The notes beneath the pieces were generated by a model that worked only from the letters and a program-made list of their open reading frames with translations, made no database searches and was not told where the DNA came from. Shown here one piece after another: positions 1-64,000 of a stretch of DNA of 64,000 nucleotides. The stretch's first letter is position 1; the number at the start of each line of letters is the position of its first letter. The DNA is from a virus. Its lineage: Duplodnaviria > Heunggongvirae > Uroviricota > Caudoviricetes. Both the position numbers and the translations under genes were made by a program. The stretch lies in the IMG/VR virus record IMGVR_UViG_2537561978_000005, one strand, 5' to 3'.

Positions 1-385
1 ACCCCATCGCCTCGCGAAGGACCTGCAAATAGAAAAACGGGAAGAATCCAGGGTGGTTGTCAACGATTTGGTCATAGTTATTGATTGCATGACCAGACCC
101 AATGTCAAAATTACCTGCGTAATGAGAAAAACTTGTACCATCCTGCCGTGAAAGCAGATCGCGCCCTGTATCCACTTTTCGCCCGTCGTCCCATCCACGG
201 ATAAACTCACCGCGTAAATCGGGAAGACGGAGGGTCGGGTAGACTCTGGCCAGAACAGGATATTGTTCTTTTGTAAAGGTGCGCCCGTCGCACTTTAACC
301 AGCCTGCTGGCGGTGTGGCAGTGGGCCACGGAACAGGTACACCAACGGGCAGCGCCGAGCCTTCCCCCAAACCAACGTTTATCTC
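1..385 (-). CDS. Tail-fibre variable C-terminal segment (alternative copy inside invertible segment); partial, continues past window start
   Basis: Minus-strand frame open from 385 down to 1 with no stop; translation ...GLGEGSALPVGVPVPWPTATPPAGWLKCDGRTFTKEQYPVLARVYPTLRLPDLRGEFIRGWDDGRKVDTGRDLLSRQDG... carries tail-collar motifs; frame begins inside the crossover site; absent from ORF track because it has no in-window ATG. Confidence 0.6.
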
Positions 386-387
386 TC
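362..387. other. Candidate inversion crossover site (cix/gix/hix-like) for the adjacent invertase
   Basis: TTCCCCCAAACC-AA-CGTTTATCTCTC; left half fits the TTnnCnnAAACC half-site pattern of Gin/Hin/Cin sites; 55 bp upstream of invertase start and at the point where the tail-fibre frame opens. Confidence 0.45.
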
Positions 388-441
388 AAATCCTCCCCAC
401 ATTATCTCAGTACTTTAACCACTCAAAAGGGAGTATTTTTA

Positions 442-1014
442 ATGCTGATTGGCTACATACGTGTGTCAACAAATGACCAAAACACAGATTTGCAACGCAA
501 TGCATTAATGTGCGCAGGATGTGAACAGATTTTTGAGGACAAAATGAGCGGAACCAAGTCGGAACGACCAGGCCTGAAACGCGCTTTAAAGTGCCTTAAA
601 AGAGGGGATACATTGGTGGTCTGGAAGCTGGATCGGTTGGGTAGAAGAATGAAACACCTCATTGCTCTCACAGAAGAGTTACGCGCAAAAGGTGTCAATT
701 TTCGCAGTCTGACGGATTCAATCGATACCAGCACTCCGATGGGAAGGTTCTTTTTTCATATGATGGGTGCACTGGCAGAAATGGAGCGTGAACTGATAGT
801 TGAGCGCACGCTGGCAGGACTGGCTGCTGCGCGAGCACAAGGAAGAGTTGGAGGACGTCGCCCGAAACTGACGAAGGAGCAGCATGAGCAGATCGCAAGA
901 TTGCTCCAGAAAGGGTATGACAGAAAGCGGCTGGCAATTATCTATGATATTGGACTGTCAACGATCTACCGCTATCACCCTGTTGGGACTGTCATAACGC
1001 AACCTGAAATGTAA
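442..1014 (+). CDS. cin: Serine recombinase, DNA invertase of the Cin/Gin/Hin/Pin family
   Basis: N-terminus MLIGYIRVSTNDQNTDLQ with catalytic Ser, VVWKLDRLGRR, DSIDTSTPMGRFFFHMMGALAEMERE and C-terminal HTH are near-canonical invertase motifs; RBS AAGGGAG 8 nt before ATG 442. Confidence 0.9.
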   Translation: MLIGYIRVSTNDQNTDLQRNALMCAGCEQIFEDKMSGTKSERPGLKRALKCLKRGDTLVVWKLDRLGRRMKHLIALTEELRAKGVNFRSLTDSIDTSTPMGRFFFHMMGALAEMERELIVERTLAGLAAARAQGRVGGRRPKLTKEQHEQIARLLQKGYDRKRLAIIYDIGLSTIYRYHPVGTVITQPEM

Positions 1015-1230
1015 TTCTTTTTCAAATAATGAAACGCCGCGTGGATGCCATTTATCGCACAAGATAGAGTGCATTTATCGCGCGGCGCATCATCATTTGT
1101 TGATATGCGAATGTATCCAATAAGCATATGTCTCCCTTGTATGCTAAGGATACGATCCTAGAAGATGTCCTGTAAGGAAATAACAAACTGACTAAGTTAG
1201 TGGCGCATTAGATGTTATTTCTGGAGGGGT

Positions 1231-1557
1231 ATGTTTGCAGATTATGAAAATCTGGCTGTAGTAGTCATAACATCCCTACTAAGTGGAACCGGCGTATTCC
1301 TTCTCGGAGTTAGAGACGGGCGCATTTCTGCGTCCCTGCTCAATCTTGCGAGTGAATTGTTTACTGCGGTAACAGCCGGGCTTGCGGGGTATGGGGTGGC
1401 GGTTAGCCAAGAATGGCCTGAAGGTATCATTTTCTGCGTTGTTCTGATTGCCAGTAACAACGGTAGTGAAATTTTACAGGGCTTGAAGTCCAGAGCTAGT
1501 TACGTCTTGAATCTCTTAAGCGTAATAGCGAATGGGGGAAAAGGTGGAGAGAAATAA
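1231..1557 (+). CDS. lydA: Holin-like small membrane protein (LydA-like)
   Basis: 108 aa, three hydrophobic segments plus charged C-terminus; position directly after cin and before a dar-like operon as in P1; assignment by synteny and size only. Confidence 0.5.
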   Translation: MFADYENLAVVVITSLLSGTGVFLLGVRDGRISASLLNLASELFTAVTAGLAGYGVAVSQEWPEGIIFCVVLIASNNGSEILQGLKSRASYVLNLLSVIANGGKGGEK

Positions 1558-2003
1558 TGGGTAACTTTGGAAATTATTTCATTTTTATCATGGCATTTGT
1601 TGCCATCATTGACCGTTTCATTTTTCGTCGCAAGAGTGTTGAGATTTTGAGTATTGGTGACGCTGTAGTGAAAGAATCCGCTATAGCATTTCCTGTTTCG
1701 CTACGTGTTAAGCGAAGCTGGGTCAGCAATGCTCAAATCGAATATTGGTTGCAAGACCTGAAAAATCCATCTGTGGTTATTTCAGGGAAAACGCGACCAG
1801 TTGACGCCTCAAAACGCGGTGAGAGAGAAGAGTATTTGCTCATCGATACGAAATATCTTGAGCCAACGAAGTGGGATCTGAAAGTCACATTGACTAACGG
1901 TAACTGCCGACTGAATCCGCTTTATCGCATTTTCCCTATCAATGACTGCATAGAGCGCCAGTTTACGATCGAAAAGCGTAAAGGAGACTGGGATGTCAAA
2001 TAA
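1557..2003 (+). CDS. lydB: LydB-like protein with N-terminal signal-anchor
   Basis: 148 aa; start overlaps lydA stop (TAATG); hydrophobic N-terminus; synteny-based. Confidence 0.4.
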   Translation: MGNFGNYFIFIMAFVAIIDRFIFRRKSVEILSIGDAVVKESAIAFPVSLRVKRSWVSNAQIEYWLQDLKNPSVVISGKTRPVDASKRGEREEYLLIDTKYLEPTKWDLKVTLTNGNCRLNPLYRIFPINDCIERQFTIEKRKGDWDVK

Positions 2004-2613
2004 GAATAATTATGTTCTTCTTAATTATGATGAGTTAAACGAAAAGGGGCTGGCAAAACTCGTCAAAGAAATCAGCAAAGGTGGTTACAAGATAGCGAGG
2101 GTGATCCCTGCAAGTAATGGCAGGAAGAAAGATGGGATCATGACGCGCACGTTTACCCTTATTGGTATTGATGAACAGACAATGGAAGTTCAGGTTAACG
2201 ATACCGGTGATATATCTGGGATCAAACTGAATGGTAAAACAGTACCGTTCAAGCCAGTAAAAACAATGTCGGCTTTGGGGCAATCTCTTGCGGCTTTATT
2301 TAATCGCGGAGCAACTTCTTTCCAGAAGTCATTAGCTCGAAAACTTGCTCGTGCAGCAAAAAATATTGATGACGGAAATAAGAAGCGGCAGGGAGTTAAA
2401 TCTAACGCTCAGAAATTAGCTGAAGCGAAAGAATCACGTGATGCACTCCGTGAAGATATCGCTAATGCTAACGACAAACTGTCTAAACTCCAGAGCAAGT
2501 CAGACAAAGTAATGCAAGATACGGGTAACGTTAAAGCTGCCTTGTCTCAGGAAGTAGCTAAGACACGTGCTCTTAAAGAAGAAATCGCGCGCCTGGAGGA
2601 TGAGCATGATTAA
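1993..2613 (+). CDS. Hdf-like coiled-coil protein of the dar operon
   Basis: 206 aa, Lys/Ala-rich coiled-coil C-terminus; AGGAG RBS 7 nt upstream; size and position match P1 hdf (recollection). Confidence 0.35.
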   Translation: MSNKNNYVLLNYDELNEKGLAKLVKEISKGGYKIARVIPASNGRKKDGIMTRTFTLIGIDEQTMEVQVNDTGDISGIKLNGKTVPFKPVKTMSALGQSLAALFNRGATSFQKSLARKLARAAKNIDDGNKKRQGVKSNAQKLAEAKESRDALREDIANANDKLSKLQSKSDKVMQDTGNVKAALSQEVAKTRALKEEIARLEDEHD

Positions 2614-4531
2614 CAATCCTTTACGAATTAATATTCAGTCTACTTTTGCTGATACGATCCCCGGCTATGTGCCAAGTCGCTGGTCTTCAGAAGAATTAAG
2701 CGAAGATGACCTGATTTTTGAGGCGGCGACCTTAGAAGATATTGAGCTTGCCTATATGGGCAATGAAATTCTGGTTGTGTCTGACGAAGCTATGTTTGAG
2801 TCCATAACTACAACCAGAATTCGGTTAGCTCAAACAATGCGAGCTTTCGTCCGTGCGCTGAATCGTGGCCTGAATGGTACGAATATTATGGCAGGGACTG
2901 ATGAAGCCGGGACCGATGAAAATGGACGTAATTGTATTGGTGGTGCGATTATCGGTCGTGTACGTCGGGTAGCTAATATCCCTGTTTTGACCGCGCAGAT
3001 ACCGCTTACTGACGGGCAGAGTACAAGCATAATTTTCCACTCTCCAACAGCTGACGGGGCAAAAATAAAGAGTAACGACGAGCTTGTTGCATTTCAGTTT
3101 TTACTTAATAAGCGTAACGTAACTCACGTTGTCGCCCCGATTGGTGGGAGAGATGTTTCTTTAAGCCAGGTATGCCAGGCGCTATCTAATTTGATTGAGC
3201 GTAACAGCGAAAAATTTAAGAAAGCAAAAGAGCGCCAGGACAAAATGAAGGCAGATATTGAGAGTTATCTCAATGAAGCAGATAAACTGGCAGAAGAACG
3301 GTCAATAATGATTGATCAGGTGGACGTTGCGCAACGTGGGCTGACTGAAAAGCGTGCTGCTCTTACGGAGATGCAAAAAAAACTTGATGCCCAGAAAGCC
3401 ATCAACGAGGAATTACAAGAAAAACGCGATAAATTGTTGTCTGCTAAAGGTGAAAAAACGAAGGAACGAGCGTTTAGTGACCAGCTGCGACATGTAAAAC
3501 ATAATCTTGCCATTGACGGAAAAACAGTGCTGGATAATGGCGCTGAAGTTAATTATATCACGTCCGGCAGTGACAATTTCGTTACGATAGTAGCACCTGA
3601 AGGTAAATTCAGTATTGATGCCAGTGCTGTCAAAGGAGGCAGTTTGGCAGATGCTGCAACCAAATTACTTAAAGCCTACCGAGAGCATAACGCAGATAAA
3701 TATAAAGTTGATGTGTTACCAGGCCAGCAGGAAGACCCCGAACCACCACAGACAGACCCCGAGACGAACCCAGTATCACAACCAGAGAGCCAGGATGTAG
3801 GTAAATACCACTATGCACTTCAATCTCGCCCGGCTGGTGTTGGTGCTGTGCCGGATGGAAATAAAGCCGTGCTTGATCGTCCTGACCAGGCTGATCAGTA
3901 TTACGAATATGCTCGTCACGGTATCATTACGTATGACCGTAAACTGACAGATGAAGAAGTCAGCCAGTACGAGTTGCTCTATCTTCCTGATGAAGATGAG
4001 CTGAAAGATTTTGCAGGCCAATTGGTTGTGTCCAGCATGTCGAAACATATTGATGGCTATGTAGACCTGTTTGGCAGTGACCTGAAAACATTCAAGGCGC
4101 AAGTGAAAATTCTTTTCCGCAAAGCGTTTCCAAACGTGGCGTATCCACTTGGTGATGGGGAGAACCTTTTCATTATGGACGTGTATAACGCCCTTCAAAA
4201 TCATTCAAGCGAAGTAAAAACAGAGCATGTGGTTGAGCCGGAATCACAACCACAACCAGCACCAGAACAGGAGCCGGAGCCAGAAGAAGCTGGTGAATCA
4301 GCAAGTGAAGCTGATCAGGAGGCAGATAAAGCACTGGAGTACCTGAAATCCGTGCCGGAGCAGTTTACATCCCGCGATCTGACGGTCATCAGTGCTGAAC
4401 TTGATCATGTGCAGGAAGCAGCAAACGCTCTAATCAGCGCAGGTCGATACGACGAGAACGAAGCCACTGTTGGTGCAGCAGTTGACTACCTGATCAACAT
4501 TCTGGCTGAAATTCAGCAGGGAGGTGCTTAA
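2606..4531 (+). CDS. darA: DarA-like capsid-internal antirestriction protein
   Basis: 641 aa with acidic Pro/Glu-rich linkers; GGAGG 6 nt before ATG 2606 (track start 2567 is an upstream in-frame extension); size and operon position match P1 DarA. Confidence 0.5.
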   Translation: MINNPLRINIQSTFADTIPGYVPSRWSSEELSEDDLIFEAATLEDIELAYMGNEILVVSDEAMFESITTTRIRLAQTMRAFVRALNRGLNGTNIMAGTDEAGTDENGRNCIGGAIIGRVRRVANIPVLTAQIPLTDGQSTSIIFHSPTADGAKIKSNDELVAFQFLLNKRNVTHVVAPIGGRDVSLSQVCQALSNLIERNSEKFKKAKERQDKMKADIESYLNEADKLAEERSIMIDQVDVAQRGLTEKRAALTEMQKKLDAQKAINEELQEKRDKLLSAKGEKTKERAFSDQLRHVKHNLAIDGKTVLDNGAEVNYITSGSDNFVTIVAPEGKFSIDASAVKGGSLADAATKLLKAYREHNADKYKVDVLPGQQEDPEPPQTDPETNPVSQPESQDVGKYHYALQSRPAGVGAVPDGNKAVLDRPDQADQYYEYARHGIITYDRKLTDEEVSQYELLYLPDEDELKDFAGQLVVSSMSKHIDGYVDLFGSDLKTFKAQVKILFRKAFPNVAYPLGDGENLFIMDVYNALQNHSSEVKTEHVVEPESQPQPAPEQEPEPEEAGESASEADQEADKALEYLKSVPEQFTSRDLTVISAELDHVQEAANALISAGRYDENEATVGAAVDYLINILAEIQQGGA

Positions 4532-4899
4532 TGACCATCTCTGTTTTAGACCGCCTGAAATTAGGTAAAGAGCTATCAGATCTAATGCAGGCGCAGAAAA
4601 CGGCGCCAGTATTGCAACGCGTCACCATTGGTAAGCAGATTGTTGATGTGATGCTGAAATTGGGCTTGGGGACTGCCGCGCAACCGGCAGCGGAACCGCA
4701 ACAACAGACTGATCCTGTTGTAGATGAAGTTCCTAAGATAGTGACTGACTTCCTGGGCGGTGTGTTCACAAAGTCCACACAAATGGAATTTATTGATGCG
4801 CTGCGTGGGATCTCAAACTATGTTGGCGAGTTCCTTACGTTGGAACAGGCAAAAGAGCAGACCATAAGCTGGGTGAAAGCCAACGGTTATGCAGGGTAA
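4531..4899 (+). CDS. DdrA-like small protein
   Basis: 122 aa, start overlaps darA stop (TAATG); synteny. Confidence 0.35.
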   Translation: MTISVLDRLKLGKELSDLMQAQKTAPVLQRVTIGKQIVDVMLKLGLGTAAQPAAEPQQQTDPVVDEVPKIVTDFLGGVFTKSTQMEFIDALRGISNYVGEFLTLEQAKEQTISWVKANGYAG

Positions 4900-4904
4900 T
4901 CAAA

Positions 4905-4930
4905 GGGGCTGAAATGCCCCTTTCACTTTC
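4905..4930 (+). terminator. Rho-independent terminator-like hairpin
   Basis: GGGGC-tgaaat-GCCCC followed by TTTCACTTT. Confidence 0.45.
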
Positions 4931-4992
4931 CTGTAAGTCCATAAATCACACACTTTTTACACTTCCTGCTTTCTATGTAAGGGGAGTGTATT

Positions 4993-6378
4993 TTGAACAA
5001 ATCAGTTACTTCTGCGCTTTCCGAGGCCGCAGATATTAACAGCGTCATTGCTCTGGTTTCTTCATTAGAGAGGAAAGAAACACGCCTGGGGCGAAGTAGC
5101 TACGTAGTCACCAGCAAAGGTGCAGAGGTAAAGACGGCTTTTAAGGTCGTTGATGCCAGCAGTCTGATCATTTCGAACAACCTTGACGGTATGATTAACC
5201 CGGCCTTCCCGGAAGAACTCCAACCACGAGATCGTACCCGGCTATCCAGCAAACTCCAGGTTAACCGTATTGCCTCCAATTTACGCCCGGCACAATTAAC
5301 GGATTCCGGTATGAGCAGCCACGGAGCGCCGATAGTTGGTCCGGACAACGTTGTTGAATCCGGCAACGGAAGGAGTATGGGTATCTGGCGTGCCTATGAG
5401 CAAGGACAGGCGGATGAGTATCGCCAGTACCTGATCGACCATGCGAAAGAGTTTGGTCTGAATCCTGACGAAATTTCGCAAATGTCTATGCCCGTACTAG
5501 TGCGAGAAAGACTCACAGATGTAGACCGCGCTCAATTTGCCCGCGATTCAAACATTAGCGATCTGCAAGAGATGGCAGCAAGTGAAAAAGCGTATGCGGA
5601 TGCGCAATTTCTCACTGAGAGCGTCATGGCGCTATTTAATCCTTCAGATGATGGAAATCTGCTGGCGCGGTCCAATGATGCGTTTATTCGTGCGTTTTTG
5701 CGCGAAATTGGCGATACAGCGACGGCAGGCTTGCTTACTGCCGATGGGCGTCCCACGAAACAGCTTATCGATCGCATCCAGAATGCAATTTTTGCCAAAG
5801 CGTACAAGGATGAAAGGCTTGTTCGGCTAGTGTCGGAAGAGCCAGATCCGGAAATGCGTAATATCCTGACCGCATTAAATACGGCAGCCAGCGATTTTGC
5901 GCAAATGCAGTCGCTGTCTGGCGACGCTCACCATGACGCAGTAACAGGCTTAGTGGACGGTATAGAGCAGGTTAATGGCCTGGATAAACAGGCTATTGCA
6001 GCGCTACAGGAAGCAATTAACCTTGTTCGTGAAGCAAAAGATAACGGTCAGGCAGTAGAAGAGGTGATCGCACAGCGTGGATTGTTTGGAGATAGCACTC
6101 CGGAAGCAGAAGCGCTTGCTCTGTTTATTGTTGCCAACAACCGAAGCGCTAAGCGAATGGGGGCCGCTTTCAAGAAACTGGCGCAAAAAATTAACGATGA
6201 ACTTATTCACCAACAACAAGCGTTAGGCGATATGTTCGGCGGCGGAGATGTCGATCTGCGTAGCATTTTATCTGCCGTTTCTGATGAAATTGAGGGTGAA
6301 TTTGGCGAAGGGAAAGGTCTGAACTTTGCTATGTTTGAAAATTCTACAGTTCTAAATAATTGCAGTATGGAAAACTAA
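4993..6378 (+). CDS. DdrB-like protein, first of two ORFs covering the ddrB position
   Basis: 461 aa, TTG start with AAGGGGA RBS; followed after a 64-nt gap by a second ORF; together they occupy about 3.1 kb. Confidence 0.4.
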   Translation: MNKSVTSALSEAADINSVIALVSSLERKETRLGRSSYVVTSKGAEVKTAFKVVDASSLIISNNLDGMINPAFPEELQPRDRTRLSSKLQVNRIASNLRPAQLTDSGMSSHGAPIVGPDNVVESGNGRSMGIWRAYEQGQADEYRQYLIDHAKEFGLNPDEISQMSMPVLVRERLTDVDRAQFARDSNISDLQEMAASEKAYADAQFLTESVMALFNPSDDGNLLARSNDAFIRAFLREIGDTATAGLLTADGRPTKQLIDRIQNAIFAKAYKDERLVRLVSEEPDPEMRNILTALNTAASDFAQMQSLSGDAHHDAVTGLVDGIEQVNGLDKQAIAALQEAINLVREAKDNGQAVEEVIAQRGLFGDSTPEAEALALFIVANNRSAKRMGAAFKKLAQKINDELIHQQQALGDMFGGGDVDLRSILSAVSDEIEGEFGEGKGLNFAMFENSTVLNNCSMEN

Positions 6379-6442
6379 GCCAACCGCTGAAATCACATAC
6401 TGATTATGCTGCCGCAAAACTGGAAACAATTTGCGGTGATTC

Positions 6443-8125
6443 ATGGCAACGAAAGACAAAAACAAAGGCTTTCTGTCAGCATTGAAGAAAGCCTTCAACG
6501 GTGGTGATGTTACGCCCGCCGATCCGGTCGTTTTTACGAGCGGGCATAGTGTCGTTGCTCGTTCCGGCCTGTCTGCTTTACGTCCAGGTATACTGGGGAG
6601 CAACAGCGATGGCATGACGAGTGCAGCAGATTCAATTTCTTTATCCGCTGAACTGCCCGGCGAGCGCCTGCAAAAGTACAACATCCTGGAAACGATGGCT
6701 AAAAGCCCGACTATCTCGACGGCTTTAAACATTCACATTGCACATGCGCTTGCGCCTTCAAAAAAAACCGGACAAGCATTCATCCTTTCGCCAAAGGATG
6801 GTTCCGATGCTGAGGCAGTAAGTAGATGTGAAGAGTTAACCGCTGATTTGGGGGCGATGATTAATGACGGACTTCCTTCATGGGCCATGATTATGGCTAT
6901 CTTTGGGGTGTCTTATGTCCGACCTTATGCTGAACAGGGCAGGGGGATAACAGGCATTGAGTCCAGTTATTACACTCTGCCACACTTCGTCCAGGAGTTT
7001 TATCGTGGTAGCCAGCTGGTAGGTTTCAGTGGTGATTACATTCTGGATACGCATAGTTTGCGCAGAGTAATAACCGAACCGTGGAATCTGGTTTCCATGA
7101 AAAATCCCTATTGGACGCCACAGCATAAAGTTATTCCGGTTAGCTACGGCACAAAAGGGTACTCACTGTTAAGTGATCAGGCTGATAAGCCGTTAATGGA
7201 GACGCAGAATTACGGAACTTCATTCCTGGAATACAGCTATGAACCTTACCTTAATTTATGTGCTTCGCTCGCCGCGCTGAAATCAACGCGAAATAATGCA
7301 GCCAAAATTGACCGCCTGATTGCTCTTACGACGAACACACTGGACCCGGTTAATGCGGCGAACTATACGCGTGGCGTCAGCCAGGCATTGAAGCGTCATA
7401 GTGACCTGGTGGCGCAAAGGTCGATTAATGCCAACGCTATTCCGACTGTGCTTAACCATCTGATACCTGTTATGGGAGACGGGAAGAACGGCATCACCAT
7501 TGATACGCAATCCATACCCGCAGATATCAGTGGTATCGAAGACGTTATGTTTCACCTCCGGCAGCTTGCTGCAAGCCTCGGCATTGACGCAACAATGCTT
7601 GGCTGGGCTGATCAGATGAGCGGAGGGCTTGGAGAAGGCGGCTGGCAGCAAACTGCTATCCAGGCTGCATTGCGTGCGAACTGGATCAGACAGGCCGCCC
7701 AGCGAACTATTTATCGGCTTCTGGACATTCACCTCGCTTATAAATACGGCAAGGTTTACACCGAAACAAACCGCCCTTATGACGTGCAATTCAACTCAAT
7801 GAACACTGCTATCCAGGAAGAGGAAAACCGAGAACTGGATGCACGCGCCAACTTTGTTGCTGTCATCTCCCAAATTATGGACCAGATCCAGAACAACCCG
7901 AAACTGGCTGGTAGCGACGCGTTTATGCGTTATCTGTTCACTGAGCAGTTGCACATCGACGATGACACTCTCAACACCATGATCAAAGAGTTTAAGGCGA
8001 ATGAATCAGAGCAAAACAACGAGCATGGTATGTACGAATCCGCGCCGTTGTCGTCCGGTGACGATCCGGAAAACTGGACGCCAGAACAGTTAATAAACTT
8101 TGCAAAATTTGTGATGAGCAATTAA
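6443..8125 (+). CDS. DdrB-like protein, second ORF
   Basis: 560 aa; ATG 6443 preceded by weak GGTGA; separated from the upstream ORF by a stop and a CCGCAAA...TTTGCGG stem-loop. Confidence 0.4.
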   Translation: MATKDKNKGFLSALKKAFNGGDVTPADPVVFTSGHSVVARSGLSALRPGILGSNSDGMTSAADSISLSAELPGERLQKYNILETMAKSPTISTALNIHIAHALAPSKKTGQAFILSPKDGSDAEAVSRCEELTADLGAMINDGLPSWAMIMAIFGVSYVRPYAEQGRGITGIESSYYTLPHFVQEFYRGSQLVGFSGDYILDTHSLRRVITEPWNLVSMKNPYWTPQHKVIPVSYGTKGYSLLSDQADKPLMETQNYGTSFLEYSYEPYLNLCASLAALKSTRNNAAKIDRLIALTTNTLDPVNAANYTRGVSQALKRHSDLVAQRSINANAIPTVLNHLIPVMGDGKNGITIDTQSIPADISGIEDVMFHLRQLAASLGIDATMLGWADQMSGGLGEGGWQQTAIQAALRANWIRQAAQRTIYRLLDIHLAYKYGKVYTETNRPYDVQFNSMNTAIQEEENRELDARANFVAVISQIMDQIQNNPKLAGSDAFMRYLFTEQLHIDDDTLNTMIKEFKANESEQNNEHGMYESAPLSSGDDPENWTPEQLINFAKFVMSN

Positions 8126-8138
8126 CCGGAGGGAAATA

Positions 8139-9137
8139 ATGCAATCACTGAATACTGTTACGGATCGCTTCTCCCTGGTAGAGAAAATCCGCAAACACAC
8201 ACCGCAGAACAACCGAAATTACGTCATTCAGTCGGTACGAGACACATTCAACTCGCCAGAAACAAAAGAGCGTATCGCGCTGGGTGAGATGTATGGTTAT
8301 TACGGTCATGGTCGCCGGGCGATGCACTATAACAAAACGAAAAGCCTGAACTTGCCGGAAGTCTCTGTTGTGATGGTAGATGGGAAGCCTGTTGTATTGG
8401 AGAACGTGCCGTCAAACAGGACTATCGACATTTCGATTGACGACAACGGCATTGTTACTCATACGCAGGAAATACTGGATACAGACACCGGGCGTATTGT
8501 TCAGGGCATGATTAATTCTGGTGCTGGTGGTTGGTCGTGGGCTACATCTGGTCCAGATTCATCGGTATCCCTGGTAAAGTCTTTCCACGGCTTTGATTAC
8601 GTAACTGTGCCTAACTATATCAGCCTCGACAAGAAAAGCCTGATGCTTGAATCAGCAGAAGAGCGCGATGCGGCTATTCATGCAGCACTTATCGAACAAG
8701 GTTTTACCGATAACGCTGCTACGGATCTGGTTCACCACTTTTCAGCAATGAAAAATCAGCAAGCCATGCTCGAATCTGCACATCGTGAAGCCCTGGAATC
8801 AGAATTGATGCTCCTTGAAGTGGAAAACATACAGCTTCGAGATAAGCTGCGCGCTCAAACAGCGATGATGGAAAGCCAGGGGGAAAATGCAAAGCAATAC
8901 CGCCGGATTTTGCGTGAAGCTATCCAGGAAATGCCTGTTTTTATCAGCGCAGAACAGCGCCGGGCGCTCTGCCGTATGCAGTCTGAAGATGATGCCCGCA
9001 TAGTGGCTGCGATGCTTGAATCTCTTGGGGCAAATGCTACTTATGGCTTACCGGTATCAGGCAAGAAAGAACCAGAGTTATCACCGAAGGAGAACAAAAA
9101 CACTACCCCGTTACTCTTCGTTTCCAGAAGGGGGTAA
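8139..9137 (+). CDS. Hypothetical protein with coiled-coil C-terminal half
   Basis: 332 aa ORF, strong RBS CCGGAGGG before ATG. Confidence 0.6.
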   Translation: MQSLNTVTDRFSLVEKIRKHTPQNNRNYVIQSVRDTFNSPETKERIALGEMYGYYGHGRRAMHYNKTKSLNLPEVSVVMVDGKPVVLENVPSNRTIDISIDDNGIVTHTQEILDTDTGRIVQGMINSGAGGWSWATSGPDSSVSLVKSFHGFDYVTVPNYISLDKKSLMLESAEERDAAIHAALIEQGFTDNAATDLVHHFSAMKNQQAMLESAHREALESELMLLEVENIQLRDKLRAQTAMMESQGENAKQYRRILREAIQEMPVFISAEQRRALCRMQSEDDARIVAAMLESLGANATYGLPVSGKKEPELSPKENKNTTPLLFVSRRG

Positions 9138-9151
9138 TCGCCTTGTTAAGT

Positions 9152-9168
9152 TAAATTTCTAACATAGT
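9152..9168 (-). promoter_or_regulatory. Operator-like motif (TGTTAGAAA family)
   Basis: TTTCTAACA at 9156-9164, between terminator-flanked genes and upstream of the 9338 gene. Confidence 0.4.
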
Positions 9169-9253
9169 GTATTTATATACACTGTTGATCCTGGTGGATG
9201 GGATCGAGTAGGATCGCGGTCACTGCTCCGGTAGCGACTGCCAAAAAAGCAAA

Positions 9254-9276
9254 AGCCGCTTCTCAGCGGCTTTTTG
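9254..9276 (+). terminator. Rho-independent terminator
   Basis: AGCCGCT-tctc-AGCGGCT followed by TTTT. Confidence 0.6.
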
Positions 9277-9337
9277 GGTGTATAAATCCACTGCCATAGA
9301 TTTATACGGTAGATAGATTTTTTCACGGAACTATCTG

Positions 9338-10300
9338 GTGAGTATTTTAAATTCAGTTTCAGTAACTTTCAACACTTCTGAGTATAAAAACAACACTGAA
9401 TACCACAAAAAAATCAAAGGTCATCAGTTGAGTTTTTTTGCTCGTCATAGCGGTCTTCTTTCCCCTTCACATAGCGCCATTATTGCCGAGTTCGCCAACC
9501 TGGCAGGGTCTACCGATGAATACATGATCCGTCGCTCATATGCTGATATGTCCGAGATTACAGGACGCAGTATTTCTACTGTGCGCCGGGCATTTGCTGA
9601 AGCGACGAAGTGCGGAATGCTTGTTAAGCAACATCAGGTAGCGAATAACAATGCCCAGGTGTGTAACGTATATCGGTTTACGACACAATTTCTCCACTTC
9701 ATTCATGTAGCAATGGAGATAGGGGGTAAGCAGGGCATCAAATTTGCCAACGCCACAAAACTGGTTAAGCAGTTGATTTCAAAGGTTCGTTATTTTTTTG
9801 AAACTGGGAACCCCCTGTTCAAATTGAACAAGTCCCCCCATGTTCAAAATGAACAGCCAATAGAAAATAAGAGTCACTCTATAGCCAAAAGAAGAGAAAG
9901 ATCATGCGCGGTTCAGCCAAAGGCTTCACCTGCAGATAGTTCTCAAACGGATAACGGGGTACTGGATAAAAAACCAGTAATCAGGGAAGAACATACCAAC
10001 CACTGCCTGGCGGCGGCAAAAGCGAGAGCTGCAAAGCGTCGTTCAGACGAGGGGCACGCAAAACGGCAGGCTCTGTATCGTACCGCTGAAAATCTGGCAA
10101 AAAAATTTGCATGGATACGTAGTGCCGCTACCGCAGTGAATAAGCCTAAACAATCCAGTGCCCTAGATTTCTCAATGGATTATTCTGGCTCCCAGGGGTG
10201 TGCAACCATTGGTGAAGCCTTTGACCTGATGAAACAGCGTGGCTATCGGTCTGAATTTGACCGTGAGGATTGGTCAATCCCTGCGGGATTTAGGGGATGA
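9338..10300 (+). CDS. Hypothetical DNA-binding protein (HTH-like segment ITGRSISTVRRAFAEA); possible replication or kil-type function
   Basis: 320 aa ORF, GTG start, basic C-terminal region; operator-like motif about 180 bp upstream. Confidence 0.5.
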   Translation: MSILNSVSVTFNTSEYKNNTEYHKKIKGHQLSFFARHSGLLSPSHSAIIAEFANLAGSTDEYMIRRSYADMSEITGRSISTVRRAFAEATKCGMLVKQHQVANNNAQVCNVYRFTTQFLHFIHVAMEIGGKQGIKFANATKLVKQLISKVRYFFETGNPLFKLNKSPHVQNEQPIENKSHSIAKRRERSCAVQPKASPADSSQTDNGVLDKKPVIREEHTNHCLAAAKARAAKRRSDEGHAKRQALYRTAENLAKKFAWIRSAATAVNKPKQSSALDFSMDYSGSQGCATIGEAFDLMKQRGYRSEFDREDWSIPAGFRG

Positions 10301-10350
10301 CCTGTGTGTCTACAAAACATCCCAATGATCGGAAAATGCTCGGCCGATTA

Positions 10351-10367
10351 TTTATGTTAGAAAATTA
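10351..10367 (+). promoter_or_regulatory. Operator-like motif
   Basis: TGTTAGAAA at 10355-10363. Confidence 0.4.
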
Positions 10368-10369
10368 AT

Positions 10370-10397
10370 TTGCTGTTTCTAAAACGGAATGTATGAT
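10370..10397 (+). promoter_or_regulatory. Candidate sigma70 promoter overlapped by operator
   Basis: TTGCTG (10370-10375), 16-nt spacer, TATGAT (10392-10397). Confidence 0.3.
10372..10388 (-). promoter_or_regulatory. Operator-like motif (variant TTTCTAAAA), inverted partner of the previous one
   Basis: TTTCTAAAA at 10376-10384, lies in the spacer of a candidate promoter. Confidence 0.3.
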
Positions 10398-10438
10398 CTG
10401 CATCATCGACTGAAGTCATCCATTGCTGAAATTTTTAG

Positions 10439-10467
10439 TTGATCTTCCATGTTTTCAGGCTTATATT
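10439..10467 (+). promoter_or_regulatory. Candidate sigma70 promoter for the immI-like module
   Basis: TTGATC (10439-10444), 17-nt spacer, TATATT (10462-10467). Confidence 0.35.
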
Positions 10468-10599
10468 CATGCCGTCGTAGCAAATTCTGCGACCGGGTTT
10501 GACAGCCTGAATGTTAGTGCGGACAACCGCAGATTTCCGATATTGCGGTATTTTTGTGTCCGTAAACCGCGTTACGCCCGAATTATGGTGGGGCGTGAT

Positions 10600-10690
10600 G
10601 GGGAGGCTTCGGCCTGCTGGTTTCACTAACGCCAGTCTGTCAACCCTGTCACGTCCTGCCACCTGTTTGACAGCGGGTGGCAGGTTGTTA
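10600..10690 (+). ncRNA. Candidate c4-like antisense regulatory RNA
   Basis: Nested inverted repeats (CCTGCCACC 10655-10663 with GGTGGCAGG 10676-10684; CTGTCAA with TTGACAG); TCACTAAC at 10623-10630 is complementary to GTTAGTGA at 10696-10703 covering the SD of the downstream icd-like gene. Confidence 0.3.
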
Positions 10691-10713
10691 AACCTGTTAG
10701 TGAGGCCGTAACT

Positions 10714-10938
10714 ATGGTTAATGCCAATCCTTGCTCACGTCCAGAATTCATCTGGCGTTTCCACTCCCTGCAAAAACGCTGCGATCACTTCGCAATTGCC
10801 GCAACCGAAAAAGAAGCCCGTTCTCTGATCCCTGATCAGCATGGTGTTCTTACTGGTCGTTTCTCTACTTCCCCACAACCAAACACTAATCCCTGGTATC
10901 GCAATATTACCAATCCCGGCATTGCGGAGGCTCACTGA
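10714..10938 (+). CDS. Icd-like small protein (first gene of immI-like operon)
   Basis: 74 aa; paralogue of 49462..49677 (shared EFIWRF, AATE.EARS); SD GTGAGG 8 nt upstream. Confidence 0.5.
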   Translation: MVNANPCSRPEFIWRFHSLQKRCDHFAIAATEKEARSLIPDQHGVLTGRFSTSPQPNTNPWYRNITNPGIAEAH

Positions 10939-11645
10939 TGGGTATCTGCATTCTCGAAAAACTATCAATGACCAGCATTGAGATTGCGGAGCTGGTGGGA
11001 AGCCAACACTCTGACGTTAAACGTAGTATTGAGCGTATGGTTGCTCGAAGCATTATCCGAAAACCGCCAATGGCTGTTTTCGAAAAAATCAATAACTTAG
11101 GATTGCGTCGTGGCGTTGAGGCTTACGTCTTCGAAGGCGAGCAAGGCAAACGAGACAGCATCATTGTCGTCGCGCAGCTCTCTCCCGAATTCACCGCCCG
11201 GCTGGTGGACCGCTGGCGCGAACTGGAAGAACAAGTACGCCAGCCGTTGACCGAAATAGAGATGATCGCTGCAATGGCTGCGAATGCAGTTCAGCAGCAA
11301 AAGCTGATTCATGCTGTTGAGTCAAAGGTTAGCCAGGTCGCTGAAACCGTCGAGCAAATAAAGAAAGGCAATATTCCGGAAGGCTACATTGGCTACCGCC
11401 AGTTGGCGGCGAAATGCGGCCTGACTGAAGCCAAATGCCGAAACCTTGTCAACGCTTACCGGATTCCCACCGATACACATGAGTTTTTGACTCCAGAGGG
11501 GGTATTGTCGCGTCGTTCCATCGTGGCCTTATCTCCCTTCATGAATGCTTTTAACCGGATGATGTCGGAGGCTGAACACCGAGGAAAACGCTGGTATCAC
11601 CCCAAAATGGGGCAATTCCAGGTGATCGGTTGGGGAGGTGAGTGA
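10938..11645 (+). CDS. Rha-family antirepressor (Ant-like), N-terminal 235 aa ending at a premature stop
   Basis: MTSIEIAELVGSQHSDVKRSIERM is the phage pRha N-terminal motif; start overlaps icd stop (TGATG); paralogue 49677..50618 is 313 aa and continuous. Confidence 0.6.
   Translation: MGICILEKLSMTSIEIAELVGSQHSDVKRSIERMVARSIIRKPPMAVFEKINNLGLRRGVEAYVFEGEQGKRDSIIVVAQLSPEFTARLVDRWRELEEQVRQPLTEIEMIAAMAANAVQQQKLIHAVESKVSQVAETVEQIKKGNIPEGYIGYRQLAAKCGLTEAKCRNLVNAYRIPTDTHEFLTPEGVLSRRSIVALSPFMNAFNRMMSEAEHRGKRWYHPKMGQFQVIGWGGE
11133..11237. repeat. About 105-bp patch about 95% identical to 49873..49977
   Basis: Direct nucleotide comparison of the two ant paralogues. Confidence 0.8.
11341..11496. repeat. 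About 156-bp patch about 95% identical to 50101..50256
   Basis: Direct nucleotide comparison; flanking sequence is much more diverged. Confidence 0.8.
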
Positions 11646-11841
11646 TGGACATCATGCAGGCGGTAAAAAAATCAGGGAAGGACAGGCTGAAGTGTGCCGC
11701 CGTAAAGCATGGAGTGTTGGTGTATGGGCCTGGCCTGATAATTACTCTACTACCGGATGGTTTTGTATTAATGGACTCCAGATCCGGGAAGTTGATTTAT
11801 CGACGGCTGATATAGTCGGTAATGATTGGATCGTGACTTGA
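11638..11841 (+). CDS. Ant C-terminal fragment in +1 frame (homologous to C-terminus of 49677..50618)
   Basis: EVCRRKAWSVGVWAWPDN and VDLSTADIVGNDWIVT align with IVCRRASWPEGVWVWPEG and IDLAPEDVVATDWIVS of the intact paralogue; GTG start overlaps upstream stop. Confidence 0.5.
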   Translation: MSDGHHAGGKKIREGQAEVCRRKAWSVGVWAWPDNYSTTGWFCINGLQIREVDLSTADIVGNDWIVT

Positions 11842-11850
11842 AGCGTGATG

Positions 11851-11875
11851 CCCCGGCCTGGCCGGGGCTTTTTTC
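11851..11875 (+). terminator. Rho-independent terminator between convergent genes
   Basis: CCCCGGC-ctg-GCCGGGG followed by CTTTTTT. Confidence 0.6.
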
Positions 11876-12359
11876 ATGCCTCATTAGTTGAGGTTGCTGC
11901 GTCTCCGACTGGTAACAGGGCGGTATTGCGTGGTTCGCCAGCAGGCCAGCGATAGCCAGACACTCTTGATGTTGGGAATGCGCGAATATTAACCGCATCC
12001 CCCTGGTTCCCACCCAGGACAAGCAGATCGCCATTGGCGCGGCGTCCGACAACGAAGCCTACGTGCCCACCGCCTACGCGGGTAAATACAACGATACATC
12101 CGTATGCCGGTGTATCTAATTTCTCGCCCCAATCCAGATAGGATTTTGCCGACTCAAATCTTGTTGAGCGAATGCCTACACGTTCCAGCATTGCACCGAC
12201 AAATGCTGCGCACCACGGCGTTTCATCGTCTTTAATTCCGCCGCGCTTGATGTCGCGCCAGAACTGAACGATTTCAGGGTTGTGTTTAGCGCCTTTTATT
12301 TCAGTCAAGCCAATGTGCTTACGGGCTTCAATTAGCCAGCGAGGTTCAATGTTTGCCAT
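11874..12359 (-). CDS. Papain-like (CHAP/NlpC-P60-type) putative cell-wall hydrolase
   Basis: 161 aa with conserved Cys (ETPWCAAFV) and His (GGHVGFVVG) spaced as in CHAP amidases; RBS GGGAGA. Confidence 0.5.
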   Translation of the reverse strand: MANIEPRWLIEARKHIGLTEIKGAKHNPEIVQFWRDIKRGGIKDDETPWCAAFVGAMLERVGIRSTRFESAKSYLDWGEKLDTPAYGCIVVFTRVGGGHVGFVVGRRANGDLLVLGGNQGDAVNIRAFPTSRVSGYRWPAGEPRNTALLPVGDAATSTNEA

Positions 12360-12510
12360 ATTTTTCTCCCGGTCATGGGTTAATAAGTAGGCAAACTATG
12401 GGGAGTATGTGATTTTGACGGTAGTATCGTCCCCCTGAAAATAACATTCTCCATACCCTCTCAACCGTACCGCATAGCGGAATTTTTTACGGTTTAGAGG
12501 GGGAAATCCT

Positions 12511-15500
12511 TTGGACAAACTACTTCATTCAATCAGTGAAGCCTCCAGCTTAGGCGAACTGATTGAAATTGTTAGTCGGTTGCATAAATTACGTGCTGTT
12601 GCGACCTTTGGCGTCAGGAAAGCCGATGGCGTCAGTATTCAGAAAACACGCCGGGCAGCAAACAATGCCGCAGTAAATCTTCTTAATTCCCTTCCGCCCG
12701 GCTTCGATGGGGCGAAATTAACTGACGAACAACGTCAGATTCTTGCTGGGTATACCGGTGAAGGCGGCCTGACAGATGGTGAGGGCAGCCAATACGAATA
12801 CTACACGCCACAGTTTATGGCTGAAGGTATATGGGAGCTGTTTGCTGACTACGGTATTGATGGCGGTCACGTACTGGAACCATCAGCTGGCACGGGTATT
12901 TTCCAGGAGACAAAACGGCAGGGAATGATAATGACCAGCGCCGAGCTGTCTCCGATCTCCGGTCGAATCAACCAGCTGTTGCACCCGGAAGACGATGTGA
13001 ACATTGGGGCGTTTGAGGCTCTGGCGGCGAAAGACGCAATGTATGACCACGCTGTTGGTAACGTACCGTTTGGCGAAGGCCGTTCCGGCGTTGCAGGGCT
13101 TGATCCGGCATATGCAAACGAGAAGAACGTTGGCAATTACTTTGTGCTGCGCACGATCGACAAGGTTAAACCTGGTGGGCTTATCGTATTGGTGGTGCCG
13201 AATGGCATGACTGATGGTACGAAATACAAAAAATTGCGCGATAAAGTCAGCCGTAAAGCGGAATTTTTGGGCGCGCATCGTATGCCTTCCGGTACGTTCA
13301 GTGAATCAGGTACAGATACCGTGGTGGACGTATGGGTATTGCGTAAACACCCGGAAGCCTTCCTGGAGATGATCCCCGATACGGATGATTCGACGCTCAA
13401 ATCGGCAAACGTCCTTTGGGTTACCTTCCTCAAAGGGAAATGGTTTACAACCGAAGGGAAGCGATTTGTTTACGGCGACATGGAACGTACCAGCTTCCGC
13501 AATACCCTAGTGGTGAAAAAAGACGGTCGTGTATCCAATGAGTCGATGAAAACCGCGCTATCTCGTCGCTTTGATAGTCGCATCAATTGGGATTTGCTCG
13601 GCGTAACTACTCAGGCATGGCAGGGCGCGAAAGTGGGCGATAAACGCCTTGTAGGCGGTATCTGGCATGAGTTTGATGGTCTGAAATGGGTTCAGGACAC
13701 GACAACCAAATCCTCCGCGCTTGATGTAAGTCGATATGGTGTTTCGACGTTTGGCGATCTGCAGATCGCGTTCCAGTCAACAAACGGGATTCTGGCTTTG
13801 TCATGGGACCAGATATCGGCGATCGCGTCCGACTATCCATCGGTTGTCAGTGATGAAGTGGCAGCAATGATTCGCTTTGCTGGCAAGCAGCGAGAAAAAG
13901 ACAGGGAGCGCGTTATGCGCGGTGCACTGATAGGTCAGTTGATCAACAAGGCACTTGATTTGCGTAACCTGGGGGTGAACGTTGATGACAAACTGGCAGA
14001 TGCATCCCGCTTGGCGGCAGCAGAAGTTGCGAAGTATGGACCACCGCACGCGATTAAGCTGAATGGGCTTGCTGAAGCTGGCGCTAAAAACTGGATGACG
14101 TTCACTGGCAATGTGAAACAGGATGGTTCCACTTCTGACCTTCTGGCAGGGCGACTTGATGTAACGGATGGTGCTGCCGGTATTGACTTTACGCGTCCTG
14201 AACAAGTGATAGCACATCTTTTTAGTGATGTAGCCCTTAATCCTATAACGCTGGGCGACTTTCGTGAGGCGTTTGCTGGTGAACTGCCAGAGGACGACGA
14301 CGCGGTCCTTGAATACCTGGCGAAATTTGATGATATCGCTATTGATGGGTATGGCTGTCTGCTGCCGATGGACCGCGCCACCAGCGGCGATGTTGCAACC
14401 AAAACAGCACTGCTGGTGGGCTGGCGTGATGCGTCAACAGGTGAGCAGAAAGCGAACTTTGAGCGTCAGTTGGCGAAAATCGAAGAGAAACGCATTTTCA
14501 CGCCACTAAATAAAGTCACCGTTAATCTGAATGCCCGCTGGCTGGATCGCCGCTTGATAAAAGAGTTCCTGGCAGAGCAGGGCTATGACGAGTTTAAGTA
14601 CACTGAACCTGATCTGAAGGTCGTCGATGGCATTCTGGTATCTCCGGACGATTACGAAGGTAAGGACGGGGTATTTACCGGCTATCAGCTACGAACCGTA
14701 AACGGCAAAAACGGGAATGAGTTCAAGAAGGCCAACAATAAAGACGGCTTCCTGAACCAGTTAGAAAACTACCTGAACGGTGTTAAACCGCGTGGGCAGA
14801 ACGCTAACGAGTACCTGGATAAAATTGCTCAACTGGAAGTTAGCTTTAACGACTGGTTACGCACCCACCCGCAGGCGGATCAGATAGCCCGTGACTATAA
14901 CGACGCATTCAATGGTTTCATTCCGTTCACACATTCTGACGCACCGCTTGGCCTGGAAGGGATTAGTGGAAAGCGCATTCCTCTGACTTATCAGAATGAA
15001 GAAGTTCGGCGCTTGTCAGAAGATGGGCGTGGCATCATGGGATTTGGTACCGGGCTGGGTAAAACCACGACCGCGCTTGCGCTTGAGGCGTATAACTTCG
15101 AAACAGGTCGCACTAAACGCACGTGTATTGTTGTTCCGAAGGCGGTTTATCAGAACTGGTATCACGAGGCACAGAGTTTCTACAGTGCTGATGCCTTCGC
15201 CAATATGATGTTTATCGGTTTGGATGAAGTTCGTGATGACAGCGGAAATATTCTGACCGCGCCGGTGCTTGATGAAAATGGCGAACCACGCCTCGACAGT
15301 AACGGGCAGCCTCTTACCAGAAATGTTGTGAAAGAGTCCTCCAGCGCCGTTATCGTTCAGCGTATGAACATGATCCCGTCGTCAAATTGGCGAACGGTCA
15401 TCATGACAAAAGAACAATTCGCGTCTATCCCGCTACGAGAAAAAACCATCGAGGAGAACTCACAGCAAGCTGTCTTTAATGCTGTGGAAATGGGGCGTCT

Positions 15501-18500
15501 TGACCTGGCGTCCGGTAAACACCGTGATGCGCAGAAGAAGAACAAGATTAAGGATCAGGCCGCGAATACCGGTACAACGAAGAAGCAGAATATCCCTTAC
15601 TTTGAGGATATGAACTTCGATAGCGTGATTGCCGACGAGGGGCATAACTACCGCAACTCCTTTAATGCCGGGCGTGAAGCGGGACAACTGGCATATTTGC
15701 CTAACCCGGCAGTATCCAAGATGGCCCGCGACATGGCTGTAAAAGCTGCGTACATGATGAAACGCAACAACGGGCGTGGTGTAGTCATGCTGACGGCAAC
15801 ACCGCTGGTGAACAGTCCGATTGATGCCTTCAACATGCTGTCTACTGTCATTCCGCAGGAAGAGTGGATGCGTATGGGCATCATTACGCCTGATGATTTC
15901 GTTCGTGTGTTTGGCAAAACAGCCACAGTTCAGGTCCAGAAAATTTCCGGGGAAGTGGAAGAGAAGCAGGGGCTGGTGGGCTTCCAGAACCTTGACGGCC
16001 TGCGTGGTATTTTCCATCGTTGGACCACTCTGAAGACTGCTGCAGATGTCGGAGCGACGGTTAAAATTCCCGACATCATCGAGAACACCTTGCAGATCCC
16101 GATGACAGGGGAGCAGGAGACTGCTTATGAAGAGCTTCGTAAGCGTGCTCAGGAGTTAAGTCGCAATGATGAGCTGACAGTCGATGAAAACGGGCATATC
16201 ACTAACGACAAACCGGATGATTTCATCTTCTCCATCATCCGTGACATGGATAAGGTTGCTATAGACCCGGATCTGTATGCCAGTGCGATTACATTCCAGT
16301 TCCCCGTTGAGCTTGCAGACCAGGTAAAAGCTATTGCTGATGCCTTGCCAAAAGTAGCTGGCGGTAAAGTGGCAGATGATGTTGATGAGGCCGAGGAAGA
16401 CGGCGCTGGCGGGCTGGTCAGTACGCGTACCAGCAAGGTAGTGAAGACCGCTTTTAGTGAACATCCGACGCATGTTGAAATACGTGCCAGCATTGAACTG
16501 GAAGCTGAAATACTGAAGGCCATTGCGGCTGCCGGCATTGATATGCAGCAGGTGTCGCACCCCATCCCGCCGAAGTATGCCGCGCTGATCGAAAATCTTC
16601 GTGAAGGTCTGAAGAACGGTAAGCAGATCGTCTTTATTGATGAAAAAGCCCAGCACCAGAAGCTGCGCCGTATTATCGCCAGTGCACTGCAAATGCCGGA
16701 GCAGGAGATTGGCATTATCAATGCGACGACAGTTAGCCAGGCTGGTGGCATCAAGCTGAAGAAGGTGAATAAGCCGACCGAACCTACTCCAAACAAAAAC
16801 GGTGAATACAAAGAAGGGGCATGGGAAACCTACTACAGCAAACTTGCCCAATATGAGGATTATCTCTCCGCTAAAAATGATGCTGGCCTTGAGGGCATGG
16901 AAGGTATTGCCGCCGACTATAACGAAGGTCGCACGCGCATCATAATCTGTAACAAGAAGGCTGAAGTAGGTATTAACCTGCACATCGGGACAACCGATAT
17001 CCACCACCTGACACTACCCTGGACACCAGCCAGTATCGACCAACGAAATGGGCGCGGTGCGCGCGTAGGTTCACCGCAAGAAAAGGTCAATGTTCACTAC
17101 TATTGTGGCAAAGGCACATTCGACGACTTCCGTCTGGATACGCTGAAACGTAAGAAAGACTGGATCAAGATGGTGATGACATCCGACATGTCAGAGATCG
17201 CCAATGGTGATGCGGATGATGCTGATGAACGCGCCATTATGCTGGCGGCAAACCCGGAAGAACGCCGCGCAATCATGGCTCGCCAGGCGCAAGAGCGTGA
17301 AGAACGTCTGAAACTGAAAGCACAGCGCGAGGCCAACAATGCTCTCGATATCTACCTGAAAGCGGCAAACGCCGCCGGAAAAGATATCGGCATGATGGAG
17401 ACAGAACTGAAAAGCGCGATGGAACAGATAGAGTATTACCAGCGCAATCTTGACGACCTGATAAAAGCGGGTACGAACAGGAATGGGCAAAAATACGCGC
17501 TTGAGCAGTTGAGTAGCTACAGAAAACGTGCGCGGGTGCTGCGGTTTGCGATCACCAGGGCAAAAGACGCGGATACCATAATGAAACGCTCTCGTGGTGA
17601 TGTGGAGCGCGCTATTAAGTCTGGTGTGCTGGATATCAGTATCGATGTTATTCAGAACCCACAGGAATATATGCGCACTGACAAGAATATCCTGTTGCAT
17701 AAAGGTAGTTATTACCGTGCAGTCATTGATGATCGCGAAACAACAGCGATTGTCCGGGTGGAAAAAATTGACGGTGAAAAAGCACAATACCTCTGCCGTA
17801 TCGCCTGGCTGGATAGAGCAAGTCGTTACGCTCGAGCACCGGGGTCAATCGTTACATTGCCGTTTGACTCTGTGATTGAAGCGGTAACTTTTGAAGAGGG
17901 GGTAGCTGAATCGCGCGCAACGGCTGCGCGTGGTGTTCAGTGCCACCAGCTATCAACAATACTTACTCGCGATCAGTTCTATGATGCTATTCGCAATGGG
18001 GTAATGAATGTTATTGCTGGTAAACCTGGTAATGCATGGGGCGGTGGGTCAGCTATTAAATACTGGGCATATCGCACAGATGATGGTCAGATCGCGCTGT
18101 CATCGGCCTATGATGGCGTGATAGGCCAAAAAATCGGGCGAGCATCGGATATAGCACCTGAGCGATGGATATATCCTGATGGCAACGACGAGGCGCTGAA
18201 GCGTGAAGTGGCAAAAATACAAGCCAGTGATAACCCGCTGAATATCGTGGACGGCGAGGGATTCCTCCAGGCATTGTATGGGTATGATTACACCCAGGGA
18301 ATGCAGGCATGGGGCGCACAGGCAACGATGGATGATGTTGCCCATGAGTTCGAAAACTGGATGGCTGGGCGTGGTCTGTCAGGTCGTTCGCTTAATAAAG
18401 TCACTTCTGAAGATATTCTTAGCTTGTTCCGCAAACCGTCCGGAGAAGGTCTGGAATCATTCTGGAGGACCGTGCTGGCATACCGTTTATTCCAGGGCAG

Positions 18501-19347
18501 GATGAAAGCCTTTAGCAATATCGATGATATTGAACGGATGTTTAATCAGGTCAAGATCGCGAAAATTAAGGCGAAGATCGAAAAAACACGTTCTGCGCTG
18601 GTGGCCTGGCGCGATGCATTGTTTGAGCAATATAAATCACTCAGTGATGCAGATGGATGGGCGGCATTGGAACAGCTGGCGAATAATGGGGTAGATGGAG
18701 CGAAACTCGCCATTGTTCAGGCTGATAACCCCCTGGAATCACCGGCAGCACAGTGGATTAAGGTGGGGGCTGTCATCAATGCATTTGATGAAAAACACAT
18801 TAGTAAGGACGATTTTGCTGATGCTGTTTCTGTTAATCGCCTGGTAGAAATGGCTACCCGCCGCGCCCGTGAGTTGAAAGACGGCGACTATGTGAATGAG
18901 TTGCCGGATACGCTCAAATCGGCAACGTGGCAGGACTATGTATCGCTGAAAAACGGCGGGGCCACTGAATCAGAGATCGCGGAAAGGCTTGAGCAGGCTG
19001 AAAGCAAAAGAGAAGAGCAGGCGGCAGTGGCTGAAGCCAGAGCTGATGAAGCGGCGAATGATGACTATATCATTGTGGTTAATGATAAGCCGATTCGCGC
19101 TAAGGCGCGTGTTCGCGGGCGCTGGTGGAGCGTCAGCGAGGACGTTGGCGCGGTTTATCTCATTGCCGACCAACCAGGTTCCTCGACAATACGGAACGCC
19201 AAAGACGCGATTAAGAAGATTGGCGGACGTTTCTGGAATTTTGAAGCAAACCCGGTTGCTGATGTGAACTTTGACCGTCCTGCATGGATGGTATCTACGC
19301 GTTACTCGGTAGATGAACTGCGTAAAATAATCGCCGATGCGGCCTAA
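12511..19347 (+). CDS. darB: DarB-like giant methyltransferase-helicase fusion protein
   Basis: 2278 aa; N-terminal SAM-MTase motifs (VLEPSAGTGIF, GNVPFG); helicase motifs GFGTGLGKTT (Walker A), VIADEGHNY (DEGH), LTATPLVNSPID; TTG start with AGAGGGGG RBS. Confidence 0.55.
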   Translation: MDKLLHSISEASSLGELIEIVSRLHKLRAVATFGVRKADGVSIQKTRRAANNAAVNLLNSLPPGFDGAKLTDEQRQILAGYTGEGGLTDGEGSQYEYYTPQFMAEGIWELFADYGIDGGHVLEPSAGTGIFQETKRQGMIMTSAELSPISGRINQLLHPEDDVNIGAFEALAAKDAMYDHAVGNVPFGEGRSGVAGLDPAYANEKNVGNYFVLRTIDKVKPGGLIVLVVPNGMTDGTKYKKLRDKVSRKAEFLGAHRMPSGTFSESGTDTVVDVWVLRKHPEAFLEMIPDTDDSTLKSANVLWVTFLKGKWFTTEGKRFVYGDMERTSFRNTLVVKKDGRVSNESMKTALSRRFDSRINWDLLGVTTQAWQGAKVGDKRLVGGIWHEFDGLKWVQDTTTKSSALDVSRYGVSTFGDLQIAFQSTNGILALSWDQISAIASDYPSVVSDEVAAMIRFAGKQREKDRERVMRGALIGQLINKALDLRNLGVNVDDKLADASRLAAAEVAKYGPPHAIKLNGLAEAGAKNWMTFTGNVKQDGSTSDLLAGRLDVTDGAAGIDFTRPEQVIAHLFSDVALNPITLGDFREAFAGELPEDDDAVLEYLAKFDDIAIDGYGCLLPMDRATSGDVATKTALLVGWRDASTGEQKANFERQLAKIEEKRIFTPLNKVTVNLNARWLDRRLIKEFLAEQGYDEFKYTEPDLKVVDGILVSPDDYEGKDGVFTGYQLRTVNGKNGNEFKKANNKDGFLNQLENYLNGVKPRGQNANEYLDKIAQLEVSFNDWLRTHPQADQIARDYNDAFNGFIPFTHSDAPLGLEGISGKRIPLTYQNEEVRRLSEDGRGIMGFGTGLGKTTTALALEAYNFETGRTKRTCIVVPKAVYQNWYHEAQSFYSADAFANMMFIGLDEVRDDSGNILTAPVLDENGEPRLDSNGQPLTRNVVKESSSAVIVQRMNMIPSSNWRTVIMTKEQFASIPLREKTIEENSQQAVFNAVEMGRLDLASGKHRDAQKKNKIKDQAANTGTTKKQNIPYFEDMNFDSVIADEGHNYRNSFNAGREAGQLAYLPNPAVSKMARDMAVKAAYMMKRNNGRGVVMLTATPLVNSPIDAFNMLSTVIPQEEWMRMGIITPDDFVRVFGKTATVQVQKISGEVEEKQGLVGFQNLDGLRGIFHRWTTLKTAADVGATVKIPDIIENTLQIPMTGEQETAYEELRKRAQELSRNDELTVDENGHITNDKPDDFIFSIIRDMDKVAIDPDLYASAITFQFPVELADQVKAIADALPKVAGGKVADDVDEAEEDGAGGLVSTRTSKVVKTAFSEHPTHVEIRASIELEAEILKAIAAAGIDMQQVSHPIPPKYAALIENLREGLKNGKQIVFIDEKAQHQKLRRIIASALQMPEQEIGIINATTVSQAGGIKLKKVNKPTEPTPNKNGEYKEGAWETYYSKLAQYEDYLSAKNDAGLEGMEGIAADYNEGRTRIIICNKKAEVGINLHIGTTDIHHLTLPWTPASIDQRNGRGARVGSPQEKVNVHYYCGKGTFDDFRLDTLKRKKDWIKMVMTSDMSEIANGDADDADERAIMLAANPEERRAIMARQAQEREERLKLKAQREANNALDIYLKAANAAGKDIGMMETELKSAMEQIEYYQRNLDDLIKAGTNRNGQKYALEQLSSYRKRARVLRFAITRAKDADTIMKRSRGDVERAIKSGVLDISIDVIQNPQEYMRTDKNILLHKGSYYRAVIDDRETTAIVRVEKIDGEKAQYLCRIAWLDRASRYARAPGSIVTLPFDSVIEAVTFEEGVAESRATAARGVQCHQLSTILTRDQFYDAIRNGVMNVIAGKPGNAWGGGSAIKYWAYRTDDGQIALSSAYDGVIGQKIGRASDIAPERWIYPDGNDEALKREVAKIQASDNPLNIVDGEGFLQALYGYDYTQGMQAWGAQATMDDVAHEFENWMAGRGLSGRSLNKVTSEDILSLFRKPSGEGLESFWRTVLAYRLFQGRMKAFSNIDDIERMFNQVKIAKIKAKIEKTRSALVAWRDALFEQYKSLSDADGWAALEQLANNGVDGAKLAIVQADNPLESPAAQWIKVGAVINAFDEKHISKDDFADAVSVNRLVEMATRRARELKDGDYVNELPDTLKSATWQDYVSLKNGGATESEIAERLEQAESKREEQAAVAEARADEAANDDYIIVVNDKPIRAKARVRGRWWSVSEDVGAVYLIADQPGSSTIRNAKDAIKKIGGRFWNFEANPVADVNFDRPAWMVSTRYSVDELRKIIADAA

Positions 19348-19383
19348 CAGATAAGGAGCGGCCCCAACTGGGGCCGAATTTGA

Positions 19384-19818
19384 ATGACGACATTAATTGA
19401 CACTGTAAAACCGACGGAATCCTACCTTGAGGACATTTTGCCGCAGGCGCTCAATGGCAGGAGTGAAGAGGCGTTTCTGGATGCATATCTGAATGGCATG
19501 GTGGAAAGGCTGAAACGAGATCCACAGCTTTATCACCTTTATGGGCCGTGGTGGCCTGCGCTTAAAACGTTATTGCTGGAGCGCGGCGACATATCATTTG
19601 GACAAGTTGTAGATAGTGATGTGGCAGAGATCTACAAAATGAGTCGCCCGGCGCTTACGGTTTTGGCTGGGCATCTGTATTCGAGCGATCGCCTGGAAAA
19701 TGACGCGGTATACAATCCTGTTCATGCTCTGGAAGTCGCACCTTATGCCGATGATACAGAGCCATACGTGTACACAAGTTACGACGAGTCTATAGAGAAA
19801 TATCGAATTATGGGGTAG
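19384..19818 (+). CDS. Hypothetical protein
   Basis: 144 aa ORF after the darB hairpin. Confidence 0.5.
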   Translation: MTTLIDTVKPTESYLEDILPQALNGRSEEAFLDAYLNGMVERLKRDPQLYHLYGPWWPALKTLLLERGDISFGQVVDSDVAEIYKMSRPALTVLAGHLYSSDRLENDAVYNPVHALEVAPYADDTEPYVYTSYDESIEKYRIMG

Positions 19819-19820
19819 CC

Positions 19821-20081
19821 ATGCGAAAGAATCGTAGGTTTACGGTCGAAGACCTAAAGGAATATTCCATATCGAAGGGGTATATCCTTGAGTTCCACCG
19901 ATACAAGAAGGTTTTTACGCTGCGAAAAGCAGAAAACCCTGCGAACTGGAGCTGGATATACTTTCCTCACACCGATGATAAGTTGGTAGAACTTGTTGAT
20001 GATTTAACCTATGAAGGTTGGTTGATCGCAATCGACAAGACAATCAAAGAATTATCCGAACAGGATAAAATAACCCTTTAA
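19821..20081 (+). CDS. Hypothetical protein
   Basis: 86 aa ORF, coupled 3 nt after upstream stop. Confidence 0.45.
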   Translation: MRKNRRFTVEDLKEYSISKGYILEFHRYKKVFTLRKAENPANWSWIYFPHTDDKLVELVDDLTYEGWLIAIDKTIKELSEQDKITL

Positions 20082-20251
20082 AAATAACAGGTTGGGTAAA
20101 TGCCATGCGATTTACCCTCCTTGTTGATTAAGGTCACTCTTTACTCTAAAAGCAAATCCGACCTGTTGCATATAGACCATCCTTGAGTAGTATCTCTCTT
20201 GTTTTACAAATCTAACGTTGTTGTTATTATTTCGCATATTTACTATCAATG

Positions 20252-20268
20252 GGTGTGTTAGAAAAATA
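20252..20268 (+). promoter_or_regulatory. Operator-like motif
   Basis: TGTTAGAAA at 20256-20264; lies inside the 5' extension of track ORF 20218, arguing that extension is not coding. Confidence 0.35.
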
Positions 20269-20403
20269 GCGCGAAAGAGAAGGCGTCGTAGTGAATATTC
20301 TGAAACATCCCCACATGCCGCAGCTCTTAGAGAACTGGAGAAAAACCCAGATCTAATCAAAAGGAACCATGAGCATTACGAGCAGGTTCGCGTCCTGGAC
20401 TGG

Positions 20404-20712
20404 ATGTATCGCAATATGCGTTATGTGTATGAGCATACTCACGCCACTCCAAACGGTGGCCTGCGAGGCATAAGGACGGCAATAAAAATGGTGGCAGAGG
20501 GCCAAAAGAAGGGATATCCCGATCTTTCTATAGACCTTGCTTGTGGGGGATACCACGGAATGCGCATTGAGATGAAACATGGGAGAAATCGCCTGACTCC
20601 CGAACAACTCGTCTGGATGACTCGCCTCACAGAAGCCGGTTACTACTGCTTTGAGGCGCGCAGTGCCGCTGAAGCCATAAAAGCTATCACGGAGTATGTT
20701 TGTCTTGATTAA
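20404..20712 (+). CDS. VRR-NUC domain nuclease
   Basis: GYPDLSIDLACGGYHGMRIEMKHGRNRLTPEQLVWMTRLTEAGYYCFEA matches the VRR-NUC signature; start taken at first in-frame ATG after the operator motif. Confidence 0.55.
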   Translation: MYRNMRYVYEHTHATPNGGLRGIRTAIKMVAEGQKKGYPDLSIDLACGGYHGMRIEMKHGRNRLTPEQLVWMTRLTEAGYYCFEARSAAEAIKAITEYVCLD

Positions 20713-20726
20713 ACGGAGAAATCGTT

Positions 20727-20927
20727 TTGCGGTTACTTAACGTGGCAGAACTTATCCCTGCAGGAACTAATGCTATCGCTCGTCGTCGCTCATGGCAGCA
20801 GGCTCTATGTATTGAGATCTCGAAACGTATCAATGGAAGTTTTGAAGCTCGCAATATTGTTACTGGCGATAAGGTTCACATAACCCCGGAAAGTGCAAGC
20901 GCTGATGATTGGGAGTTTGTACATTGA
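20727..20927 (+). CDS. Hypothetical small protein
   Basis: 66 aa, TTG start 8 nt after GGAG. Confidence 0.35.
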   Translation: MRLLNVAELIPAGTNAIARRRSWQQALCIEISKRINGSFEARNIVTGDKVHITPESASADDWEFVH

Positions 20928-21223
20928 GCAAAAAATATTATGTGAGTCTGGCGTTCGCTGACGATGCGGGGAGGACGCGGAGTATCACGTTGAGCACACC
21001 GGTTAAGGCTGTGACAGCGCCGTTAATCCGTGAAGCTCTCAGAGAGCTGGAATTGGGGGAAAACTCGGCACTGTTGTCGGTTAGTTGGTTCGGGAAAATG
21101 TCAGAGAAACAATACGTGGATGGAGTTACCCCAATAACAGTAATGAGGCTACTTTCATTGCTGCAATGGGCCATCGTACCTGTATTTATCGCGTATCTTA
21201 TTTATCAGGCTGCAACACAGTAA
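20909..21223 (+). CDS. Hypothetical protein with C-terminal transmembrane helix
   Basis: 104 aa, C-terminal LLSLLQWAIVPVFIAYLIY; followed by terminator. Confidence 0.4.
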   Translation: MGVCTLSKKYYVSLAFADDAGRTRSITLSTPVKAVTAPLIREALRELELGENSALLSVSWFGKMSEKQYVDGVTPITVMRLLSLLQWAIVPVFIAYLIYQAATQ

Positions 21224-21234
21224 TTGCATAAAAA

Positions 21235-21256
21235 CCCGCCAATTAGCGGGTTTTTT
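21235..21256 (+). terminator. Rho-independent terminator
   Basis: CCCGC-caatta-GCGGG followed by TTTTTT. Confidence 0.65.
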
Positions 21257-21294
21257 GTTTATTGCATCTTTCGATACTGTCATCAAACTAATAA

Positions 21295-21311
21295 AATATG
21301 TTAGAAAAATA
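21295..21311 (+). promoter_or_regulatory. Operator-like motif
   Basis: TGTTAGAAA at 21299-21307, 30 bp upstream of ATG 21337. Confidence 0.4.
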
Positions 21312-21336
21312 ATTTAACAAAGTAACGGGAATAGCA

Positions 21337-22545
21337 ATGAGTCAACACACTGATACTTCTAATCTGGAAATTATCTCGACAGCAATTGAAACGCTGCGCA
21401 CACAAATCGCTCTTATACAGAAACGGAATCCGGGTGATGACCTGTCAAAGCGACTGCACGAGAGTGTCATTGCCACTACAGATAACCTGGTGGCGGAAAT
21501 CAACAAGCTGCTTGATGATGGGGCAGTTGATTACAATAAGCTGGTGGATCAGTTTGAGGAATACCAACAAGCAGTTAATGATGGCTTGATCCGTTTTTCA
21601 CAAGTCACAGGCGTATCAGCGACAGTTGAAAGCCTGGGTGATGCAGTTAATCAATTTGCCGCGAATATGCGTAATGAGATCGGCAATCTGGAAGCGCGTC
21701 TTGAACAGGCAAATACACTGCGTAAATCTGCCGAAGCCGATTTGAACCGTTACAAAAAAGACTATCCGCCAAGCCTGACAAAGCGGCTGGATGTTGCGGA
21801 GAAGGATAACCGCACGCTGAAAAGAGAGCGCCGGGAACTAAAAGAGCGTTTAACCAAGCTCAATCAGCAATGCATTGATTATCAAGGCGAAGGCGTCACA
21901 CTGCGTAAAAAGTTGGCTACAGCGCAGAGCATTATCGAAACATTAAAGCGAGAGTGCTCACAGCTTGGTCACGATCTGAACCGTGCTTGTGGCATGGGAC
22001 AAAGACCAGAGACATTTCCACTTATGTATGATGGAAGGGATGCCATTGCCTACATCCATGAGTATCCGCACGGCCTGGTTGCGGAAACTGGGCAGCGTGG
22101 CGAAGCACTGCTGACGGCTAATTACCATCAACAAATCAGAACCAATCGCCTGTTAACGATGGATGTGATCCCATCGGTATGGGGAACGCCGCTTTACTAT
22201 CGCCTGCCGGGCTTCGAAAAGGACTGGAATACCGACATAGACGAATGTCTCGCAGATAAAATTATGGCGTATCTGGAGACGGATTTTCCGCGCTTATATC
22301 GCCGGATTATGGACTCTAAGGATGCGCCAATCGATGAATTAAAAATGCGTCCGGAGACGCTGGAGGCAATCAAGCAGACGGAGTTTGATACTGTATTCAG
22401 TGTGGCCTGCATTCCAAGCTGTTTCCATGAAAGCATCCCGTTCATGCAAGGAGATCGTCGTCAGGAAATCATTGACGCTTGCCGGGTATGGGCGAACGAA
22501 TGGGATAAGAAGAATGGGGGTGTAGAAGATCTTTATGGGAAATAA
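21337..22545 (+). CDS. Hypothetical protein with N-terminal coiled coil
   Basis: 402 aa ORF, RBS ACGGGA. Confidence 0.6.
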   Translation: MSQHTDTSNLEIISTAIETLRTQIALIQKRNPGDDLSKRLHESVIATTDNLVAEINKLLDDGAVDYNKLVDQFEEYQQAVNDGLIRFSQVTGVSATVESLGDAVNQFAANMRNEIGNLEARLEQANTLRKSAEADLNRYKKDYPPSLTKRLDVAEKDNRTLKRERRELKERLTKLNQQCIDYQGEGVTLRKKLATAQSIIETLKRECSQLGHDLNRACGMGQRPETFPLMYDGRDAIAYIHEYPHGLVAETGQRGEALLTANYHQQIRTNRLLTMDVIPSVWGTPLYYRLPGFEKDWNTDIDECLADKIMAYLETDFPRLYRRIMDSKDAPIDELKMRPETLEAIKQTEFDTVFSVACIPSCFHESIPFMQGDRRQEIIDACRVWANEWDKKNGGVEDLYGK

Positions 22546-22560
22546 TGTGTTAGAAATCTA
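22544..22560 (+). promoter_or_regulatory. Operator-like motif
   Basis: TGTTAGAAA at 22548-22556. Confidence 0.35.
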
Positions 22561-22700
22561 AAATCACAATTCGAATGTATTGATTGTGAAGATAACTTAA
22601 CATAGAATTTTCCTTGCTGGTGGGCGGTACCCACGTTTCGCTTGCTGGGCTTGATAGTCACTTATTGGTTATTGTTCGCCCACCAGCATTTAACAAATTA

Positions 22701-22717
22701 AAGTGTTAGAAATGTAT
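22701..22717 (+). promoter_or_regulatory. Operator-like motif
   Basis: TGTTAGAAA at 22705-22713. Confidence 0.35.
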
Positions 22718-23295
22718 AGTAATGCAAGAGCACGCTTTGGCACCGTGCAGGCCAAAGTTCAGCAGGTTTAGTGCGGAAAGTGGTTTCAGAGAGAGCACTT
22801 TGCGGAGTAAACGACAATACATGTTGAGCCACGGAAGGTCTTTTTAAGGTGTTCATTGATGATGGTCCGGCAGAGAGTAACGGTACATGCTGCATCTAAT
22901 CATCAATGCACATCTTCAACATTAAGGAGGCATAGGGATTTTTGTGGCGGTTACCTTTTGCCCTGAGTCTCCTTAATGTTGCGGTAATGCACCTATGCGG
23001 ATGTGGCCTTGCATTGTGTCTTGAAAGAATGGGGTAAGGCCGGGGATATCCCCAGGGGGAGGCACCCCCGCTGCAACGAACAGCCACAGACGGCAGTCGA
23101 GTGATGGAAACGTGTAAAGACTTTAAACCTCGTTACGGCTGGCGTGGCAAACGCGACAACCGAGACAGAGCGGTGACGGGCGGAGAGAGTGCCGCATCAA
23201 GAAAGAAGCCGACTTGTGATCCCTTTCAGCGGGCATTTGAAAGTGAATCCAGCTCAGGCAGTCGGCTTCTTTCTTGTGTGAGATGTAGCGTATTT

Positions 23296-23319
23296 GCCCA
23301 TCTTCGGGTGGGCTTTTTT
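23296..23319 (+). terminator. Rho-independent terminator in non-coding region
   Basis: GCCCA-tcttcggg-TGGGC followed by TTTTTT. Confidence 0.5.
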
Positions 23320-23780
23320 AGGGTTTTCGTCATGGTTAGCGACTTTGCGGCGGTTTAGAAACTGACCATTAAAGTAAATGCAAACGATGATCTGATGATG
23401 GTAGCGGCCTAAGAAGCCAGACGCCACGGGGTATGAGTCGTCCCCCGTCAAAAAAATCGACCGCAGAGTGTCCCCGTCTGTGTATTAGGGAACGGGGAGG
23501 CATAACAGGCAAGGGCGCTGGTGTGATTAACCAGATGAATGAGAAGGGTCAGGTCTTTCTGGTCAGCGCCCTTACCTGTTGCGTCCTTCCCGCGTAACAG
23601 CCATTGCTTAATGGCATCCTGGGAGAACTTCTTGTAACGGGTATATCCCGTCATGCTGAAGGCGCTAATCACGCTGGAAGCCAGGGTTGTGCATCCCCTG
23701 TTACCGAATTGCAGCCAGGGCGCGGTGCGCCGAAAAGCATACGGAGGTGGAAGCCCTCGCCGGAGACGTACCCGGCAAGT

Positions 23781-23855
23781 GATGGTGTAGCTCAGCGGTA
23801 GAGCAGTTGGCTGTTAACCAACTGGTCGGTGGTTCGAATCCACCCACCATCGCCA
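23781..23855 (+). tRNA. tRNA-Asn (anticodon GTT)
   Basis: Cloverleaf folds by hand: acceptor GATGGTG/CACCATC, D stem GCTC/GAGC, anticodon loop CTGTTAA, T arm GGTGG-TTCGAAT-CCACC, 3' CCA encoded. Confidence 0.85.
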
Positions 23856-23860
23856 ATTTA

Positions 23861-23947
23861 GGGGAGTTAGTCCGTAGGGGTAGCGGGGTAGACTGTAAAT
23901 CTACTGTCATTGCGACTCGGGTGGTTCGACTCCATCACTCCCCACCA
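23861..23947 (+). tRNA. Type II tRNA-like, probable tRNA-Tyr (anticodon GTA)
   Basis: Acceptor GGGGAGT/ACTCCCC, anticodon arm GTAGA-CTGTAAA-TCTAC, long variable arm, T arm GGTGG-TTCGACT-CCATC, CCA; D arm did not fold cleanly by hand. Confidence 0.5.
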
Positions 23948-23951
23948 AATT

Positions 23952-24027
23952 GCCGGTTTAGCTCAGTTGGTAGAGCAGTCGCTTTGTAAGCGAATGGTCA
24001 GCGGTTCGATCCCGTTAACCGGCACCA
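23952..24027 (+). tRNA. tRNA-Thr (anticodon TGT)
   Basis: Acceptor GCCGGTT/AACCGGC, D arm GCTC-AGTTGGTA-GAGC, anticodon loop TTTGTAA, T loop TTCGATC, CCA. Confidence 0.8.
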
Positions 24028-24481
24028 ACACAACAGGTAAGAGCATTTGTAGAGTTCGACTCTCTACCGTGGGCTTTTTCCCGCGATGCGAGCCATAAAT
24101 GCTCTTACCGTTGTGATGAAGTGCAGCTCTTTGAAGCAACCAGAAGATAAGCATCTGGCTTCACAACATAAACCGCAGGAACGACCAATAAACGGTAGTC
24201 CGTATGGAGAACACCCCGTTGAGGAAGAGGTCTGGCCGGAACCGTAACCGGCACTACAACGTTGAGAACACTGGCGTAACGGGGTCATATCCCAATCTAC
24301 GAATAAATGTTGCGTTGCAGCGTGACAACCAGTGTTCTCAACATTGTGGTGAATGCGCAGGCTGATGCGCGAAAGACATTGCAGCTATTGCGGAAAAGAG
24401 CTGTTCGGCGGGGCAATTAAACGCCCGTGAGAGTCTGAAATAACCGCAAGCCGGAGATCAGCACCGGTCGCCACAATAACG

Positions 24482-24568
24482 GGAGAGTAGGGAGCATGGT
24501 GCTCAAGCGGTCTTGAAAACCGTCCCATTGCGCAAGCGATGATGGTTCGATTCCATTACTCTCCGCCA
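24482..24568 (+). tRNA. Type II tRNA-like, probable tRNA-Ser (anticodon TGA)
   Basis: Acceptor GGAGAGT/ACTCTCC, anticodon arm CGGT-CTTGAAA-ACCG, long variable arm, T arm GATGG-TTCGATT-CCATT, discriminator G, CCA. Confidence 0.5.
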
Positions 24569-24859
24569 GTGCAACATTAAGGGTATTTGGCTAATTAAGC
24601 GAATGCCGGAAGCAGAACCGGATCACCAAATGCGTACAGGCGTCATCGCCGCCCAGTCAGCCAAATGCTCTTACCATTGCGGTGAATGCGGCTAAGCGCA
24701 CGCGGAACAGTTAAAACAGTAAAGGTGGTCTTTTTACTGGCGTAACGAGAATCCATAAGTGATCCGGCGTTAATTGTTAACTGGTTAACGTCACCGGGAG
24801 GCGCCCGGCACCGCAACCTAACAGCAATGGCGTTTTGTCTTAAAAGGTGGCTGCAAGTG

Positions 24860-24988
24860 ATGGATTTTTGGGCGTTTGCCGATAAAAACCCGGAGTGGAC
24901 ATTATTGTTTCTGCTGGTGGTTGCATACGGGGTAGAGCAAGCGGCAAAAGCCTTACGCGGTTCTGGCAAAAAGCGTAAGCGTAATTAA
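24860..24988 (+). CDS. Small hydrophobic peptide (42 aa), hypothetical
   Basis: ATG 24860 preceded by AAGGTGG at 9 nt; MDFWAFADKNPEWTLLFLLVVAYGVEQAAKALRGSGKKRKRN; below the ORF-track size cutoff. Confidence 0.3.
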   Translation: MDFWAFADKNPEWTLLFLLVVAYGVEQAAKALRGSGKKRKRN

Positions 24989-24997
24989 CAGTAATCT

Positions 24998-25073
24998 GGC
25001 CCTTTAGCTCAGTGGTTAGAGCGGGCGACTCATAATCGCACGGTCACCGGTTCAAGTCCGGTAGGGGCCACCA
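24998..25073 (+). tRNA. tRNA-Ile2-type (anticodon CAT, lysidine-type; formally also readable as Met)
   Basis: GGCCCTTTAGCTCAGTGGTTAGAGCGGGCGACTCATAATCGC...GGTTCAAGTCCGGTAGGGGCCACCA closely resembles E. coli ileX from memory. Confidence 0.8.
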
Positions 25074-25525
25074 CATTTGGTTGTAACACGGCGTATGGCA
25101 CATGCGTCGTTAGCGGTCTGGTGTAGCTGTTAGGTACCTTTTACTAACACTGCATGGGCACACCAGGTAGCCGGAATGTGCAAGCCCCGTTCATAGCGTC
25201 GGACTGCGGATTCACCATCCTGGCGATTCGGTGTGACAGCCGGAAGAGCACGGCGCACAACAGGAAAAGGCGTTTAATTAGCGTGAGCGCCGTTTCCGTT
25301 GTGGTAATTGCGGCTATGCGCTCGTGACGAAGCCATTTTCATTCACTACGTTCTGATAAGTGACGTCGCCAGGAGTGGCTAACCTGGCAGGTGGAGGCAC
25401 CACCGCCACAACTCCTTTCAATTCATCATATAGCCGCTCAGGCTGTACCCCTTAATTAATACGAAGTTACGACATCACTACCGGTACTTCCGGGGGATAG
25501 TCGCGCGTGTAAAAAAGGAAACGTT

Positions 25526-26101
25526 ATGTTAATGGCGAACGATAACGCATATACAGAAGAAGATCTCATTTTGAGTGACTTCATAGGGAAGCGTGAACGC
25601 TGGACCCAAAAGCGAGAGGAAATTTACGCCTCATTAGTTCGCAAAGGCGTCAATATCGAAACCGCACAGAGCGGCGATATGACAGTGGTAAGCGTTGGAT
25701 TGCACGGTGTAAGCGTGTCAGCAATCAATCATGAGCCATACGTTGCGTTATCCGAGTCAATGGTAAGGTTAGTTAAGTTCCTGAAATACACAGAAGCGAA
25801 TAATGTAATCATTGGCAAAAAGAATATCCCTTTTTCCTCGGCTTTTTACTGGATGATGAAAGGGCTTGATGCCCGGCGGACATCATGGCCCAAAGGGAGC
25901 TATATATCGATGTTCCGTGGCAGTATTGGCAGCAAAGAAAAGCTCTTCGAATTCTTGCCGGAAGAGGCATTCGATATTGTGGAAGGGTGCGATGTGATGG
26001 TGATGCCTCGCCTGGTAATGATGAATGGGGATTTACAGGCGCAGACAGACTGGTTTGCAACTGGTGTGGATATTATCGCGACTGACTGGGAGGCTTTCTG
26101 A
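25526..26101 (+). CDS. Hypothetical protein with DUF2829-like C-terminal region
   Basis: 191 aa; C-terminal TDWFATGVDIIATDWEAF and W..KG..RR.SW resemble the DUF2829 pattern seen more clearly in 33748..34188. Confidence 0.35.
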   Translation: MLMANDNAYTEEDLILSDFIGKRERWTQKREEIYASLVRKGVNIETAQSGDMTVVSVGLHGVSVSAINHEPYVALSESMVRLVKFLKYTEANNVIIGKKNIPFSSAFYWMMKGLDARRTSWPKGSYISMFRGSIGSKEKLFEFLPEEAFDIVEGCDVMVMPRLVMMNGDLQAQTDWFATGVDIIATDWEAF

Positions 26102-26493
26102 TGTACGGGACTACCAAATTAAGCACTCAACAGGCCACCAATATGGAGTGGTCTATCGCTAACTGTAAGATCGAGTCATGCAATGCCACGCGTACTGATG
26201 TGGGCCATAAAAGCACTATAACAGGCTATCTAGTAATGACCACCAGGGGGATAAGGGTTAGATTTCGCTGGAAAGCAGAGCAAGTAACCCCATTCAGAGA
26301 GCCATCAATGCCGCTGCAGGTTGAGCAGGATTATCTATGTTTACCAGAAATAGATGGAGGAATGCTGGTGGAGTCTGATGGTAGTAAGGCTGATTTTGAA
26401 GCCAATTTGAAGCTGGCACAGGCCGTAATCAATAGTTATCGCGGACAGTGGATCGCAAAAGTGAAACATGTTGTTCGTTTGTCTCGCTGGTAG
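26101..26493 (+). CDS. Hypothetical protein
   Basis: 130 aa, start overlaps upstream stop (TGATG). Confidence 0.5.
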   Translation: MYGTTKLSTQQATNMEWSIANCKIESCNATRTDVGHKSTITGYLVMTTRGIRVRFRWKAEQVTPFREPSMPLQVEQDYLCLPEIDGGMLVESDGSKADFEANLKLAQAVINSYRGQWIAKVKHVVRLSRW

Positions 26494-26510
26494 CATTAGA
26501 TATTTAGTAT

Positions 26511-26527
26511 TAATTTTCTAATACATT
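26511..26527 (-). promoter_or_regulatory. Operator-like motif (variant TTTCTAATA)
   Basis: 26515-26523, about 80 bp upstream of the 26602 gene. Confidence 0.3.
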
Positions 26528-26601
26528 CATCTTTTTACCAGTCTATACAGTTTTAACATTCTCATTATCATCCCCTCGGTCATTTCCTGCCCGGGGGATT
26601 A

Positions 26602-26994
26602 ATGGAACAAATCAGCAGCGCAGAAATTGCGGATATCATGATCAGGGCTGACTGCTATCTGACAGTCACTGAAATTACCACTCTCGCCAAAGAAAAATAC
26701 CCTCATCTCCATGTTTCACGAGTAAGTGTAACTAACATCATTCGTCATTTTGTTCGTTCAAGCAGGGCAATCTGTGAGCTTGATGATCGTGTTTACCCAC
26801 GAAAATACTGGTTGCATGGCCTGAACGGATATCAGTTCAAGGTGCGTGGGCGAACCCCTGAATATGGCAGTTTACTGGTTAAAAACTGTAGCAGGAAATC
26901 AGTCGAACAGGCGCGAAAAGAGCAACGAGAGCTGGTGGACATGGCGAATAAGCTGTGGAATGCCGCCGTTAAAAAGCGTGGTGTTGCTTTATGA
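26602..26994 (+). CDS. Hypothetical DNA-binding protein immediately upstream of pacA (position of a late-gene activator such as Lpa)
   Basis: 130 aa, RBS GGGGGA; synteny only. Confidence 0.3.
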   Translation: MEQISSAEIADIMIRADCYLTVTEITTLAKEKYPHLHVSRVSVTNIIRHFVRSSRAICELDDRVYPRKYWLHGLNGYQFKVRGRTPEYGSLLVKNCSRKSVEQARKEQRELVDMANKLWNAAVKKRGVAL

Positions 26995-28355
26995 GTCTGG
27001 TTAATTGGGAGGAGCACCGCGCCCGCTTTATAGCGTTGCGTGAAGAAAAAGGGATCACTGTAAAGGAATACTGTGAGGAGCATGGCCTTAGCTTCAATAC
27101 AGCCAGAAAGCATCTCAATATGAAAAAAAATGAGGTGCGGTCGCAGGTAAAGACAACAAAAAAAAGCACCAAATCACCTGAAAAAAAACGGGCGGGAAGA
27201 GCAACAAAAAAGCTGGAAGAGGGTGCAGAAAAAACAAAATTTACAGAAATTGACAATTCGCAGGGCGCAGGTTCTTTCCGAAGTATGCCGAGAAAGAAAA
27301 CTTCGGATCATGAAAATAATTCAAATAATAACAATGAGATAAAAGAATCTGTCAGGAGATCATTGCGCGAAAAAATGGCGAAAATGATCCCCGAAGAAGA
27401 TAAAAACGCCCCAAAAATTGAGGGATCTTCTGCAATGATCCCTGACGGTGCTGTGCAGCGTGCCACATTGCCAACTACGAATGTGGCTCGCGATATGATG
27501 AAGAACGGCGCAGAAGAACACCTGCGGTTAGCAATTCAAATGGCGCAAGAGCGCGCACTTCAGTATCAAAGCATTGTTGATCAGGAGGCCGAACGTCTAC
27601 AGGCGGAAATAGACGCCTTGGGCGATAAAGAGCCAGAAGGAATGCACCCTGGGCAGCGCCTTCTCGGTCTAATCAGTGACGCGGCCTACTACATGAATGA
27701 TTTTATCAGTAGGTTGGCAGCTATATATCAGTCCGAACAAAAGCTGCGACAGGGGGATGAAAAGCTTCGTCAGAGCGCTCGCCAGCAAGCATTCAAAGAG
27801 GCTGAGGCCAGAGAAAAACTCGAATTAGCACGCCTACAGGCCGAACAGCGTGGCAAAGAGATTGAATATCGCATTGGCGCTGACGCACGCGCAGCCAGAG
27901 TTATCGCCGCCGCTATACGTATGCGTGAGCGCGAGGAACTGGATGATATCGGTGTTGCTGAATACATCGAGCGCCAGGGTGTCAGCGTCCCGGCTATCCT
28001 CGCGGCGCGCGCGGCGAAAGCTATCACTCTTCTCGAACCACCTGTTTCTGACGTCAATGATGTTGATGATGAACAGCTGGACAAAGAGGCAAGGGAGTTT
28101 GCAACGCTTCAGGCTAACCATCCGCAATGGCTGGCAGAGCGCCGGGCGGATGTGGCAACCATTGTTGAAGAATTGGGGTGCGGAGATTACGACCGCAATG
28201 GCGAGCGTAAAGCTGGAGAATTCGAGGCCAACGACGAAGAGCTGGATATTGACCCTTCGGCAACGGCTGAAATTTACGGTGATTATGATGCATCTGATGC
28301 AGGGTATGACGCCGGAGATGATGATATCGCGATAGAACCGCCGGAGGATGATTAA
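26991..28355 (+). CDS. pacA: Terminase small subunit (PacA-like)
   Basis: 454 aa, N-terminal HTH-like region, Lys-rich linker, acidic C-terminus; overlaps the terminase large subunit start; GATC cluster in its 5' third. Confidence 0.6.
   Translation: MSLVNWEEHRARFIALREEKGITVKEYCEEHGLSFNTARKHLNMKKNEVRSQVKTTKKSTKSPEKKRAGRATKKLEEGAEKTKFTEIDNSQGAGSFRSMPRKKTSDHENNSNNNNEIKESVRRSLREKMAKMIPEEDKNAPKIEGSSAMIPDGAVQRATLPTTNVARDMMKNGAEEHLRLAIQMAQERALQYQSIVDQEAERLQAEIDALGDKEPEGMHPGQRLLGLISDAAYYMNDFISRLAAIYQSEQKLRQGDEKLRQSARQQAFKEAEAREKLELARLQAEQRGKEIEYRIGADARAARVIAAAIRMREREELDDIGVAEYIERQGVSVPAILAARAAKAITLLEPPVSDVNDVDDEQLDKEAREFATLQANHPQWLAERRADVATIVEELGCGDYDRNGERKAGEFEANDEELDIDPSATAEIYGDYDASDAGYDAGDDDIAIEPPEDD
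27300..27585. other. Candidate pac site region: cluster of GATC-containing hexamers
   Basis: GATC at 27306, 27386, 27424, 27437 and 27579 (TGATCC/TGATCA forms), 5 in about 280 bp against about 1 expected. Confidence 0.35.
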
Positions 28356-29863
28356 TGGCTGGCGGGCGCAAGATTAAATGCGTCACCAGCGATCCACGCT
28401 GGCGCGATATGGTAATCAAATACCGCTACAACTTTACCCAGGCTGTAGTCGATATTTTTGGGATGTTCCCCTCCCACCAGCAGCAGCAGATCATTCAGTC
28501 AGTGCAGGAAACGGGGAGTAGGACGACCGTCACGTCCGGACACGGAACGGGGAAGTCGTCCCTTACCGCGATGTTGCTGTTGATTTTTATGATCCTGTTC
28601 CCCGATGCCCGTGTCATCATTGTTGCTAACAAGATAGGCCAGGTAAAAACAGGCGTATTCAAATACGTTAAACAGTATTGGGCGAATGCAGTTAAGCGTC
28701 ATGGGTGGTTGCAGACCTATTTTGTCCTCTCTGACACCATGTTTTATGAGCGCTCCCGTAAGGGGATTTGGGAAGTTCTCTGCAAAGGTTATCGACTCGG
28801 CAACGAAGAAGCGCTGGCGGGGGAACACGCGGCACATTTGCTTCTAATTCTGGATGAAGCATCTGGTATATCTGATAAGGCGATCGGCGTAATGACCGGT
28901 GCTCTTACTGAAGAAGATAACCGGATGTTGATGCTATCCCAGCCAACAAGGCCAAGTGGTTATTTCTACGATTCGCACCATTCTCGAGCAAAAACCCCAG
29001 ACAACCCGAAAGGGATCTGGACAGCAATTGTTCTTAACTCGGAAGAATCACCGTTCGTCACACCACAATTCATCAAGGAGAAGCTTCTGGAATATGGTGG
29101 GCGCGATTCTATTGAGTACATGGTCAAGGTGCTTGGTCAGTTCCCACGAGAAATTAACGGCTATTTGCTTGGTCGTGATGAATGCGATCGCTCTGCTCGC
29201 CGCAAGGTGTTGTTGGAGAAAAACTGGGGATGGGTGGCAACGGCTGACGTTGGTAATGGGCGAGATAAGTCGGTCCTCAACATCTGCAAGGTATCAGGTC
29301 ACAGGGATAAGCGGCGCGTTGTTAACTTTAAGGTAATGGAGATGCCTGGCACTATGGACCCATTGGCCTTTGCTGACTTCATATATAACGAATGTACGCC
29401 GGAAAAATACCCGAATATAACAATCGCGGTTGATGCTGATGGTTTTGGTTCTGATACGTGTGCGCAGTTGGTGCGTCGTGGTGCGAACCCGGTACGTATT
29501 CGGTGGGGAAAACCCATGTTTGCGAACAAAGACAGGGAGCGATTTGTTAATCAGCGTGCCTACGCAAATATTATGGCGCGAGATGCCATAAAGTCAGGGC
29601 GTATGCGGATAGACAGTGACCCTAAAACGGCAGAGCAAGCGTCAAAAATCCCCTTTTTACTGAATGAAGAAGGGAAAATGGCGATGATGCGCAAAGAGCA
29701 CATGCGGCAAAAGCTAAACATCAAATCGCCTGACCGATGGGATACCTACTGCTTCACTATGCTGGTGGACTATGTGCCTGCTAATGAAGATATTGGTGCC
29801 GAAATGGCAACTTTCCGAGATCAGGTTCTGGCGGATATCGAAATGCCGGATCTGGATATATAA
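28355..29863 (+). CDS. pacB: Terminase large subunit (PacB-like)
   Basis: Walker A SGHGTGKSS, Walker B LLLILDEASGI, start overlaps pacA stop (TAATG), GGAGG RBS. Confidence 0.75.
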   Translation: MAGGRKIKCVTSDPRWRDMVIKYRYNFTQAVVDIFGMFPSHQQQQIIQSVQETGSRTTVTSGHGTGKSSLTAMLLLIFMILFPDARVIIVANKIGQVKTGVFKYVKQYWANAVKRHGWLQTYFVLSDTMFYERSRKGIWEVLCKGYRLGNEEALAGEHAAHLLLILDEASGISDKAIGVMTGALTEEDNRMLMLSQPTRPSGYFYDSHHSRAKTPDNPKGIWTAIVLNSEESPFVTPQFIKEKLLEYGGRDSIEYMVKVLGQFPREINGYLLGRDECDRSARRKVLLEKNWGWVATADVGNGRDKSVLNICKVSGHRDKRRVVNFKVMEMPGTMDPLAFADFIYNECTPEKYPNITIAVDADGFGSDTCAQLVRRGANPVRIRWGKPMFANKDRERFVNQRAYANIMARDAIKSGRMRIDSDPKTAEQASKIPFLLNEEGKMAMMRKEHMRQKLNIKSPDRWDTYCFTMLVDYVPANEDIGAEMATFRDQVLADIEMPDLDI

Positions 29864-29864
29864 A

Positions 29865-29881
29865 GCCCCGCGATGCGGGGC
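29865..29881 (-). terminator. Hairpin between convergent genes, T-rich on the minus side
   Basis: GCCCCGC-gat-GCGGGGC; on the minus strand followed by TTTATAT. Confidence 0.45.
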
Positions 29882-29890
29882 CGGTTGTGA

Positions 29891-30928
29891 TTACCAGAGC
29901 TTCGCGGCGTACTGCGTTTGGGGGAATGTGTATCCGTAACGTTCTTCGATTGCTTTGCCGTATTTTTTACGAGCTTCATTCAGTTTTATGCCGGTCAGGT
30001 CGTCTCCAGAGGCCATCATTACGTCTAACAATTCCAGATCCATTTTATCCAGCCTTGCCATTGCTTCACGTGATGTACGTATCTTACGCTCAATGATATG
30101 GCGAATAGCCGGATCGGCATCCTCCAGCATCTTAGCGGATTTCTGCTTAAGGCTTTCATTGCGAATATCGATGTTCCTTAAGATGTACGACTTCGCAACG
30201 TAGCTTGGCTGGTGTTTTTCCAGGTCACGAACACGATATAAGTTAAAATCGCCGAGAAGGCTGCAAGGTACCGATTCGACGCCAGAATAAATTGTAATGC
30301 TCCGGCGCTCACCAACATTATTGACAACGGGGATCGTTGTCTTCGGTAGTCTTGCGAAAACCAATGCGCCATGTGCGCCAACTCTAAAGCGAGAAAGGGC
30401 ATTGCTGCCTTCGATGTTTGTTGTCAGCACAACATCTGTATATGCCTCTTTACGCGCCCGGTAGATCTCGCCTTCAGGCTCAGCTTCAAAGAAGCGCTGT
30501 TCTTCTTCAAGAGCACCTACGATTTGAGAAAAAACCCTATTTTTCAGGCTTTTCTTTATGATTTTGTCGTATTTTTTGAGCAATTGTTCACGTGTAAATG
30601 TACGTGTTGTTGTAGCGCTTTGCACAACAACATGCGTGCTTTGATTGGTGTCCTCAATGATGAATGGGATCGGAGAATATACAGACTCAACAATGTTCGA
30701 CGCTTTGCCGTCGGCATCGCGGCACATGTCAACGAAGGCTTTCCATTCAGCAAGACATTTTTCAGCTTCTTCTAATATGTTTTGGTCATGCGTTAATGCA
30801 ACATGGCGGAATTCCTCGCCAGCATAACTGGTATCATGGAAAACAGAGTTTGCGACCACCAGCTCTTTCCACCGTTCAGCGGTTTGCAGGAACCGTTTGT
30901 ACTCTTTCTCGATCGACTTCTTACTCAT
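29891..30928 (-). CDS. Hypothetical protein; candidate master repressor by position and by operator at its own start
   Basis: 345 aa; sits between pacB and lox-cre where P1 carries c1; operator-like motif 20 bp upstream of its ATG; no sequence-level match asserted. Confidence 0.5.
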   Translation of the reverse strand: MSKKSIEKEYKRFLQTAERWKELVVANSVFHDTSYAGEEFRHVALTHDQNILEEAEKCLAEWKAFVDMCRDADGKASNIVESVYSPIPFIIEDTNQSTHVVVQSATTTRTFTREQLLKKYDKIIKKSLKNRVFSQIVGALEEEQRFFEAEPEGEIYRARKEAYTDVVLTTNIEGSNALSRFRVGAHGALVFARLPKTTIPVVNNVGERRSITIYSGVESVPCSLLGDFNLYRVRDLEKHQPSYVAKSYILRNIDIRNESLKQKSAKMLEDADPAIRHIIERKIRTSREAMARLDKMDLELLDVMMASGDDLTGIKLNEARKKYGKAIEERYGYTFPQTQYAAKLW

Positions 30929-30943
30929 TATTCCTACTCGATT

Positions 30944-30960
30944 TAGTTTTCTAACATAAA
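30944..30960 (-). promoter_or_regulatory. Operator-like motif
   Basis: TTTCTAACA at 30948-30956, reads ATGTTAGAAAAC on the strand of the downstream gene. Confidence 0.4.
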
Positions 30961-31137
30961 ATTACTATGACAAATTTATGTCGAATAACAGAGTGAGTAA
31001 AGGATCGAACTGTGATTTTTTGTCATCAAATTTAGAAAACCAACTGTATAAACCACGCTTCGCAAATTAAAGACCATGAAGGCAACGTGTTACTGGTCAG
31101 AATCAATCTGTGATGGATTAAAAAAAATCGCCATTTT

Positions 31138-31171
31138 ATAACTTTAAATAATTGGCATTATTTAAAGTTAG
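31138..31171. other. lox-like recombination site (13-bp inverted arms, 8-bp spacer)
   Basis: ATAACTTTAAATA-ATTGGCAT-TATTTAAAGTTAG; arms match each other 12/13 and match loxP arms (ATAACTTCGTATA) at 10/13; 150 bp upstream of the Cre homologue. Confidence 0.7.
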
Positions 31172-31322
31172 GCTATAATTATGGGTAGATGATCAGTATT
31201 GACATCACTGAAAATACGCGCCTCGAATCAAAGGCTTGAATCTTGAAAATTAACTTATAGCTACCCTGTCATTTTTATATTTTTCGCGTAGCGTTATCTG
31301 TATATAGAGGTTAAATAGTTTC

Positions 31323-32351
31323 ATGAGTGAATTAATTATCTCTGGCAGCTCCGGTGGTTTTCTGCGCAACATTGGCAAAGAGTACCAGGAGGCCGCAGAA
31401 AACTTTATGCGGTTCATGAATGACCAGGGGGCTTATGCGCCGAATACTCTGCGCGACCTCCGGTTGGTGTTTCATTCATGGGCGCGCTGGTGTCACGCTC
31501 GCCAGCTTGCCTGGTTTCCGATCTCACCAGAAATGGCCCGCGAGTATTTTCTTCAGCTGCATGATGCCGATCTGGCTTCGACCACCATTGATAAGCACTA
31601 CGCCATGCTGAATATGCTGCTTTCGCATTGTGGCCTTCCGCCACTTTCGGATGATAAAAGTGTTTCTCTGGCTATGCGGCGCATCCGGCGCGAAGCGGCA
31701 ACTGAAAAAGGCGAACGAACAGGCCAGGCTATACCGCTTCGGTGGGACGATCTGAAACTGCTCGACGTCCTGTTGTCCAGGTCAGAACGGCTGGTGGACC
31801 TGCGCAACCGGGCTTTTCTCTTTGTTGCATACAATACGCTGATGCGTATGTCGGAAATCTCGCGTATTCGTGTAGGAGATCTGGATCAAACAGGTGACAC
31901 TGTCACGCTACATATTTCACACACGAAGACAATAACGACCGCCGCCGGGCTTGATAAGGTGCTTTCCCGTCGCACTACCGCTGTGCTGAATGACTGGCTG
32001 GATGTTTCCGGGCTTCGCGAACATCCTGACGCAGTGCTGTTCCCGCCGATACACCGTAGCAATAAGGCCAGGATCACGACAACGCCCCTTACTGCACCTG
32101 CAATGGAGAAAATATTCAGCGACGCCTGGGTGTTGCTGAATAAAAGAGATGCTACGCCAAACAAAGGAAGATACCGGACGTGGACCGGGCATAGTGCACG
32201 CGTCGGGGCCGCTATTGATATGGCTGAAAAGCAGGTGTCTATGGTGGAGATCATGCAGGAAGGAACCTGGAAGAAACCGGAAACACTTATGCGGTATCTT
32301 CGCCGTGGCGGCGTGTCTGTGGGGGCTAATAGCCGCCTGATGGATTCGTAA
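31323..32351 (+). CDS. cre: Tyrosine recombinase, divergent Cre homologue
   Basis: 342 aa; alignable along its length with Cre from memory (WFP, VSLAMRRIRRE, RNRAFLFVAYNTLMRMSEISRIRVGDL, WTGHSARVGAAIDMA, C-terminal catalytic Tyr in RYLRR region); roughly 45% identity. Confidence 0.75.
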   Translation: MSELIISGSSGGFLRNIGKEYQEAAENFMRFMNDQGAYAPNTLRDLRLVFHSWARWCHARQLAWFPISPEMAREYFLQLHDADLASTTIDKHYAMLNMLLSHCGLPPLSDDKSVSLAMRRIRREAATEKGERTGQAIPLRWDDLKLLDVLLSRSERLVDLRNRAFLFVAYNTLMRMSEISRIRVGDLDQTGDTVTLHISHTKTITTAAGLDKVLSRRTTAVLNDWLDVSGLREHPDAVLFPPIHRSNKARITTTPLTAPAMEKIFSDAWVLLNKRDATPNKGRYRTWTGHSARVGAAIDMAEKQVSMVEIMQEGTWKKPETLMRYLRRGGVSVGANSRLMDS

Positions 32352-32353
32352 AT

Positions 32354-32370
32354 TAAATTTCTAACACATC
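32354..32370 (-). promoter_or_regulatory. Operator-like motif
   Basis: TTTCTAACA at 32358-32366 just after the cre stop. Confidence 0.35.
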
Positions 32371-32424
32371 TTTTTAGATTAACGCCTTTGCTGTAAAGTA
32401 CCCTCGCCTATTTAGGAGGGTGCT

Positions 32425-32769
32425 TTGCAGAGTCAAATCACGGAATCAAGACGCTTCAAGGTGGATGGTTACACCGTAACCTTCGCCGCTGGTGTTAAGA
32501 ACAGTCATGCTGTCGTTGTGTTCGGCATCATGACCGGGCTTGAGGCCGTCCCTGTGTTTACCCTCGAAAAAAACTGGCGAAATCTGGAGGAAGCAGAAAG
32601 CTACGTCCGGAAAGTAACCATCATTGCCGCCGAAAAACTCCTGGCCCACTATCAGGAAAATTATCGCACTATGGTCGAGAAGATTAATCTCGCTTTCACT
32701 CGCCCCACTACCGGCTTTATTGCACCGGATACTAATGCCGGTCGATATCCTGCAAGGGGGTGTCGGTGA
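32425..32769 (+). CDS. Hypothetical protein
   Basis: 114 aa, TTG start after AGGAGGG. Confidence 0.45.
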   Translation: MQSQITESRRFKVDGYTVTFAAGVKNSHAVVVFGIMTGLEAVPVFTLEKNWRNLEEAESYVRKVTIIAAEKLLAHYQENYRTMVEKINLAFTRPTTGFIAPDTNAGRYPARGCR

Positions 32770-33242
32770 AAACTTATTACCCATCTCTGAATTGTTACCC
32801 GTCTTCCTATCCAGAATTATCCGGGAAGCTGTTAGCTCTATTAGCTAAAGCACCTACGGAATGGTTTAAGCCAGTCGTTATCAATCCACACTTCCTGGGT
32901 TACGGATCTGTTCGCACTCGTAACGAACTCAAAAACCTACTGGCGCATGGATTCATTCGACACCGTGCCGGGAAAGGCTATCAGTTAGCGATTGCGCCAG
33001 AAGAGGCCGTGCGGCTATTCGCATATCGTGACAGCCAGACAAAAACTCGGGTAATAGCTCAAATACTTCATAACGGCAGCACCTATGCCCGCCAGTTTGG
33101 CGGCGACACGTCGCAGTTCTTGCGGGCGGTGCGATCGCTGGATGAGCAAGGAGTTATTGAAAGTTCCTGTCTTCCTGTTCCTACCGTTCCACATATCAAA
33201 CGTCGGGTTTACACCTTCACGCAGAGAGCTAAAAAACAATGA
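32766..33242 (+). CDS. Hypothetical protein
   Basis: About 158 aa; GTG 32766 chosen over track start 32760 for SD spacing. Confidence 0.45.
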   Translation: MKTYYPSLNCYPSSYPELSGKLLALLAKAPTEWFKPVVINPHFLGYGSVRTRNELKNLLAHGFIRHRAGKGYQLAIAPEEAVRLFAYRDSQTKTRVIAQILHNGSTYARQFGGDTSQFLRAVRSLDEQGVIESSCLPVPTVPHIKRRVYTFTQRAKKQ

Positions 33243-33733
33243 TTTACGTAAAAGTGAAACGCCTACATCCGGCAGCAAAACTTCCAGCTTATGCCACCTC
33301 CGGATCGGCGGCGATGGATTTTGAGGCTGTTGAAATAAAACCATGCGTCGATAGCAATGGTGCAATTTCCTCAAGCTGGTGGGTGTATACCGGACTGGCT
33401 ATGGAGATCCCGCCCGGCTGGTGTCTGAAACTCTATCCGCGATCAGGATTGGGCTGCAAAAAACATACTCGCCTGGCTAACTGCGTAGGAATTATCGACT
33501 CCGATTATCGCGGCGAAATCATGGCAAAACTGATTACTGATCCCGGCGGGGAAGGCGTTTGTCTCAAGCCTGGAATGGCTGTCATGCAAGGAATTTTTGA
33601 GCGTGTTGAACAAGTCTCACTAGTCGAGGTTGAGGAACTCAACGAAACGGAGCGTGGTGCTGGTGGCTTTGGTAGCACATCGGAAGGCCACTTTGAAATT
33701 AAGCGTTCACCGCTTCAGTACGAAAAGTTATAA
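33239..33733 (+). CDS. dut: dUTP diphosphatase (dUTPase)
   Basis: Motifs AAMDFEA, RSGLG, IDSDYRGE, RGAGGFGSTS in canonical order. Confidence 0.8.
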   Translation: MIYVKVKRLHPAAKLPAYATSGSAAMDFEAVEIKPCVDSNGAISSSWWVYTGLAMEIPPGWCLKLYPRSGLGCKKHTRLANCVGIIDSDYRGEIMAKLITDPGGEGVCLKPGMAVMQGIFERVEQVSLVEVEELNETERGAGGFGSTSEGHFEIKRSPLQYEKL

Positions 33734-33747
33734 GCAGAGAAAAGACT

Positions 33748-34188
33748 ATGAATAACATGGCAACGAAAGAGCTTTTTAAGTTCCGTCCCAAATACAAAGC
33801 TCACAAAAAAAATGGAACCACGGTCATCATTACGGATGACAACGGCGTGATGATTAATCTTACCGGGAGCGTAACTATTTCTGCTGGTGGCATCACCACC
33901 CAGCAAGAAGAAATCGACCTTGAAGCAGCCGACTTTTCAGACGCGCTGATGTGGCTGAAGGAAGGCAAGAAAGTTGCTCGACGCGGGTGGAACGGCGAAA
34001 ACCAATTCTGCTGGCTGGTTCCTGAAGGACAGTACCCGGCACGAATGGAAGCCATTAAGGGATATTTCCCCGGCGACCTCGTTCCGTATGGTGCTTATTT
34101 CGCCTTAAAAAATGCACAAGGTGTAGTTGTTCCGTGGGTGCCTTCAGTTGGCGACCTGCTGGCCTGTGACTGGTTTGTTGTGGAGTGA
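33748..34188 (+). CDS. DUF2829-family protein (Tad2-like candidate signal-sponge fold)
   Basis: ALMWLKEGKKVARRGWNGENQF ... GDLLACDWFVVE matches the DUF2829 pattern as I recall it. Confidence 0.45.
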   Translation: MNNMATKELFKFRPKYKAHKKNGTTVIITDDNGVMINLTGSVTISAGGITTQQEEIDLEAADFSDALMWLKEGKKVARRGWNGENQFCWLVPEGQYPARMEAIKGYFPGDLVPYGAYFALKNAQGVVVPWVPSVGDLLACDWFVVE

Positions 34189-34194
34189 TTTGAC

Positions 34195-34962
34195 ATGGAA
34201 AGCACTAAAACAATTCAATACCGCTTGCGTAATGGCCTGCTGGTGGCTGTTAACGCCGACATGTCACTGCCGTTTGACACGATTGAACGCACTATCATGA
34301 CGTATCTCGGCTTTAATGAAGAGCTGAATGAAGAGCATGGCGTAGCTATATGGAGTGATGCAGACAGCGGCGTTCGTCGTTACATCACCGCCAGGGGCAA
34401 AGACTACTCTCTGGAAGAACTGTTTGCCCTTGCGCAGTCTTTCGAATGTGTAGCATTAGACCTGTTTAATGATCCTGCTATAGCGCAACGACTTATACGC
34501 GAGCTTGGGCTATCCGTTACACCAATTATATTTAAAAATGGCAGCCTGACTGGCACATGGCGCGTAGAACGCATCTCAAACTACCTTCCATATAACCGAC
34601 AGTTAAATGGAGTAATCTCCGGCGTTAACCAGCCCGTAGCGTGTGAAAATGTAAACCTAGTTGTCGCTGTTTTGGCAACCGCATGTCGTGTTATCGGTTT
34701 GGCTAAACAGGCATTTATTCATTTCCCAAATGGTGCAGAAGGTAGCGCAGAGATTATCGCGTGTGATTTCGAATTTACCTGGATGCTACGCGAATATCTG
34801 GACCAAACAGTATTCCGTGCCGAAGAACTGGATATGTATATCACGTCAACGATTCCAGACGATGTGCGAGCTGAAGCAATCGCTACAGCCAGGGCGAAAT
34901 GCCGTGCGGCGATTGCAGAACAGGCCAAAGAAGAAGTTAAGGAAGTGGCAGATGGCGACTAA
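34195..34962 (+). CDS. Hypothetical protein
   Basis: 255 aa, RBS GGAGTGA. Confidence 0.55.
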   Translation: MESTKTIQYRLRNGLLVAVNADMSLPFDTIERTIMTYLGFNEELNEEHGVAIWSDADSGVRRYITARGKDYSLEELFALAQSFECVALDLFNDPAIAQRLIRELGLSVTPIIFKNGSLTGTWRVERISNYLPYNRQLNGVISGVNQPVACENVNLVVAVLATACRVIGLAKQAFIHFPNGAEGSAEIIACDFEFTWMLREYLDQTVFRAEELDMYITSTIPDDVRAEAIATARAKCRAAIAEQAKEEVKEVADGD

Positions 34963-36046
34963 GAGCAATATTTATAAAGATCCGCGCTGGCTGTCGCTGG
35001 TGGAGAAATATAAAGACAATTGGGTACTGGCAGCAAAAGAATTGTTTGATATTGATTTAAGCCACCAGCAACAACAAATTGTTGAAGCTATACAGCCCAA
35101 TAATGCAAAAGCTACTGTCACCACTCCGTATGGGATCGGACGACCGCAAGTGCTTGCTGTTATTAGTACCCTTTATACGATTATGTATCCTGATTCCCGG
35201 ACAGTAATTGTTTATCCAAAATCAAATGTTTGCAAAAGAGGAATTGTTGCATATGTGTGGCAATGTTGGGAGGCATTGCTGAAAAAACAACCTTTTATCA
35301 TTGAGTATTTTAAGGTCGGTGATAGCGGTCTGATGTTCAATGAATTTTGGGGAATGTGCTTTTGTAACTTCCGCCTTAACTATGAAGATAGCATTGCAGG
35401 TCACTACGCCGACCATCTTTTATTCATTATTGTGGATTCCGCACATATCAGCGATCGGGCATACAGCATTGTGTGGGCAAGCATGACTAGTGGTGATTCA
35501 CGCATATTGCTCACTTCAATTCCGTCACCAGAGGAAATAGGCTTTTTTTATGATTCACATCATGGACGTGCTTTAGCTGAAGATAATCCGAGTGGTGTAT
35601 ATAAAGCCATTAAGCTGAGTGCGGAGGATTCACCATTTATTACCCAAGAATATCTTGATCATTTTGCCGAAAGGTATGGCGGGCGAAATAGTGATGACTA
35701 TCGTCGTATGATTCTTGGTGAGTTCCCTGGTATTAGGGAGGCTGTTCTTGAATCAGATATGCCGAAGACAATGCGCTTTTCGATGCCTGATGGTAGTGAA
35801 TGGACAATACCATTACGAGTGATAGCCCGGCATCATGCGCAGCACCACGCCAAAAAACATGGCGTCACGACATTAGAATGGTTGAAATCGCACACCATTC
35901 CACTCTTCACTGCAGATCACAATGCTATCGTTGAGTGGGCAAAAACAATTCCGTGGGAGAATGTCGCTGAATACGCCCACATGCTAAAACCGCCGAAAGA
36001 CAGGCAAGAAATTAGCTGGCTGACAGCAGAAAAAATCATTGAGTGA
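34952..36046 (+). CDS. Terminase-large-subunit paralogue with degenerate ATPase motifs
   Basis: Aligns with PacB N-terminal half (DPRW, HQQQQI, FYDSHH, DNP.G, SPF, EYGGR, LG.FP) but Walker A SGHGTGKS is TPYGIGRP and Walker B LDEAS is VDSAH; track start 34661 is an upstream extension, ATG 34952 follows GGAAGTGG. Confidence 0.55.
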   Translation: MATKSNIYKDPRWLSLVEKYKDNWVLAAKELFDIDLSHQQQQIVEAIQPNNAKATVTTPYGIGRPQVLAVISTLYTIMYPDSRTVIVYPKSNVCKRGIVAYVWQCWEALLKKQPFIIEYFKVGDSGLMFNEFWGMCFCNFRLNYEDSIAGHYADHLLFIIVDSAHISDRAYSIVWASMTSGDSRILLTSIPSPEEIGFFYDSHHGRALAEDNPSGVYKAIKLSAEDSPFITQEYLDHFAERYGGRNSDDYRRMILGEFPGIREAVLESDMPKTMRFSMPDGSEWTIPLRVIARHHAQHHAKKHGVTTLEWLKSHTIPLFTADHNAIVEWAKTIPWENVAEYAHMLKPPKDRQEISWLTAEKIIE

Positions 36047-36050
36047 TAGT

Positions 36051-36080
36051 AAGAAGCCCGCCTGGTTGAGCGGGCTTCTT
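36051..36080 (+). terminator. Rho-independent terminator between convergent genes
   Basis: GAAGCCCGC-ctggttga-GCGGGCTTC followed by TTTT. Confidence 0.6.
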
Positions 36081-36081
36081 T

Positions 36082-36462
36082 TCAAATATTGGAACCATAT
36101 AGTTCACGTAGTTTTTTCGCTACTGAAGATACGGGGATTTCACCAGTTGCAGCCCCCACTGCAAGCTCCACCAGCACGGGATCATCATATACCTGTATAC
36201 CGTTACGGCGTAGAAATAGCAGCGCACTGTTTAGCGCGGTACGCTTATTGGCATCATTGAATATATGCCCTCTCGCCGTAGCCACCAGGTAGGTGGCGGA
36301 GACTTCGAAAAGGTCGGTGATCTCTTCGTAGGCAACTCTGGCCTGAACTCTCCCGATAATGGCCTCTGCCCTACCCGGATCTGACATTCCCGGCAGGCCG
36401 CCGTAGCGGCTTATATTCGCATCATGAAGCGCAATAAGTTCTTCCGGTGATATATGCCTCAT
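36082..36462 (-). CDS. doc: Doc toxin (Fic/Doc family)
   Basis: 126 aa, Fic motif HIFNDANKR; essentially the P1 Doc sequence as I recall it. Confidence 0.9.
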
Positions 36463-36683
36463 TATCGGTTAACCAGTTCCTTGTTGGTGGAGTCCAGGGT
36501 GTCAAACAGGGATGCAAATTCGGCATCCAGCGCCGCTTTTTTGTAGGCTTCAAAAGTAGCCTTGCTGACAATTACTGCTGGCTCACGGCCTCTGCGGGTG
36601 ATTTCAACCTCTTCCCCGGCTTCAACATTGTTGAGCACTTCAGAAAGGTTGCCGCGCGCGGTACGGAAGTTAATGGATTGCAT
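36462..36683 (-). CDS. phd: Phd antitoxin
   Basis: [73 protein letters not shown], 73 aa; stop overlaps doc start. Confidence 0.9.
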
Positions 36684-36791
36684 AAACACCTCGTGTGCTC
36701 GTTATGTGTACGCAATTATAGGTTTTAATGATGCTGAATACCACTTCTTGGTGCCTTAAATCCTCGAGATGCAGTCTTGCAATTGCTGGGA

Positions 36792-37214
36792 TTAAGCAGA
36801 ATAAGTGGTTGGAATTCTGAGCAGTAATCCAATCTTGGCTATGTGCTCATATGGCAGCTCTCCGGTTTTACCATCATGTATCGAGGCTATCAGATTCAAT
36901 TCTTGCGCCGCTTTACGAATTTCAGTTTCTGATGGAACAAGGCGAAAACCGATGTGTAACATTTTGATATAGAAAGGTAATAGTTCGTACTTCACCCGTA
37001 ACTGTGCTGCCGCATCTTTCAAATCATGGATGATTTCTTGTTTTAAGTCAGAGCGGGGATTCGATAGCTTTGCTTGGTTAGACAATAACAGATGCGATAT
37101 TTCCCCCAACTGTTCCTTGAATGAAATGTAAGACTCAACCCCCTTGATGATGAGTCGACCTAGGACAAAAACGCTTACTCCAGTGACAACAGTGACAAAA
37201 GCAGACGAACTCAT
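36792..37214 (-). CDS. Hypothetical membrane-anchored protein between humD and phd
   Basis: 140 aa, N-terminal TM helix VTVVTGVSVFVLGRLII. Confidence 0.5.
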   Translation of the reverse strand: MSSSAFVTVVTGVSVFVLGRLIIKGVESYISFKEQLGEISHLLLSNQAKLSNPRSDLKQEIIHDLKDAAAQLRVKYELLPFYIKMLHIGFRLVPSETEIRKAAQELNLIASIHDGKTGELPYEHIAKIGLLLRIPTTYSA

Positions 37215-37348
37215 TCGCGTACCTAAAAAGAGAATTATAACCTCATCTTATCTTCAAGTGAGTAACCGCGTCTAATGGGAGGAATCATTTAAATGGCCAG
37301 GGCGATATAGATCCAGTCATGCCTCTCTATGGTTTCTCTGAAAACAAA

Positions 37349-37738
37349 TCATATAGCAGGACTATCATCAAATTCACCGCCCCTGGCGTCATTGATAATG
37401 TGGGTGATCACACCAAAAACAGCATTACTACCCGTGTAACCATCGTCATCTACTGGTAACGCCTCTTTCTTCCCGGTGCTTAAATCCTCCAGGTGCTGGC
37501 GCGGATACTTCCGGTATCTTTTTACGCGATATTCTCCCTCCATAGCGCACACAAGCAGCGAACCATCAACTGGAGTAAGCGAAGAATCAACCACCAGCAA
37601 AGCACCCTGCAATATTCCCTCACGGTGATGGCTGTCTGCCGCCCGCATGAAGTATGTCGCTGATGGATGCCTGATTAGTTGCTGATCAAGAGAAATTCGG
37701 CTTTCAACATAGTCCGCCGCAGGAGAAGGGAAGCCCAT
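37349..37738 (-). CDS. humD: UmuD'-like protein (HumD-like), pre-processed form
   Basis: MGFPSPAADYVE start corresponds to the post-cleavage N-terminus of UmuD'; LexA box 20 bp upstream. Confidence 0.7.
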   Translation of the reverse strand: MGFPSPAADYVESRISLDQQLIRHPSATYFMRAADSHHREGILQGALLVVDSSLTPVDGSLLVCAMEGEYRVKRYRKYPRQHLEDLSTGKKEALPVDDDGYTGSNAVFGVITHIINDARGGEFDDSPAI

Positions 37739-37757
37739 AGCGTTTTCACCTCAATAA

Positions 37758-37777
37758 TACTGTTCATTTATACAGTA
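37758..37777. promoter_or_regulatory. LexA (SOS) box
   Basis: TACTGTTCATTTATACAGTA fits the CTGT-N8-ACAG consensus. Confidence 0.7.
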
Positions 37778-37985
37778 TACATTAAAGAGACACATTTGGT
37801 GCAAACGCGTTACGTACATCAACCACCGCAGATGATTTTGTGCGCTTTGCTACTATTCATCACCAACGAATCAGCGTAACCTCGTTGCCCGGATTAGAGA
37901 AATGCAAAACGATAATAAAGGCTAAATCGAGGTAGAAAACACATTGTTTAAGGCCACTAATTGTGACCTCAAAGGGGAGAGATGC

Positions 37986-38510
37986 TTATTGGCTATGGCT
38001 AAAAATCAAATGAGACACTTCATGTGGTTGTAGCTCGTCAAGATCCGGGGCCACAAAACCTTTTCCGAAAGACTTCACAAGTGATTCACCAGCCGCATCA
38101 TTGTCACCTATTACGCGAAAGTCATACGGCAGCATCGCAAGTTGACGGCGTAATCCTGCGGAGAAAGTTGAACCTAACAGCGCCCACGAATTGCCGCCCG
38201 CGTTGTGTACAGCTGCGCTCTTAAAAATAGACTCAGTTATCCATATTGGGCCATCTTTTAAAGGAAGATAGGTTCCCCAAAGTAACTGTCTGCCGTGTGA
38301 TCGCGTGAAATACCGGGCCATCTTCGGATTGCTATGCTGCTTAGGTGCACCTGGTCTATATGTCTGATACCCAGCCAACATCCCATCAAACCTGTAGAGA
38401 GGGAATGTAACTACTCCTTCGCTTTCATCGATCCACTGTCTATATGGGTGTATATCATGGCGGTAGTTGCGAGTTAGCAAATGAGCTTCCAGCTTTCCAA
38501 ATTTTGTCAT
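37986..38510 (-). CDS. Hypothetical protein
   Basis: Track ORF 37986..38537; start set to ATG overlapping upstream stop (ATGA). Confidence 0.5.
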   Translation of the reverse strand: MTKFGKLEAHLLTRNYRHDIHPYRQWIDESEGVVTFPLYRFDGMLAGYQTYRPGAPKQHSNPKMARYFTRSHGRQLLWGTYLPLKDGPIWITESIFKSAAVHNAGGNSWALLGSTFSAGLRRQLAMLPYDFRVIGDNDAAGESLVKSFGKGFVAPDLDELQPHEVSHLIFSHSQ

Positions 38511-38812
38511 ATTCCGTTCTTCCTGCATACTGGGCATGTGTTCTCTGTGAAATATGGGAAACTATTATCCAGCTCATCTACCCACTGTTTATGGTCGAAG
38601 CAGAAAAATATCTCCCACGGCATTCCATATTCTTCCATCCATAGGCGGATCTGCATTTCTATTGGAATCGGCGGTATTGCAGACACCATATCAACAGGAT
38701 AACAGTTCAGACGACGTTCCAGTTCTTCTACTCTCTTCTGGAGATGAAATATCCGATCCAGATGCACACGCCGCTCCCGTGCCATTTTAAAATAAAGCTC
38801 GCCGGTCATCAT
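38507..38812 (-). CDS. Small Cys-rich protein, paralogue of 38812..39096
   Basis: Shared C-terminal PWE.F.C.DH..W.DELD.SFPYF....CP.CR motif. Confidence 0.5.
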   Translation of the reverse strand: MMTGELYFKMARERRVHLDRIFHLQKRVEELERRLNCYPVDMVSAIPPIPIEMQIRLWMEEYGMPWEIFFCFDHKQWVDELDNSFPYFTENTCPVCRKNGI

Positions 38813-39096
38813 TAACGCCTACATTCAGGGCAAGAGTTCCCTTCTGCAAAATAGGGGAAACTGCTATCAAGCTCATCACACCATCTGCGATGGTCGTAGC
38901 ACCAAAACGCCTCCCACGGTGCACGGAAATACTTCATCCACCAGGACACTCGATCAGGTATATCTGCTGGTGGCAGTTCTTCTGGCAATAATTTGCCTGA
39001 TAATTCCCTTTCCGCCCGCGACAGCATTTTTTTGAGGCTCGCGTTCTCTTTTTCAAGCTCATCTACGCGCACCTGTAATTCAGCTTTCGTTGGCAT
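38812..39096 (-). CDS. Small Cys-rich protein, paralogue of 38507..38812
   Basis: Start MPTKAEL after SD GAGGTG; same C-terminal motif. Confidence 0.5.
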   Translation of the reverse strand: MPTKAELQVRVDELEKENASLKKMLSRAERELSGKLLPEELPPADIPDRVSWWMKYFRAPWEAFWCYDHRRWCDELDSSFPYFAEGNSCPECRR

Positions 39097-40600
39097 GGTC
39101 CACCTCATGCTTTTCAGCCACCAGCGGCAATAAAGCCCTGGCCATCTTATGAACCAATAGTGCATCAATAATGCCAAGCGTATGCCCCGGCTTAATGTTT
39201 AATGCCGCCTCAAGGCGACACCTTTCCAGGCCACTTTTCTCGGCTTGTTTATGATGATCTGGTGTAATAACGTCGCCCAAAACACGGCTAATTCTTTCTC
39301 GTAATTGCTGGGTGCCAGCACACTTGATCGCTGTATCGTGGAGACGGTTAACCAGTTCGCGATAAACATGCGGCTTAATGCGGATACGTTCACCGGTGAC
39401 GCCCTTTCCTGGCGCTGGCACCGAACTATCCGGAATATCCGGATAGTTGCCTGCCAGTCTACGCAACACAGCCTTAACGGCCTCAATACGGTCATCATCG
39501 CAACTTTCCGCCGTATCTATGCGGTCGAGCATGATGATGGCGTTATCAATATCAGGATTGCCGGTCCACTCATTACCGCGATTGGATTCGGCAGACTGGT
39601 TACCAGATGCGGGTTGATTGTCGGCCTTACCCAGCCTGTCGTCGCTGCATGAATGCCCTTCCAGCCAGGCCAATGCTTGTCGCATGAAATACGCAATATG
39701 CTTGCCGTGGTAATCGTCTTCATCGATGTGAAAAGCGATACTGCGGATATATTCAATTGCGTTTTCAATGGCCTCCGGCGTTACCGGTGCTGACATATTT
39801 TGATTTTGGAGTGCCAAGACGCGGCTGGCATCCTCTACGCCTTTAACTGCATCTGCGCAGTAGTTATAGCGATTGCATTCCACTAACTTCTGCTTGAGAT
39901 TTTCAATTGCTTGCGCGACATCAGCCTGTATTGGCGGAACGGCTGTTTGCTCTCGAACGTCATTAGTCGCTATCGGTTCTGCTGCCAACTGACTGGCATA
40001 TTTGTTAATGGTAACGATAAGCTCTTGCTCGGCCTCATCCAGACAATCACCGATACCTCGCCTGTCACCGTCAAAATCATCGAAATCGGCACGAACTCTG
40101 GCAAACTTCAGGATTGCTGACAACACCTCACTAGGAATTACCGGATAGTTGGTTGACGTTTCCGCGATTTCCCGAAAATTATTGGTTGACGAATTCTTGC
40201 TTTCCCGAAAGTTTCCGGACTGAAGCATGGCGGTGCGGCAGGCGTTCCATATTTCGGCAGCAATATCGCGCTCGCTATCGGTTAATTTGTACGTGGAAAC
40301 ATAGCCAGAGAGCATTTCTACGTTTTCCGGAGTTGCTTCTTCCGGCACTACCGGCGCTGGCGGGGCGATGCGTCCAAGCAACTTATTTACCTCTTTCGCC
40401 ATCGCGTCATATTTATCTAAATGGCGATTAGCTTCTAAGCAGACTCGGCGCATCTGATCTGAGTTAACTCGTTTAACTGGATCTGCTTCCAGCGATGCCA
40501 GCGCAATCCGTGCCAGTTCCATTTGTTCACCACGGGTAAGCCCGTTTTCAAGCGGATTTTTAATGAACAATTCAATACGTTCTTTGGTAATAGTGGTCAT
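39080..40600 (-). CDS. Hypothetical protein
   Basis: 506 aa ORF. Confidence 0.6.
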   Translation of the reverse strand: MTTITKERIELFIKNPLENGLTRGEQMELARIALASLEADPVKRVNSDQMRRVCLEANRHLDKYDAMAKEVNKLLGRIAPPAPVVPEEATPENVEMLSGYVSTYKLTDSERDIAAEIWNACRTAMLQSGNFRESKNSSTNNFREIAETSTNYPVIPSEVLSAILKFARVRADFDDFDGDRRGIGDCLDEAEQELIVTINKYASQLAAEPIATNDVREQTAVPPIQADVAQAIENLKQKLVECNRYNYCADAVKGVEDASRVLALQNQNMSAPVTPEAIENAIEYIRSIAFHIDEDDYHGKHIAYFMRQALAWLEGHSCSDDRLGKADNQPASGNQSAESNRGNEWTGNPDIDNAIIMLDRIDTAESCDDDRIEAVKAVLRRLAGNYPDIPDSSVPAPGKGVTGERIRIKPHVYRELVNRLHDTAIKCAGTQQLRERISRVLGDVITPDHHKQAEKSGLERCRLEAALNIKPGHTLGIIDALLVHKMARALLPLVAEKHEVDHANES

Positions 40601-40610
40601 GTGTTACTCC

Positions 40611-40874
40611 TTAACCCGCAGTGCTTTCAACTGATGAGGGGAACAAAATCTTTTCATCAAACCCTGCATTCATATCATGAACAGCAACACACCAATCCAT
40701 CGACGAACGATTATCAAGAGTCTCCATGATTTCATCCATGCGGCGCAGGTCATACAGGTAAATGCTTTTATCGCCAATGGTGTAAAAACCAATTTTTTTC
40801 GGTGATGGACAGCGATCAAGAACGTCCTGTAATTCGCTCAACCATGCTTGTTCTTTTTTTGTCAAAGTTGCCAT
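40611..40874 (-). CDS. Hypothetical small protein
   Basis: 87 aa ORF. Confidence 0.45.
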   Translation of the reverse strand: MATLTKKEQAWLSELQDVLDRCPSPKKIGFYTIGDKSIYLYDLRRMDEIMETLDNRSSMDWCVAVHDMNAGFDEKILFPSSVESTAG

Positions 40875-40875
40875 A

Positions 40876-41514
40876 TCACTCTCCTTTGATGCGAATGCCA
40901 GCGACGCGGATTGCAGCGATGACTTCAGAAACTTTGTATGCCATTACCGTTTGGTAATCCTCGTGAAAATCTGTTCGATGAAGCATGCTGCTACGTTCTG
41001 GGAGCGATATTTCCCGTGCTTCCAGTTCTGCAATGCGCTTCTCTGCGGATTCCAACGCCGCAACCAATTCGTCTACAGTTCCGGCAGCTTGCAGTGCGTA
41101 ATCGGTAATAGCCATCTCATGATCAATTTCAGTACCGTTCTCATTCGTTGAGGTGATAGCAAAATAATCAGAGTCGATTTCGTTATCAGCTAAGTGGCGT
41201 AGCGTATCGGCAACAAGCCGGCCGTTTTCGATTAGCAGCTTCCCTACCGTAAGCGCAATATCCTCGTTCTCCTGGTCGCGAGATTTGATGTATTGCTGGT
41301 TTCTTTCCAGTTCATCCAGTAATGCCAAAGCAACCTTTGGATTAAAGGCAGCAATAAATTCAGCGTTGTTTTTCAGAACGTGTTGCGCAATGGCCTGACC
41401 ACTTAGTCGGACCTTATAACCACGTGCGCCACGGTGTGGTTTATATGAGTCCCAGTCTCCCCACGTTGCTTTCTCTGCCGCCTCACGCAGTGCCTGGTAA
41501 TTAATTTTGCTCAC
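40876..41514 (-). CDS. Ead/Ea22-like protein
   Basis: N-terminus MSKINYQALREAAEKAT and AAFNPKVALALLDELE typical of lambdoid Ea22-like early proteins. Confidence 0.5.
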   Translation of the reverse strand: MSKINYQALREAAEKATWGDWDSYKPHRGARGYKVRLSGQAIAQHVLKNNAEFIAAFNPKVALALLDELERNQQYIKSRDQENEDIALTVGKLLIENGRLVADTLRHLADNEIDSDYFAITSTNENGTEIDHEMAITDYALQAAGTVDELVAALESAEKRIAELEAREISLPERSSMLHRTDFHEDYQTVMAYKVSEVIAAIRVAGIRIKGE

Positions 41515-42046
41515 TGACTGCCTCCTTCTTAATCAGTTTACACAGGTGCTCCACAGCCACAGAGAGTGCATCCACCGCTCGTTTATCCAGACGCGGGGCC
41601 AGAGCAAGCAGTTCATTTATTGCAATCTGAATACCATGCTCCGCCGCCAGCGCCGCGCGATTGCTCTCCAGCTCTGCAATGCGCTGTTTTGCGGTATCAA
41701 GTTCAATCGATAATTTTTCCAACTGCTCTTTATGCTTCTTGTATTCCTGATATGCGTGCCAGGACTGACCTTTGCGCACACTATCAGTAATATCAGTAAT
41801 CTGTTCTGGTGTTAGAGTGGTCAGTGGCTGTGCTGGGAAAATCAGCACTTTCCCGGAATCCCAATCAAAACCAGCGTGAATTGACTGAACCTCAACTGAG
41901 GGTGTTGAACCAATGCTGCCAGGCGAATGAACAACGATCGTTACATCCATATCGCGACGATGGCTGTGGTTGTTGGACAAAATACGATTCAACAAAATAC
42001 GATTCACCAACTCAGAAAATTTGGAGAATTTCATGCGGAGCCTCAA
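41501..42046 (-). CDS. Ea22-like paralogue (C-terminal domain type)
   Basis: Coiled-coil IAELE/NRAALAAE segment shared with neighbours. Confidence 0.4.
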   Translation of the reverse strand: MRLRMKFSKFSELVNRILLNRILSNNHSHRRDMDVTIVVHSPGSIGSTPSVEVQSIHAGFDWDSGKVLIFPAQPLTTLTPEQITDITDSVRKGQSWHAYQEYKKHKEQLEKLSIELDTAKQRIAELESNRAALAAEHGIQIAINELLALAPRLDKRAVDALSVAVEHLCKLIKKEAVSEQN

Positions 42047-42453
42047 TATGCAAAATAGACCGTTGCCACGCCGTTATAGTGATCAAACGATACGGCGTTT
42101 ACTTCATAACTGGCCGGGAGCTTCGAGCCAAGAACGTATCCGGGCCACGTTTTCCATGGAATTTCTCTATTCTCACTACCCCCATATACCGTACATCCAA
42201 GTGAACCTACAGCTTCATTAGAACGCGTGCCGCACGTTATGAATCCCAGATTTTGCTTACTGCTCTTAATGGTGATTGAGTGAACGCTGGCTGATGCATT
42301 AGCAGCACGCTGTGCCTGTTGGTTTGCGATATTCGCAGAGTTCGCAGCAGCTACAGCAGCCGTAGTCGCGGCGGTAGAGGCTACAATAGCTGCTGAAGCA
42401 TGCACTTGTTGGATATTCACCAACAATGCCGCGATAAAAATCATCTTCTTCAC
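42043..42453 (-). CDS. Secreted hypothetical protein
   Basis: 136 aa, N-terminal signal peptide MKKMIFIAALLVNIQQVHA. Confidence 0.5.
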   Translation of the reverse strand: MKKMIFIAALLVNIQQVHASAAIVASTAATTAAVAAANSANIANQQAQRAANASASVHSITIKSSKQNLGFITCGTRSNEAVGSLGCTVYGGSENREIPWKTWPGYVLGSKLPASYEVNAVSFDHYNGVATVYFAY

Positions 42454-43172
42454 TTGTCAGCTCCTTTGCGAATCTGTTCCGCCCATTCTTCAAGGGATTT
42501 CTCCGCATATTCACCAGACAGGCCATCAATCGGATGCGCTTCATTAGCCAACTCTTCTTTCGCTGACAAAATCATGCGTGTAACGTCGAAAACTTCACGC
42601 AAAGACTTATTGATAAATCCGTGATTGAACGCAGCAGCAAGACGGCTGGCGGTATAGTTAACTCCCTCGTTGCGTGCTTCCGCACGAATTTCAGCCAGAA
42701 AAGCATCGGTGGCTGGCATATTTCCTGTTGCCTTCATGGCCTCCAAAATAACCAGAACGCCATCTCGCCCAACCTCCTCAGCGATAACCTCGGTGTTGTC
42801 GCCAACAACATCGCAGAATGCCTGAACTGCCTTACGAGCCAGTTCATTCTCCGCCGCCAGCGCCGCGAGATTAGTCTCAAGCTCTGCAATTCGACACATA
42901 GCATCAATATTTGTGTCCTCCAGGCGCTTAATTTCACCAAGAAGCTCCAGTGCAACCTTTGGGTTGAACGCGGCAACATAACGAGCGTTGTTCTCTGCAT
43001 TTTTCTGTCCATCAAAGCCGGTCCATTTGATAACGTCTTCACATCGTTCATCACCGGGCGTGTGCACCGCATAAGTACCAGTATCCGTCGAAATAAATGC
43101 GACCCATTCGTCTGGTGTTGCCTTTTCTGCCGCCTCACGCAGTACCTGATAGTCAATTGTCATTCTCGCCAT
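42450..43172 (-). CDS. Ead/Ea22-like protein
   Basis: MARMTIDYQVLREAAEKAT ... AAFNPKVALELLGEIKRLE. Confidence 0.5.
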   Translation of the reverse strand: MARMTIDYQVLREAAEKATPDEWVAFISTDTGTYAVHTPGDERCEDVIKWTGFDGQKNAENNARYVAAFNPKVALELLGEIKRLEDTNIDAMCRIAELETNLAALAAENELARKAVQAFCDVVGDNTEVIAEEVGRDGVLVILEAMKATGNMPATDAFLAEIRAEARNEGVNYTASRLAAAFNHGFINKSLREVFDVTRMILSAKEELANEAHPIDGLSGEYAEKSLEEWAEQIRKGADK

Positions 43173-43804
43173 CCTTCACAGTTGTAATCACGACAGCCTT
43201 CAAAATCATATGGGCTGTACTGCCAGGTTATTTTTCCGCAATGCGGACAATTCCAACGCACCTTCCCGCTTCGCGACTTCTTTCTTCTGTTCTGCTCTTT
43301 CAACCAGTCAGGCATGACCAAACCTGCGCCCTGAACCATTGTTCTGCGGTTAAAGTTATTGATATTGAACGTCCGGCGCTTTGCTGCATCAGCAATGGAA
43401 AATGGCAACCAAACTATTCCTGGTTCGTTTTTGTTGGCGAAGCTAAAGATGGTCGCTTTACTGAAGTCATCTGTTGGCAATCCACCGTGTTGAAGCCAGT
43501 AAACATCGTTGCCGTTCCAGCTACCTTTTTTGTAGGCCACATACTCAGTGCAATCTGACTCAATCAGGCTTTCTGTAGGGATGTACTGGCAATCAACGTG
43601 CCACACAGCCATTGCATCCACACTATCGGCACAAACAGGCTGATCGATATCTCGCCCACAATTCCAGGCTTTTTGGGCTTCTTCCAGCGTGTAAATATGA
43701 GCGCGATCGATATCAGAACTGTAACCATTGCCGTTATGGCAATGGAATGAGGCGTTATTACCCACAGTTTCACGCAAGCACATCATGTAAAAGCGGTTAT
43801 TCAC
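43160..43804 (-). CDS. Hypothetical Cys-rich protein
   Basis: 214 aa; CPHCGK and CEGW motifs. Confidence 0.5.
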   Translation of the reverse strand: MNNRFYMMCLRETVGNNASFHCHNGNGYSSDIDRAHIYTLEEAQKAWNCGRDIDQPVCADSVDAMAVWHVDCQYIPTESLIESDCTEYVAYKKGSWNGNDVYWLQHGGLPTDDFSKATIFSFANKNEPGIVWLPFSIADAAKRRTFNINNFNRRTMVQGAGLVMPDWLKEQNRRKKSRSGKVRWNCPHCGKITWQYSPYDFEGCRDYNCEGWRE

Positions 43805-44090
43805 TGGTTGCCTCCGCTTCCCACGTTTTCAGACTTTCACCACAGAATGGGCAAAATGAAACTCGAATAGGCGATTTAGAAAATTCACCAGACCGCAGCA
43901 TGATCAGGTCTTGTGAATGAATTAATTCATGGTTATAGATTTTGTATTTCAGCAGACCTTTCCGCGTCGTGTATTCAGCATCCTGCTCCAGAGATTGTGC
44001 CAACGCCGCGCACGGTTCTATTTTTTTGTCATTAATCAAACAAGTGGAGATTCTGCACTTTGCAGCTCCGTCACCATTACCTTGACTCAT
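43797..44090 (-). CDS. Hypothetical small protein with zinc-ribbon-like CPFCG
   Basis: 97 aa. Confidence 0.4.
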   Translation of the reverse strand: MSQGNGDGAAKCRISTCLINDKKIEPCAALAQSLEQDAEYTTRKGLLKYKIYNHELIHSQDLIMLRSGEFSKSPIRVSFCPFCGESLKTWEAEATSE

Positions 44091-44103
44091 TGCATTGCTC
44101 CCA

Positions 44104-45099
44104 TCAGTTATTGAACGTGATCACTCCGCGCTCAATGGCGAAGTCGAAAAGCTGGTTAGCGGCTACGTAAAGGCGTATGCCATGTGCTTTTTCCCATGCC
44201 CGGACATCGTTTTCTGCGCTTCTGGCGCAGTCATCGCAAAGAGGAACAGTCCAGCGGTCGTGTTCGTTTAACGAGCGGGCGCGGTACATGAATGGGTGAT
44301 TAACCTTGCCGCCGCAGCCTACACACGGGCGAGACACCACAAACCGGAGATAAGCCGGGCTTTTTCCGAGTAAGGTTTTTGGACGGCGCATATATAGGAG
44401 GCCAGAATCTTCATCGACGGACAGATTGACGATCTGCTCTGCGGAAATATCCACCAGCTCGCGGGTACTATGCTCCCAAGTAATATCCGACTCTTTCAGA
44501 GTGCCGGTAGGGATTTCAGTTTTTGGCTGACAAAATGCAATGCGACCAGCTTCATCAGGCAGTTCGTCTTTAAGATTCCGGCGAATGGCCCAAAAGGTGA
44601 GTTCAACCATGCTCAGATCGCGATCTGGCGGAAGTTTTAACTCGCTGGCAGCCCAGTTCATAATCCAGTTGGCGCGATTCAGTGACAGTTGGTCTTCCAG
44701 CTTGCCGTATCCCTTCATCATGTATTCCGCATCATGCTTCCAGCACAGGCGAACGGCAGAACCGTTATAGAAATGGGTGGTTAGCTGGTGGCTGCAATCG
44801 CGCTTATCATGCACCTGGCAATCGTGAATGTTGGTGCTAACCCAGTGAACGAGAGAATCCTCACCACCTAACGCGTTAAATACGCGCTCACTTTGAAAAA
44901 AGGGTGCCAGTGACTGGTTGGCAACCAGTGAATAATTCAGGTCAACGACACCATCAGGGGTGTTTTCAGCCTGTTCACGCGGCAATGGGGATATAAGAAA
45001 ACGGCGTCCTGCGCCGATGTAATTGCTGGTGGGCTTATCTACAGGAAAGACAGCCACACCAGTTTCATTTACGACATATGGGGTGATTATTGCACTCAT
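44104..45099 (-). CDS. Hypothetical protein with C-terminal Cys cluster (CVGCGG...CDDCAR)
   Basis: 331 aa; first gene of the leftward block, operator motifs upstream. Confidence 0.55.
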   Translation of the reverse strand: MSAIITPYVVNETGVAVFPVDKPTSNYIGAGRRFLISPLPREQAENTPDGVVDLNYSLVANQSLAPFFQSERVFNALGGEDSLVHWVSTNIHDCQVHDKRDCSHQLTTHFYNGSAVRLCWKHDAEYMMKGYGKLEDQLSLNRANWIMNWAASELKLPPDRDLSMVELTFWAIRRNLKDELPDEAGRIAFCQPKTEIPTGTLKESDITWEHSTRELVDISAEQIVNLSVDEDSGLLYMRRPKTLLGKSPAYLRFVVSRPCVGCGGKVNHPFMYRARSLNEHDRWTVPLCDDCARSAENDVRAWEKAHGIRLYVAANQLFDFAIERGVITFNN

Positions 45100-45137
45100 A
45101 ATGCATACCGACTCTGTTTTGTTCCGATCGGTAAAAT

Positions 45138-45154
45138 AATATGTTAGAAAACTA
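45138..45154 (+). promoter_or_regulatory. Operator-like motif
   Basis: TGTTAGAAA at 45142-45150, with a second degenerate copy TGTTCTAAC at 45162-45170. Confidence 0.4.
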
Positions 45155-45327
45155 AAATCAATGTTCTAACGTGATTTTGAGTGCGTAAATGATTTGATCA
45201 GACTTTAAGCTGCCCTCCCTTCACCTGCATTAGCGTCAGATTTCCGCTAAAAACCGCGCCCGTGTCTAGTTTCTATAGCCAGAACCATCAATACGGCTAT
45301 ATAAATTCACTTCATGCAGAGCCTGGG

Positions 45328-45639
45328 TCATGCGGCAACCTTCTCACGCAGCCAGATACAAACCGGACCATCTTCAGTGTCATGAATAGAGCCAACAAAC
45401 CAGCCTTCACCCTCTGGTCGCTCCGGTTCCCAGGCGGCAATATCGGGACCAGCTGCGTCCAGATCAAAATCATCTTCATCCATACTGCGAATAGTCCACT
45501 GAAGATTATTTTCCTTCATCCAGGCGTCAAATTCCTCAGTGGAAATATATTCACGACCTGCGCAAAACTTCTCATACTCCGGATGTGTCCAGCAGCCATA
45601 TTCATCACGTTCTACCGGCATTTCTTTAATTGTGTTCAC
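45328..45639 (-). CDS. Hypothetical acidic protein
   Basis: 103 aa. Confidence 0.45.
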   Translation of the reverse strand: MNTIKEMPVERDEYGCWTHPEYEKFCAGREYISTEEFDAWMKENNLQWTIRSMDEDDFDLDAAGPDIAAWEPERPEGEGWFVGSIHDTEDGPVCIWLREKVAA

Positions 45640-45860
45640 TCTTCATCCTCCAAATCAGCAACCGCGTCCATCACATCAGAACCGCGAATAACTTCAAAAG
45701 CGCGGCAGGCCATTTGAAATACCCGTTGCTCTTGCGGGTGCGGAGACTCCCAATATTTGAAGCCTGGGCGATGCGTGTACCCCATCATGGAATAAAAATC
45801 GCCAGCAAGTTCAATCGCGGCATCAACAAGTTCGCGATTTGTCATCGTCTGTTCTGTCAT
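45636..45860 (-). CDS. Hypothetical small protein
   Basis: 74 aa, coupled to neighbours. Confidence 0.4.
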   Translation of the reverse strand: MTEQTMTNRELVDAAIELAGDFYSMMGYTHRPGFKYWESPHPQEQRVFQMACRAFEVIRGSDVMDAVADLEDEE

Positions 45861-46132
45861 TTGGTTTTCTCCTGTCTGAACATCACTATCATCAGGTCGC
45901 CTTTTGTCGCTATTCTGGCTGTTGTGCCTGGTTCAATGCGGCTAAGTTCAAATGCGTCATAGAACGCTTCTAATGCCTTCTGGCGTAGTTCCTGTTTGCG
46001 CCGTTTTTTCCACTCTTTTAGGAAAATGGAACCCAGCCATCGCCAGGTACGGGACATGATGTAAAGCCAACCAAGAAGTGCCAGACCGGTATTTAGGGCC
46101 GTATCGAGCGTTATCGTGGTGTCGATATTCAC
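45857..46132 (-). CDS. Hypothetical small membrane protein
   Basis: 91 aa, TM helix LNTGLALLGWLYIM. Confidence 0.4.
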   Translation of the reverse strand: MNIDTTITLDTALNTGLALLGWLYIMSRTWRWLGSIFLKEWKKRRKQELRQKALEAFYDAFELSRIEPGTTARIATKGDLMIVMFRQEKTK

Positions 46133-46377
46133 TGTGGTGGTTCCTGCTTTTCTGCCTTCAATACCATGCGAGAACCATCATCCAGCTCCCAATTAATTTC
46201 ACCGCCTTCTGCCATGACCAGATGCCAGACGAGTTGAGCGGCCTCGTTGGTTACATCACGACCGCGATCATTGCCAACACGACGTTTTGTTCCATCCCCT
46301 AAGTCACGCATTTTTGCCAACACGATGGTTTTTGATAGCGGTGAAAAACCAAGCTGTAGTCGTGCGGTATTACTCAC
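46129..46377 (-). CDS. Hypothetical small protein
   Basis: 82 aa. Confidence 0.4.
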   Translation of the reverse strand: MSNTARLQLGFSPLSKTIVLAKMRDLGDGTKRRVGNDRGRDVTNEAAQLVWHLVMAEGGEINWELDDGSRMVLKAEKQEPPQ

Positions 46378-46380
46378 TGT

Positions 46381-46884
46381 TTACCTTCCTTTTCTAAGCT
46401 GTTCGGCGATATCTTCGAGAACGCCATCAGAGAATGAGCGGTCAAAATCGCCTTCCCGCGCATTAGCCATAAACTCAGTAGAGGTAAGAATCATCCGGGC
46501 AATATCCGCGGCGTTCTTCGCAGTATCATCAATAAAACCAGCTTCCCAAGCAGCCAGCATCCTGTTCGCCACAAAGTAAGCGCCCTCCTTGCGTGCTTCA
46601 GTCTTCACTTCATCCAGGAAAGTGTCGGTCGCAGGAGTGGTTTTTTGTGGTGATAGGGCGAGACGAATTGTTTCGAGAGCTGGATCTATTTCCACTGTTG
46701 GCACCTTGATAAAGCCAAGCTGCACGCCATTCATAATGAACGTGCGGCGATCCTCACATATCGCATTCAGTCTCGCATTCTCCGCCGCCAGCGCAGCACA
46801 CGCTTTCTCAAGTCGGGAAATTTCCGTTACATACTCAGCGTTACGCTCTGCCAGTTGTGCTGGCGTTAAACCTTCAGACTTCAT
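46381..46884 (-). CDS. Ea22-like paralogue
   Basis: Shares ALAAENARLNA-type coiled coil and C-terminal region with 42450..43172. Confidence 0.45.
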   Translation of the reverse strand: MKSEGLTPAQLAERNAEYVTEISRLEKACAALAAENARLNAICEDRRTFIMNGVQLGFIKVPTVEIDPALETIRLALSPQKTTPATDTFLDEVKTEARKEGAYFVANRMLAAWEAGFIDDTAKNAADIARMILTSTEFMANAREGDFDRSFSDGVLEDIAEQLRKGR

Positions 46885-47191
46885 GTACTCTCCTTTCGAA
46901 ATAAACGTACTGATTAATCATGCCCAGGGGCATTTCGAGTTTTTCCGCGATCTCACGGCGGGGAACACCACACTGATGAAGCTGCCGCGCCAGTTCTATA
47001 TCGCTCTGCCGGAATTTGGCTGACGGATGAAAGTCTCCTTTCAGAATCATGCTGATCCCCAACTCCCGCGCTTTAGTCCTGACGGCATCACCGGTACGAC
47101 CGATCAGCTTCCCAATACTCTCGACCGTCATAGTTCCGGCGCACTGGCGGAGTATCATGATTTCTGCCCTTCCCCATCCCCGCCAGCTCAC
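46874..47191 (-). CDS. Hypothetical HTH-containing small protein
   Basis: 105 aa. Confidence 0.4.
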   Translation of the reverse strand: MSWRGWGRAEIMILRQCAGTMTVESIGKLIGRTGDAVRTKARELGISMILKGDFHPSAKFRQSDIELARQLHQCGVPRREIAEKLEMPLGMINQYVYFERRVHEV

Positions 47192-47799
47192 GCAGAACTC
47201 CTTCTAACCAAAAGAACGCCATCTTCAGAAACAACGTTGCAGGACTTCAGGTAATTCATTGCCTCTTTCGGTAATGGATTCTTTGGATCGGCGTTTGCCA
47301 GGGATTTCGATAACCTCATGATAAATTTGATCATTACCTTCTGGCGGAGCTTGTGCTCATGAGATAAAGACAGGTAATAGGAAATGGTATGGGCTAAACG
47401 CTCACGAAGCTGTTCTGTGCCGTGATATACAGCAGCGATATCACGCAGTGCATTGACCAGTTCCCGGTAAATATGCGGAGCAACCTGGCATTCAATGTTG
47501 GTTGGTGACTCATAAATTACAGTCAGCCCCAGCTTTTCAGCCAGCGCGTGCTCTGCGCGAGCACCAACCGATTCTTCCCATCGATTGAGCAAGTAGATCG
47601 CATCAGCAGAACGCACCATTGCCAGGCAAATATCCATGTATTCACTCTGACAAAGGCCACCAGGTAACATAGCTGGATTCAGAACGATATGCCCTTCAGC
47701 CATCAACTCGCTCGCTTTCGCATTAAACGCCGCACGGTTGTAATCTGGATAACCAGTCATCGGCCCCGCGATGTAAATTTTCAAAACACGTTTCACCAT
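47188..47799 (-). CDS. Nucleoside 2-deoxyribosyltransferase-fold protein (DUF4406-like)
   Basis: N-terminal KIYIAGPMTGYPDYNRAAF...GHIVLNPA motif; start set to MVKRVLK ATG overlapping the stop of the upstream small ORF (TGATG) rather than track start 47826. Confidence 0.35.
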   Translation of the reverse strand: MVKRVLKIYIAGPMTGYPDYNRAAFNAKASELMAEGHIVLNPAMLPGGLCQSEYMDICLAMVRSADAIYLLNRWEESVGARAEHALAEKLGLTVIYESPTNIECQVAPHIYRELVNALRDIAAVYHGTEQLRERLAHTISYYLSLSHEHKLRQKVMIKFIMRLSKSLANADPKNPLPKEAMNYLKSCNVVSEDGVLLVRRSSA

Positions 47800-47951
47800 C
47801 AAAATTTCCCCAGAATCGTGACGCAAAACATAAGCACTGCGAAAAGCTCAATACCAAGCTCAAGTAGCGCCAACGCCCCGAAAAACAACACATAGAACAG
47901 GCCAATCTCATTCACAGATGGCTGGTGGATCGCACTTAAAGCTATAAGCAT
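47799..47951 (-). CDS. Small hydrophobic peptide (50 aa), hypothetical
   Basis: GGAGGA SD then ATG; MLIALSAIHQPSVNEIGLFYVLFFGALALLELGIELFAVLMFCVTILGKF; below track cutoff. Confidence 0.35.
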   Translation of the reverse strand: MLIALSAIHQPSVNEIGLFYVLFFGALALLELGIELFAVLMFCVTILGKF

Positions 47952-47989
47952 CATGTCCTCCAAACAGTTATCAGGAATGATATTAATGT

Positions 47990-48006
47990 TTTGTGTTAGA
48001 AAATCA
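47990..48006 (+). promoter_or_regulatory. Operator-like motif in divergent promoter region
   Basis: TGTTAGAAA at 47994-48002. Confidence 0.4.
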
Positions 48007-48071
48007 ATTTTGAATATCTAACCATTTTGATCAATCATAGAAAAATCGTTGAAAAGTAAGAGACTGCCATC

Positions 48072-48650
48072 ATGCAGAAACAGAGTTATTGGGAGAAACA
48101 GAGACAAAAAGCCATGCAAAAATTGGCTGACCCGGCCTGGCGAGAGGAACAAAGGGCAAAGCGCCTTCAACAAGCTCAACGCCAGCAGCAGCGAGCGAGA
48201 GAAAAAGCCGCATCGCCTGAATATCGGCAAAAGAAAATTGAAAAAGCAAAGCAATATGAACAGCGGAGAAAAGATAAAGCTGTATCCGCTCCGTCCAAAA
48301 AAACACGCACGTCACGCGGCCTGAAAGGCAGATCACTCACAGCCGATGAACGCCGGATACAGACCGCTATCGGTGCTCTCCCCTGCATTGCCTGCCATAT
48401 TCACGGGCAACATAGCCCAGTGGTATCCCTGCACCATATCTTCGGGAGAACGGCAGAGAACGCGCATAAATATGTCCTCCCTTTGTGTAAATGGCACCAC
48501 CAGTACGCAGCGCCAGCCGAGGTCAGAGAACAATATCCCTGGCTGGTCCCTGTTCATGCTGACGGAAAAATAGGCGGAAAAGCAGATTTCATGCGGCACA
48601 ATGCCGATGAAATGACGTTGTATCAGATGGCGATTGAGTTGATAAATTAG
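48072..48650 (+). CDS. HNH-type nuclease-like protein (Ref-like)
   Basis: 192 aa, basic N-terminus then CIACHIHGQH...HHIFGRTAENAHKYVLPLCKWHH His/Cys cluster. Confidence 0.4.
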   Translation: MQKQSYWEKQRQKAMQKLADPAWREEQRAKRLQQAQRQQQRAREKAASPEYRQKKIEKAKQYEQRRKDKAVSAPSKKTRTSRGLKGRSLTADERRIQTAIGALPCIACHIHGQHSPVVSLHHIFGRTAENAHKYVLPLCKWHHQYAAPAEVREQYPWLVPVHADGKIGGKADFMRHNADEMTLYQMAIELIN

Positions 48651-48664
48651 TTTTCTAACATTTT
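48648..48664 (-). promoter_or_regulatory. Operator-like motif
   Basis: TTTCTAACA at 48652-48660. Confidence 0.4.
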
Positions 48665-48981
48665 AAGTTGAATTGAAAAACTCTCCGATGTACATTCACT
48701 ACCGATTGGCACACCGGTCAACTTTTTGAGACAAACTGTTTAGTTTTTCGTATTATTGCCTCCGCCATACCTATGGCGGTGCAATATAGGTGGCTGAAAA
48801 GCCCCCGTTGACTCACGGTGTTCCAGCCTTTATTGCGCCGCCACCAGACCGTGGAACAGTCGATGGCGGCTCCGAAAGCAAGGAGTCACAACACTATGAA
48901 CAACTACAGTCTTTTCCCATCACTCGTCTTCCACCACTCACGCGATAATCTGCATTCTTTACTCGCGCTGGAGGTGTCAAA

Positions 48982-49149
48982 ATGACGGTTCGCTACCTCA
49001 ACTTTCAAATCAAGAACATTACTGGCGGTTGCTATGACTGGTTTGTCACTCTCGGAAAAGAAGTGATCACCGGGAAGCTGGATGAAGTGAAAGCTAAAGC
49101 AATGGCCTACGCCTGCAAGCAAGCCCGGAAGAAATCCGCCAAAGCATAA
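48982..49149 (+). CDS. Small basic protein (55 aa), hypothetical
   Basis: ATG 7 nt after GGAGGTG; followed by a strong terminator; below track cutoff. Confidence 0.4.
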   Translation: MTVRYLNFQIKNITGGCYDWFVTLGKEVITGKLDEVKAKAMAYACKQARKKSAKA

Positions 49150-49253
49150 AATACTGACTGTTGCGCCCTGGCATTATCGTGGGGTATATTTCTACGGCAC
49201 CTTAGAAAAACGGGTGCCGGGATTGAGACCCCGGATAATGCAAAAGGCGACAC

Positions 49254-49276
49254 AGACGCCGAAAGCGTCTTTTTTT
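49254..49276 (+). terminator. Rho-independent terminator
   Basis: AGACGC-cgaaa-GCGTCT followed by TTTTTT. Confidence 0.65.
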
Positions 49277-49324
49277 GTGTCATGCCATCGCACAGCCATA
49301 CGTAGCGTATAGCTCCAAGATCAA

Positions 49325-49400
49325 TGGTAGTGCTGGCTGGGCTGCCGAAAGGCAGGCCGGTTCCCTTTTGCGCCGGTAGTCTCAACCCAGCCAGTGCTAC
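49325..49400 (+). ncRNA. Candidate c4-like antisense regulatory RNA (second specificity)
   Basis: Perfect 16-bp inverted repeat GGTAGTGCTGGCTGGG / CCCAGCCAGTGCTACC enclosing CTGCC-GAAA-GGCAG hairpin; CCCTTTTGC (49362-49370) is complementary to GCAAAAGG (49442-49449) at the SD of the downstream icd-like gene. Confidence 0.35.
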
Positions 49401-49461
49401 CGCCATTGAGATTGAGACCTCACGCGGTAGCTCCTTAAATTAGCAAAAGGAGGCTGCCAAT

Positions 49462-49677
49462 ATGGCTACTATCCCTACCCCAACTCATTCTGAATTTATC
49501 TGGCGTTTCTATTCCTGCCAAAAGCACCTGTATATCTGCGTCATGGCTGCTACCGAATCAGAGGCGCGCTCATACCTTCCCGAAGAACCCTGCATTTTTG
49601 CTGCTCGCTTCACTCTTGATGCGATGGAGATCCTCAATTACTGGAATCTGCCGATGAACTGCGTGGAGGTGCGCTGA
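49462..49677 (+). CDS. Icd-like small protein (second copy)
   Basis: 71 aa; AAAGGAGG RBS; paralogue of 10714..10938. Confidence 0.5.
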   Translation: MATIPTPTHSEFIWRFYSCQKHLYICVMAATESEARSYLPEEPCIFAARFTLDAMEILNYWNLPMNCVEVR

Positions 49678-50618
49678 TGAATCTGTCCATCTCTCAAAAA
49701 GCGACAATGACCAGCATTGAGATCGCGGAGCTGGTAGGAAGTCGCCCAGATAGTGTGAAGAGAACTATCGAAACACTGGCTAAAAAGAGTGTGATCCAAT
49801 TTCCACAATCTGTGGAAATTGAAAATAAACAATCAGTTGGCCCTCGTCGATTTTCCAAGGCTTACATCTTTGAAGGCGAACAAGGAAAACGAGACAGCAT
49901 CATTGTCGTCGCGCAGCTCTCTCCGGAATTCACCGCCCGGCTGGTGGACCGCTGGCGCGAACTGGAGAATGCCCGGGTACAGTTAAAATCAAAAGCCGAA
50001 ATCCTGGCTGAAATGGCGCAAATGCATCTTGAGCATGAACGCCGGATCAACGCCGTAAATGCCCAGGTAGCCGAGGTATCAGCACAAGTATCGATGGTCG
50101 CTGAAACCGTCGAGCAAATAAAGAAAGGCAATATTCCGGAAGGCTACATTGGCTACCGCCAGTTGGCGGCGAAATGTGGCCTGACTGAAGCCAAATGTCG
50201 CAACCTGGTTAACGCTTACCGGATTCCCACCGATACGCATGAGTTTTTAACTCCAGATGGTTTGCTTGCGCGACGCTCCATTGTGGCCCTGGCCCCCTTC
50301 CGGAAAGCCTTTAAGCAGGTGATGTCAGAGGCAGAACCACGCAATAAACGCTGGTATCATCCAAAGATGGGGATGTTTCAGGCAATCCACCATCCTGTGC
50401 CTGAAAGTCCAAAGGCAAACCTGTCGTTGCATACCGCCAGAGAGAGGATTAAAACAGGCTATGCAATCGTATGCCGTCGAGCATCCTGGCCTGAAGGTGT
50501 ATGGGTGTGGCCCGAAGGTGGATCACGAAAGCACTGGCGCACTATCCGGGATGGGAAAATCCATGCGATTGATTTAGCTCCAGAGGATGTTGTTGCTACG
50601 GACTGGATTGTTAGTTAA
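49677..50618 (+). CDS. Rha-family antirepressor (Ant-like), intact
   Basis: 313 aa; MTSIEIAELVGSRPDSVKRTIETL pRha motif; start overlaps icd stop. Confidence 0.65.
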   Translation: MNLSISQKATMTSIEIAELVGSRPDSVKRTIETLAKKSVIQFPQSVEIENKQSVGPRRFSKAYIFEGEQGKRDSIIVVAQLSPEFTARLVDRWRELENARVQLKSKAEILAEMAQMHLEHERRINAVNAQVAEVSAQVSMVAETVEQIKKGNIPEGYIGYRQLAAKCGLTEAKCRNLVNAYRIPTDTHEFLTPDGLLARRSIVALAPFRKAFKQVMSEAEPRNKRWYHPKMGMFQAIHHPVPESPKANLSLHTARERIKTGYAIVCRRASWPEGVWVWPEGGSRKHWRTIRDGKIHAIDLAPEDVVATDWIVS

Positions 50619-50626
50619 TTACTGTT

Positions 50627-50648
50627 GCCCCGGCCTGTCCGGGGCTTT
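50627..50648 (+). terminator. Terminator-like hairpin
   Basis: GCCCCGG-cctgt-CCGGGGC followed by TTT. Confidence 0.45.
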
Positions 50649-50677
50649 AACTACTAAATAACCGGATTCTCCGCACG

Positions 50678-50965
50678 ATGAAGAAAATAGATTTCACTTA
50701 CTCTGCTGCCACAATCCAGCGACGTTTCAGTCTCATAAGGGAAGTGGAACTATCAAAAAACTGCTATCAAATTCTACTGGATGAAGAGTTTTCACTGATG
50801 GTTATAGCAGAAAAATTGGCTATGCCGAATGACCGACACAAGGTCATAGCCAGCCTCGATCTGGTGACAAACAGATACTGGGAGACAGAGGAACTACATG
50901 AAGCGGGAGTAATTCGTGGCCTGATGGAGAATTCCGTTCCCCGTCGTTATAGTGTGATGAGCTAA
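50678..50965 (+). CDS. Hypothetical protein
   Basis: 95 aa ORF, weak RBS. Confidence 0.4.
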   Translation: MKKIDFTYSAATIQRRFSLIREVELSKNCYQILLDEEFSLMVIAEKLAMPNDRHKVIASLDLVTNRYWETEELHEAGVIRGLMENSVPRRYSVMS

Positions 50966-51111
50966 AACTCACCTGCACACCGTCAGGCCCAACGCAAATA
51001 AATGAAACATCCCGCTCTTGGTGTTTCAGTGAAATAGCTCATTTTTAGCTTGGAAGCAACTTGATTATGAGCTAAGCCTGACATACACTTCAGCGAGAAA
51101 ATGATCAAGTT

Positions 51112-51153
51112 AAAGACACAAAAGCTCTGTTTTAACAGAGCTTTTGTGTCTTT
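51112..51153. repeat. Perfect 18-bp-arm palindrome (hairpin) at cargo boundary
   Basis: AAAGACACAAAAGCTCTG-ttttaa-CAGAGCTTTTGTGTCTTT. Confidence 0.8.
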
Positions 51154-51289
51154 AAAACATAGATATCATGCCATATATAGTGCCAAAATTAGTTTTAGAC
51201 ACTATATATATTATAAAGGTAAAAACCGCTTCTACTTTTAACATCCACAGAAAAAGAAAGCGGTTATAGATAAGGGAAAAGGAGGGGTT

Positions 51290-51595
51290 ATGCTCTATGC
51301 GGTTCCTCAGCAAGCTTCTGATTCTTTGAAGTTAATCAAGACTGTACTTCAGCTTATAGCATCTCAACAAGAAGTGTCACAGCAGTTAAAGTTACGGGTT
51401 TATGAGGTGATCAGAGAAGCCTCAAACTTAAGTGTAGATAAAGGTGATCAATTACAGATTCCTTCTCACAGAGAGTCCATCTCGCTCGCGGTAGAGATAC
51501 GCCACACTAAGGCGCTCGCCCAGGTGCTAACCAAAGTAACTAGCGAAGATATGTTAGAACCCGTAATGGCCCGGAATGTATTAGAGTACATTTAA
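51290..51595 (+). CDS. Hypothetical small protein, first gene of AT-rich operon
   Basis: 101 aa, strong RBS AAGGAGGGG; stop overlaps next start (TAATG). Confidence 0.6.
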   Translation: MLYAVPQQASDSLKLIKTVLQLIASQQEVSQQLKLRVYEVIREASNLSVDKGDQLQIPSHRESISLAVEIRHTKALAQVLTKVTSEDMLEPVMARNVLEYI

Positions 51596-52668
51596 TGCTT
51601 GCATTTACACAACTTACATTAGTTCGAAATAAGCTAAGGGAGATATCAGAATCTCCCTATTTTTCTAAAGACATGCATGAATATCTTGCTGTTCTACAAG
51701 AAGCGGTAGATAAGCTCTATGAAAACCATGTGAATGTTGCTGATAAAATAATTGCGGATTGTACTTTTTTTATCACCGATGCAGTTAATTTTTTCACTGG
51801 CAGTACTACAAAGAAAATTCCCTACGAGATTGTTTATTGCTTAAATGATGCCTGTAAAAAATGGATAAGTGAAAAAACACTTATAACCACAGCCCTATCT
51901 CCAGATATGCATGGGTTTTATTTTAAGTCTGTAAACAAGAATTTGTATTCTTTATTTGATGAAGTTTTAAATGTCAAATTCGAGGTCGAATTAATTCAGA
52001 TTTCATTACCTGAAATGTACAGAAGACGACCATTATGCTCTATACCTTTATATCACGAATTGGGACATTTCGTTGATATTAGCAAAGGTATTTCTGAGCT
52101 TGCCTGTCTTAACTATCGTTCCAAGGACAAAGGCACACTTCCAGGACCAGAATGGAGTAATCTACCTGATGTTATTTGGATAAATCATTGCAGAGAATAT
52201 TTTGCAGATCTATTTAGTGCCCAATTTATTGGAAAAAGTGGGGTAGATTTCTTATACAAATTAGCTGGCTCTCATCCTGCAAGCTATACTCACCCATCCA
52301 CAGAAGATAGAGTTAAAATTGTAAGCGACTTTTTGAACAAAGTGGAAAATCCAGTTGTTGGCATGTTCAATGCTGTGATATCAGCCTTACATAAGGGTGG
52401 GCAGATTATTTCTCCTTGTTTGACATTGCCGACACCTTTGCTTGATGTGAAATCAGCTTTTGATAATGTGCGTCCTTTTGTTATTCGCGACCACAATGAA
52501 ATGCATGCTTTTATTAACAGCAGCTGGCAGTACTTATGCTCTGAATGGGAAAAACCTACGGGTATATGGTCTGGGTTGTCAAAAGAAGCCATAGAAAAAA
52601 CTATAAATGATTTGGTTGAAAAATCGATTCGAAACGTAATGATTCTTGAAAAATGGAGTGCACAATGA
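51595..52668 (+). CDS. ImmA/IrrE-like (M78-type) HExxH zinc-metallopeptidase-domain protein
   Basis: 357 aa; PLYHELGHFVD followed about 40 residues later by HCREYFADLFSAQF, matching the HExxH...E..FA..LL arrangement of M78 peptidases; about 35% GC. Confidence 0.5.
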   Translation: MLAFTQLTLVRNKLREISESPYFSKDMHEYLAVLQEAVDKLYENHVNVADKIIADCTFFITDAVNFFTGSTTKKIPYEIVYCLNDACKKWISEKTLITTALSPDMHGFYFKSVNKNLYSLFDEVLNVKFEVELIQISLPEMYRRRPLCSIPLYHELGHFVDISKGISELACLNYRSKDKGTLPGPEWSNLPDVIWINHCREYFADLFSAQFIGKSGVDFLYKLAGSHPASYTHPSTEDRVKIVSDFLNKVENPVVGMFNAVISALHKGGQIISPCLTLPTPLLDVKSAFDNVRPFVIRDHNEMHAFINSSWQYLCSEWEKPTGIWSGLSKEAIEKTINDLVEKSIRNVMILEKWSAQ

Positions 52669-53282
52669 ATCTCCTAAGCAAAGCTGAATTGCTGCAATAT
52701 TATGAATCAGAAGAACCTGAGTCGTTGTTCATTGAACCTCTTCTAAATAAAAACCAAATTGGAAACTTCACCATAGACCTTAGACTTGGTTACGATTTTT
52801 TAGTGTCTATTATGACAAGGAAGCCGTCAATAGAGTTAATTCCCTCAAAAAACAATGATACTCATCAACCAATCAGAACATTTTTCCAGGAAACAAGGAG
52901 AGATCTTGGGGATAGGTTCATTGTTTACCCGAATCAAGTGGTACTGGCAACAACATTAGAATATGTTTGTTTGCCACCAGATTGCTACGCTGATGTATTG
53001 TCCAGAAGCAGCTATACAAGGCTTGGTCTTTCATTAAATACCATGATACAACCAGGGTACAGAGGCTGTATATCTTTAGAGTTATTTAATCATGGGAATA
53101 GCCCTGTAGAACTTATTGTTGGATCTCGCATATGTCAAATTCGTATATTCAAGAATGAAACTGTCGGTGAATACATAAGTCATGAGTCTCACAGGAAATA
53201 TTTCGGAAATGTGAGGCCAACCGTCTCAGCAGCAGAAAGTGATAATGAATTAAATATGCTGGAAAAGATCCGACAAAAATGA
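52653..53282 (+). CDS. dCTP deaminase-family (dUTPase superfamily) enzyme
   Basis: 209 aa; IDLRLGYDF, LATTLEYVCLP, SRSSYTRLGLSLNT, GYRGCISLELFNHGNSPVEL, RICQIRIF align with E. coli Dcd core blocks from memory; 16-nt overlap with upstream gene. Confidence 0.55.
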   Translation: MECTMNLLSKAELLQYYESEEPESLFIEPLLNKNQIGNFTIDLRLGYDFLVSIMTRKPSIELIPSKNNDTHQPIRTFFQETRRDLGDRFIVYPNQVVLATTLEYVCLPPDCYADVLSRSSYTRLGLSLNTMIQPGYRGCISLELFNHGNSPVELIVGSRICQIRIFKNETVGEYISHESHRKYFGNVRPTVSAAESDNELNMLEKIRQK

Positions 53283-53370
53283 AGACTTTAATGCTTTATA
53301 TTATAAAAACATACAGCGACAACGCAGCCACCAAGATGTGTTGTCGCCATGTTCAAAGTGCTAACACAGT

Positions 53371-53763
53371 TTAAAAATCACCTGCGCGCTGTTTTTCAAG
53401 CACAGATTTAACATTTGGCACTTTCCCTTTAAAAGAATGGAAAGTGCCACATTTTTCTGTTTTAACTTCGCGCAGAGCTTCGCCATCGGCGTTCTGCCAT
53501 TGATGGGATAATGTCATATCACCGCGAGAAGGAACATCCAGCGAGTACAGCGTGTAAGTTCCCCCCATCTCCGCATACTCCTGGAACACATAGCTCATTA
53601 CGTCAGATTCAGTTTTTCGGTGTACGTTATCAACCTTATTCCCATTCAGAAATATGGCATCTGGATAGATTTTTATATCAAACCGACCGCACTTAACTTG
53701 TAAATTTCCGGCGCTCGCGATCAAAGGGAAAGACGCCAGTAAAGCAATTGTCAATCTTTTCAA
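53371..53763 (-). CDS. Secreted hypothetical protein
   Basis: 130 aa, signal peptide MKRLTIALLASFPLIASA, TTG start after GGAGG. Confidence 0.5.
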   Translation of the reverse strand: MKRLTIALLASFPLIASAGNLQVKCGRFDIKIYPDAIFLNGNKVDNVHRKTESDVMSYVFQEYAEMGGTYTLYSLDVPSRGDMTLSHQWQNADGEALREVKTEKCGTFHSFKGKVPNVKSVLEKQRAGDF

Positions 53764-53783
53764 TTCTGCCTCCGCTGCGTAAC

Positions 53784-54407
53784 TTATTGCCCGTATTTTT
53801 TACACCATTGCTCTGCCATTTGTTTGGCTAAAGGCCCGGCTACTGCACTGTATTCTGCTGTTTTACTTTGCACACATGAAGCAGATGGTTTTTTATTTCG
53901 CTGCTCGGTTAGTTTGCGCTCATAAGCCATCATGCTATCGAACCCGGCAATATCACTTTGGCGAAGCATTCCCTTTTTAACCAAAAATTGCTGCCCCTCG
54001 GGCACCAACGCAAGCATAAAAAGTGGTTGCAATAACTCACCTAATCCTTGCTGGCGATACACTTCGAATTGCTGCCATCCCTGACTTAATCTGGAAAGAG
54101 TATCTTTGGTTGAATAACCTGTTTTTGTTATAGCTTTGTCCGTCAGATATGCTGTATATGCAAAAACGCAAAAGTCAGTTTTACCAATAAACTGAGTTCC
54201 AACAGGCCGTAATGGAATGCCCTCCCTCTTGCAAAAGTCCATAATGGCCGCTTGTGAATGATCCCCACCAGCATTATTCATAACCTGCTGCCCTGCCCTG
54301 AATTGTGCAGGTAACGCAGTTGCATTGGCAGTATTAGCAGATACGCATCCCAACATAGCCGCGAGCGCGGCCCCTAAAACCCTTAACTTCACTACACCAT
54401 CCTTCAT
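53784..54407 (-). CDS. Putative lipoprotein
   Basis: 207 aa, lipobox LGC after hydrophobic h-region (VLGAALAAMLGCVS). Confidence 0.55.
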   Translation of the reverse strand: MKDGVVKLRVLGAALAAMLGCVSANTANATALPAQFRAGQQVMNNAGGDHSQAAIMDFCKREGIPLRPVGTQFIGKTDFCVFAYTAYLTDKAITKTGYSTKDTLSRLSQGWQQFEVYRQQGLGELLQPLFMLALVPEGQQFLVKKGMLRQSDIAGFDSMMAYERKLTEQRNKKPSASCVQSKTAEYSAVAGPLAKQMAEQWCKKYGQ

Positions 54408-54623
54408 GTAAACAAAATGAAGTTTTATGTTATAAAAACAATTAACTACATCAACATGATTTAGGCCAAATTTCGGTCAAAAAATAAAATCCACAAAAAG
54501 TGGTTGACACTATTTTGGAAATCACAAACTGCACATAATCCATCGCGCTAACGGCTCCCGTTGAAGGTTCTTTTGACGATTAACTTTCAGCCGAAGCGCG
54601 GTAGGGAGTCATAACGCCAAAGC

Positions 54624-54649
54624 AGGCCGCCATGTGCGGCCTTTTTTTG
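54624..54649 (+). terminator. Rho-independent terminator immediately upstream of a gene start
   Basis: AGGCCGC-catgt-GCGGCCT followed by TTTTTTT; ends 27 nt before ATG 54676. Confidence 0.6.
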
Positions 54650-54675
54650 TATCCGTCATCCGTGGAGGAAGGAAA

Positions 54676-55329
54676 ATGGAAAAGATCGCAATATTCAGCC
54701 TGACCACCAGCAAGCCTCAAATGCTCACTGCAATACTGAAAGACGGTGCTCTCATTATTAACGAAGTAAAACCCCTTCCCGCGTCAGCATTGGAGCAAAA
54801 GCAAAAAATTCCTCCAGCTATAGCAGCCCTGCGGAAAAGCAAATTTAAGGTTCTAGTAGACGAAATTACGCCAACGATCTCCGCTGGCACCGGAGCAAGC
54901 CAGGTGACTCTCAAGACCCGTCATGCCGATGGTAGAGCAGCAATCATCGTTGGGATGGAAAGATACAGAGAGTTAAAACTCCAGAAACTATTATCCCTGC
55001 CGCAAAATAACAAAGGTGCTTTCGAAATCCCCGACTCTATCGTTGATACCGAATACAACGGTAACGGAGAAGAAGTCTACAGGGTGAACTGGCAGGATAT
55101 CAGGCCGGAGCATATTTTGATGATCCTGTGTTGCTACGCGACCGTATACCACAACGTTGCCAGTGCAGATTATGTAGAGCAGATGACCGGTACAGTCGAG
55201 AAAGAGCAAAAAACAGGCATACTCGCTTCGTTCCTGTCCATTATTGGGCATGAAAAAGTTAAAGCAGGCACCTCCCAGCCAAAGTCACTGGCTGGGAAAG
55301 AAGTTGATGAAGATACCGTGATACTTTGA
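54676..55329 (+). CDS. Hypothetical protein
   Basis: 217 aa from ATG after GGAGGAAGG (track start 54634 would span the terminator). Confidence 0.55.
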   Translation: MEKIAIFSLTTSKPQMLTAILKDGALIINEVKPLPASALEQKQKIPPAIAALRKSKFKVLVDEITPTISAGTGASQVTLKTRHADGRAAIIVGMERYRELKLQKLLSLPQNNKGAFEIPDSIVDTEYNGNGEEVYRVNWQDIRPEHILMILCCYATVYHNVASADYVEQMTGTVEKEQKTGILASFLSIIGHEKVKAGTSQPKSLAGKEVDEDTVIL

Positions 55330-55657
55330 TCACATTAGTAGCTTTGTTAACTCCCTCAATACCAGGTAGAAGAGTAACAAAAATATTGACGCGAGTATTT
55401 GAGTGGTCAATGAAGCGTTCATAAACAGATCAATTAGCATTAATAATTCGAATATAACATCCATGTCATTCACTCCGTTTAATTTTTAATCTAATGCCAG
55501 CAAATGAAGCTGGCCCCCGCACAAAGATTAATGAAAGTCACTTGTCACCAGTGAGGGGATTTATGAACCACATCCCCCTGAACTGGTGGCCTGTCTGTTT
55601 CTCACATTTCACACCCTGCATACAGTTTCCCCCAGGTTATGACTGAGAGGCTTTGTT

Positions 55658-55987
55658 ATGGGCTATAGCAGACTCGACGACAGGTACATTGAAGACGATA
55701 TTTTTCGTGCGCTGTTTCACCAGGAAATGATTAAGCGGGTATCGGAGTATCACTCTGATAATTTCCAGTACACGATAAAGATTGATGAAGTATATCGTTC
55801 AGACCTTGCAGCCTACCGGGCGTATGGCAATGCAGATTTGCGCTGGGTATTCCGGGTGCTGGTGGGCCATGAGTCAGAAATGGAAGAAATGCCCGCCGGG
55901 ACCACGTTAACTCTTCCTGATGTGGCATGGCTGAGGAACAAGATCCGTGATTACGCGAGCGCGGAACCGGAGATAGAAAATGCCTGA
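55658..55987 (+). CDS. Hypothetical protein
   Basis: 109 aa, RBS GAGAGG; overlaps next gene by 8 nt. Confidence 0.5.
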   Translation: MGYSRLDDRYIEDDIFRALFHQEMIKRVSEYHSDNFQYTIKIDEVYRSDLAAYRAYGNADLRWVFRVLVGHESEMEEMPAGTTLTLPDVAWLRNKIRDYASAEPEIENA

Positions 55988-57173
55988 TTTCCTGAAAAAC
56001 CAGGACGGGCGCTATATCACTGACGGCCTGTCCTCTAAGGACTTCACGCGTTTATTCGACCTTATCAGGAAAGAACAAACCCGTAAGCGCCGACAAGCTC
56101 ACCGGACGCTGACGCCAGGTAGACTGAGGAACAAATCCGCCGAAGATATTCTCAAGTTAGGGAAGAAAAAAGGCGGCACGTTCTTCACGCGAGACGACCT
56201 GAAAGGTTTCGAAAAGCTACGGAGTAAAACACGCGAAAAATATGACAGCAAGACGGCTGGCATCACATACGCCCAGCTGGTGGCATCCAGCCAGGCAATC
56301 GATATTAAGCGTGCAAATAACGCCGTGGATGACGGATCTGGTATCAAAAGAGCTACACCCGTATCTCTTCGCCACAACGTGATTAATATCCGCGTAGAAG
56401 CATCGGATATATCCGTCCACCAGCACCATATCGTCCGGATACGCTTTGAAGAATGGGATCAGATGGTTGATGACATCGCAGAAGACGATAAATCAGCTCT
56501 GAAAATCACTAAATCACTGTGCGCCGGGCGAGTGTCTTTCGATTGTGACTGTGGTCGTCATCAATACTGGTATCGTTACATCGCTACTGCGGGTAACTTT
56601 GCCCTGGCCCCGCCAAAAGAATACGCCTATCCAAAAGTTCGTAACCCTAAGCTACAAGGCGTCGCCTGTAAACACGTGATCCACTCAATGACGCGGTTAC
56701 AGTCCGCAAGTTGGCAAATGAGTATTGCTCGTGCACTACAAAAGGCTGCAACGCAAATTGCATTTGGTGACGATCGCCGACGTACAACCAAACACTTCTC
56801 AAAAGAAGACGAGAAGGAGTTTAATCGCAATCGTAGCAGTAAAACGAACGTTGAAGCCGCCAAACGCGAATGGAGACTCTATCAGAAGCGCCAGGCAGCT
56901 TTAAGTACAAAACTGGCAAAGGACAACGGCAAGATCGACAAACTACGTGACCAATTGACCAAGGCCAGAAAGTTGTCAGATGCACAGAAAAAACGGGCGG
57001 CAGCAAAAGAAGCGGCCTTGCAACGTGAGAAACAGAAAAACAAGGAGCTTCAGCAACGCCTTGCCGATCAGTTCGCACTGAAGAAGCAGGCGTTCATTGA
57101 TGCGCTTGTCATGGCTGGAACACCACCAGCACAAGCTGAAAAAATGTTCATGGAGTATGTAAAAAAAGCATAA
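55980..57173 (+). CDS. SWIM-type zinc-finger protein with basic coiled-coil C-terminus
   Basis: FDCDCGRHQYWY...LQGVACKHVIHS fits CxCxnCxH; 397 aa. Confidence 0.5.
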   Translation: MPDFLKNQDGRYITDGLSSKDFTRLFDLIRKEQTRKRRQAHRTLTPGRLRNKSAEDILKLGKKKGGTFFTRDDLKGFEKLRSKTREKYDSKTAGITYAQLVASSQAIDIKRANNAVDDGSGIKRATPVSLRHNVINIRVEASDISVHQHHIVRIRFEEWDQMVDDIAEDDKSALKITKSLCAGRVSFDCDCGRHQYWYRYIATAGNFALAPPKEYAYPKVRNPKLQGVACKHVIHSMTRLQSASWQMSIARALQKAATQIAFGDDRRRTTKHFSKEDEKEFNRNRSSKTNVEAAKREWRLYQKRQAALSTKLAKDNGKIDKLRDQLTKARKLSDAQKKRAAAKEAALQREKQKNKELQQRLADQFALKKQAFIDALVMAGTPPAQAEKMFMEYVKKA

Positions 57174-57183
57174 ACCACACATA

Positions 57184-57201
57184 GCCTAGCTGCCTAGGCT
57201 A
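57184..57201. terminator. Hairpin between convergent genes
   Basis: AGCCTAG-ctgc-CTAGGCT. Confidence 0.4.
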
Positions 57202-57206
57202 GGCTT

Positions 57207-57935
57207 TCATCTTTTTGAAAAATCAATTTCCGTTTTATCAAATAAATTTGAAATATCAGCAACCAATTTATTAAAATCATGATCGCCATTATAAAGCGAA
57301 GTCTTCTTTATTGCCATTACAAAATCATATAACTTTTCTGGGGAGTCAATACCAACCCCTCTACTTTTAAAAAGCTCAATGATAACTCCAACATCATCAT
57401 ATAATAATTTTATTGCCGCCATAATCTCTTTTTGCTGCCTAAGCAATCTCTCAAGTTCATTTTTATTTTCATCCATAATTCTTTTGTTGAATTGTGTATC
57501 ATTAATACTTTTTATTATTTCAGTCTCTTTTATTTGCAACGCCTTTCTTTTATTTTGATCCATGTCGGCATCCAAATACCTTATCTCTGTATATATTTTA
57601 CTTGTTAGCTTTGATACGCAAAGAGTGACAATCGGAGCTGCAATTGATGCAATAATTCCAAAAATAAATGGCAAGCAAAAATGATAAAACCAAGGAGACA
57701 AAACGCCTTCATAAACTAGAGGAATCTTACCTCCAACAAATGTTACAGATAAAGTATATAGGATATCATCCTTTGACTTCATCAATATTAGTATATCTTT
57801 CCAATTAATAATTAGAAAAGAAATGAATATATATGCAAACACTTTATTAAAAAGCTTGTCTTTTATGGCATCTCCAAAAGATACTTTGATTAGATCATTT
57901 TCAGTCAATTTTTCTGTTGATGAATCTGTATTCAT
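57207..57935 (-). CDS. AT-rich membrane protein, candidate abortive-infection-type effector
   Basis: 242 aa, about 29% GC; two TM helices then Lys/Glu-rich coiled coil. Confidence 0.55.
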   Translation of the reverse strand: MNTDSSTEKLTENDLIKVSFGDAIKDKLFNKVFAYIFISFLIINWKDILILMKSKDDILYTLSVTFVGGKIPLVYEGVLSPWFYHFCLPFIFGIIASIAAPIVTLCVSKLTSKIYTEIRYLDADMDQNKRKALQIKETEIIKSINDTQFNKRIMDENKNELERLLRQQKEIMAAIKLLYDDVGVIIELFKSRGVGIDSPEKLYDFVMAIKKTSLYNGDHDFNKLVADISNLFDKTEIDFSKR

Positions 57936-58076
57936 ATAAACTACCGTGATTTCTAATATCTATTTTATGAAAATTCATTTCCGGTTCGTTATCGAACATC
58001 GGTTCGACCGCACGCAGTGCGGCCTCATAATCTTGTTCTGTACGGATAGATTTAATGTTCATTAATTACAAAGGAA

Positions 58077-58102
58077 AGCCCACTTGCTAAGTGGGCTTTT
58101 TG
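58077..58102 (+). terminator. Terminator-like hairpin
   Basis: AGCCCAC-ttgctaa-GTGGGCT followed by TTTTT. Confidence 0.45.
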
Positions 58103-58118
58103 TATGTGTTTTACTATA

Positions 58119-58457
58119 TCAGGCTGCTTTTTTATTCAGGTTCCGCTGAGAAATAAATTTTTCAGCAGTATTGATACGACTTAACTCTTCCTGAACGCGC
58201 ATATCATTTTCGACTTCCCACAGGTCTACTGCGGTCTGAAGATTAATCCAAAAATCTACAGAAGTATCGAATGCTTTTGCCAGGCGATATGCCATATCCA
58301 TCGTTAGCTTACGATTATTATTAACAAGAGCACTTACGGTGTTACGATGAACATGAAGTATTTCTGCTAACTCGTTGATCTTCAGCTCTAACGGCTCCAG
58401 GTATTCGTACAGCAGGATATCACCTACGGTCGTCGGTTTTCTGGTTGCCTGTTTCAT
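58119..58457 (-). CDS. higA: HigA-type antitoxin (XRE-family HTH)
   Basis: 112 aa; HTH LAEILHVHRNTVSALVNN; downstream of the toxin as in higBA. Confidence 0.7.
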   Translation of the reverse strand: MKQATRKPTTVGDILLYEYLEPLELKINELAEILHVHRNTVSALVNNNRKLTMDMAYRLAKAFDTSVDFWINLQTAVDLWEVENDMRVQEELSRINTAEKFISQRNLNKKAA

Positions 58458-58527
58458 TTTTTGCCCTTACTAGCGTGCGTATTAAGTGGACTCTGGTCAG
58501 AACCCGGTCCGTAACCGGGTATCTGTT

Positions 58528-58830
58528 TTAGTATTTGTGAGGGTCGAGATACAAGTCCTCGGCCTTTCCGTTAACCCACCTAAAAATTAACCTATATTGC
58601 TTATTCACCCTTACTGATGAATAGCCATTTAGCTTCCCTGACAGTTCCTCATACCGATTACCTGGTGGTGATCTTAAATCCTTACAGGTAGTTGCGGCAT
58701 TGATAATGTCCAACTTCCGTGACAATGTCATATGAATATCAGGAGGTATCTTTCTATGTGGTGTTGAAAATTCAAAAAAATCATCAAGCCACGCATCCCT
58801 GAAATCCTTTATGTTAATTTTTTTGGTCAT
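58528..58830 (-). CDS. higB: HigB-type toxin (RelE/ParE superfamily)
   Basis: 100 aa; C-terminal GYSSVRVNKQYRLIFRWVNGKAEDLYLDPHKY resembles the HigB core. Confidence 0.65.
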   Translation of the reverse strand: MTKKINIKDFRDAWLDDFFEFSTPHRKIPPDIHMTLSRKLDIINAATTCKDLRSPPGNRYEELSGKLNGYSSVRVNKQYRLIFRWVNGKAEDLYLDPHKY

Positions 58831-58992
58831 TAGTCATTTGATCCTCCGTGATGATTACCGAATGCCATAACTATAGCGCACCGTTGCACTGTGCGCAAGT
58901 GCATTTTATGAATTCCCCCTCCTTCATCCAAAATCACAATCTCCAGAAAATCTTCCTTTCGATACCTGACAGATCGACCTTTGAGGATGCTT

Positions 58993-59784
58993 ATGGGCCG
59001 TTTTGACGAATGGTTTGCTGACGATGCAAACCTGGCAAGTAAGGAGTCAGAACATGACAGCACGCAGAGAGAAACGCCAGCGCCGATTGAAGCGAATGCA
59101 GGAGGCGCGCCGGAACATGGCAATACCGGTTCGGATTCATTCAGCATTCTGGAAGAGCAACCCGCCGCCAAAGCTGATAGCCATGATAATTTTGCTGATA
59201 GCAACGGTGGCCTTACTCCGGATGCTGGCGAATCAGATATAGCCATACTTCCATCTTCCCTGGCTGGCAGAGAACCGACTCCACAGTTAAAAGCACGCTA
59301 TAACGGGCATAAAGCCTTTAACGACCAAATCCGCGCAGACTGGATGCTGATTATTGAATCCAGCCCAGACGCGTTTCAGGCTCTCTTATATCGACCAGAT
59401 GTTGGCACATATGGGGTAGTCAGCGACGAAACAGGAGAAGAGTCATTCACCGAACTGGATAACAACCAACGCGAACTGACTTACCAGGAACCTGAAATCG
59501 TTTATGTGCTGGATAACCCTGACGGGCGTGACTCTTTCCATGCGATTGACGCAGACGGTGAGCAGGATGGCTTAACCGATGATGTTCTGATTCTGCGTAT
59601 TGCAGCAAATAACGTCCCCGTCGGCTCAATTCTTGAATGGAATGAAGAGATGGTAAACGGCGTAGCGCGCCGCTGGTGGTACGTGCACCGTATTTTTAGC
59701 TACGGCACACAGCATGTTGGTTCGCTTTACTACTGCATACCTGCCAGGAATTTTGATACGACTCAAAACGGAGTGATCGAATGA
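58993..59784 (+). CDS. Hypothetical protein (acidic N-terminal half), possible virion component
   Basis: ATG 58993 after SD GAGGA (track start 58981 is TTG); coupled to next gene. Confidence 0.5.
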   Translation: MGRFDEWFADDANLASKESEHDSTQRETPAPIEANAGGAPEHGNTGSDSFSILEEQPAAKADSHDNFADSNGGLTPDAGESDIAILPSSLAGREPTPQLKARYNGHKAFNDQIRADWMLIIESSPDAFQALLYRPDVGTYGVVSDETGEESFTELDNNQRELTYQEPEIVYVLDNPDGRDSFHAIDADGEQDGLTDDVLILRIAANNVPVGSILEWNEEMVNGVARRWWYVHRIFSYGTQHVGSLYYCIPARNFDTTQNGVIE

Positions 59785-60548
59785 CTTCAAATAAAACCCT
59801 CCTGGCGCGAACAGGTGAATGGCAAACCTCACGCACAGGAAAATTCCAGACCACGGGCTTTGAAAACGTGGATAACGCGTTTGCGACGCTAATCAGCAAC
59901 ATTTTTTCTGATATCTTACTGGTGGCCCCCGCGCCGGAAGAAAAACGCTTTGCGTCATTCCTGAATCGTCCACCAGCAGAGCGTGTCTATGTGGCCCGTT
60001 TCGACAATGCGATCGAGTTTCTTAAAGCAGTTCGTCGCGCAAATGCCGGGCAAGGGAGAAAACCTGAAAACCAGAACATTAACCGGGATGCTCTCCCCCT
60101 GGTCAATATCTCACGCAATATGGATATCAATTATATCAACGATGATCAGCAGATTGACCGCAAAAAAGTAGCCAGTTTTTGCGAACCGGATACCGGAATG
60201 CCTTTAGCAGAACTGGAATACACCCAGGCCATTCTGACGTATGACGTTACGTTAATGGCAACTGATAAAGCGACCATGAGTCTGATGTGTAATTCGCTGG
60301 GCGCACGGCTTCGCCTGATGACAGGTACACAATTTGAAGCAACCACTCACCTTGTTCGTGTCCCGGTCCCGCTGATTTGCTCGATACAGGATGCCAAAGA
60401 AGTCGGCTTTACGGATGTTTCAGCACCAATTGGAGAAGAGCGTATTTATGCCACACAAGCGCCGATAAGTGTGATTGCAGACGTGATCACAGCATGGGAG
60501 TTGGACGCAAAACGTATTATTACCGAAACCTCGATATCTATGGGGTGA
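59781..60548 (+). CDS. Hypothetical protein, possible virion component
   Basis: 255 aa, ATGA overlap with upstream gene. Confidence 0.5.
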   Translation: MTSNKTLLARTGEWQTSRTGKFQTTGFENVDNAFATLISNIFSDILLVAPAPEEKRFASFLNRPPAERVYVARFDNAIEFLKAVRRANAGQGRKPENQNINRDALPLVNISRNMDINYINDDQQIDRKKVASFCEPDTGMPLAELEYTQAILTYDVTLMATDKATMSLMCNSLGARLRLMTGTQFEATTHLVRVPVPLICSIQDAKEVGFTDVSAPIGEERIYATQAPISVIADVITAWELDAKRIITETSISMG

Positions 60549-60551
60549 TAA

Positions 60552-61532
60552 GTGGCCCAGGAGTTACAACAATATTTTCTACAGTCAGTGCTCATTAACG
60601 ATAACAAAGTGCCACGAGACTGGATTTTTACCGCAGTATATGTAGAAAAAACCAGCCTCAAAGCCCCTTTGCTAAAACTGGAAATTCATGACGCTACCGG
60701 CACCGTAATTGATGACTGGAAAGCCAAATACGGTGCATCGCTGGTGGCTGAAATGGGCGATCCAAACGGTAATGCCGGCACTTTTAAAACAGATTTCTTT
60801 GTTACGTCTGCAATGCTGGCTGGTGATGTTGTTACCGTTATTGCTGTCAGTGAAGACGTGCGCAGGTTTAAGATCCCCTCCCCGCGCACAAATTTACATA
60901 CCAACAAAACACCAGACGCTATATTCAAGGCATATTCCGGCAAGCTTAAAATTACCAGCAGCGTGCTAAAACGCGCAGTTACATATCATCTGAATGCCGG
61001 TGACAAACCGTCAAAAATGCTTTCGGAGATAGCGCGAGACAAAGGTGCATTATGTTGGGTATGCCGGGGGGAATTTAACTTTTACACCCTGGCTGATCTG
61101 ATGAAGCAAACGCCATCATTTACCTACGAGGGGAATAACCCTAAAGCAGAATACACTTTGTCCAAAATGCGCCTACTCCAACAGGAACATGCGACAACAG
61201 CAAAGAATCAATATCGTTTTGTTGGGTATTCCATGACCGATGGCTACGTCGAATATGGCGATAGCTCACTCCCAGTGCGTTATATATCCGACTCTGATAT
61301 GGAAACTCTTCGTAATATGCAGCTGTCTCTCGTCCCCAAAATGGATATAGAAGTCGCAGGCAATCCTGATATAAAACCGGGGATGGTGATAGAGATTATC
61401 GTATACCGCTATGACCAGGAAAACCGCATTGATGAATCAATGCCCCGTAAGCTGATAGTAAAAAATGTTGCGCACTTTGAAGACCGCGTAGGCTACACAA
61501 CACGAATGATATTGGGAGTGCCGAACAAATGA
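60552..61532 (+). CDS. Hypothetical protein, possible baseplate component
   Basis: 326 aa, GTG start after GGGGTGA; coupled to next gene. Confidence 0.5.
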   Translation: MAQELQQYFLQSVLINDNKVPRDWIFTAVYVEKTSLKAPLLKLEIHDATGTVIDDWKAKYGASLVAEMGDPNGNAGTFKTDFFVTSAMLAGDVVTVIAVSEDVRRFKIPSPRTNLHTNKTPDAIFKAYSGKLKITSSVLKRAVTYHLNAGDKPSKMLSEIARDKGALCWVCRGEFNFYTLADLMKQTPSFTYEGNNPKAEYTLSKMRLLQQEHATTAKNQYRFVGYSMTDGYVEYGDSSLPVRYISDSDMETLRNMQLSLVPKMDIEVAGNPDIKPGMVIEIIVYRYDQENRIDESMPRKLIVKNVAHFEDRVGYTTRMILGVPNK

Positions 61533-62182
61533 AGCGTAGAGCGCAAATTGTTGGAACTGTGCACCCGGCAGGGCTTATGCGTGCTCAAGTCCGTGTTTTA
61601 CCTGACTGGAATGGCGTTCCTGATGACGATCTACCCTGGGCGGAATACCTGTTACCCATCGGAAACGCTTTTGTACCCACAGTCAAAGGTGACCTGGTCT
61701 GGGTAGAGTTTCCTTATTTAGATGTTAACGGTCGAATAGACACCAGACGCCCAATGATAGTTGGTGCCGCTCAGGATGCACCGGGAGGAATTCCAAACGT
61801 TGCACCAGAAGCATCTGGCAAAGGCAACGGCTGGACGCCGCCGGAAGTAGATGGAGCACCTCCCCGCCCCCAAATCTCAGCAACGAAAGACTTCGTTATT
61901 CACCGCAACAATATTCTTGAAGTACGAACTGCTGGTGGCGGCTATGAAATTGCCAATACGGCAGCAGGCTCAAGGATTGGCATGAATGAGTCCGGGCAGA
62001 TATATATCATTGGTCCGGCTGATGTAATCGTGAATGCAGGAGGGAGTGTTAACGTCAAATCAACCAACAACATCAATGTTAAAGGGGAAAATATTGCTGT
62101 CACCGCTAACGGAGACATAGCTTTCAAGGCAGGAGGAACCTTTCAGGCCACTGCTGGCAACTTCGATTTCAAGAAAGGATAG
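61529..62182 (+). CDS. Baseplate spike-like protein with Gly-rich beta-helix repeats
   Basis: 217 aa; repeated NAGGSVNVKSTNNINVKGENIAVTANGDIAFKAGGTFQATAGNFDFK resembles gpV/Mu gp45-type spike repeats. Confidence 0.4.
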   Translation: MKRRAQIVGTVHPAGLMRAQVRVLPDWNGVPDDDLPWAEYLLPIGNAFVPTVKGDLVWVEFPYLDVNGRIDTRRPMIVGAAQDAPGGIPNVAPEASGKGNGWTPPEVDGAPPRPQISATKDFVIHRNNILEVRTAGGGYEIANTAAGSRIGMNESGQIYIIGPADVIVNAGGSVNVKSTNNINVKGENIAVTANGDIAFKAGGTFQATAGNFDFKKG

Positions 62183-62193
62183 AAAATGCACCC

Positions 62194-62210
62194 ATTTGTG
62201 TTAGATAATT
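62194..62210 (+). promoter_or_regulatory. Operator-like motif (variant TGTTAGATA), left arm of palindrome
   Basis: Part of CATTTGTGTTAGA (62193-62205) inverted with TCTAACACAAATG (62222-62234). Confidence 0.4.
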
Positions 62211-62215
62211 AATAT

Positions 62216-62232
62216 GTATTTTCTAACACAAA
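62216..62232 (-). promoter_or_regulatory. Operator-like motif, right arm of palindrome
   Basis: TTTCTAACA at 62220-62228, 14 bp upstream of the rdgC-like ATG. Confidence 0.4.
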
Positions 62233-62241
62233 TGGTGAGAC

Positions 62242-63147
62242 ATGAGATCAGTCGCTTTCAAAAATATCTTCATCTATCGTCTTTCACGCGAAGTTAGCTG
62301 GGATACTGCAGAAGTAAATGCAGCCCTTAGCAAGTTTGTGTTTACCCCATGCGGTTCTCAGGATATGGCTAAAGCTGGTTGGACCTCCGTTCTTGGTGAC
62401 AACCTCACCCATGAATACCAGGGTTTTCTTCTGATACAGCATAAACGAGAGGAAAAAATCCTACCTTCTCAAGTGCTCAAAGAAGAGTTACAGAAAAAAA
62501 TCCTGACACTTGAAGAAGAGCAAGACAGAAAGCTGAAGAAGACCGAAAAAGATTCGCTGAAGGATGAAGTGCTTCACTCTCTTCTTCCTCGTGCTTTCAC
62601 GAGAAAATCACTCGCCAAAATCCTGATCGACCGCAGCAACCATCTGGTATTCGTTGAGGCAAGCAGCGCCAAAAAGGCAGAGGACCAGCTGGCTTTATTG
62701 CGAAAATCGCTCGGCAGCCTGCCTGTCATTCCATTCACACCACGCGAACCGCTGGAAATTACAATGACCGAGTGGTTTAAAAACGGCTTCCCTGCCGGAT
62801 TTACAGCAGGTGAAGACGCCACATTAAAGGGTCTGCTCGATAATGGTGGTGCCGTTCGCTGCAACAAAGTTGATCTACAGTCCGACGAGATTATGTCTCA
62901 CATTGAGGCGGGGAAAGTAGCTACGACCGTTGCAATTAACTGGATGGACCGCGCGTCGTTCAGAGTCAACGATGATATGAGTATCAAAGCCCTGACATTC
63001 TGTGATGATCTCTATGACCAGAACGACGATATCGACCGGGAGGATGTAGCACAACGATTTGATGCTGATTTCGTGCTCTTTACGGGCGAATTATCTGCAC
63101 TGTTTAACGCGCTGGTGGAGGCCATTGGCGGTGAAGCAGAACGTTAA
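62242..63147 (+). CDS. rdgC: Recombination-associated protein RdgC
   Basis: 301 aa, alignable end to end with E. coli RdgC from memory ([84 protein letters not shown]). Confidence 0.85.
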
Positions 63148-64000
63148 CCTTAGATATGGTTCAGTTTGCAGTGGAATTGAAGCAGCGAGCATTGCCTGGG
63201 AACCGTTGGGTATGCGTCCGGCGTGGTTTGCTGAAATCGAGCCTTTTCCATCTGCCGTTCTTGCGCACCGCTGGCCCCATGTCGCCAACCTTGGCGATAT
63301 GACAAAACTTGCCAAAAAAGTCCTGGCTGGGGAAATCGAATCCCCTGATGTGCTCGTCGGGGGAACACCTTGTCAGGCATTCAGTATCGCTGGATTACGT
63401 GGTGGGCTTGATGATGAGCGTGGCGCGCTAACTTTAAAGTATGTGGAGCTTGCAAATGCAATTGACGACAAACGGGCTGAGTCATTTCTCAAACCAGCCG
63501 TTATCGTCTGGGAAAATGTCCCAGGAGTCTTGTCATCGGCAGATAACGCCTTCGGATGTTTCCTTGCCGGATTGGCTGGAGAAGATGCGCCATTCGAACC
63601 AGGTGCTCGACCTGAATCACGAAAAAGTAACGCGTTCTGGCGGTGGGATGTCAAAACCAGTTGCCATGCTCCAAAGTGGCCGCAGTGTGGTTGTATTTAT
63701 GGACCGCAGCGAAAAGTGGCCTGGAGAATCCTTGATGCCCAATACTTCGGAGTGGCACAACGACGCCGACGCGTGTTTGTTGTCGCAAGTGCTCGAACAG
63801 ACCTCGATCCCGCAACGATACTTTTTGAGTTCGAAGGCGTGCGCCGGGATATTGCGCCGAGCCGAAAAAAGAAGGAAATCGCTTCCGCCATTATTGCAAA
63901 TGGCGCTGCAATCAGTGGCGAAAGCCTAAATCCATGCCTACACGCTGACATTCCACCCGGTATGAAATCGACGAAAGCCGTAAACGCTTTCAGGATGGCA
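63131..64000 (+). CDS. DNA (cytosine-5) methyltransferase, Dcm-type; partial, continues past window end
   Basis: Motif [13 protein letters not shown], catalytic [24 protein letters not shown]; GTG start after GGAGG; absent from ORF track because no in-window stop. Confidence 0.8.

Follow-up and report, generated by a model that had tools for sequence, protein, structure and literature searches.

We propose that the open reading frame at positions 33748..34188 (+ strand) of the window, by which we mean the whole 64,000-nucleotide stretch of viral DNA analyzed here, encodes a Tad2 sponge for TIR-derived signals (ORF1, 146 aa), that the N-terminus of this protein is the leftover of a deletion, and that a second gene of the window (ORF2) encodes another Tad2-fold protein. 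We put the probability of this reading at roughly 0.72. As far as its sequence can tell, the function of ORF1 is most likely the sequestration of TIR-derived ADPR signals, that is, an anti-Thoeris role, and the proposal builds on the observed family, fold, pocket motifs, identity to an assayed inhibitor, deletion and mobile-element context of the protein.

Judged by nucleotide identity, the window comes from a D6-like (P1-related) Escherichia coli phage-plasmid. Positions 32000-36000 match the P1-related phage-plasmid D6 (Escherichia phage D6) at 97.7% identity, positions 24500-27500 match the same phage at 96.6%, and positions 33239-34962 are 100% identical to NZ_CP074704.1 and NZ_CP117014.1, which are 95-kb non-mobilizable E. 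coli plasmids. The identity to phage D6 and to these plasmids places ORF1 on a mobile element, as expected of a Tad2/DUF2829 gene. The region contains pacA (26991-28355), pacB (28355-29863) and the c1 repressor gene (29891-30928, minus strand), followed by a string of plus-strand genes that runs from a cre-like to an isaA-like gene (31323..34962) and includes ORF1. According to the D6 annotation, the string consists of a cre-like tyrosine recombinase gene (31323-32351), small orf117-like (32425-32769) and orf116-like (32760-33242) genes, a dUTPase gene (33239-33733, also supported by a Pfam dUTPase match), ORF1 and the isaA-like gene (34195-34962), and the gene order is identical in the related loci L002 and L003. 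Pfam searches with the orf117-like, orf116-like and isaA-like genes and with a 364-aa gene returned no match. The genes of the string are tightly packed or overlapping, with 14 bp between the dUTPase stop codon and ORF1. A sigma-70-like promoter candidate from a consensus scan only, TTGGCA-16-TATAAT (11/12), lies at 31152..31179 (+), upstream of the recombinase-to-isaA string; it is the nearest good consensus match to ORF1, and the scan detected no promoter-like site between this candidate and ORF1. ORF1 may be co-transcribed with the cre-like/dUTPase string.

ORF1 starts with ATG, and its end coordinate of 34188 includes the stop codon. The protein is the equivalent of phage D6 orf114 (YP_009914791), which is 98.6% identical and carries the RefSeq label 'DUF2829 domain-containing protein'. 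Residues 62-145 (33931..34182, +) constitute a Tad2-like domain that matched positions 2-73/73 of Pfam PF11195 (Tad2-like, formerly DUF2829) with an E-value of 5.9e-23 and 81.6 bits, the gathering cut-off being 25 bits. A preliminary description of this DNA had placed the gene at the same coordinates and had noticed a DUF2829-like pattern in the C-terminal 85 residues; both points held. The domain carries a W81-N82-G83 loop and the C-terminal motif W130..S133-V-G135-D136..D141-W142. In a PDB sequence search, the best match of ORF1 was ModTad2 9eib (8e-21), and Tad2 8v3e, HgmTad2/AcrIIA7 8kbi (3.7e-11), SPO1 Tad2 8sme (1.4e-9) and SptTad2 8wjd were also retrieved. We used hhalign to compare a profile of nine experimentally assayed Tad2 proteins with family alignments of ORF1 and ORF2, and the ORF1 family aligned to the profile at 99.6% (E 5.8e-25). 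ORF1 also has the elements of the Tad2 fold seen in 8SME, 8KBI and 9EIB, namely an N-terminal helix, an antiparallel beta-sheet and a short C-terminal helix. The Tad2 matches of ORF1, and those of ORF2 described below, are not attributable to chance.

The best guide to what ORF1 might bind is the screen of Hadary et al. (2025; bioRxiv 10.1101/2025.08.24.671296), in which 18 Tad2 homologues were assayed against seven signalling defence systems. Each entry in Table S2 of that study is a triplet of 96-well transformation, liquid-culture collapse and plaque-assay validation; homologues that failed in the 96-well transformation were re-cloned and plaque-tested, and 'n, N/A, y' stands for a re-cloned, plaque-positive homologue (10.1101/2025.08.24.671296). 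The supplements do not contain the exact ORF1 protein, and we found no binding or phenotype assay of ORF1 or ORF2 in the literature searched. The closest assayed relative of the ORF1 domain is Tad2_68 (IMG/VR UViG_3300014659, 87 aa), with 68% identity over 82 aa. [quoted passage not shown] The two proteins have in common a short beta2-beta5 insertion (..PAGEYPARMEAVKG..VPY.AYFALKNAQG.VVPW) and a Gly at the position of HgmTad2 T92. However, Tad2_68 (87 aa) has nothing but the domain, to which ORF1 adds 61 N-terminal residues, and W-N-G is followed by K-G in Tad2_68 but directly by E84-N85 in ORF1, a position at which nearly all active Tad2 proteins have K-G.

The gcADPR pocket of HgmTad2 is formed by W21, N22, G23, W87, L88, S90, T92 and D93, and binding is lost in its W21A/N22A and S90A/T92A/D93A mutants. 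The equivalent residues in ORF1 are W81, N82, G83, W130, V131, S133, G135 and D136, so the gcADPR pocket motifs are kept and the replacement of T92 by G135 is the sole change among the mutated residues. The preliminary description had suggested that ORF1 is a sponge of Thoeris/CBASS-type signals. The Thoeris half of this suggestion gains from the 68% identity to Tad2_68 and from the largely kept pocket residues, whereas the CBASS half is unsupported because the closest assayed relative inhibits neither CBASS nor Pycsar.

ModTad2/MoTad2, from a Myroides odoratus prophage (PDB 9EIB, 8V3E), is the next closest relative, being ~46% identical to ORF1; it lacks an N-terminal extension, in contrast to ORF1. 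In addition to sequestering His-ADPR, ModTad2/MoTad2 binds 2'cADPR and cUMP/cCMP; 3'cADPR is no ligand of ModTad2, nor is His-ADPR one of SPO1 Tad2. Since specificity in the Tad2 family shifts over such short evolutionary distances, as ModTad2 and SPO1 Tad2 illustrate, an identity of 68% leaves the ligand of ORF1 unfixed. HgmTad2/AcrIIA7 (PDB 8KBI-8KBM, 9KZR) and SPO1 Tad2 gp34.65 (8SME) have the same fold as ORF1 at 34-40% identity. HgmTad2 differs in a 35-41-residue insertion that binds cyclic dinucleotides and is absent from ORF1. Native HgmTad2/pdAcrIIA7 has an N-terminal extension of its own, ~48 aa long and unrelated in sequence to that of ORF1, and the Hadary screen scored the native 151-aa HgmTad2 as an inhibitor of type I Thoeris (10.1101/2025.08.24.671296). 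As the 151-aa HgmTad2 shows, N-terminal extensions are compatible with Tad2 activity.

On this basis, we provide a putative mechanism for ORF1. The C-terminal 85-residue domain would assemble into a homotetramer, as in all solved Tad2 proteins, and the pockets at the protomer interfaces would bind and sequester, without cleavage, the ADP-ribose-derived alarm molecules made by TIR proteins. The most probable ligands would be 3'cADPR and His-ADPR, possibly together with 2'cADPR. In a newly entered host, the Thoeris effectors would never be activated, and with Thoeris silent, the element could replicate or establish itself.

A functional sponge could also be directed at targets other than Thoeris, such as the cyclic dinucleotides of CBASS or the cUMP/cCMP of Pycsar, which would be bound in the second pocket at the A-C interface, or an undescribed signal. 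Taken as a family, Tad2 proteins act against CBASS, Pycsar and three types of Thoeris, some members have two independent pockets, and the binding of cUMP/cCMP by MoTad2, at ~46% identity, would fit such a role. Additionally, the beta2-beta5 insertion, which determines specificity and forms the second pocket, holds alternative cassettes in syntenic plasmids, and in one of these alternative-cassette alleles a Lys replaces the pocket Asn. However, Tad2_68 inhibited neither of the two CBASS and neither of the two Pycsar systems, the binding of cyclic dinucleotides by HgmTad2 and SptTad2 needs the long insertion whereas that of ORF1 is short and of the ModTad2 type, and the canonical gcADPR pocket motifs are intact in ORF1. 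We therefore consider a non-Thoeris target unlikely for ORF1 and prefer a sponge for TIR-derived signals.

The N-terminal 61 residues of ORF1 (33748..33930, +) could be traced by alignment with the 225/233-aa alleles of the same gene. Residues 1-20 are the original N-terminus, and residues 21-61 are the linker of an ancestral two-domain protein (NGTTVIITDDNGVMINLTGSVTISAGG...EEIDLEAA). The DNA alignment placed the junction of a 237-bp in-frame deletion within an A8 run (ctcacAAAAAAAAtgg) at 33805..33812 (+), where the full-length allele L002 reads ...ctcacaaaaaCGTT...[237 bp]...ctccaaaaaTGG. Phage D6 and the window both carry this 237-bp (79-codon) deletion, whereas most ORF1 homologues in ~90-kb P1/D6-like contigs are 216-233 aa long, compared with 146 aa. 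Outside the deletion, ORF1 and the full-length protein P0001 (225 aa) share 98% identity; P0001 reads MNN.ATKELFK.LPKYKAHK-[79 residues]-KNGTTVIITDD..., and two full-length genes were found in identical synteny (c1, cre-like, orf117, orf116, dut, tad2, isaA). The full-length alleles (P0001, 225 aa; P0012, 233 aa; SJ46 J46_0048) thus have the locus and synteny in common with ORF1 but keep an ~80-aa OB-like domain, similar to phage L Dec, that ORF1 has lost. In the AF2 model of P0001, a beta-rich N-domain (~13-93, pLDDT ~90) is followed by a linker (97-140, pLDDT 50-58) and then by the Tad2 domain, and this N-domain lies almost wholly inside the 79 codons deleted from ORF1. The linker aligned weakly to the region after the OB domain in phage L Dec. 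ORF1 itself has no Dec-like OB domain, and its PDB sequence search gave no Dec match. The evidence for the Dec-like nature of the N-domain in the full-length alleles is suggestive, not strong. Going by these alignments, the 61 N-terminal residues of ORF1 are a leftover of the deleted OB-like N-domain and no functional add-on. The preliminary description had missed this origin of the N-terminus, as well as the fact that both genes are already annotated publicly.

Two further ideas about this locus were dropped. An almost invariant 'IDLEAADFSDALMWLKEGK' segment had looked like a conserved recombination joint; we rejected this reading because the homologue search selects on shared exact 5-residue words, so that the conservation is at least partly ascertainment. 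The claim that P1 isaB (IS1-associated) is a remnant of an ORF1-type gene was also abandoned, and tblastn with the N-domain found no match in P1.

ORF1 might instead be a decaying remnant, in which the deletion destroyed a two-domain protein and the leftover open reading frame is translated and functionless. The deletion does take out a confidently folded N-domain (pLDDT ~90 in P0001), and the locus shows instability: in other plasmids, a further deletion of independent origin has joined the dUTPase directly to the Tad2 domain (P0028), which is again spared, and the gene at the ORF1 locus is split by IS26 in RCS47, the only case in which this disruption is documented. Short and full-length alleles, moreover, coexist among plasmids that are >97% identical to each other. 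Against decay, the deletion is in frame and spares the whole Tad2 domain, which is sufficient on its own in all characterized 87-104-aa members; all characterized active Tad2 proteins consist of little beyond this domain. With 527 contigs of E. coli and Salmonella encoding it, the exact 146-aa protein is the commonest sequence in its cluster. Among the best 40 plasmid matches, 13/40 carry the short allele and 27/40 the 237-bp-longer one. The short allele is also that of phage D6, from which ORF1 of the window differs by nine synonymous and two non-synonymous substitutions, and although these numbers are small, the short allele looks to be under purifying selection by this pattern. Because the deletion is in frame, the Tad2 domain is intact, the protein recurs on 527 contigs and in 13/40 plasmid matches, and the substitutions follow this pattern, we judged the short allele to be no wreck, and we regard decay as a shade less probable again than a non-Thoeris target. 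Two points could weigh against ORF1 as a sponge: the E84-N85 pair in place of K-G after W-N-G, and the leftover 61-aa N-terminus, which might hinder assembly of the tetramer. A head domain at the N-terminus of pdAcrIIA7 does block one activity of that protein, RNA binding.

The second gene, ORF2 (25526..26101, +; 191 aa), is the equivalent of D6 orf6 (YP_009914683), whose record is labelled 'hypothetical protein', and it matched phrog_7362 over its full length. The preliminary description had also seen a second, weaker DUF2829-like C-terminus in 25526-26101 and extra N-terminal regions in both proteins, and it had proposed a profile comparison as a check. All of this was confirmed: residues 103-190 of ORF2 (25832..26095, +) matched PF11195 with an E-value of 9.5e-10 and 39.3 bits, so that both proteins score above the cut-off of 25; the ORF2 family aligned to the assayed-Tad2 profile with 97.8% probability (E 1.2e-12); and the N-terminal regions measure ~61 aa in ORF1 and ~102 aa in ORF2. 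A PDB sequence search with ORF2 gave no Tad2 match and only chance matches to malate dehydrogenase. Nevertheless, its AF2 model has a pLDDT of 89, and a Foldseek comparison of the C-terminal half with 9EIB gave 7.2e-5 and a TM(target) of 0.73. The N-domain (25526..25810, +; approximately residues 10-91) is of the alpha/beta type in the AF2 model, with two helices, three strands and a long helix; it has no Pfam match, and its similarity to dsRBD-type domains in Foldseek is weak (E 0.01-0.1) and serves as a lead only. According to these models, ORF2 is a much more divergent Tad2-fold protein that is fused to an unrelated alpha/beta N-domain.

The pocket of ORF2 has diverged as well. Its loop reads S-W121-P122-K-G instead of G-W-N-G-K-G, and the C-terminal motif is W176-F-A-T179-G-V181-D182..D187-W188. 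Compared with the gcADPR pocket of HgmTad2, W121 is kept and D182 corresponds to D93, but N22 is replaced by P122, G23 is absent, S90 is replaced by T179 and T92 by V181; the gcADPR pocket is therefore not preserved, and the Asn and Gly that contact the diphosphate are both missing. In the family alignment, the loop is not conserved as W-N-G, and the family has its own conserved motifs (R118, W121, G132, P145, P161, W176 and D187-W188). This family is small: when 1.84 billion cluster representatives were searched exhaustively, 16 proteins reached E<=0.001. Among the assayed proteins, Tad2_69, Tad2_72 and Tad2_80 resemble ORF2 in having Pro for the pocket Asn and in missing the following Gly, but they are 17-30% identical to the ORF2 domain and have no N-terminal domain. 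Of these W-P homologues, Tad2_72 inhibited type I Thoeris only, and Tad2_69 and Tad2_80 inhibited none of the seven systems (10.1101/2025.08.24.671296). The stop codon of ORF2 is overlapped (ATGA) by a 130-aa gene (26101..26493, +; phrog_7004) upstream of lpa. This gene pair is conserved upstream of lpa-pacA-pacB, and it persists in L005/L006 despite no more than 55% identity of the ORF2 homologue there. For ORF2, only the family and the fold are supported; the protein probably also binds a small nucleotide-type ligand and may be a sponge.

A bolder reading is that the element encodes two non-redundant Tad2-fold proteins, with ORF2 defining a subfamily that captures a signal or an RNA not known as a target of any sponge, and that the polymorphism between full-length and headless ORF1 is a functional switch and not neutral decay. 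We hold this combination to be doubtful. Its ORF2 half draws on the W-P loop, the conserved motifs particular to the subfamily and the dsRBD-like N-domain, and its ORF1 half on a parallel with autoinhibition by the pdAcrIIA7 head domain or on a possible control of sponge-capsid association.

It is very improbable that ORF1, ORF2 or both are AcrIIA7-like RNA binders that capture structured RNA, e.g., tracrRNA, in the groove of the tetramer. There is a precedent in AcrIIA7, a DUF2829 protein that binds tracrRNA via K58/K66/K71 of its tetramer groove (PMC13133391). ORF1 has K71 and R79 at two of the three groove positions, and an N-domain with dsRBD matches would suit an RNA-directed role of ORF2. 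However, ORF1 has a residue of opposite charge, E84, in place of the third essential lysine; another group saw no anti-Cas9 activity of HgmTad2; and the dsRBD matches of ORF2 have E-values of only 0.01-0.1, the alpha-beta3-alpha topology behind them being very common. Furthermore, the hosts, E. coli and Salmonella, have to our knowledge no type II CRISPR and no tracrRNA.

The source records of the ORF2 cluster bear the names 'Thoeris anti-defense Tad2 family protein', 'DUF2829' and 'MW1434 family type I TA system toxin'. That ORF2 is a type I toxin-antitoxin toxin is scarcely credible: the sole support is the last of these names on some cluster members, no match to ORF1, ORF2 or P0128 was found in NCBIfam release 20 at E<=0.1, and the model of ORF2 shows two domains in 191 aa, with a Tad2 fold, whereas toxins of type I are as a rule short, hydrophobic peptides. 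PADLOC and NCBIfam scans of ORF1, ORF2 and their neighbours yielded nothing usable.

Both genes are already DUF2829/Tad2 in RefSeq. The identification itself is correct and already known: in NCBI and UniRef, identical or near-identical proteins go by 'DUF2829' or 'Thoeris anti-defense Tad2 family protein'. In addition, a computational survey in a 2025 preprint reported a Tad2/AcrIIA7 anti-Thoeris match in 93% of the D6-like phage-plasmids and in 56% of the P1-like ones (10.1101/2025.09.12.675607). We found no prior description of the in-frame deletion behind the short allele, the Dec-like N-domain present in the long alleles, the specificity-insertion cassettes including the Lys-for-Asn allele, or the pocket divergence and two-domain architecture of ORF2. 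The deletion, the Dec-like domain, the cassettes and the divergence of ORF2 are modest refinements.

If ORF1 is active, D6-like phage-plasmids, which are widespread in E. coli, Shigella and Salmonella, clinical lineages included, bring their own inhibitor of Thoeris-type TIR signalling into the cell. An active ORF1 could aid their establishment in new hosts and incidentally weaken the defence of the host against other phages. An anti-Thoeris role of ORF1 is an expected extension of published work. Less expected are the plasticity of the locus, with its domain deletion, dUTPase fusion, pocket cassettes and IS26 disruption, and the presence of a second, pocket-divergent paralogue, ORF2; both the plastic locus and ORF2 could extend the set of ligands known for Tad2 proteins.

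The full-length alleles of the ORF1 locus combine a possibly capsid-decoration-like domain and a probable immune sponge in a single protein. Residues 13-93 of one such allele (P0001, 225 aa) form an OB-like β-barrel, and this N-domain is missing from the window gene as a result of the deletion at 33805-33812. The N-domain resembles Dec, the capsid decoration protein of phage L, marginally but consistently, and a tblastn search with the N-domain also matched proteins labelled "capsid decoration protein" in the Pseudomonas phages Dolphis and Jeremy.

Some plasmids carry a different deletion, by which the dUTPase is joined in frame to the Tad2 domain in a 241-aa protein (P0028). It is encoded on D6-like contigs of up to 88.6 kb, and its counterpart in the window spans 33239-34188. 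The join reads ...ETERGAGG|ITTQQEEIDLEAADF..., and the deletion appears to run from the GAGG of dut to the SAGG of the Tad2 linker. Among other relatives (P0036, P0103), some have the Tad2 domain followed on its C-terminal side by a PF21825 (crAss001_48-related) domain, and others have unrelated N-terminal domains attached at the same ...IDLEAADFSDALMWLKEGK helix. That this helix seems invariant is in part an artefact, produced by the word-based homologue search.

The Tad2-like locus adjoining isaA serves as an insertion site. Phage RCS47, which is P1-like, has its Tad2-like gene split into two annotated pseudogene parts (3505-3738 of the compared locus L007; 15495-15875 of the RCS47 record) that lie about 10 kb apart, separated by a module that is bounded by IS26 and carries blaSHV-2. 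In the window, the 3′ end of the isaA-like gene is overlapped by a 364-aa gene (34952-36046, plus strand), the product of which had no match in a Pfam search. This gene is found in other D6-like plasmids (L003) but not in phage D6, as the window-D6 similarity stops near 34936.

The ORF2 stop codon is overlapped (ATGA) by a 130-aa gene (phrog_7004; 26101-26493, plus strand). The two genes are kept together in an element whose ORF2 is merely 55% identical (L005, L006), and they may constitute a module. Upstream of ORF2, ARAGORN placed five plus-strand tRNA genes (23781-25073; Asn, Tyr, Thr, Ser-tga and Met), whereas the examined stretch of the D6 record has only Asn, Thr and Ser, listed on the strand opposite to the aligned orientation.

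Among syntenic phage-plasmids, the β2-β5 insertion of the Tad2 domain (34020-34130; ORF1 residues about 92-127) holds at least three alternative cassettes, as seen when P0012, P0058 and P0076 are compared with the window. In one allele G-W-K-G replaces G-W-N-G, altering the ligand-diphosphate-binding Asn. The alternative cassettes and the G-W-K-G allele may reflect diversified ligand specificity.

Follow-up and report, generated by a model that had tools for sequence, protein, structure and literature searches.

The gene at positions 34952..36046 (+) of the 64,000-nucleotide stretch of phage DNA analysed here (the window) encodes a degenerate paralogue of PacB, the terminase large subunit. The protein, which is 364 aa long plus stop and a member of PHROG 5902, has the ATPase fold of PacB, dead motifs and no nuclease, a description that is fully supported. 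The first-pass annotation had read it as a catalytically dead terminase-like protein, and this structural half of its interpretation is fully borne out by alignment, motifs and fold. The gene is functional and under purifying selection (dN/dS about 0.1), and as an accessory gene it is restricted to P1-like phage-plasmids, with a patchy distribution among them. Since both the ATP-handling residues and the nuclease half have been lost, a non-enzymatic look-alike acting in phage-host or phage-phage conflict is most likely. We tentatively favour a non-catalytic terminase mimic that binds outside its own packaging machine, with terminase-sensing immunity as the favoured target.

Gene Organization

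Translation of the paralogue starts at the ATG at 34952, on which the N-termini of homologues agree. A ribosome-binding site, AAGGAAG, lies 7-8 nt in front of this codon and supports it, as does the 11-nt overlap between the paralogue and the preceding IsaA-like gene. This overlap makes the IsaA-like gene (34195..34962, +; 255 aa; PHROG 2326; 48% identity to P1 IsaA) a translationally coupled partner, and the pairing of isaA with the paralogue is found at two different loci. Two genes upstream of the paralogue lies a Tad2-like (DUF2829) gene (33748..34188, +; PF11195, E 5.9e-23), and the Tad2-like gene, the IsaA-like gene and the paralogue lie in one tightly packed string, with gaps of 14, 6 and -11 nt between its genes. 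On its other side the paralogue adjoins doc/phd, and a GC-rich hairpin with a T run (36051..36082), likely a bidirectional terminator, separates its stop codon from the convergent doc. The paralogue thus sits inside a cre-dut-Tad2-like-isaA gene string, 5 kb from pacA-pacB (26991-29863) and not beside the packaging module, and it adjoins neither pacA nor a late promoter. The single consensus-like promoter found lies upstream of cre. A scan of the whole window gave no match to the P1 C1 operator at up to 3 mismatches, and D6-type repressors probably use another operator than P1 C1. The P1-type copy belongs to the ssb-isaA string, which follows the C1 operator Ossb, and has the dar anti-restriction genes beside it.

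Two other origins for this gene pair were considered and rejected. The paralogue is not a diverged P1 pdcB, which has the same position next to doc, and IsaA is not a PacA paralogue left from a duplicated terminase operon; no similarity was found in either case.

Relation to PacB and State of the Motifs

The parent of the paralogue is the functional PacB of the window (28355..29863, +), in which GHGTGKS and LDEAS are intact; PacA, the other terminase subunit (26991..28355, +), is listed for reference. In BLASTP comparisons, the window PacB is 37% identical to the paralogue over 258 aa (residues 7-259, E 6e-57) and P1 PacB is 33% identical (E 6e-53). The similarity to the N-terminal ATPase half of PacB, as proposed in the first pass, is therefore far beyond chance, but it extends over about 260 residues and not about 300. 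The pairwise alignment with PacB that had been suggested as a check shows that the similarity is not spurious and that the motifs are not intact.

The terminase-large-subunit ATPase-like domain occupies residues 1-262 (34952..35737, +) and is a hypervariable, swapped cassette that has kept the fold and is catalytically degenerate. Its TerL-type N-terminal ASCE ATPase fold is present, and the AF2 fold of the protein is confident. The Walker A position, P59-Y-G-I-G-R-P65 (35126..35146, +), is aligned with G-H-G-T-G-K-S of PacB, and the wider pairing of TPYGIGRPQ with SGHGTGKSS confirms the earlier claim that GTGKS has become GIGRP. The Walker B position, L-L-F-I-I-V161-D162-S-A (35417..35443, +), is aligned with L-L-L-I-L-D-E-A-S. 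This motif had been described as a change of DE to DS, and it is indeed degenerate, but the register was one position out: the gapless alignment of LFIIVDSAH with LLILDEASG places Val161 at the Walker B Asp and Asp162 at the catalytic Glu. The losses extend to the histidine of AGxH and the Thr of motif III. Measured against a TerL, the protein lacks the Walker A G-x-G-K-[ST] (here GIGRP), the Walker B hhhhDE (here IIVDS), an RNase H-like nuclease and adjacency to a small subunit.

What is shared with PacB is the ASCE ATPase fold, with 33-37% identity over about 260 residues, the Q motif, the P-loop GxG, the S-x-P motif III position and the motifs GxFYDSHH, NPxG and GxFP; of the non-catalytic motifs, GG[RK] is kept as well. 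Unlike PacB, the paralogue lacks the Lys/Ser of Walker A, the Asp of Walker B, the catalytic Glu and a nuclease, and its gene is accessory, not universal. The Walker A Lys is found in 116/116 full-size terminases vs 0/13 diverse short paralogues, in which R, Q, H or E may stand in its place; the catalytic Glu is found in 116/116 vs 1/13, and the Walker B Asp is retained in 3 of the 13 paralogues. The dead motifs are thus a feature of the clade and not a one-off.

The C-Terminal Domain

The place of the nuclease is taken by a C-terminal domain of about 95 aa (residues 270-364; 35759..36043, +), which belongs to an uncharacterised family of small phage proteins. Sequence comparison with PacB found no likeness between residues 265-364 and the nuclease half, in agreement with the first pass, and BLASTP with the window PacB and P1 PacB showed nothing similar past residue 266. 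The domain, about 100 aa long, represents a separate, widespread family that comprises at least 1400 sequence clusters. Stand-alone members occur in lambdoid prophages and the P1-like phage JK004, encoded just downstream of DnaB-type helicase genes. Xanthomonas phage CP2 has the domain joined to a DUF1351 protein, with Erf and an exonuclease encoded next to it. Fusions of the domain have arisen in both domain orders.

These neighbours, together with the P1-type copy in the ssb operon and the Ref-like neighbour in one lineage, are what would support a role as a replication or recombination accessory, in which the exapted ATPase fold would work together with Ssb, IsaA or Ref as a scaffold that binds DNA or protein, and the C-terminal domain would link it to the replication machinery. 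We regard this as quite doubtful. Regions of this kind are of a generic, early accessory ('nin-like') type, isaA and the genes beside it are dispensable in P1 (PMC10695390), and the ancient allelic diversity of the N-terminal domain would be left unexplained.

Family and Distribution

The paralogue matches PHROG 5902, of unknown function, over its full length (E 8.6e-165; residues 4-363 against positions 2-358 of the 359 in the profile), and it matches PHROG 2, the terminase large subunit, with E 9e-9. The Pfam terminase models did not detect it. For the paralogue, the IsaA-like protein and the distant paralogues, Pfam, NCBIfam and PADLOC gave no informative family; PADLOC-DB v2 matched neither the target nor the IsaA-like protein nor any of the paralogues P0012, P0013 and P0014, and PDB sequence searches with the target and IsaA gave no match. 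A scan of IMG/VR with the single protein returned close relatives only, and a word-indexed protein search gave 7 matches only; the wider paralogue clade required an exhaustive HMMER search.

The identical protein occurs in PLSDB plasmids and in cluster P0001 (392 member sequences), and full-length copies are present in at least 163 PLSDB plasmids. Of about 100 E. coli genomes with a D6-type pacB, 36 also have the paralogue. It is absent from P1, P7 and D6. All paralogues with a readable context lie in an accessory region of a P1-like phage-plasmid, and the closest relatives of the family are the terminases of P1-like elements, which are PacB-type and not gp17-type.

In full-text searches of the literature, no account of a degenerate PacB paralogue or of its family came up. 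The variability of the P1 'RD-2' isaA-IS1-isaB region has already been noted (PMC6906374), and neither that source nor PHROG 5902 assigns a function or notes the kinship with terminase and the dead motifs. The P1-type homologue fills exactly the slot which IS1 and isaB occupy in the P1 reference. P1 IsaB was considered as a remnant of the paralogue and rejected, as the two show no similarity and the replacement in the P1 slot is clean.

Selection and Allele Exchange

Within allele A, dN/dS is 0.09-0.13 in both domains. The loss of the catalytic motifs, the truncated, N-domain-only version P0007 and one copy interrupted by a transposon might be taken as signs of a functionless, decaying duplicate, but that reading is contradicted by a dN/dS of about 0.1, by a reading frame that is intact in hundreds of plasmids and in three alleles that are 50-65% identical, by the confident fold and by the C-domain fusions in both orders, and we consider it extremely improbable.

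The architecture is that of a variable N-terminal domain combined with a constant C-terminal domain and a constant IsaA. The terminase-like domain exists as ancient alleles (dS 1.4) swapped between backbones that are themselves almost the same (dS 0.1 in the flanks). The N-terminal domain can be 53% identical in elements that share 99% identity in PacA and PacB, and in the reverse case an identical paralogue accompanies a pacB with 91% identity. The alleles of the paralogue do not co-vary with their own PacA and PacB, and recombine independently of them.

This pattern bears directly on the suggestion, made in the first pass, that the protein regulates packaging. Control of packaging within the element itself, for instance through sequestration of PacA to time pac cleavage, would be the simplest reading for a paralogue of a terminase subunit and would fit the N-terminal and lid motifs shared with PacB. 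Nevertheless, P1, P7 and D6 package normally without the gene, and alleles differ by 47% where PacA and PacB are 99% identical, with the reverse pattern found as well; the suggestion is disfavoured, and we hold it to be very unlikely.

The same pattern can also be set beside interference with the packaging of a rival. Here, the dead domain would join the terminase of a rival P1-like element, or compete for its partners (a PacA-type small subunit, the portal), and would be dominant-negative, with alleles matched to competitor types. Ring ATPases are commonly poisoned by subunits that are inactive, in a dominant-negative way, and this favours interference, as do the retained non-catalytic surface motifs of PacB, the ancient alleles that swap among near-identical backbones uncoupled from their own PacA and PacB, and the restriction of the family to P1-like elements, whose terminases are its nearest relatives. 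A functional analogue is offered by the satellite-encoded SaPI Ppi and PICI Rpp, non-enzymatic proteins which bind the small terminase of another element and have no known sequence or fold kinship with TerL. Interference is nonetheless unlikely: the element's own PacB, just 37% identical, would have to be spared, C1 already blocks homoimmune competitors, and no allele is nearer to any one PacB lineage. Additionally, the P1-type copy lies behind a C1-repressed promoter region and so is probably not made in the lysogen, which counts against interference.

Neighbouring Genes and a Possible Defence Module

In other lineages, the paralogue is found with different partners. Paralogue P0012 overlaps a Ref-like RecA_dep_nuc gene by 4 nt, P0013 follows a weakly viperin/MoaA-like radical-SAM gene, and a Tad2-like gene adjoins the 26%-identical paralogue P0150 and recurs in L053. 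Two of these arrangements, with the adjacent doc/phd and the variable N-terminal domain beside a constant C-terminal domain and IsaA, raise the idea of a defence module, in which the terminase-like part would be a variable sensor or adaptor for an invader component (e.g., small terminase or portal) and the constant partner would be the effector. In this element IsaA together with the C-terminal domain would fill that role, and in other lineages a Ref-like HNH nuclease or radical-SAM enzyme would do so. We give this idea little weight, as PADLOC has no match for the paralogues or IsaA, P1 and D6 have IsaA without the paralogue, and no toxic or enzymatic effector domain is recognisable in IsaA or the C-terminal domain. 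Ref is present in this part of the P1-like backbone anyway, so its adjacency may be incidental.

A Proposed Terminase Look-Alike in Conflict

In the mechanism that we favour, the ATPase domain of PacB would have been duplicated, and the duplicate would have lost ATP binding and hydrolysis as well as the nuclease and acquired the phage accessory domain of about 100 aa. The product would be a pseudo-enzyme that acts by binding alone and imitates terminase. Its target would most likely be a factor that is not part of the packaging apparatus of the element itself and normally engages a terminase ATPase domain and, in the version preferred here, host immunity that senses terminase, of the Avs1-3 or Upx type. 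Expression from the accessory operon, with a C1 operator in front in the P1-type version, would come earlier than that of PacB or exceed it. The sensor would be occupied or blunted and no ATP-bridged activating complex would form, while the constant C-terminal domain and IsaA would provide an invariant second contact.

Published work on these sensors gives the mechanism its background. EcAvs2 is activated by the terminase ATPase domain alone, recognition by Avs2 and Avs3 reads the ATP bound at the Walker site of the terminase, and T4 vs.8, a terminase paralogue that has just the ATPase domain and keeps its motifs intact, is an activator of EcAvs2 as well (PMC13601566). A paralogue that is unable to bind ATP normally is thus not expected to trigger Avs2 in that way. 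A putative decoy or anti-defence role, which the first-pass annotation had also named, is plausible, with circumstantial support from the Tad2-like operon mate, the Tad2-like gene beside the distant paralogue P0150, the C1 operator in front of the P1-type homologue and the existence of sensors that read an ATP which this protein would be unable to bind normally.

Like T4 vs.8 (PMC13601566), the paralogue is an extra terminase ATPase domain that stands apart from any nuclease and is found in one phage lineage. Unlike it, the paralogue lacks Walker A and B and has an extra C-terminal domain, whereas vs.8 keeps both motifs; vs.8, compared here by its published description, is a paralogue of gp17, and the target comes from a different TerL lineage. 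Ksap1 and Ksap2 (PMC11564622, PMC13601566) are likewise accessory proteins of phages, restricted to a lineage, with a likeness to the terminase ATPase core and a suspected role in anti-defence. However, both are much smaller, their likeness to terminase is reported for structure only, and they trigger Avs2 and are reported as activators.

Several points speak against terminase-sensing immunity as the target. Avs proteins sense fold-level features of very divergent terminases, and several ancient decoy alleles are hard to account for on that basis. Without bound ATP, the mimic may fail to bind Avs2 and Avs3 instead of blocking them, and Upx mostly tolerates Ala at the Walker B Asp of terminase, so dead motifs would not conceal the paralogue from Upx. 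The Ref-like nuclease or radical-SAM neighbours elsewhere look more like a pairing with defence or DNA metabolism, and the proximity of the Tad2-like gene may be mere conserved backbone order near doc/phd.

Significance

TerL is the most conserved protein of tailed phages and a main trigger of bacterial pattern-recognition immunity. A bolder version of the favoured reading, which we judge rather improbable, is that P1-like phage-plasmids have repeatedly made an ATP-blind mimic from the terminase ATPase domain of their own, which is the pattern sensed by Avs1-3 and Upx, and have fused or coupled it to a small, constant adaptor. The mimic would block terminase-sensing immunity or terminase inhibitors of the satellite type, or divert them, and its ancient, recombining alleles would be the record of an arms race with such sensors. 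If true, this would be a counter-measure to pattern-recognition immunity made out of the recognised pattern itself.

The gene is carried by about one third of D6-type phage-plasmids in complete E. coli genomes, as exchangeable alleles, and by at least 163 enterobacterial plasmids. Its analysis defines two unannotated families, the degenerate TerL-like paralogues and the small phage domain of about 100 aa, and explains what the IS1-isaB segment of the P1 reference genome displaced. Conserved, under selection and catalytically dead, such a duplicate of the ATPase domain offers a natural probe of the other binders of that domain, and this value would hold whichever role the protein has, be it a decoy for an immune sensor, a poison subunit for a rival motor or a sensor module.

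Motif degeneration in the PacB paralogue

The ORF at 34952-36046 (+) encodes a 364-aa protein that aligns with PacB of the window (28355-29863) at 37% identity (E 6e-57) and with P1 PacB at 33% (E 6e-53). The similarity proposed in the first-pass annotation is real, although it extends over 258 residues and not the claimed 300 or so. Loss of Walker A, from GTGKS to GIGRP, was borne out, with SGHGTGKSS of PacB opposite TPYGIGRPQ. At Walker B, LLILDEASG aligns without gaps with LFIIVDSAH, so that the Walker B Asp is replaced by Val and the catalytic Glu by Asp; the motif is indeed degenerate, but the DE to DS change was read one position off, the aligned residues being VD. Beyond residue 266 the alignment gives no likeness to PacB, as had been stated for its nuclease half. 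Of the five features that define a terminase large subunit, four are missing, so that this annotation, which GenBank record MH422554 gives to its own paralogue, is unsuitable. The gene encodes a pseudo-ATPase of terminase fold that lacks a nuclease and is fused to a small constant domain.

The degenerate set in protein databases

Searched exhaustively with HMMER, a set of 1.84 billion representative proteins yielded 793 hits, and all those of at least 170 aa were aligned to PacB. The full-size terminases (n = 116, about 450-860 aa) keep G-K-[ST] and [D/E]-E in nearly all cases, the exceptions being two P-loop variants, P0079 and P0133. Short proteins with both motifs degenerate form a distinct set, comprising the family of the window's paralogue (364-366 aa), P0009, P0012, P0013, P0015, P0042, P0047, P0111 and P0150 (230-268 aa), and P0014 (444 aa). 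The Walker A Lys is found in 100% of the 116 terminases and in 0/13 paralogues, the catalytic Glu in 100% and 1/13, the Walker B Asp in 92% and 3/13, the His of the AGxH motif in 99% and 0/13, and the motif III Thr in 83% and 0/13. Fold residues are kept in the paralogues, including the Q-motif Gln, both P-loop glycines, G150, A163, P191, G197, F199, S227-P228, Y250, G256 and F258. In the window's family the Lys position holds R, Q, Q, H or E and the Asp position V, T, A, M or I, a variety that relaxed constraint on catalysis would predict. By reciprocal BLAST, P0042 and P0111 resemble another canonical terminase (47%) more closely than they do the other paralogues; at least two or three independent origins are suggested. 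Several full-size terminases of at least 800 aa (P0039, P0067, P0114 and others) have a long stretch inserted within the Walker A loop (in P0039, ASGHG followed by CFAAGTPIM...), which resembles a P-loop intein.

The C-terminal domain

Residues ~270-364 (35759-36043) are assigned to a family that counts at least 1412 clusters at 90% identity (alignments A5 and A6), almost all of whose members are stand-alone ‘hypothetical proteins’ of ~100 aa. The family has no Pfam entry and no fold neighbour in the PDB, and its conserved motifs are MPDGSxWxVP, TxPLF and DWAxNNMNWxDV. In lambdoid prophages its gene is placed between the DnaB-type helicase and ninB, typically within the nin-like region behind the replicative helicase, and in the P1-like Cronobacter phage JK004 it is two genes past the DnaB/Ban helicase. 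Xanthomonas phage CP2 has the domain as the C-terminal part of a DUF1351 protein, with DUF2303, Erf and an exonuclease encoded alongside. Neighbourhoods with ssb, DnaB and Erf suggest an accessory role in replication or recombination, a quite improbable one.

In the homologue P0025 (locus L012, 8001-10384), whose 3' end is truncated by an inserted Tn3-family transposase gene, the two domains are fused with the C-domain first. Fusion in both orders argues that the domains work together. Some 570 bp upstream of P0025, the opposite strand carries a RecA-dependent-nuclease gene. An N-domain-only version, P0007 (266 aa, 75% identical), occupies the same D6-type slot (L053 5001-5801) in an element where doc/phd is absent too, and may be the product of a deletion taking the C-domain plus the toxin-antitoxin pair.

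Gene string and genomic context

Besides PacA (26991-28355) and PacB, the window encodes a C1-type repressor and a Cre-type recombinase. Ahead of the cre-type gene, a lox-like 13-8-13 site (‘rox’ of D6), ATAACTTTAAATA-ATTGGCAT-TATTTAAAGTTAG, at 31138-31171 overlaps the sole strong match to a sigma-70-like promoter on the + strand (31152-31179). The paralogue ends a tightly packed + strand string that runs from a 160-aa ORF through a dUTPase (33239-33733), a DUF2829/Tad2-like (Thoeris-anti-defence-2-like) gene (33748-34188; PF11195, E 5.9e-23) and an IsaA-like gene (34195-34962), with successive gaps of -4, 14, 6 and -11 nt; its translation is coupled to that of IsaA. At 36051-36082 a GC-rich hairpin with a T run stands between the paralogue and the convergent doc/phd (36082-36689). 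Between phd and humD, a 140-aa ORF (36792-37214, -) is homologous to D6 orf109 and gave no PADLOC match. The DNA around the paralogue matches coliphage D6, a plasmid-prophage of the P1 family, at 97% identity, with only 60% of the 3-kb query covered; D6 has the small pdcA gene in place of the paralogue.

All degenerate paralogues with readable context lie in accessory regions of P1-like phage-plasmids, recognized by the C1 repressor (PF27008), Cre-like integrase, ParM and PacA/B-sized genes. Allele A is that of the window, allele B (64-66% identical) shares the D6-type slot, and allele C (51%) follows ssb and isaA in P1-type genomes such as MH422554. Identity between P1 and MH422554 is 98% as far as the end of isaA and resumes at that level from hxr onward; the intervening stretch is 94 bp, IS1 and isaB in P1 and the paralogue in MH422554 (L004, P1 NC_005856 21569-24243, versus L003). 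The paralogue is missing from reference P1 because the slot was replaced. P1 IsaB was considered as a relative and ruled out as unrelated. Both isaA and isaB are dispensable for lytic growth of P1 in the laboratory (PMC10695390), in line with an accessory role. With the exact P1 C1 operator Ossb ahead of ssb and an 8-nt overlap of isaA with the paralogue, we infer that the MH422554 copy is part of a C1-controlled early string.

Elsewhere the partners change. P0012 overlaps by 4 nt an upstream gene for a RecA-dependent nuclease (P1 Ref-like), P0013 is preceded by a radical-SAM gene with weak viperin/MoaA-like matches, and P0150 has a Tad2-like gene directly before it and doc/phd after. The Ref-like and radical-SAM pairings occur at loci L008 (7336-8792) and L011 (7027-8795). 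It is unlikely that the paralogue is the variable sensor module in a defence system whose partners (Ref-like nuclease, radical-SAM enzyme or IsaA) can be swapped.

Selection and allele exchange

Within allele A, dN/dS is 0.09-0.13 in both domains (Nei-Gojobori, as below), so the gene is functional and under selection; this contradicts a decaying duplicate, which is extremely improbable. Plasmid CP057047.1 (allele B) is 95-100% identical to the window in DNA through dut, isaA, the C-domain and doc, and identity drops to 50-70% exactly across the terminase-like domain (34.9-35.7 kb). Between A and B, the N-domain has dS 1.41 and dN 0.38, and the C-domain dS 0.10. The N-domain therefore exists as ancient alleles that recombination has carried into near-identical backbones, and it did not diversify in place. 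The Tad2-like gene, two genes upstream, encodes 146 aa in the window and 233 aa in CP057047.1, and its N-terminal part also differs in sequence, with low identity over 33739-34076.

The paralogue alleles are independent of the element's own terminase: PacA and PacB of CP057047.1 are 99% identical to those of the window, and in NZ_AP027688.1, where the paralogue is identical, pacB reaches only 91%. A full-length copy occurs in at least 163 of 790 matching PLSDB plasmids. Of 5426 complete E. coli genomes, 100 have a plasmid-borne D6-type pacB and 36 a plasmid-borne full-length allele A, with no chromosomal copy of the latter. This patchy distribution and the absent co-variation with the terminase disfavour regulation of the element's own packaging, a very unlikely role.

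Putative role and novelty

The paralogue is selected, accessory, allelic and decoupled from PacA/PacB. It would act by binding, as a terminase look-alike, on something outside the element's own packaging machine. A dominant-negative block on the terminases of competing P1-like phages is a rival and rather doubtful explanation. A putative anti-defence role is ranked first, tentatively, because the tight string is shared with a Tad2-like gene, this association recurs beside a paralogue only 26% identical, and the copy of P1-type genomes is preceded by a C1 operator and neighbours the dar anti-restriction genes. Further, Avs2, a terminase-sensing immunity protein, needs no more than the ATPase domain of a terminase as its ligand and reads the ATP in the terminase Walker site (PMC13601566); the degenerate site is predicted to be unable to hold ATP normally. 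The closest precedent, T4 vs.8, is likewise an ATPase-only terminase paralogue; however, its motifs are intact and it triggers EcAvs2, whereas those of the window's protein are degenerate.

Full-text literature searches turned up no account of a PacB paralogue with degenerate motifs, and the isaA-IS1-isaB segment had been noted solely as variable among P1-like plasmids (PMC6906374). The protein is classified as a pseudo-enzyme offshoot of TerL, and a decoy role, if demonstrated, would be of far greater novelty.

Follow-up and report, generated by a model that had tools for sequence, protein, structure and literature searches.

A second c4-type immunity module with its own recognition sequences in a D6-like phage-plasmid

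The immI region of phages P1 and P7 consists of the c4 antisense RNA followed by icd and ant1/ant2 (Citron & Schuster 1990, via the P1 GenBank annotation, PMC2864571, and PMC12197685). The window analyzed here (i.e., the whole 64-kb stretch of DNA) belongs to a D6-like, P1-type phage-plasmid that carries one such region (module 1), and a second (module 2) had been proposed within it. Is module 2 a genuine immI-like switch, and does it recognize sequences of its own? We found that the second switch is real and that the core of the original prediction, a second c4-icd-ant module with its own recognition sequences, is correct. RNA family membership, structure, box complementarity and covariation, and gene identities were established by the analysis, and the region from 49161 to 50648 is very likely a complete, probably functional c4-type (immI-like) immunity module built as a three-part RNA circuit.

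Genes and genomic context

Module 2 is located between ref and pmgF, in D6 and in the analyzed stretch alike. Over positions 49150 to 49700, the window is 100% identical to phage D6 (orf83/orf82 region), which also carries a classical immI, and a second antisense RNA/icd region in a D6-like plasmid has been mentioned previously (PMC6799933). Because its RNA families are already catalogued in Rfam and a D6-like plasmid prophage has already been sequenced, module 2 is ordinary; with a genome that is essentially phage D6 and a second module already in print, it adds little by itself. The GenBank record of D6 lacks annotation for the C4 and IsrK RNAs and lists a 99-aa ORF (orf84) antisense to the module 2 RNAs, and in related plasmids PGAP calls an "ash family protein" in the RNA stretch. 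Given that record and those protein calls, the corrected map of recognition boxes (Table 1) is a useful by-product.

The product of the icd-like gene is 63% identical to P1 Icd, and D6 orf83 is annotated as "inhibition of cell division." The start codon of the anti-repressor gene overlaps the icd stop codon (TGATG, 49675-49679), which suggests translational linkage of the immI type. The anti-repressor itself is 66% identical to its module 1 counterpart, and the Pfam Phage_pRha profile matched it at 26.2 bits, below the cutoff of 29.9. No significant similarity to P1 Ant1 was found by BLASTP for the module 2 protein (E value, 0.34); homology to P1 Ant1 was rejected for the anti-repressors of both modules, neither of which is similar to it. 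The GC-rich hairpin after ant is the probable end of the operon. Its T-run falls below the length required by the terminator scan, which made no call there; after module 1, the homologous hairpin (11851-11875) is followed by a complete T-run.

Table 1. Features of module 2 and of the comparison module in the window
Feature	Position	Strand	Description
55-aa ORF (D6 orf85)	48982..49149	+	phrog_7786, E 4e-43
Promoter-like site of IsrK-like RNA	49161..49190	+	-35 TTGCGC (49161-49166), 18-nt spacer, -10 TATATT (49185-49190)
IsrK-family sRNA	49197..49277	+	Rfam isrK RF01394; equivalent of P1 a1b1 element
a1 box TTGAGAC	49223..49229	+	Complementary to a'
b1 box GCAAAAGG	49240..49247	+	Complementary to b'
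Intrinsic terminator of IsrK-like RNA	49254..49277	+	AGACGC-CGAAA-GCGTCT + T7; terminator scan, 3' hairpin of isrK model
C4 antisense RNA gene, module 2	49320..49407	+	Rfam C4 RF01695
b' box CCTTTTGC	49364..49371	+	Loop of C4 hairpin 2
a' box GTCTCAA	49379..49385	+	Single-stranded junction 3' of hairpin 2; same position as P1 a' CTGTCAA
a2 box TTGAGAC	49412..49418	+	icd leader, fixed 26 nt after a'
b2 box GCAAAAGG	49443..49450	+	Overlaps icd Shine-Dalgarno AAGGAGG (49447-49453)
icd-like gene, 71 aa	49462..49677	+	NCBIfam NF033153 phage_ICD_like, 50.3 bits (cutoff 25)
Anti-repressor gene, 313 aa, Rha-type	49677..50618	+	phrog_63 "anti-repressor Ant," E 1e-61
GC-rich hairpin after ant	50627..50648	+	GCCCCGG-CCTGT-CCGGGGC + TTT; read from sequence
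Module 1	10461..11841	+	Comparison module in same stretch
Module 1 a1b1 element	10461-10513 (isrK-like to 10555)	+	Rfam c4-a1b1, 55.2 bits
Module 1 C4	10581-10666	+	77/77 identical to P1 c4
Module 1 icd	10714-10938	+	
Module 1 Rha-type ant	10938-11645	+	Followed by 67-aa ORF (11638-11841)

Structure of the C4 RNA

A structured RNA had been predicted at about 49325 to 49400, and this was borne out. The Rfam C4 family matched at 76.0 bits (GA, 45) over the full length of the model (positions 1 to 87 of 87), and the check for a stable fold, run with RNAfold, gave a minimum free energy (MFE) of -49.1 kcal/mol, with z = -6.3 against shuffled sequences. The closing stem contains 16 bp (49326-49341/49386-49401), 14 of them Watson-Crick and 2 G-U. 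Alignment with the annotated 77-nt C4 of P1 predicts a mature RNA at 49326 to 49404. Among 15 aligned C4 RNAs, compensatory (double) changes were present at 16 of the 24 predicted pairs. Hairpin 2 is present in the Rfam match and in the single-sequence fold; RNAalifold missed it because the P1-type and IsrK-type RNAs are offset by a 2-nt gap in the 15-sequence alignment.

Recognition boxes

Both a' and b' stay unpaired in the predicted C4 fold. The proposed pairing of CCUUUUGC with GCAAAAGG at the icd Shine-Dalgarno sequence was recovered as the contact between b' (CCTTTTGC) and b2, and complementarity is entirely Watson-Crick at all four sites (7/7 positions at a1 and a2, 8/8 at b1 and b2). 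The composite TTGAGAC-N5-30-GCAAAAGG occurs three times in the 64 kb (0.00 expected), always in module 2: as a1b1, as a2b2, and as the reverse complement inside c4.

The other proposed contact, GGCAG facing CTGCC in the same leader, did not hold. As the 3' arm of hairpin 1, GGCAG is base paired, and it does not covary with CTGCC, since the arm varies in relatives (GGTAG, GTCGG, TCCGC, GGCTC, and others) next to a CTGCC that stays the same, its constancy having been imposed by the search pattern. Instead, a'/a2 (GUCUCAA/UUGAGAC) forms the second recognition contact, and UUGAGAC is found both downstream of C4 (a2) and inside the IsrK-like RNA (a1). A leader hairpin formed by GGTAGCTCCTT and AAGGAGGCTGCC, which would hide the Shine-Dalgarno sequence and give a reason for the retention of CTGCC, was predicted; it was left out of the explanation because it lacks significance (z = -1.1) and shows no evident conservation in other specificity classes.

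An IsrK-family RNA upstream of C4

Upstream of C4, a 55-aa ORF with its own terminator had been described. The ORF itself is genuine and conserved in phages, whereas the hairpin and T-run assigned to it end an IsrK-family small RNA (sRNA). The ORF lies outside the RNA module and was rejected as one of its components: in RCS47, JL22, and 673R5, the equivalent module has no such ORF upstream and is preceded by pacB, which it follows directly in RCS47 and JL22. The Rfam isrK model matched at 49197 to 49275 with 59.1 bits (GA, 50; model positions 1 to 77 of 77). The RNA is composed of a 5' hairpin, a second hairpin with a1 in its loop, a single-stranded b1, and the intrinsic terminator. On two of its hairpins, the c4-a1b1 model (RF03163) scored 21.7 bits (E value, 0.0027), under the GA of 46.7; the RNA carries a1 and b1 boxes as c4-a1b1 elements do, though it falls short of that sequence model. 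Because the upstream "terminator" belongs to an IsrK-family RNA with copies of a1 and b1, module 2 has the arrangement decoy-repressor-target, as in P1.

The start of this RNA is expected near G49197, and a promoter-like site lies between the stop codon of the 55-aa ORF and that start. The -10 hexamer TATATT is 6 nt before the first base of the isrK match both in module 2 and at PisrK of Gifsy-1, which drives its operon (PMC4825925), and the position of the site is kept in RCS47, JL22, and F039. A generic promoter scan made no call at this site because of the weak -35 hexamer. The predicted transcription unit thus has a terminator found by the terminator scan and, on the promoter side, a matching -10 but a weak -35.

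Two specificities in one genome

The suggested comparison with the c4 RNAs of P1 and P7 identified the C4 of module 1 as that of P1, and the two modules differ in their boxes no less than do the heteroimmune phages P1 and P7. Module 2 has TTGAGAC/GCAAAAGG, P1 has TTGACAG/GTTAGTGA, and P7 has TTAGCAG/GATTGTGA. The complementary sequences of the modules had been said to differ completely; their specificities are indeed different, but only 2 of 7 positions are changed in box a and 3 to 4 of 8 in box b. Cognate duplexes had predicted energies of -28.5 to -36.3 kcal/mol and cross duplexes of -10.5 to -20.9 kcal/mol, so that the former are predicted to be 11 to 21 kcal/mol more stable. Because the boxes of module 2 differ from those of module 1, which has P1 specificity, the two C4 RNAs should not cross-repress, and the two modules may well be independently regulated. 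The upstream element of module 1 was reciprocally matched by isrK (44.5 bits).

The presence of two specificities in one genome was confirmed, but it is not special to this window, because D6, RCS47, JL22, and vB_EcoM-673R5 also carry two modules, in each case a second module in addition to a classical immI. In RCS47, JL22, and 673R5 the second module lies between pacB and c1, unlike in D6 and the analyzed stretch. The second modules of RCS47 and JL22 are 86 to 87% identical to module 2 over IsrK-C4-icd. The downstream anti-repressor of RCS47 differs (no tblastn match to the RCS47 protein), and the box b of RCS47 is GTCAAAGG (RCS47-type b', CCUUUGAC); the boxes of 673R5 are TTGGCCT/GTCTAAGG. 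Module 1 of the analyzed stretch has the P1 b box, whereas module 1 of D6 has TCGTAAGT.

Covariation of the boxes among relatives

We compared the boxes in 73 distinct relatives from viral contigs, which are related by descent and were retrieved by a search pattern that fixed part of b2 (AAGG) and part of the leader. Boxes a2, b1, and b2 matched a'/b' without mismatch in 73/73 relatives, and a1 did so in 70/73. The relatives represent 12 specificity classes (9 a' types and 6 b' types), among which noncognate box combinations mostly have 1 to 5 mismatches. Within 42 near-identical D6/P1-type copies, polymorphism was found at 12 of 45 box columns versus 13 of 223 other columns (Fisher P = 1.3e-4), and the same dinucleotide swap was seen in all three copies of a box. 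The 12-class table, with its triple-copy compensatory changes, extends support for two-box kissing far past P1 and P7. Orthogonal RNA repressors could be designed with its help, and for phage-plasmids that disseminate resistance genes it could be used to predict the superinfection immunity groups. A literature search on c4 specificity diversity in phage-plasmids returned nothing relevant.

Comparison with P1 immI and Gifsy-1

The geometry of module 2 agrees with the annotated a1, b1, C4, a2, and b2 of P1. As in P1 and P7, the order is promoter, a1, b1, a processed RNA of about 77 nt (predicted in module 2), a2, b2 over the icd Shine-Dalgarno sequence, icd, and an overlapping anti-repressor; the RNAs are of the same Rfam family and present b' from a hairpin loop and a' from the 3' junction, and specificity is set by two short boxes with few bases different between types. 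Module 2 differs from P1 and P7 in that its upstream element scores as isrK rather than c4-a1b1, its Rha-type anti-repressor is unrelated to Ant1/2, and no C1 operator-like motif stands beside its promoter.

The isrK-orf45/STnc1160-anrP locus of Gifsy-1 in Salmonella (PMC4825925) similarly has an IsrK RNA with promoter (predicted in module 2) and terminator, followed by a C4 family RNA and an anti-repressor. Rfam detects isrK, c4-a1b1, and C4 at this locus, the first two overlapping and both above GA. The locus differs from module 2 in lacking icd (orf45, which overlaps C4, abuts anrP through AUGA, whereas in module 2 the C4-overlapping ORF ends 18 nt short of an intervening icd), in its boxes (TTGGCGT and a CACCG-type b), and in residing on a lambdoid rather than a plasmid prophage. 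Two of its base pairs, G28-C162 and G31-C159, were experimentally compensated (PMC4825925), and they map onto a1 (nt 26 to 32) and a' (nt 158 to 164). Since the IsrK-orf45 pairing published for Gifsy-1 coincides exactly with a1-a' pairing, IsrK corresponds to the a1b1 element of a c4 circuit.

Both the box code and the equivalence between IsrK and a1b1 can be seen in the present data; neither was found stated in the literature searched. We give roughly even chances to a wider reading in which IsrK sRNAs and the P1 a1b1 leader are one and the same, namely, target-mimic decoys for c4 repressors. A single circuit would then operate in P1 immI, Gifsy-1 isrK, Stx phage, and D6 modules, its two-box address (7 nt + 8 nt) diversifying combinatorially while the three copies of each box change together, and P1/D6-like phage-plasmids would hold two orthogonal circuits, through which one genome could gate two anti-repressors independently. 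The literatures on Gifsy-1 IsrK and P1 c4 are now linked, which offers a function (decoy or activator) for a1/b1, listed in the P1 GenBank annotation only as "putative" C4 target sites.

Proposed mechanism and alternatives

From its sequence, we infer processing, repression in trans, a decoy role, and orthogonality in vivo for module 2. Transcription from the promoter-like site would mostly end at the terminator of the IsrK-family RNA, which would present a1 in a hairpin loop and b1 as a single strand. Read-through transcripts would carry the C4 RNA, expected to be excised as in P1; the excised RNA would expose b' and a' and pair in trans with a2 and b2 in the icd leader. Because this pairing would cover the icd Shine-Dalgarno sequence, icd translation would be blocked, and so would that of the Rha-type anti-repressor, via the overlapping stop and start codons and, as in P1, polarity. 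Since the short IsrK-like RNA has the same boxes as the leader, it would most likely compete for C4 and relieve repression (cf. IsrK in Gifsy-1).

The Gifsy-1 authors proposed a different model for their locus, in which a cis structural switch and coupling to an upstream ORF, not trans repression by a processed RNA, control the anti-repressor; IsrK in trans raised anrP translation 139-fold, and overexpression of the processed RNA did not relieve IsrK toxicity (PMC4825925). Applied to module 2, the middle of IsrK (a1..b1) would pair in cis with the C4 region (a'..b') of a long, translationally silent IsrK-C4-icd transcript, short IsrK would displace this helix in trans, and translation of an ORF at 49324 to 49443, with its AUG in the C4 5' stem, would be coupled to that of the gene downstream, with no role for C4 as a free repressor. 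We consider this possible but rather unlikely. The mechanism was demonstrated by mutagenesis at the homologous locus, no combination is more stable than the a1..b1/b'..a' duplex (-36.3 kcal/mol), and the ORF exists, matches Pfam Phage_ASH, and ends 18 nt upstream of the icd start codon. However, the predicted MFE structure of 49197 to 49475 folds the IsrK-like and C4 domains independently, and a cis switch needs no a2 or b2, yet both covary perfectly with a'/b' in 73/73 relatives, with b2 on the Shine-Dalgarno sequence. The ORF has no Shine-Dalgarno sequence before ATG 49324 and is not conserved as a unit: in some classes it has 37 to 39 aa and an early stop, in others it continues in frame into the gene downstream, and in P1 it stops inside c4. 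Because its length and frame vary between classes, we retain it as a conserved coupling device only within this alternative. Hfq binding by IsrK and its trans-activation of a downstream anti-repressor are known from Gifsy-1 only (PMC4825925), and the cis switch and trans repression are not mutually exclusive.

Control of the P4 CI type, in which the processed RNA would pair, on nascent transcripts, with a seqA-like box pair upstream (a1b1) and a seqC-like one downstream (a2b2) and cause premature transcription termination rather than a translational block, appears improbable. The two systems, compared by layout, share a processed small RNA (predicted in module 2) that lies between complementary boxes and controls lytic or derepression functions; the analogy was drawn for Gifsy-1 by its authors (PMC4825925), and in module 2 an intrinsic terminator directly follows a1b1. 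P4 CI acts by transcription termination, whereas b2 overlaps the ribosome-binding site in module 2 and the Shine-Dalgarno sequence in every relative, which points to translational occlusion; moreover, the terminator scan predicted no terminator after a2b2, and the overexpressed processed RNA of Gifsy-1 did not act as a termination factor. P1 c4 is known to lower transcription only secondarily, through Rho-dependent polarity.

It is very improbable that the stretch is an inert duplicate or recombination relic, or encodes small proteins (an Ash family ORF on the plus strand, D6 orf84 on the minus strand) instead of RNAs: the plus-strand translation exceeds the Pfam Phage_ASH cutoff (26.8 bits versus 26) and the 99-aa antisense ORF and PGAP calls agree with a coding role, but every module 2 ORF is intact, the boxes are fully complementary and covary across relatives, compensatory changes in stem pairs mark RNA rather than protein constraint, the minus-strand ORF has no family match, and the plus-strand ORF varies in length and frame relation.

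Candidate C1 operators

The C1 homolog of the stretch (30134-30910, minus strand) is only 21% identical to P1-type C1, and the P1 C1 operator consensus had no match in the 64-kb window at up to 3 mismatches. A dispersed motif, TGTTAGAAAAYTAAT, occurs at 12 sites in the window (0.33 expected) and may be the D6 C1 operator. Its nearest copy to the module 2 promoter is at 48646 to 48660, 540 nt upstream, with no C1 operator-like motif at the promoter itself; at module 1, one site lies 75 nt upstream of the promoter.

C4 and IsrK-like RNAs of module 2

Module 2, the second immI-like unit of this genome, is real, and the original prediction interpreted it largely correctly; the corrections are to the a box, to the reading of the IsrK element, and to the place given to a 55-aa open reading frame (ORF), which is irrelevant. 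A search of the window at Rfam gathering thresholds revealed C4 antisense RNAs in both modules (C4-1 and C4-2), an isrK sRNA in module 2, and a c4-a1b1 motif in module 1. The C4-2 candidate folds at -49.1 kcal/mol (z = -6.3), and its predicted 16-bp closing stem (14 Watson-Crick and 2 G-U pairs) encloses two hairpins, so the stem noticed in the first reading is real. By score and structure, module 2 belongs to the C4 and isrK families; it has the icd gene of a P1-type operon but not its anti-repressor.

Features of modules 1 and 2 and related elements (window coordinates)
Feature	Position	Strand	Evidence or remarks
C4 antisense RNA (C4-2, RF01695)	49320-49407	+	Rfam 76 bits (threshold, 45)
C4 RNA of module 1 (C4-1)	10581-10666		Rfam 68.8 bits
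isrK sRNA (RF01394)	49197-49275	+	Rfam 59.1 bits (threshold, 50)
c4-a1b1 motif (module 1)	10461-10513		Rfam, above gathering threshold
a1 box, TTGAGAC	49223-49229		within IsrK-like RNA
b1 box, GCAAAAGG	49240-49247		second copy, 3' of a1
b' box, CCTTTTGC	49364-49371		loop of C4-2 hairpin 2
a' box, GTCTCAA	49379-49385		single-stranded junction 3' of hairpin 2; by alignment to P1 layout
a2 box, TTGAGAC	49412-49418		complement of a', 26 nt 3' of it
b2 box, GCAAAAGG	49443-49450		complement of b'; overlaps AAGGAGG ribosome site of icd-like ORF
C4-overlapping ORF	49324-49443	+	Phage_ASH (PF10554), 26.8 bits (cutoff, 26); counterpart of Gifsy-1 "orf45"
D6 orf84, 99 aa	49107-49406	-	antisense to IsrK-like and C4 RNAs; no family match
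icd-like ORF, 71 aa	49462-49677	+	NF033153, 50.3 bits; 63% identity to P1 Icd
Anti-repressor ORF, Rha type	49677-50618	+	phrog_63, E 1e-61; start overlaps icd stop
C1-repressor homolog	30134-30910	-	21% identity to RCS47 C1
TGTTAGAAAAYTAAT sites (15 nt each)	9150, 10355, 21299, 22548, 26509, 30942, 32352, 45142, 47994, 48646, 62199, 62214

The annotated immI region of P1 provided the canonical layout (a1, 7 nt; b1, 8 nt; a 77-nt C4; a2; b2), in which b2 is positioned over the icd ribosome site. The predicted pairing of CCTTTTGC with GCAAAAGG at the icd Shine-Dalgarno sequence was recovered, the b' loop being complementary to b2 over AAGGAGG. A further proposed contact, GGCAG facing CTGCC, was rejected: GGCAG forms the 3' side of the hairpin 1 stem, and this arm varies in relatives (GGTAG, GTCGG, TCCGC, GGCTC, etc.) beside an unchanged leader CTGCC, and since CTGCC was part of the search pattern, only the absent covariation counts, not CTGCC conservation. 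The second contact is GTCTCAA with TTGAGAC. The composite pattern TTGAGAC-N5-30-GCAAAAGG occurred three times in the 64-kb window (a1b1, a2b2, and the reverse complement inside C4), against 0.00 expected from shuffling; elsewhere in the window, individual boxes occurred at chance frequency.

The upstream 55-aa ORF had been credited with its own terminator. The ORF (stop at 49149) is a conserved phage ORF (+ strand, phrog_7786), but the hairpin and T-run upstream of C4-2 belong to the IsrK-family RNA as its terminator. Because the equivalent IsrK-C4-icd unit directly follows pacB in RCS47, JL22, and 673R5, the gene order places this ORF outside module 2. Between its stop and the RNA start lies a promoter-like TTGCGC-18 nt-TATATT. 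The isrK promoter of Gifsy-1 has this same -10, equally far from where the Rfam IsrK match starts, and has been shown experimentally to drive its operon (PMC4825925).

As judged from sequence, the isrK and c4-a1b1 models describe the same element. The c4-a1b1 model matched the module 2 IsrK-like RNA below threshold (21.7 bits, E 0.0027), leaving it outside that family by score, and the isrK model scored 44.5 bits on the module 1 a1b1 region, terminator hairpin included. At the Gifsy-1 isrK locus, all models were above threshold (isrK, 79.3 bits; c4-a1b1, 48.1; C4, 69.0), and the isrK and c4-a1b1 matches overlapped. Lambdoid phages, Stx phages among them, frequently carry IsrK-C4 pairs (273 phage records), and at least one record annotates them as such.

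In related plasmids, the C4 position is annotated as "ash family protein". A conserved RNA gene is the probable reason for the Phage_ASH and orf84 protein calls.

Box covariation among relatives

Scanning viral contigs with the conserved leader gave 120 loci, from which 73 distinct IsrK-C4-leader sequences of 330 nt were obtained, representing 12 specificity classes (nine a' types and six b' types). With boxes taken at fixed structural positions and G-U pairs allowed, a2 (against a') and b1 and b2 (against b') were mismatch free in all 73 relatives, which share descent and in which the AAGG end of b2 was fixed by the search pattern. The a1 box matched a' in 70 of the 73, the exceptions (L084, L096, and L009) having one mismatch apiece; non-cognate combinations mostly had 1 to 5. 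Compensatory changes affected 16 of 24 predicted C4 stem pairs (15 RNAs, both module types). Among 42 near-identical D6/P1-type copies, common polymorphism was concentrated in the boxes (12/45 columns versus 13/223 others; Fisher p = 1.3e-4) as dinucleotide swaps (a, AG/GA; b, CA/TC) that were the same in all three copies, and all four a-by-b combinations occurred.

Two IMG/VR contigs, L084 and L096, combine an a1 of one type (TTGAGAC or TTGGAAC) with a'/a2 of the other, apparently through recombination at a point separating the IsrK part from the C4 part; their decoy would be a poorer match to C4 than the target is. In another IMG/VR contig, L080, about ten tandem CACCAAT units greatly lengthen the a2-b2 spacing of an otherwise typical module.

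Specificity of the two modules

The module 1 C4 is identical to P1 c4 (77/77), and the module carries the P1 boxes TTGACAG/GTTAGTGA. The two modules do not differ completely, as had been claimed: mismatches number 2/7 in the a boxes and 3-4/8 in the b boxes. The suggested comparison with P1 and P7, for which heteroimmunity via c4 has been stated (PMC12197685), gave differences of 2/7 (a) and 2/8 (b). Predicted duplex energies for the exposed C4-1 segment were -31.4 (leader) and -29.0 (a1b1) kcal/mol with cognate partners versus -10.5 and -18.2 kcal/mol with non-cognate ones; for C4-2, they were -28.5 and -36.3 versus -17.3 and -20.9 kcal/mol. Orthogonality of the two C4 circuits is thus a prediction well supported by box mismatches and predicted energies.

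Two specificities are present in one genome, as predicted, but this is not special to the window. It recurs in D6 (first module with P1-type a and b' TCGTAAGT), RCS47 (P7 boxes), JL22 (P1 a and P7 b), and 673R5 (P7 a and b' TCATTCGT), each of which carries, in addition, a second module of the IsrK type whose boxes differ. What appears new in module 2 is its box specificity and its hybrid of an IsrK-type leader and a P1-type icd. The module 1 b' box is TCACTAAC (P1) in the window and TCGTAAGT, with matching b1, in D6, while module 2 is identical in both; specificities of the two modules therefore change independently among close relatives.

Proposed regulation and the Gifsy-1 precedent

A decoy-repressor-target scheme is most likely for module 2. 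Transcripts starting at 49197 would mostly end at 49277, yielding a short RNA in which a1 and b1 are exposed, and read-through would produce C4 plus the icd-ant message. By analogy with P1, processing should leave a C4-2 RNA spanning about 49326-49404; this RNA would pair with b2 and a2, covering the Shine-Dalgarno sequence and turning off icd and the coupled anti-repressor. The short IsrK-like RNA, with the same boxes as the leader, should titrate C4-2, a step proposed because of the Gifsy-1 IsrK data. There, IsrK in trans increased anrP translation 139-fold, IsrK G28A or G31A abolished activation, and the inactive structure returned with C162U or C159U (PMC4825925). In the Gifsy-1 sequence, a1 (UUGGCGU) occupies IsrK nt 26-32 and a' (ACGCCAA) nt 158-164; these positions make G28-C162 and G31-C159 pairs between a1 and a'. 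The AUGG at the base of the C4 stem supplies the first AUG (A107) of "orf45". The Gifsy-1 paper compares IsrK to P4 seqA and contains no citation of P1 c4 work (PMC4825925).

Its authors' model of a cis switch with upstream-ORF coupling, whether rival or complement, seems less likely for module 2: structure prediction for the full leader keeps the IsrK and C4 domains independent, the C4-overlapping ORF differs in length and frame among classes, and a purely cis model leaves the a2/b2 covariation unexplained. We give an even chance to the reading in which IsrK would be the a1b1 decoy in an address code of two boxes used combinatorially, each phage-plasmid having two orthogonal circuits.

Genomic setting and neighboring genes

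Across 48900-50700, the window shares 97.9% identity with Escherichia phage D6 (MF356679; 100% over 49150-49700) and 99.8% with an E. coli plasmid, and 453 plasmid records match, the majority being ~90-kb non-mobilizable E. coli plasmids. From these identities, we infer a D6-like, P1-related plasmid prophage. The D6 record annotates the region as orf85, orf84 (antisense), orf83 ("inhibition of cell division, similar to P1 icd"), and orf82 ("putative anti-repressor"), with no RNA annotation there.

The anti-repressors of both modules are Rha type (66% mutual identity), and no similarity of either to P1 Ant1 was found. That of module 1 is split into a 235-aa ORF (10938-11645) and an overlapping 67-aa ORF (11638-11841, phrog_7385), as in the D6 annotation; that of module 2 is a single 313-aa protein with a C terminus matching the phrog_7385 small-ORF family. 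Long near-identical stretches common to both paralogs suggest exchange between the modules.

With up to 2 mismatches allowed, the dispersed motif TGTTAGAAAAYTAAT occurs 12 times in the window versus 0.33 expected. One lies just upstream of the distant C1-repressor homolog, one is 75 nt upstream of the module 1 promoter, and two flank ref. The motif probably serves as the C1 operator of D6; no P1 operator consensus occurs in the window. Five tRNA genes (Asn-GTT, Tyr-GTA, Thr-TGT, Ser-TGA, and Met-CAT) cluster at 23781-25073. A perfect 8-bp inverted repeat, CCGCCATA-CC-TATGGCGG (48761-48778), lies just 3' of a promoter-like site (48728-48756) and 5' of the small ORFs preceding module 2.
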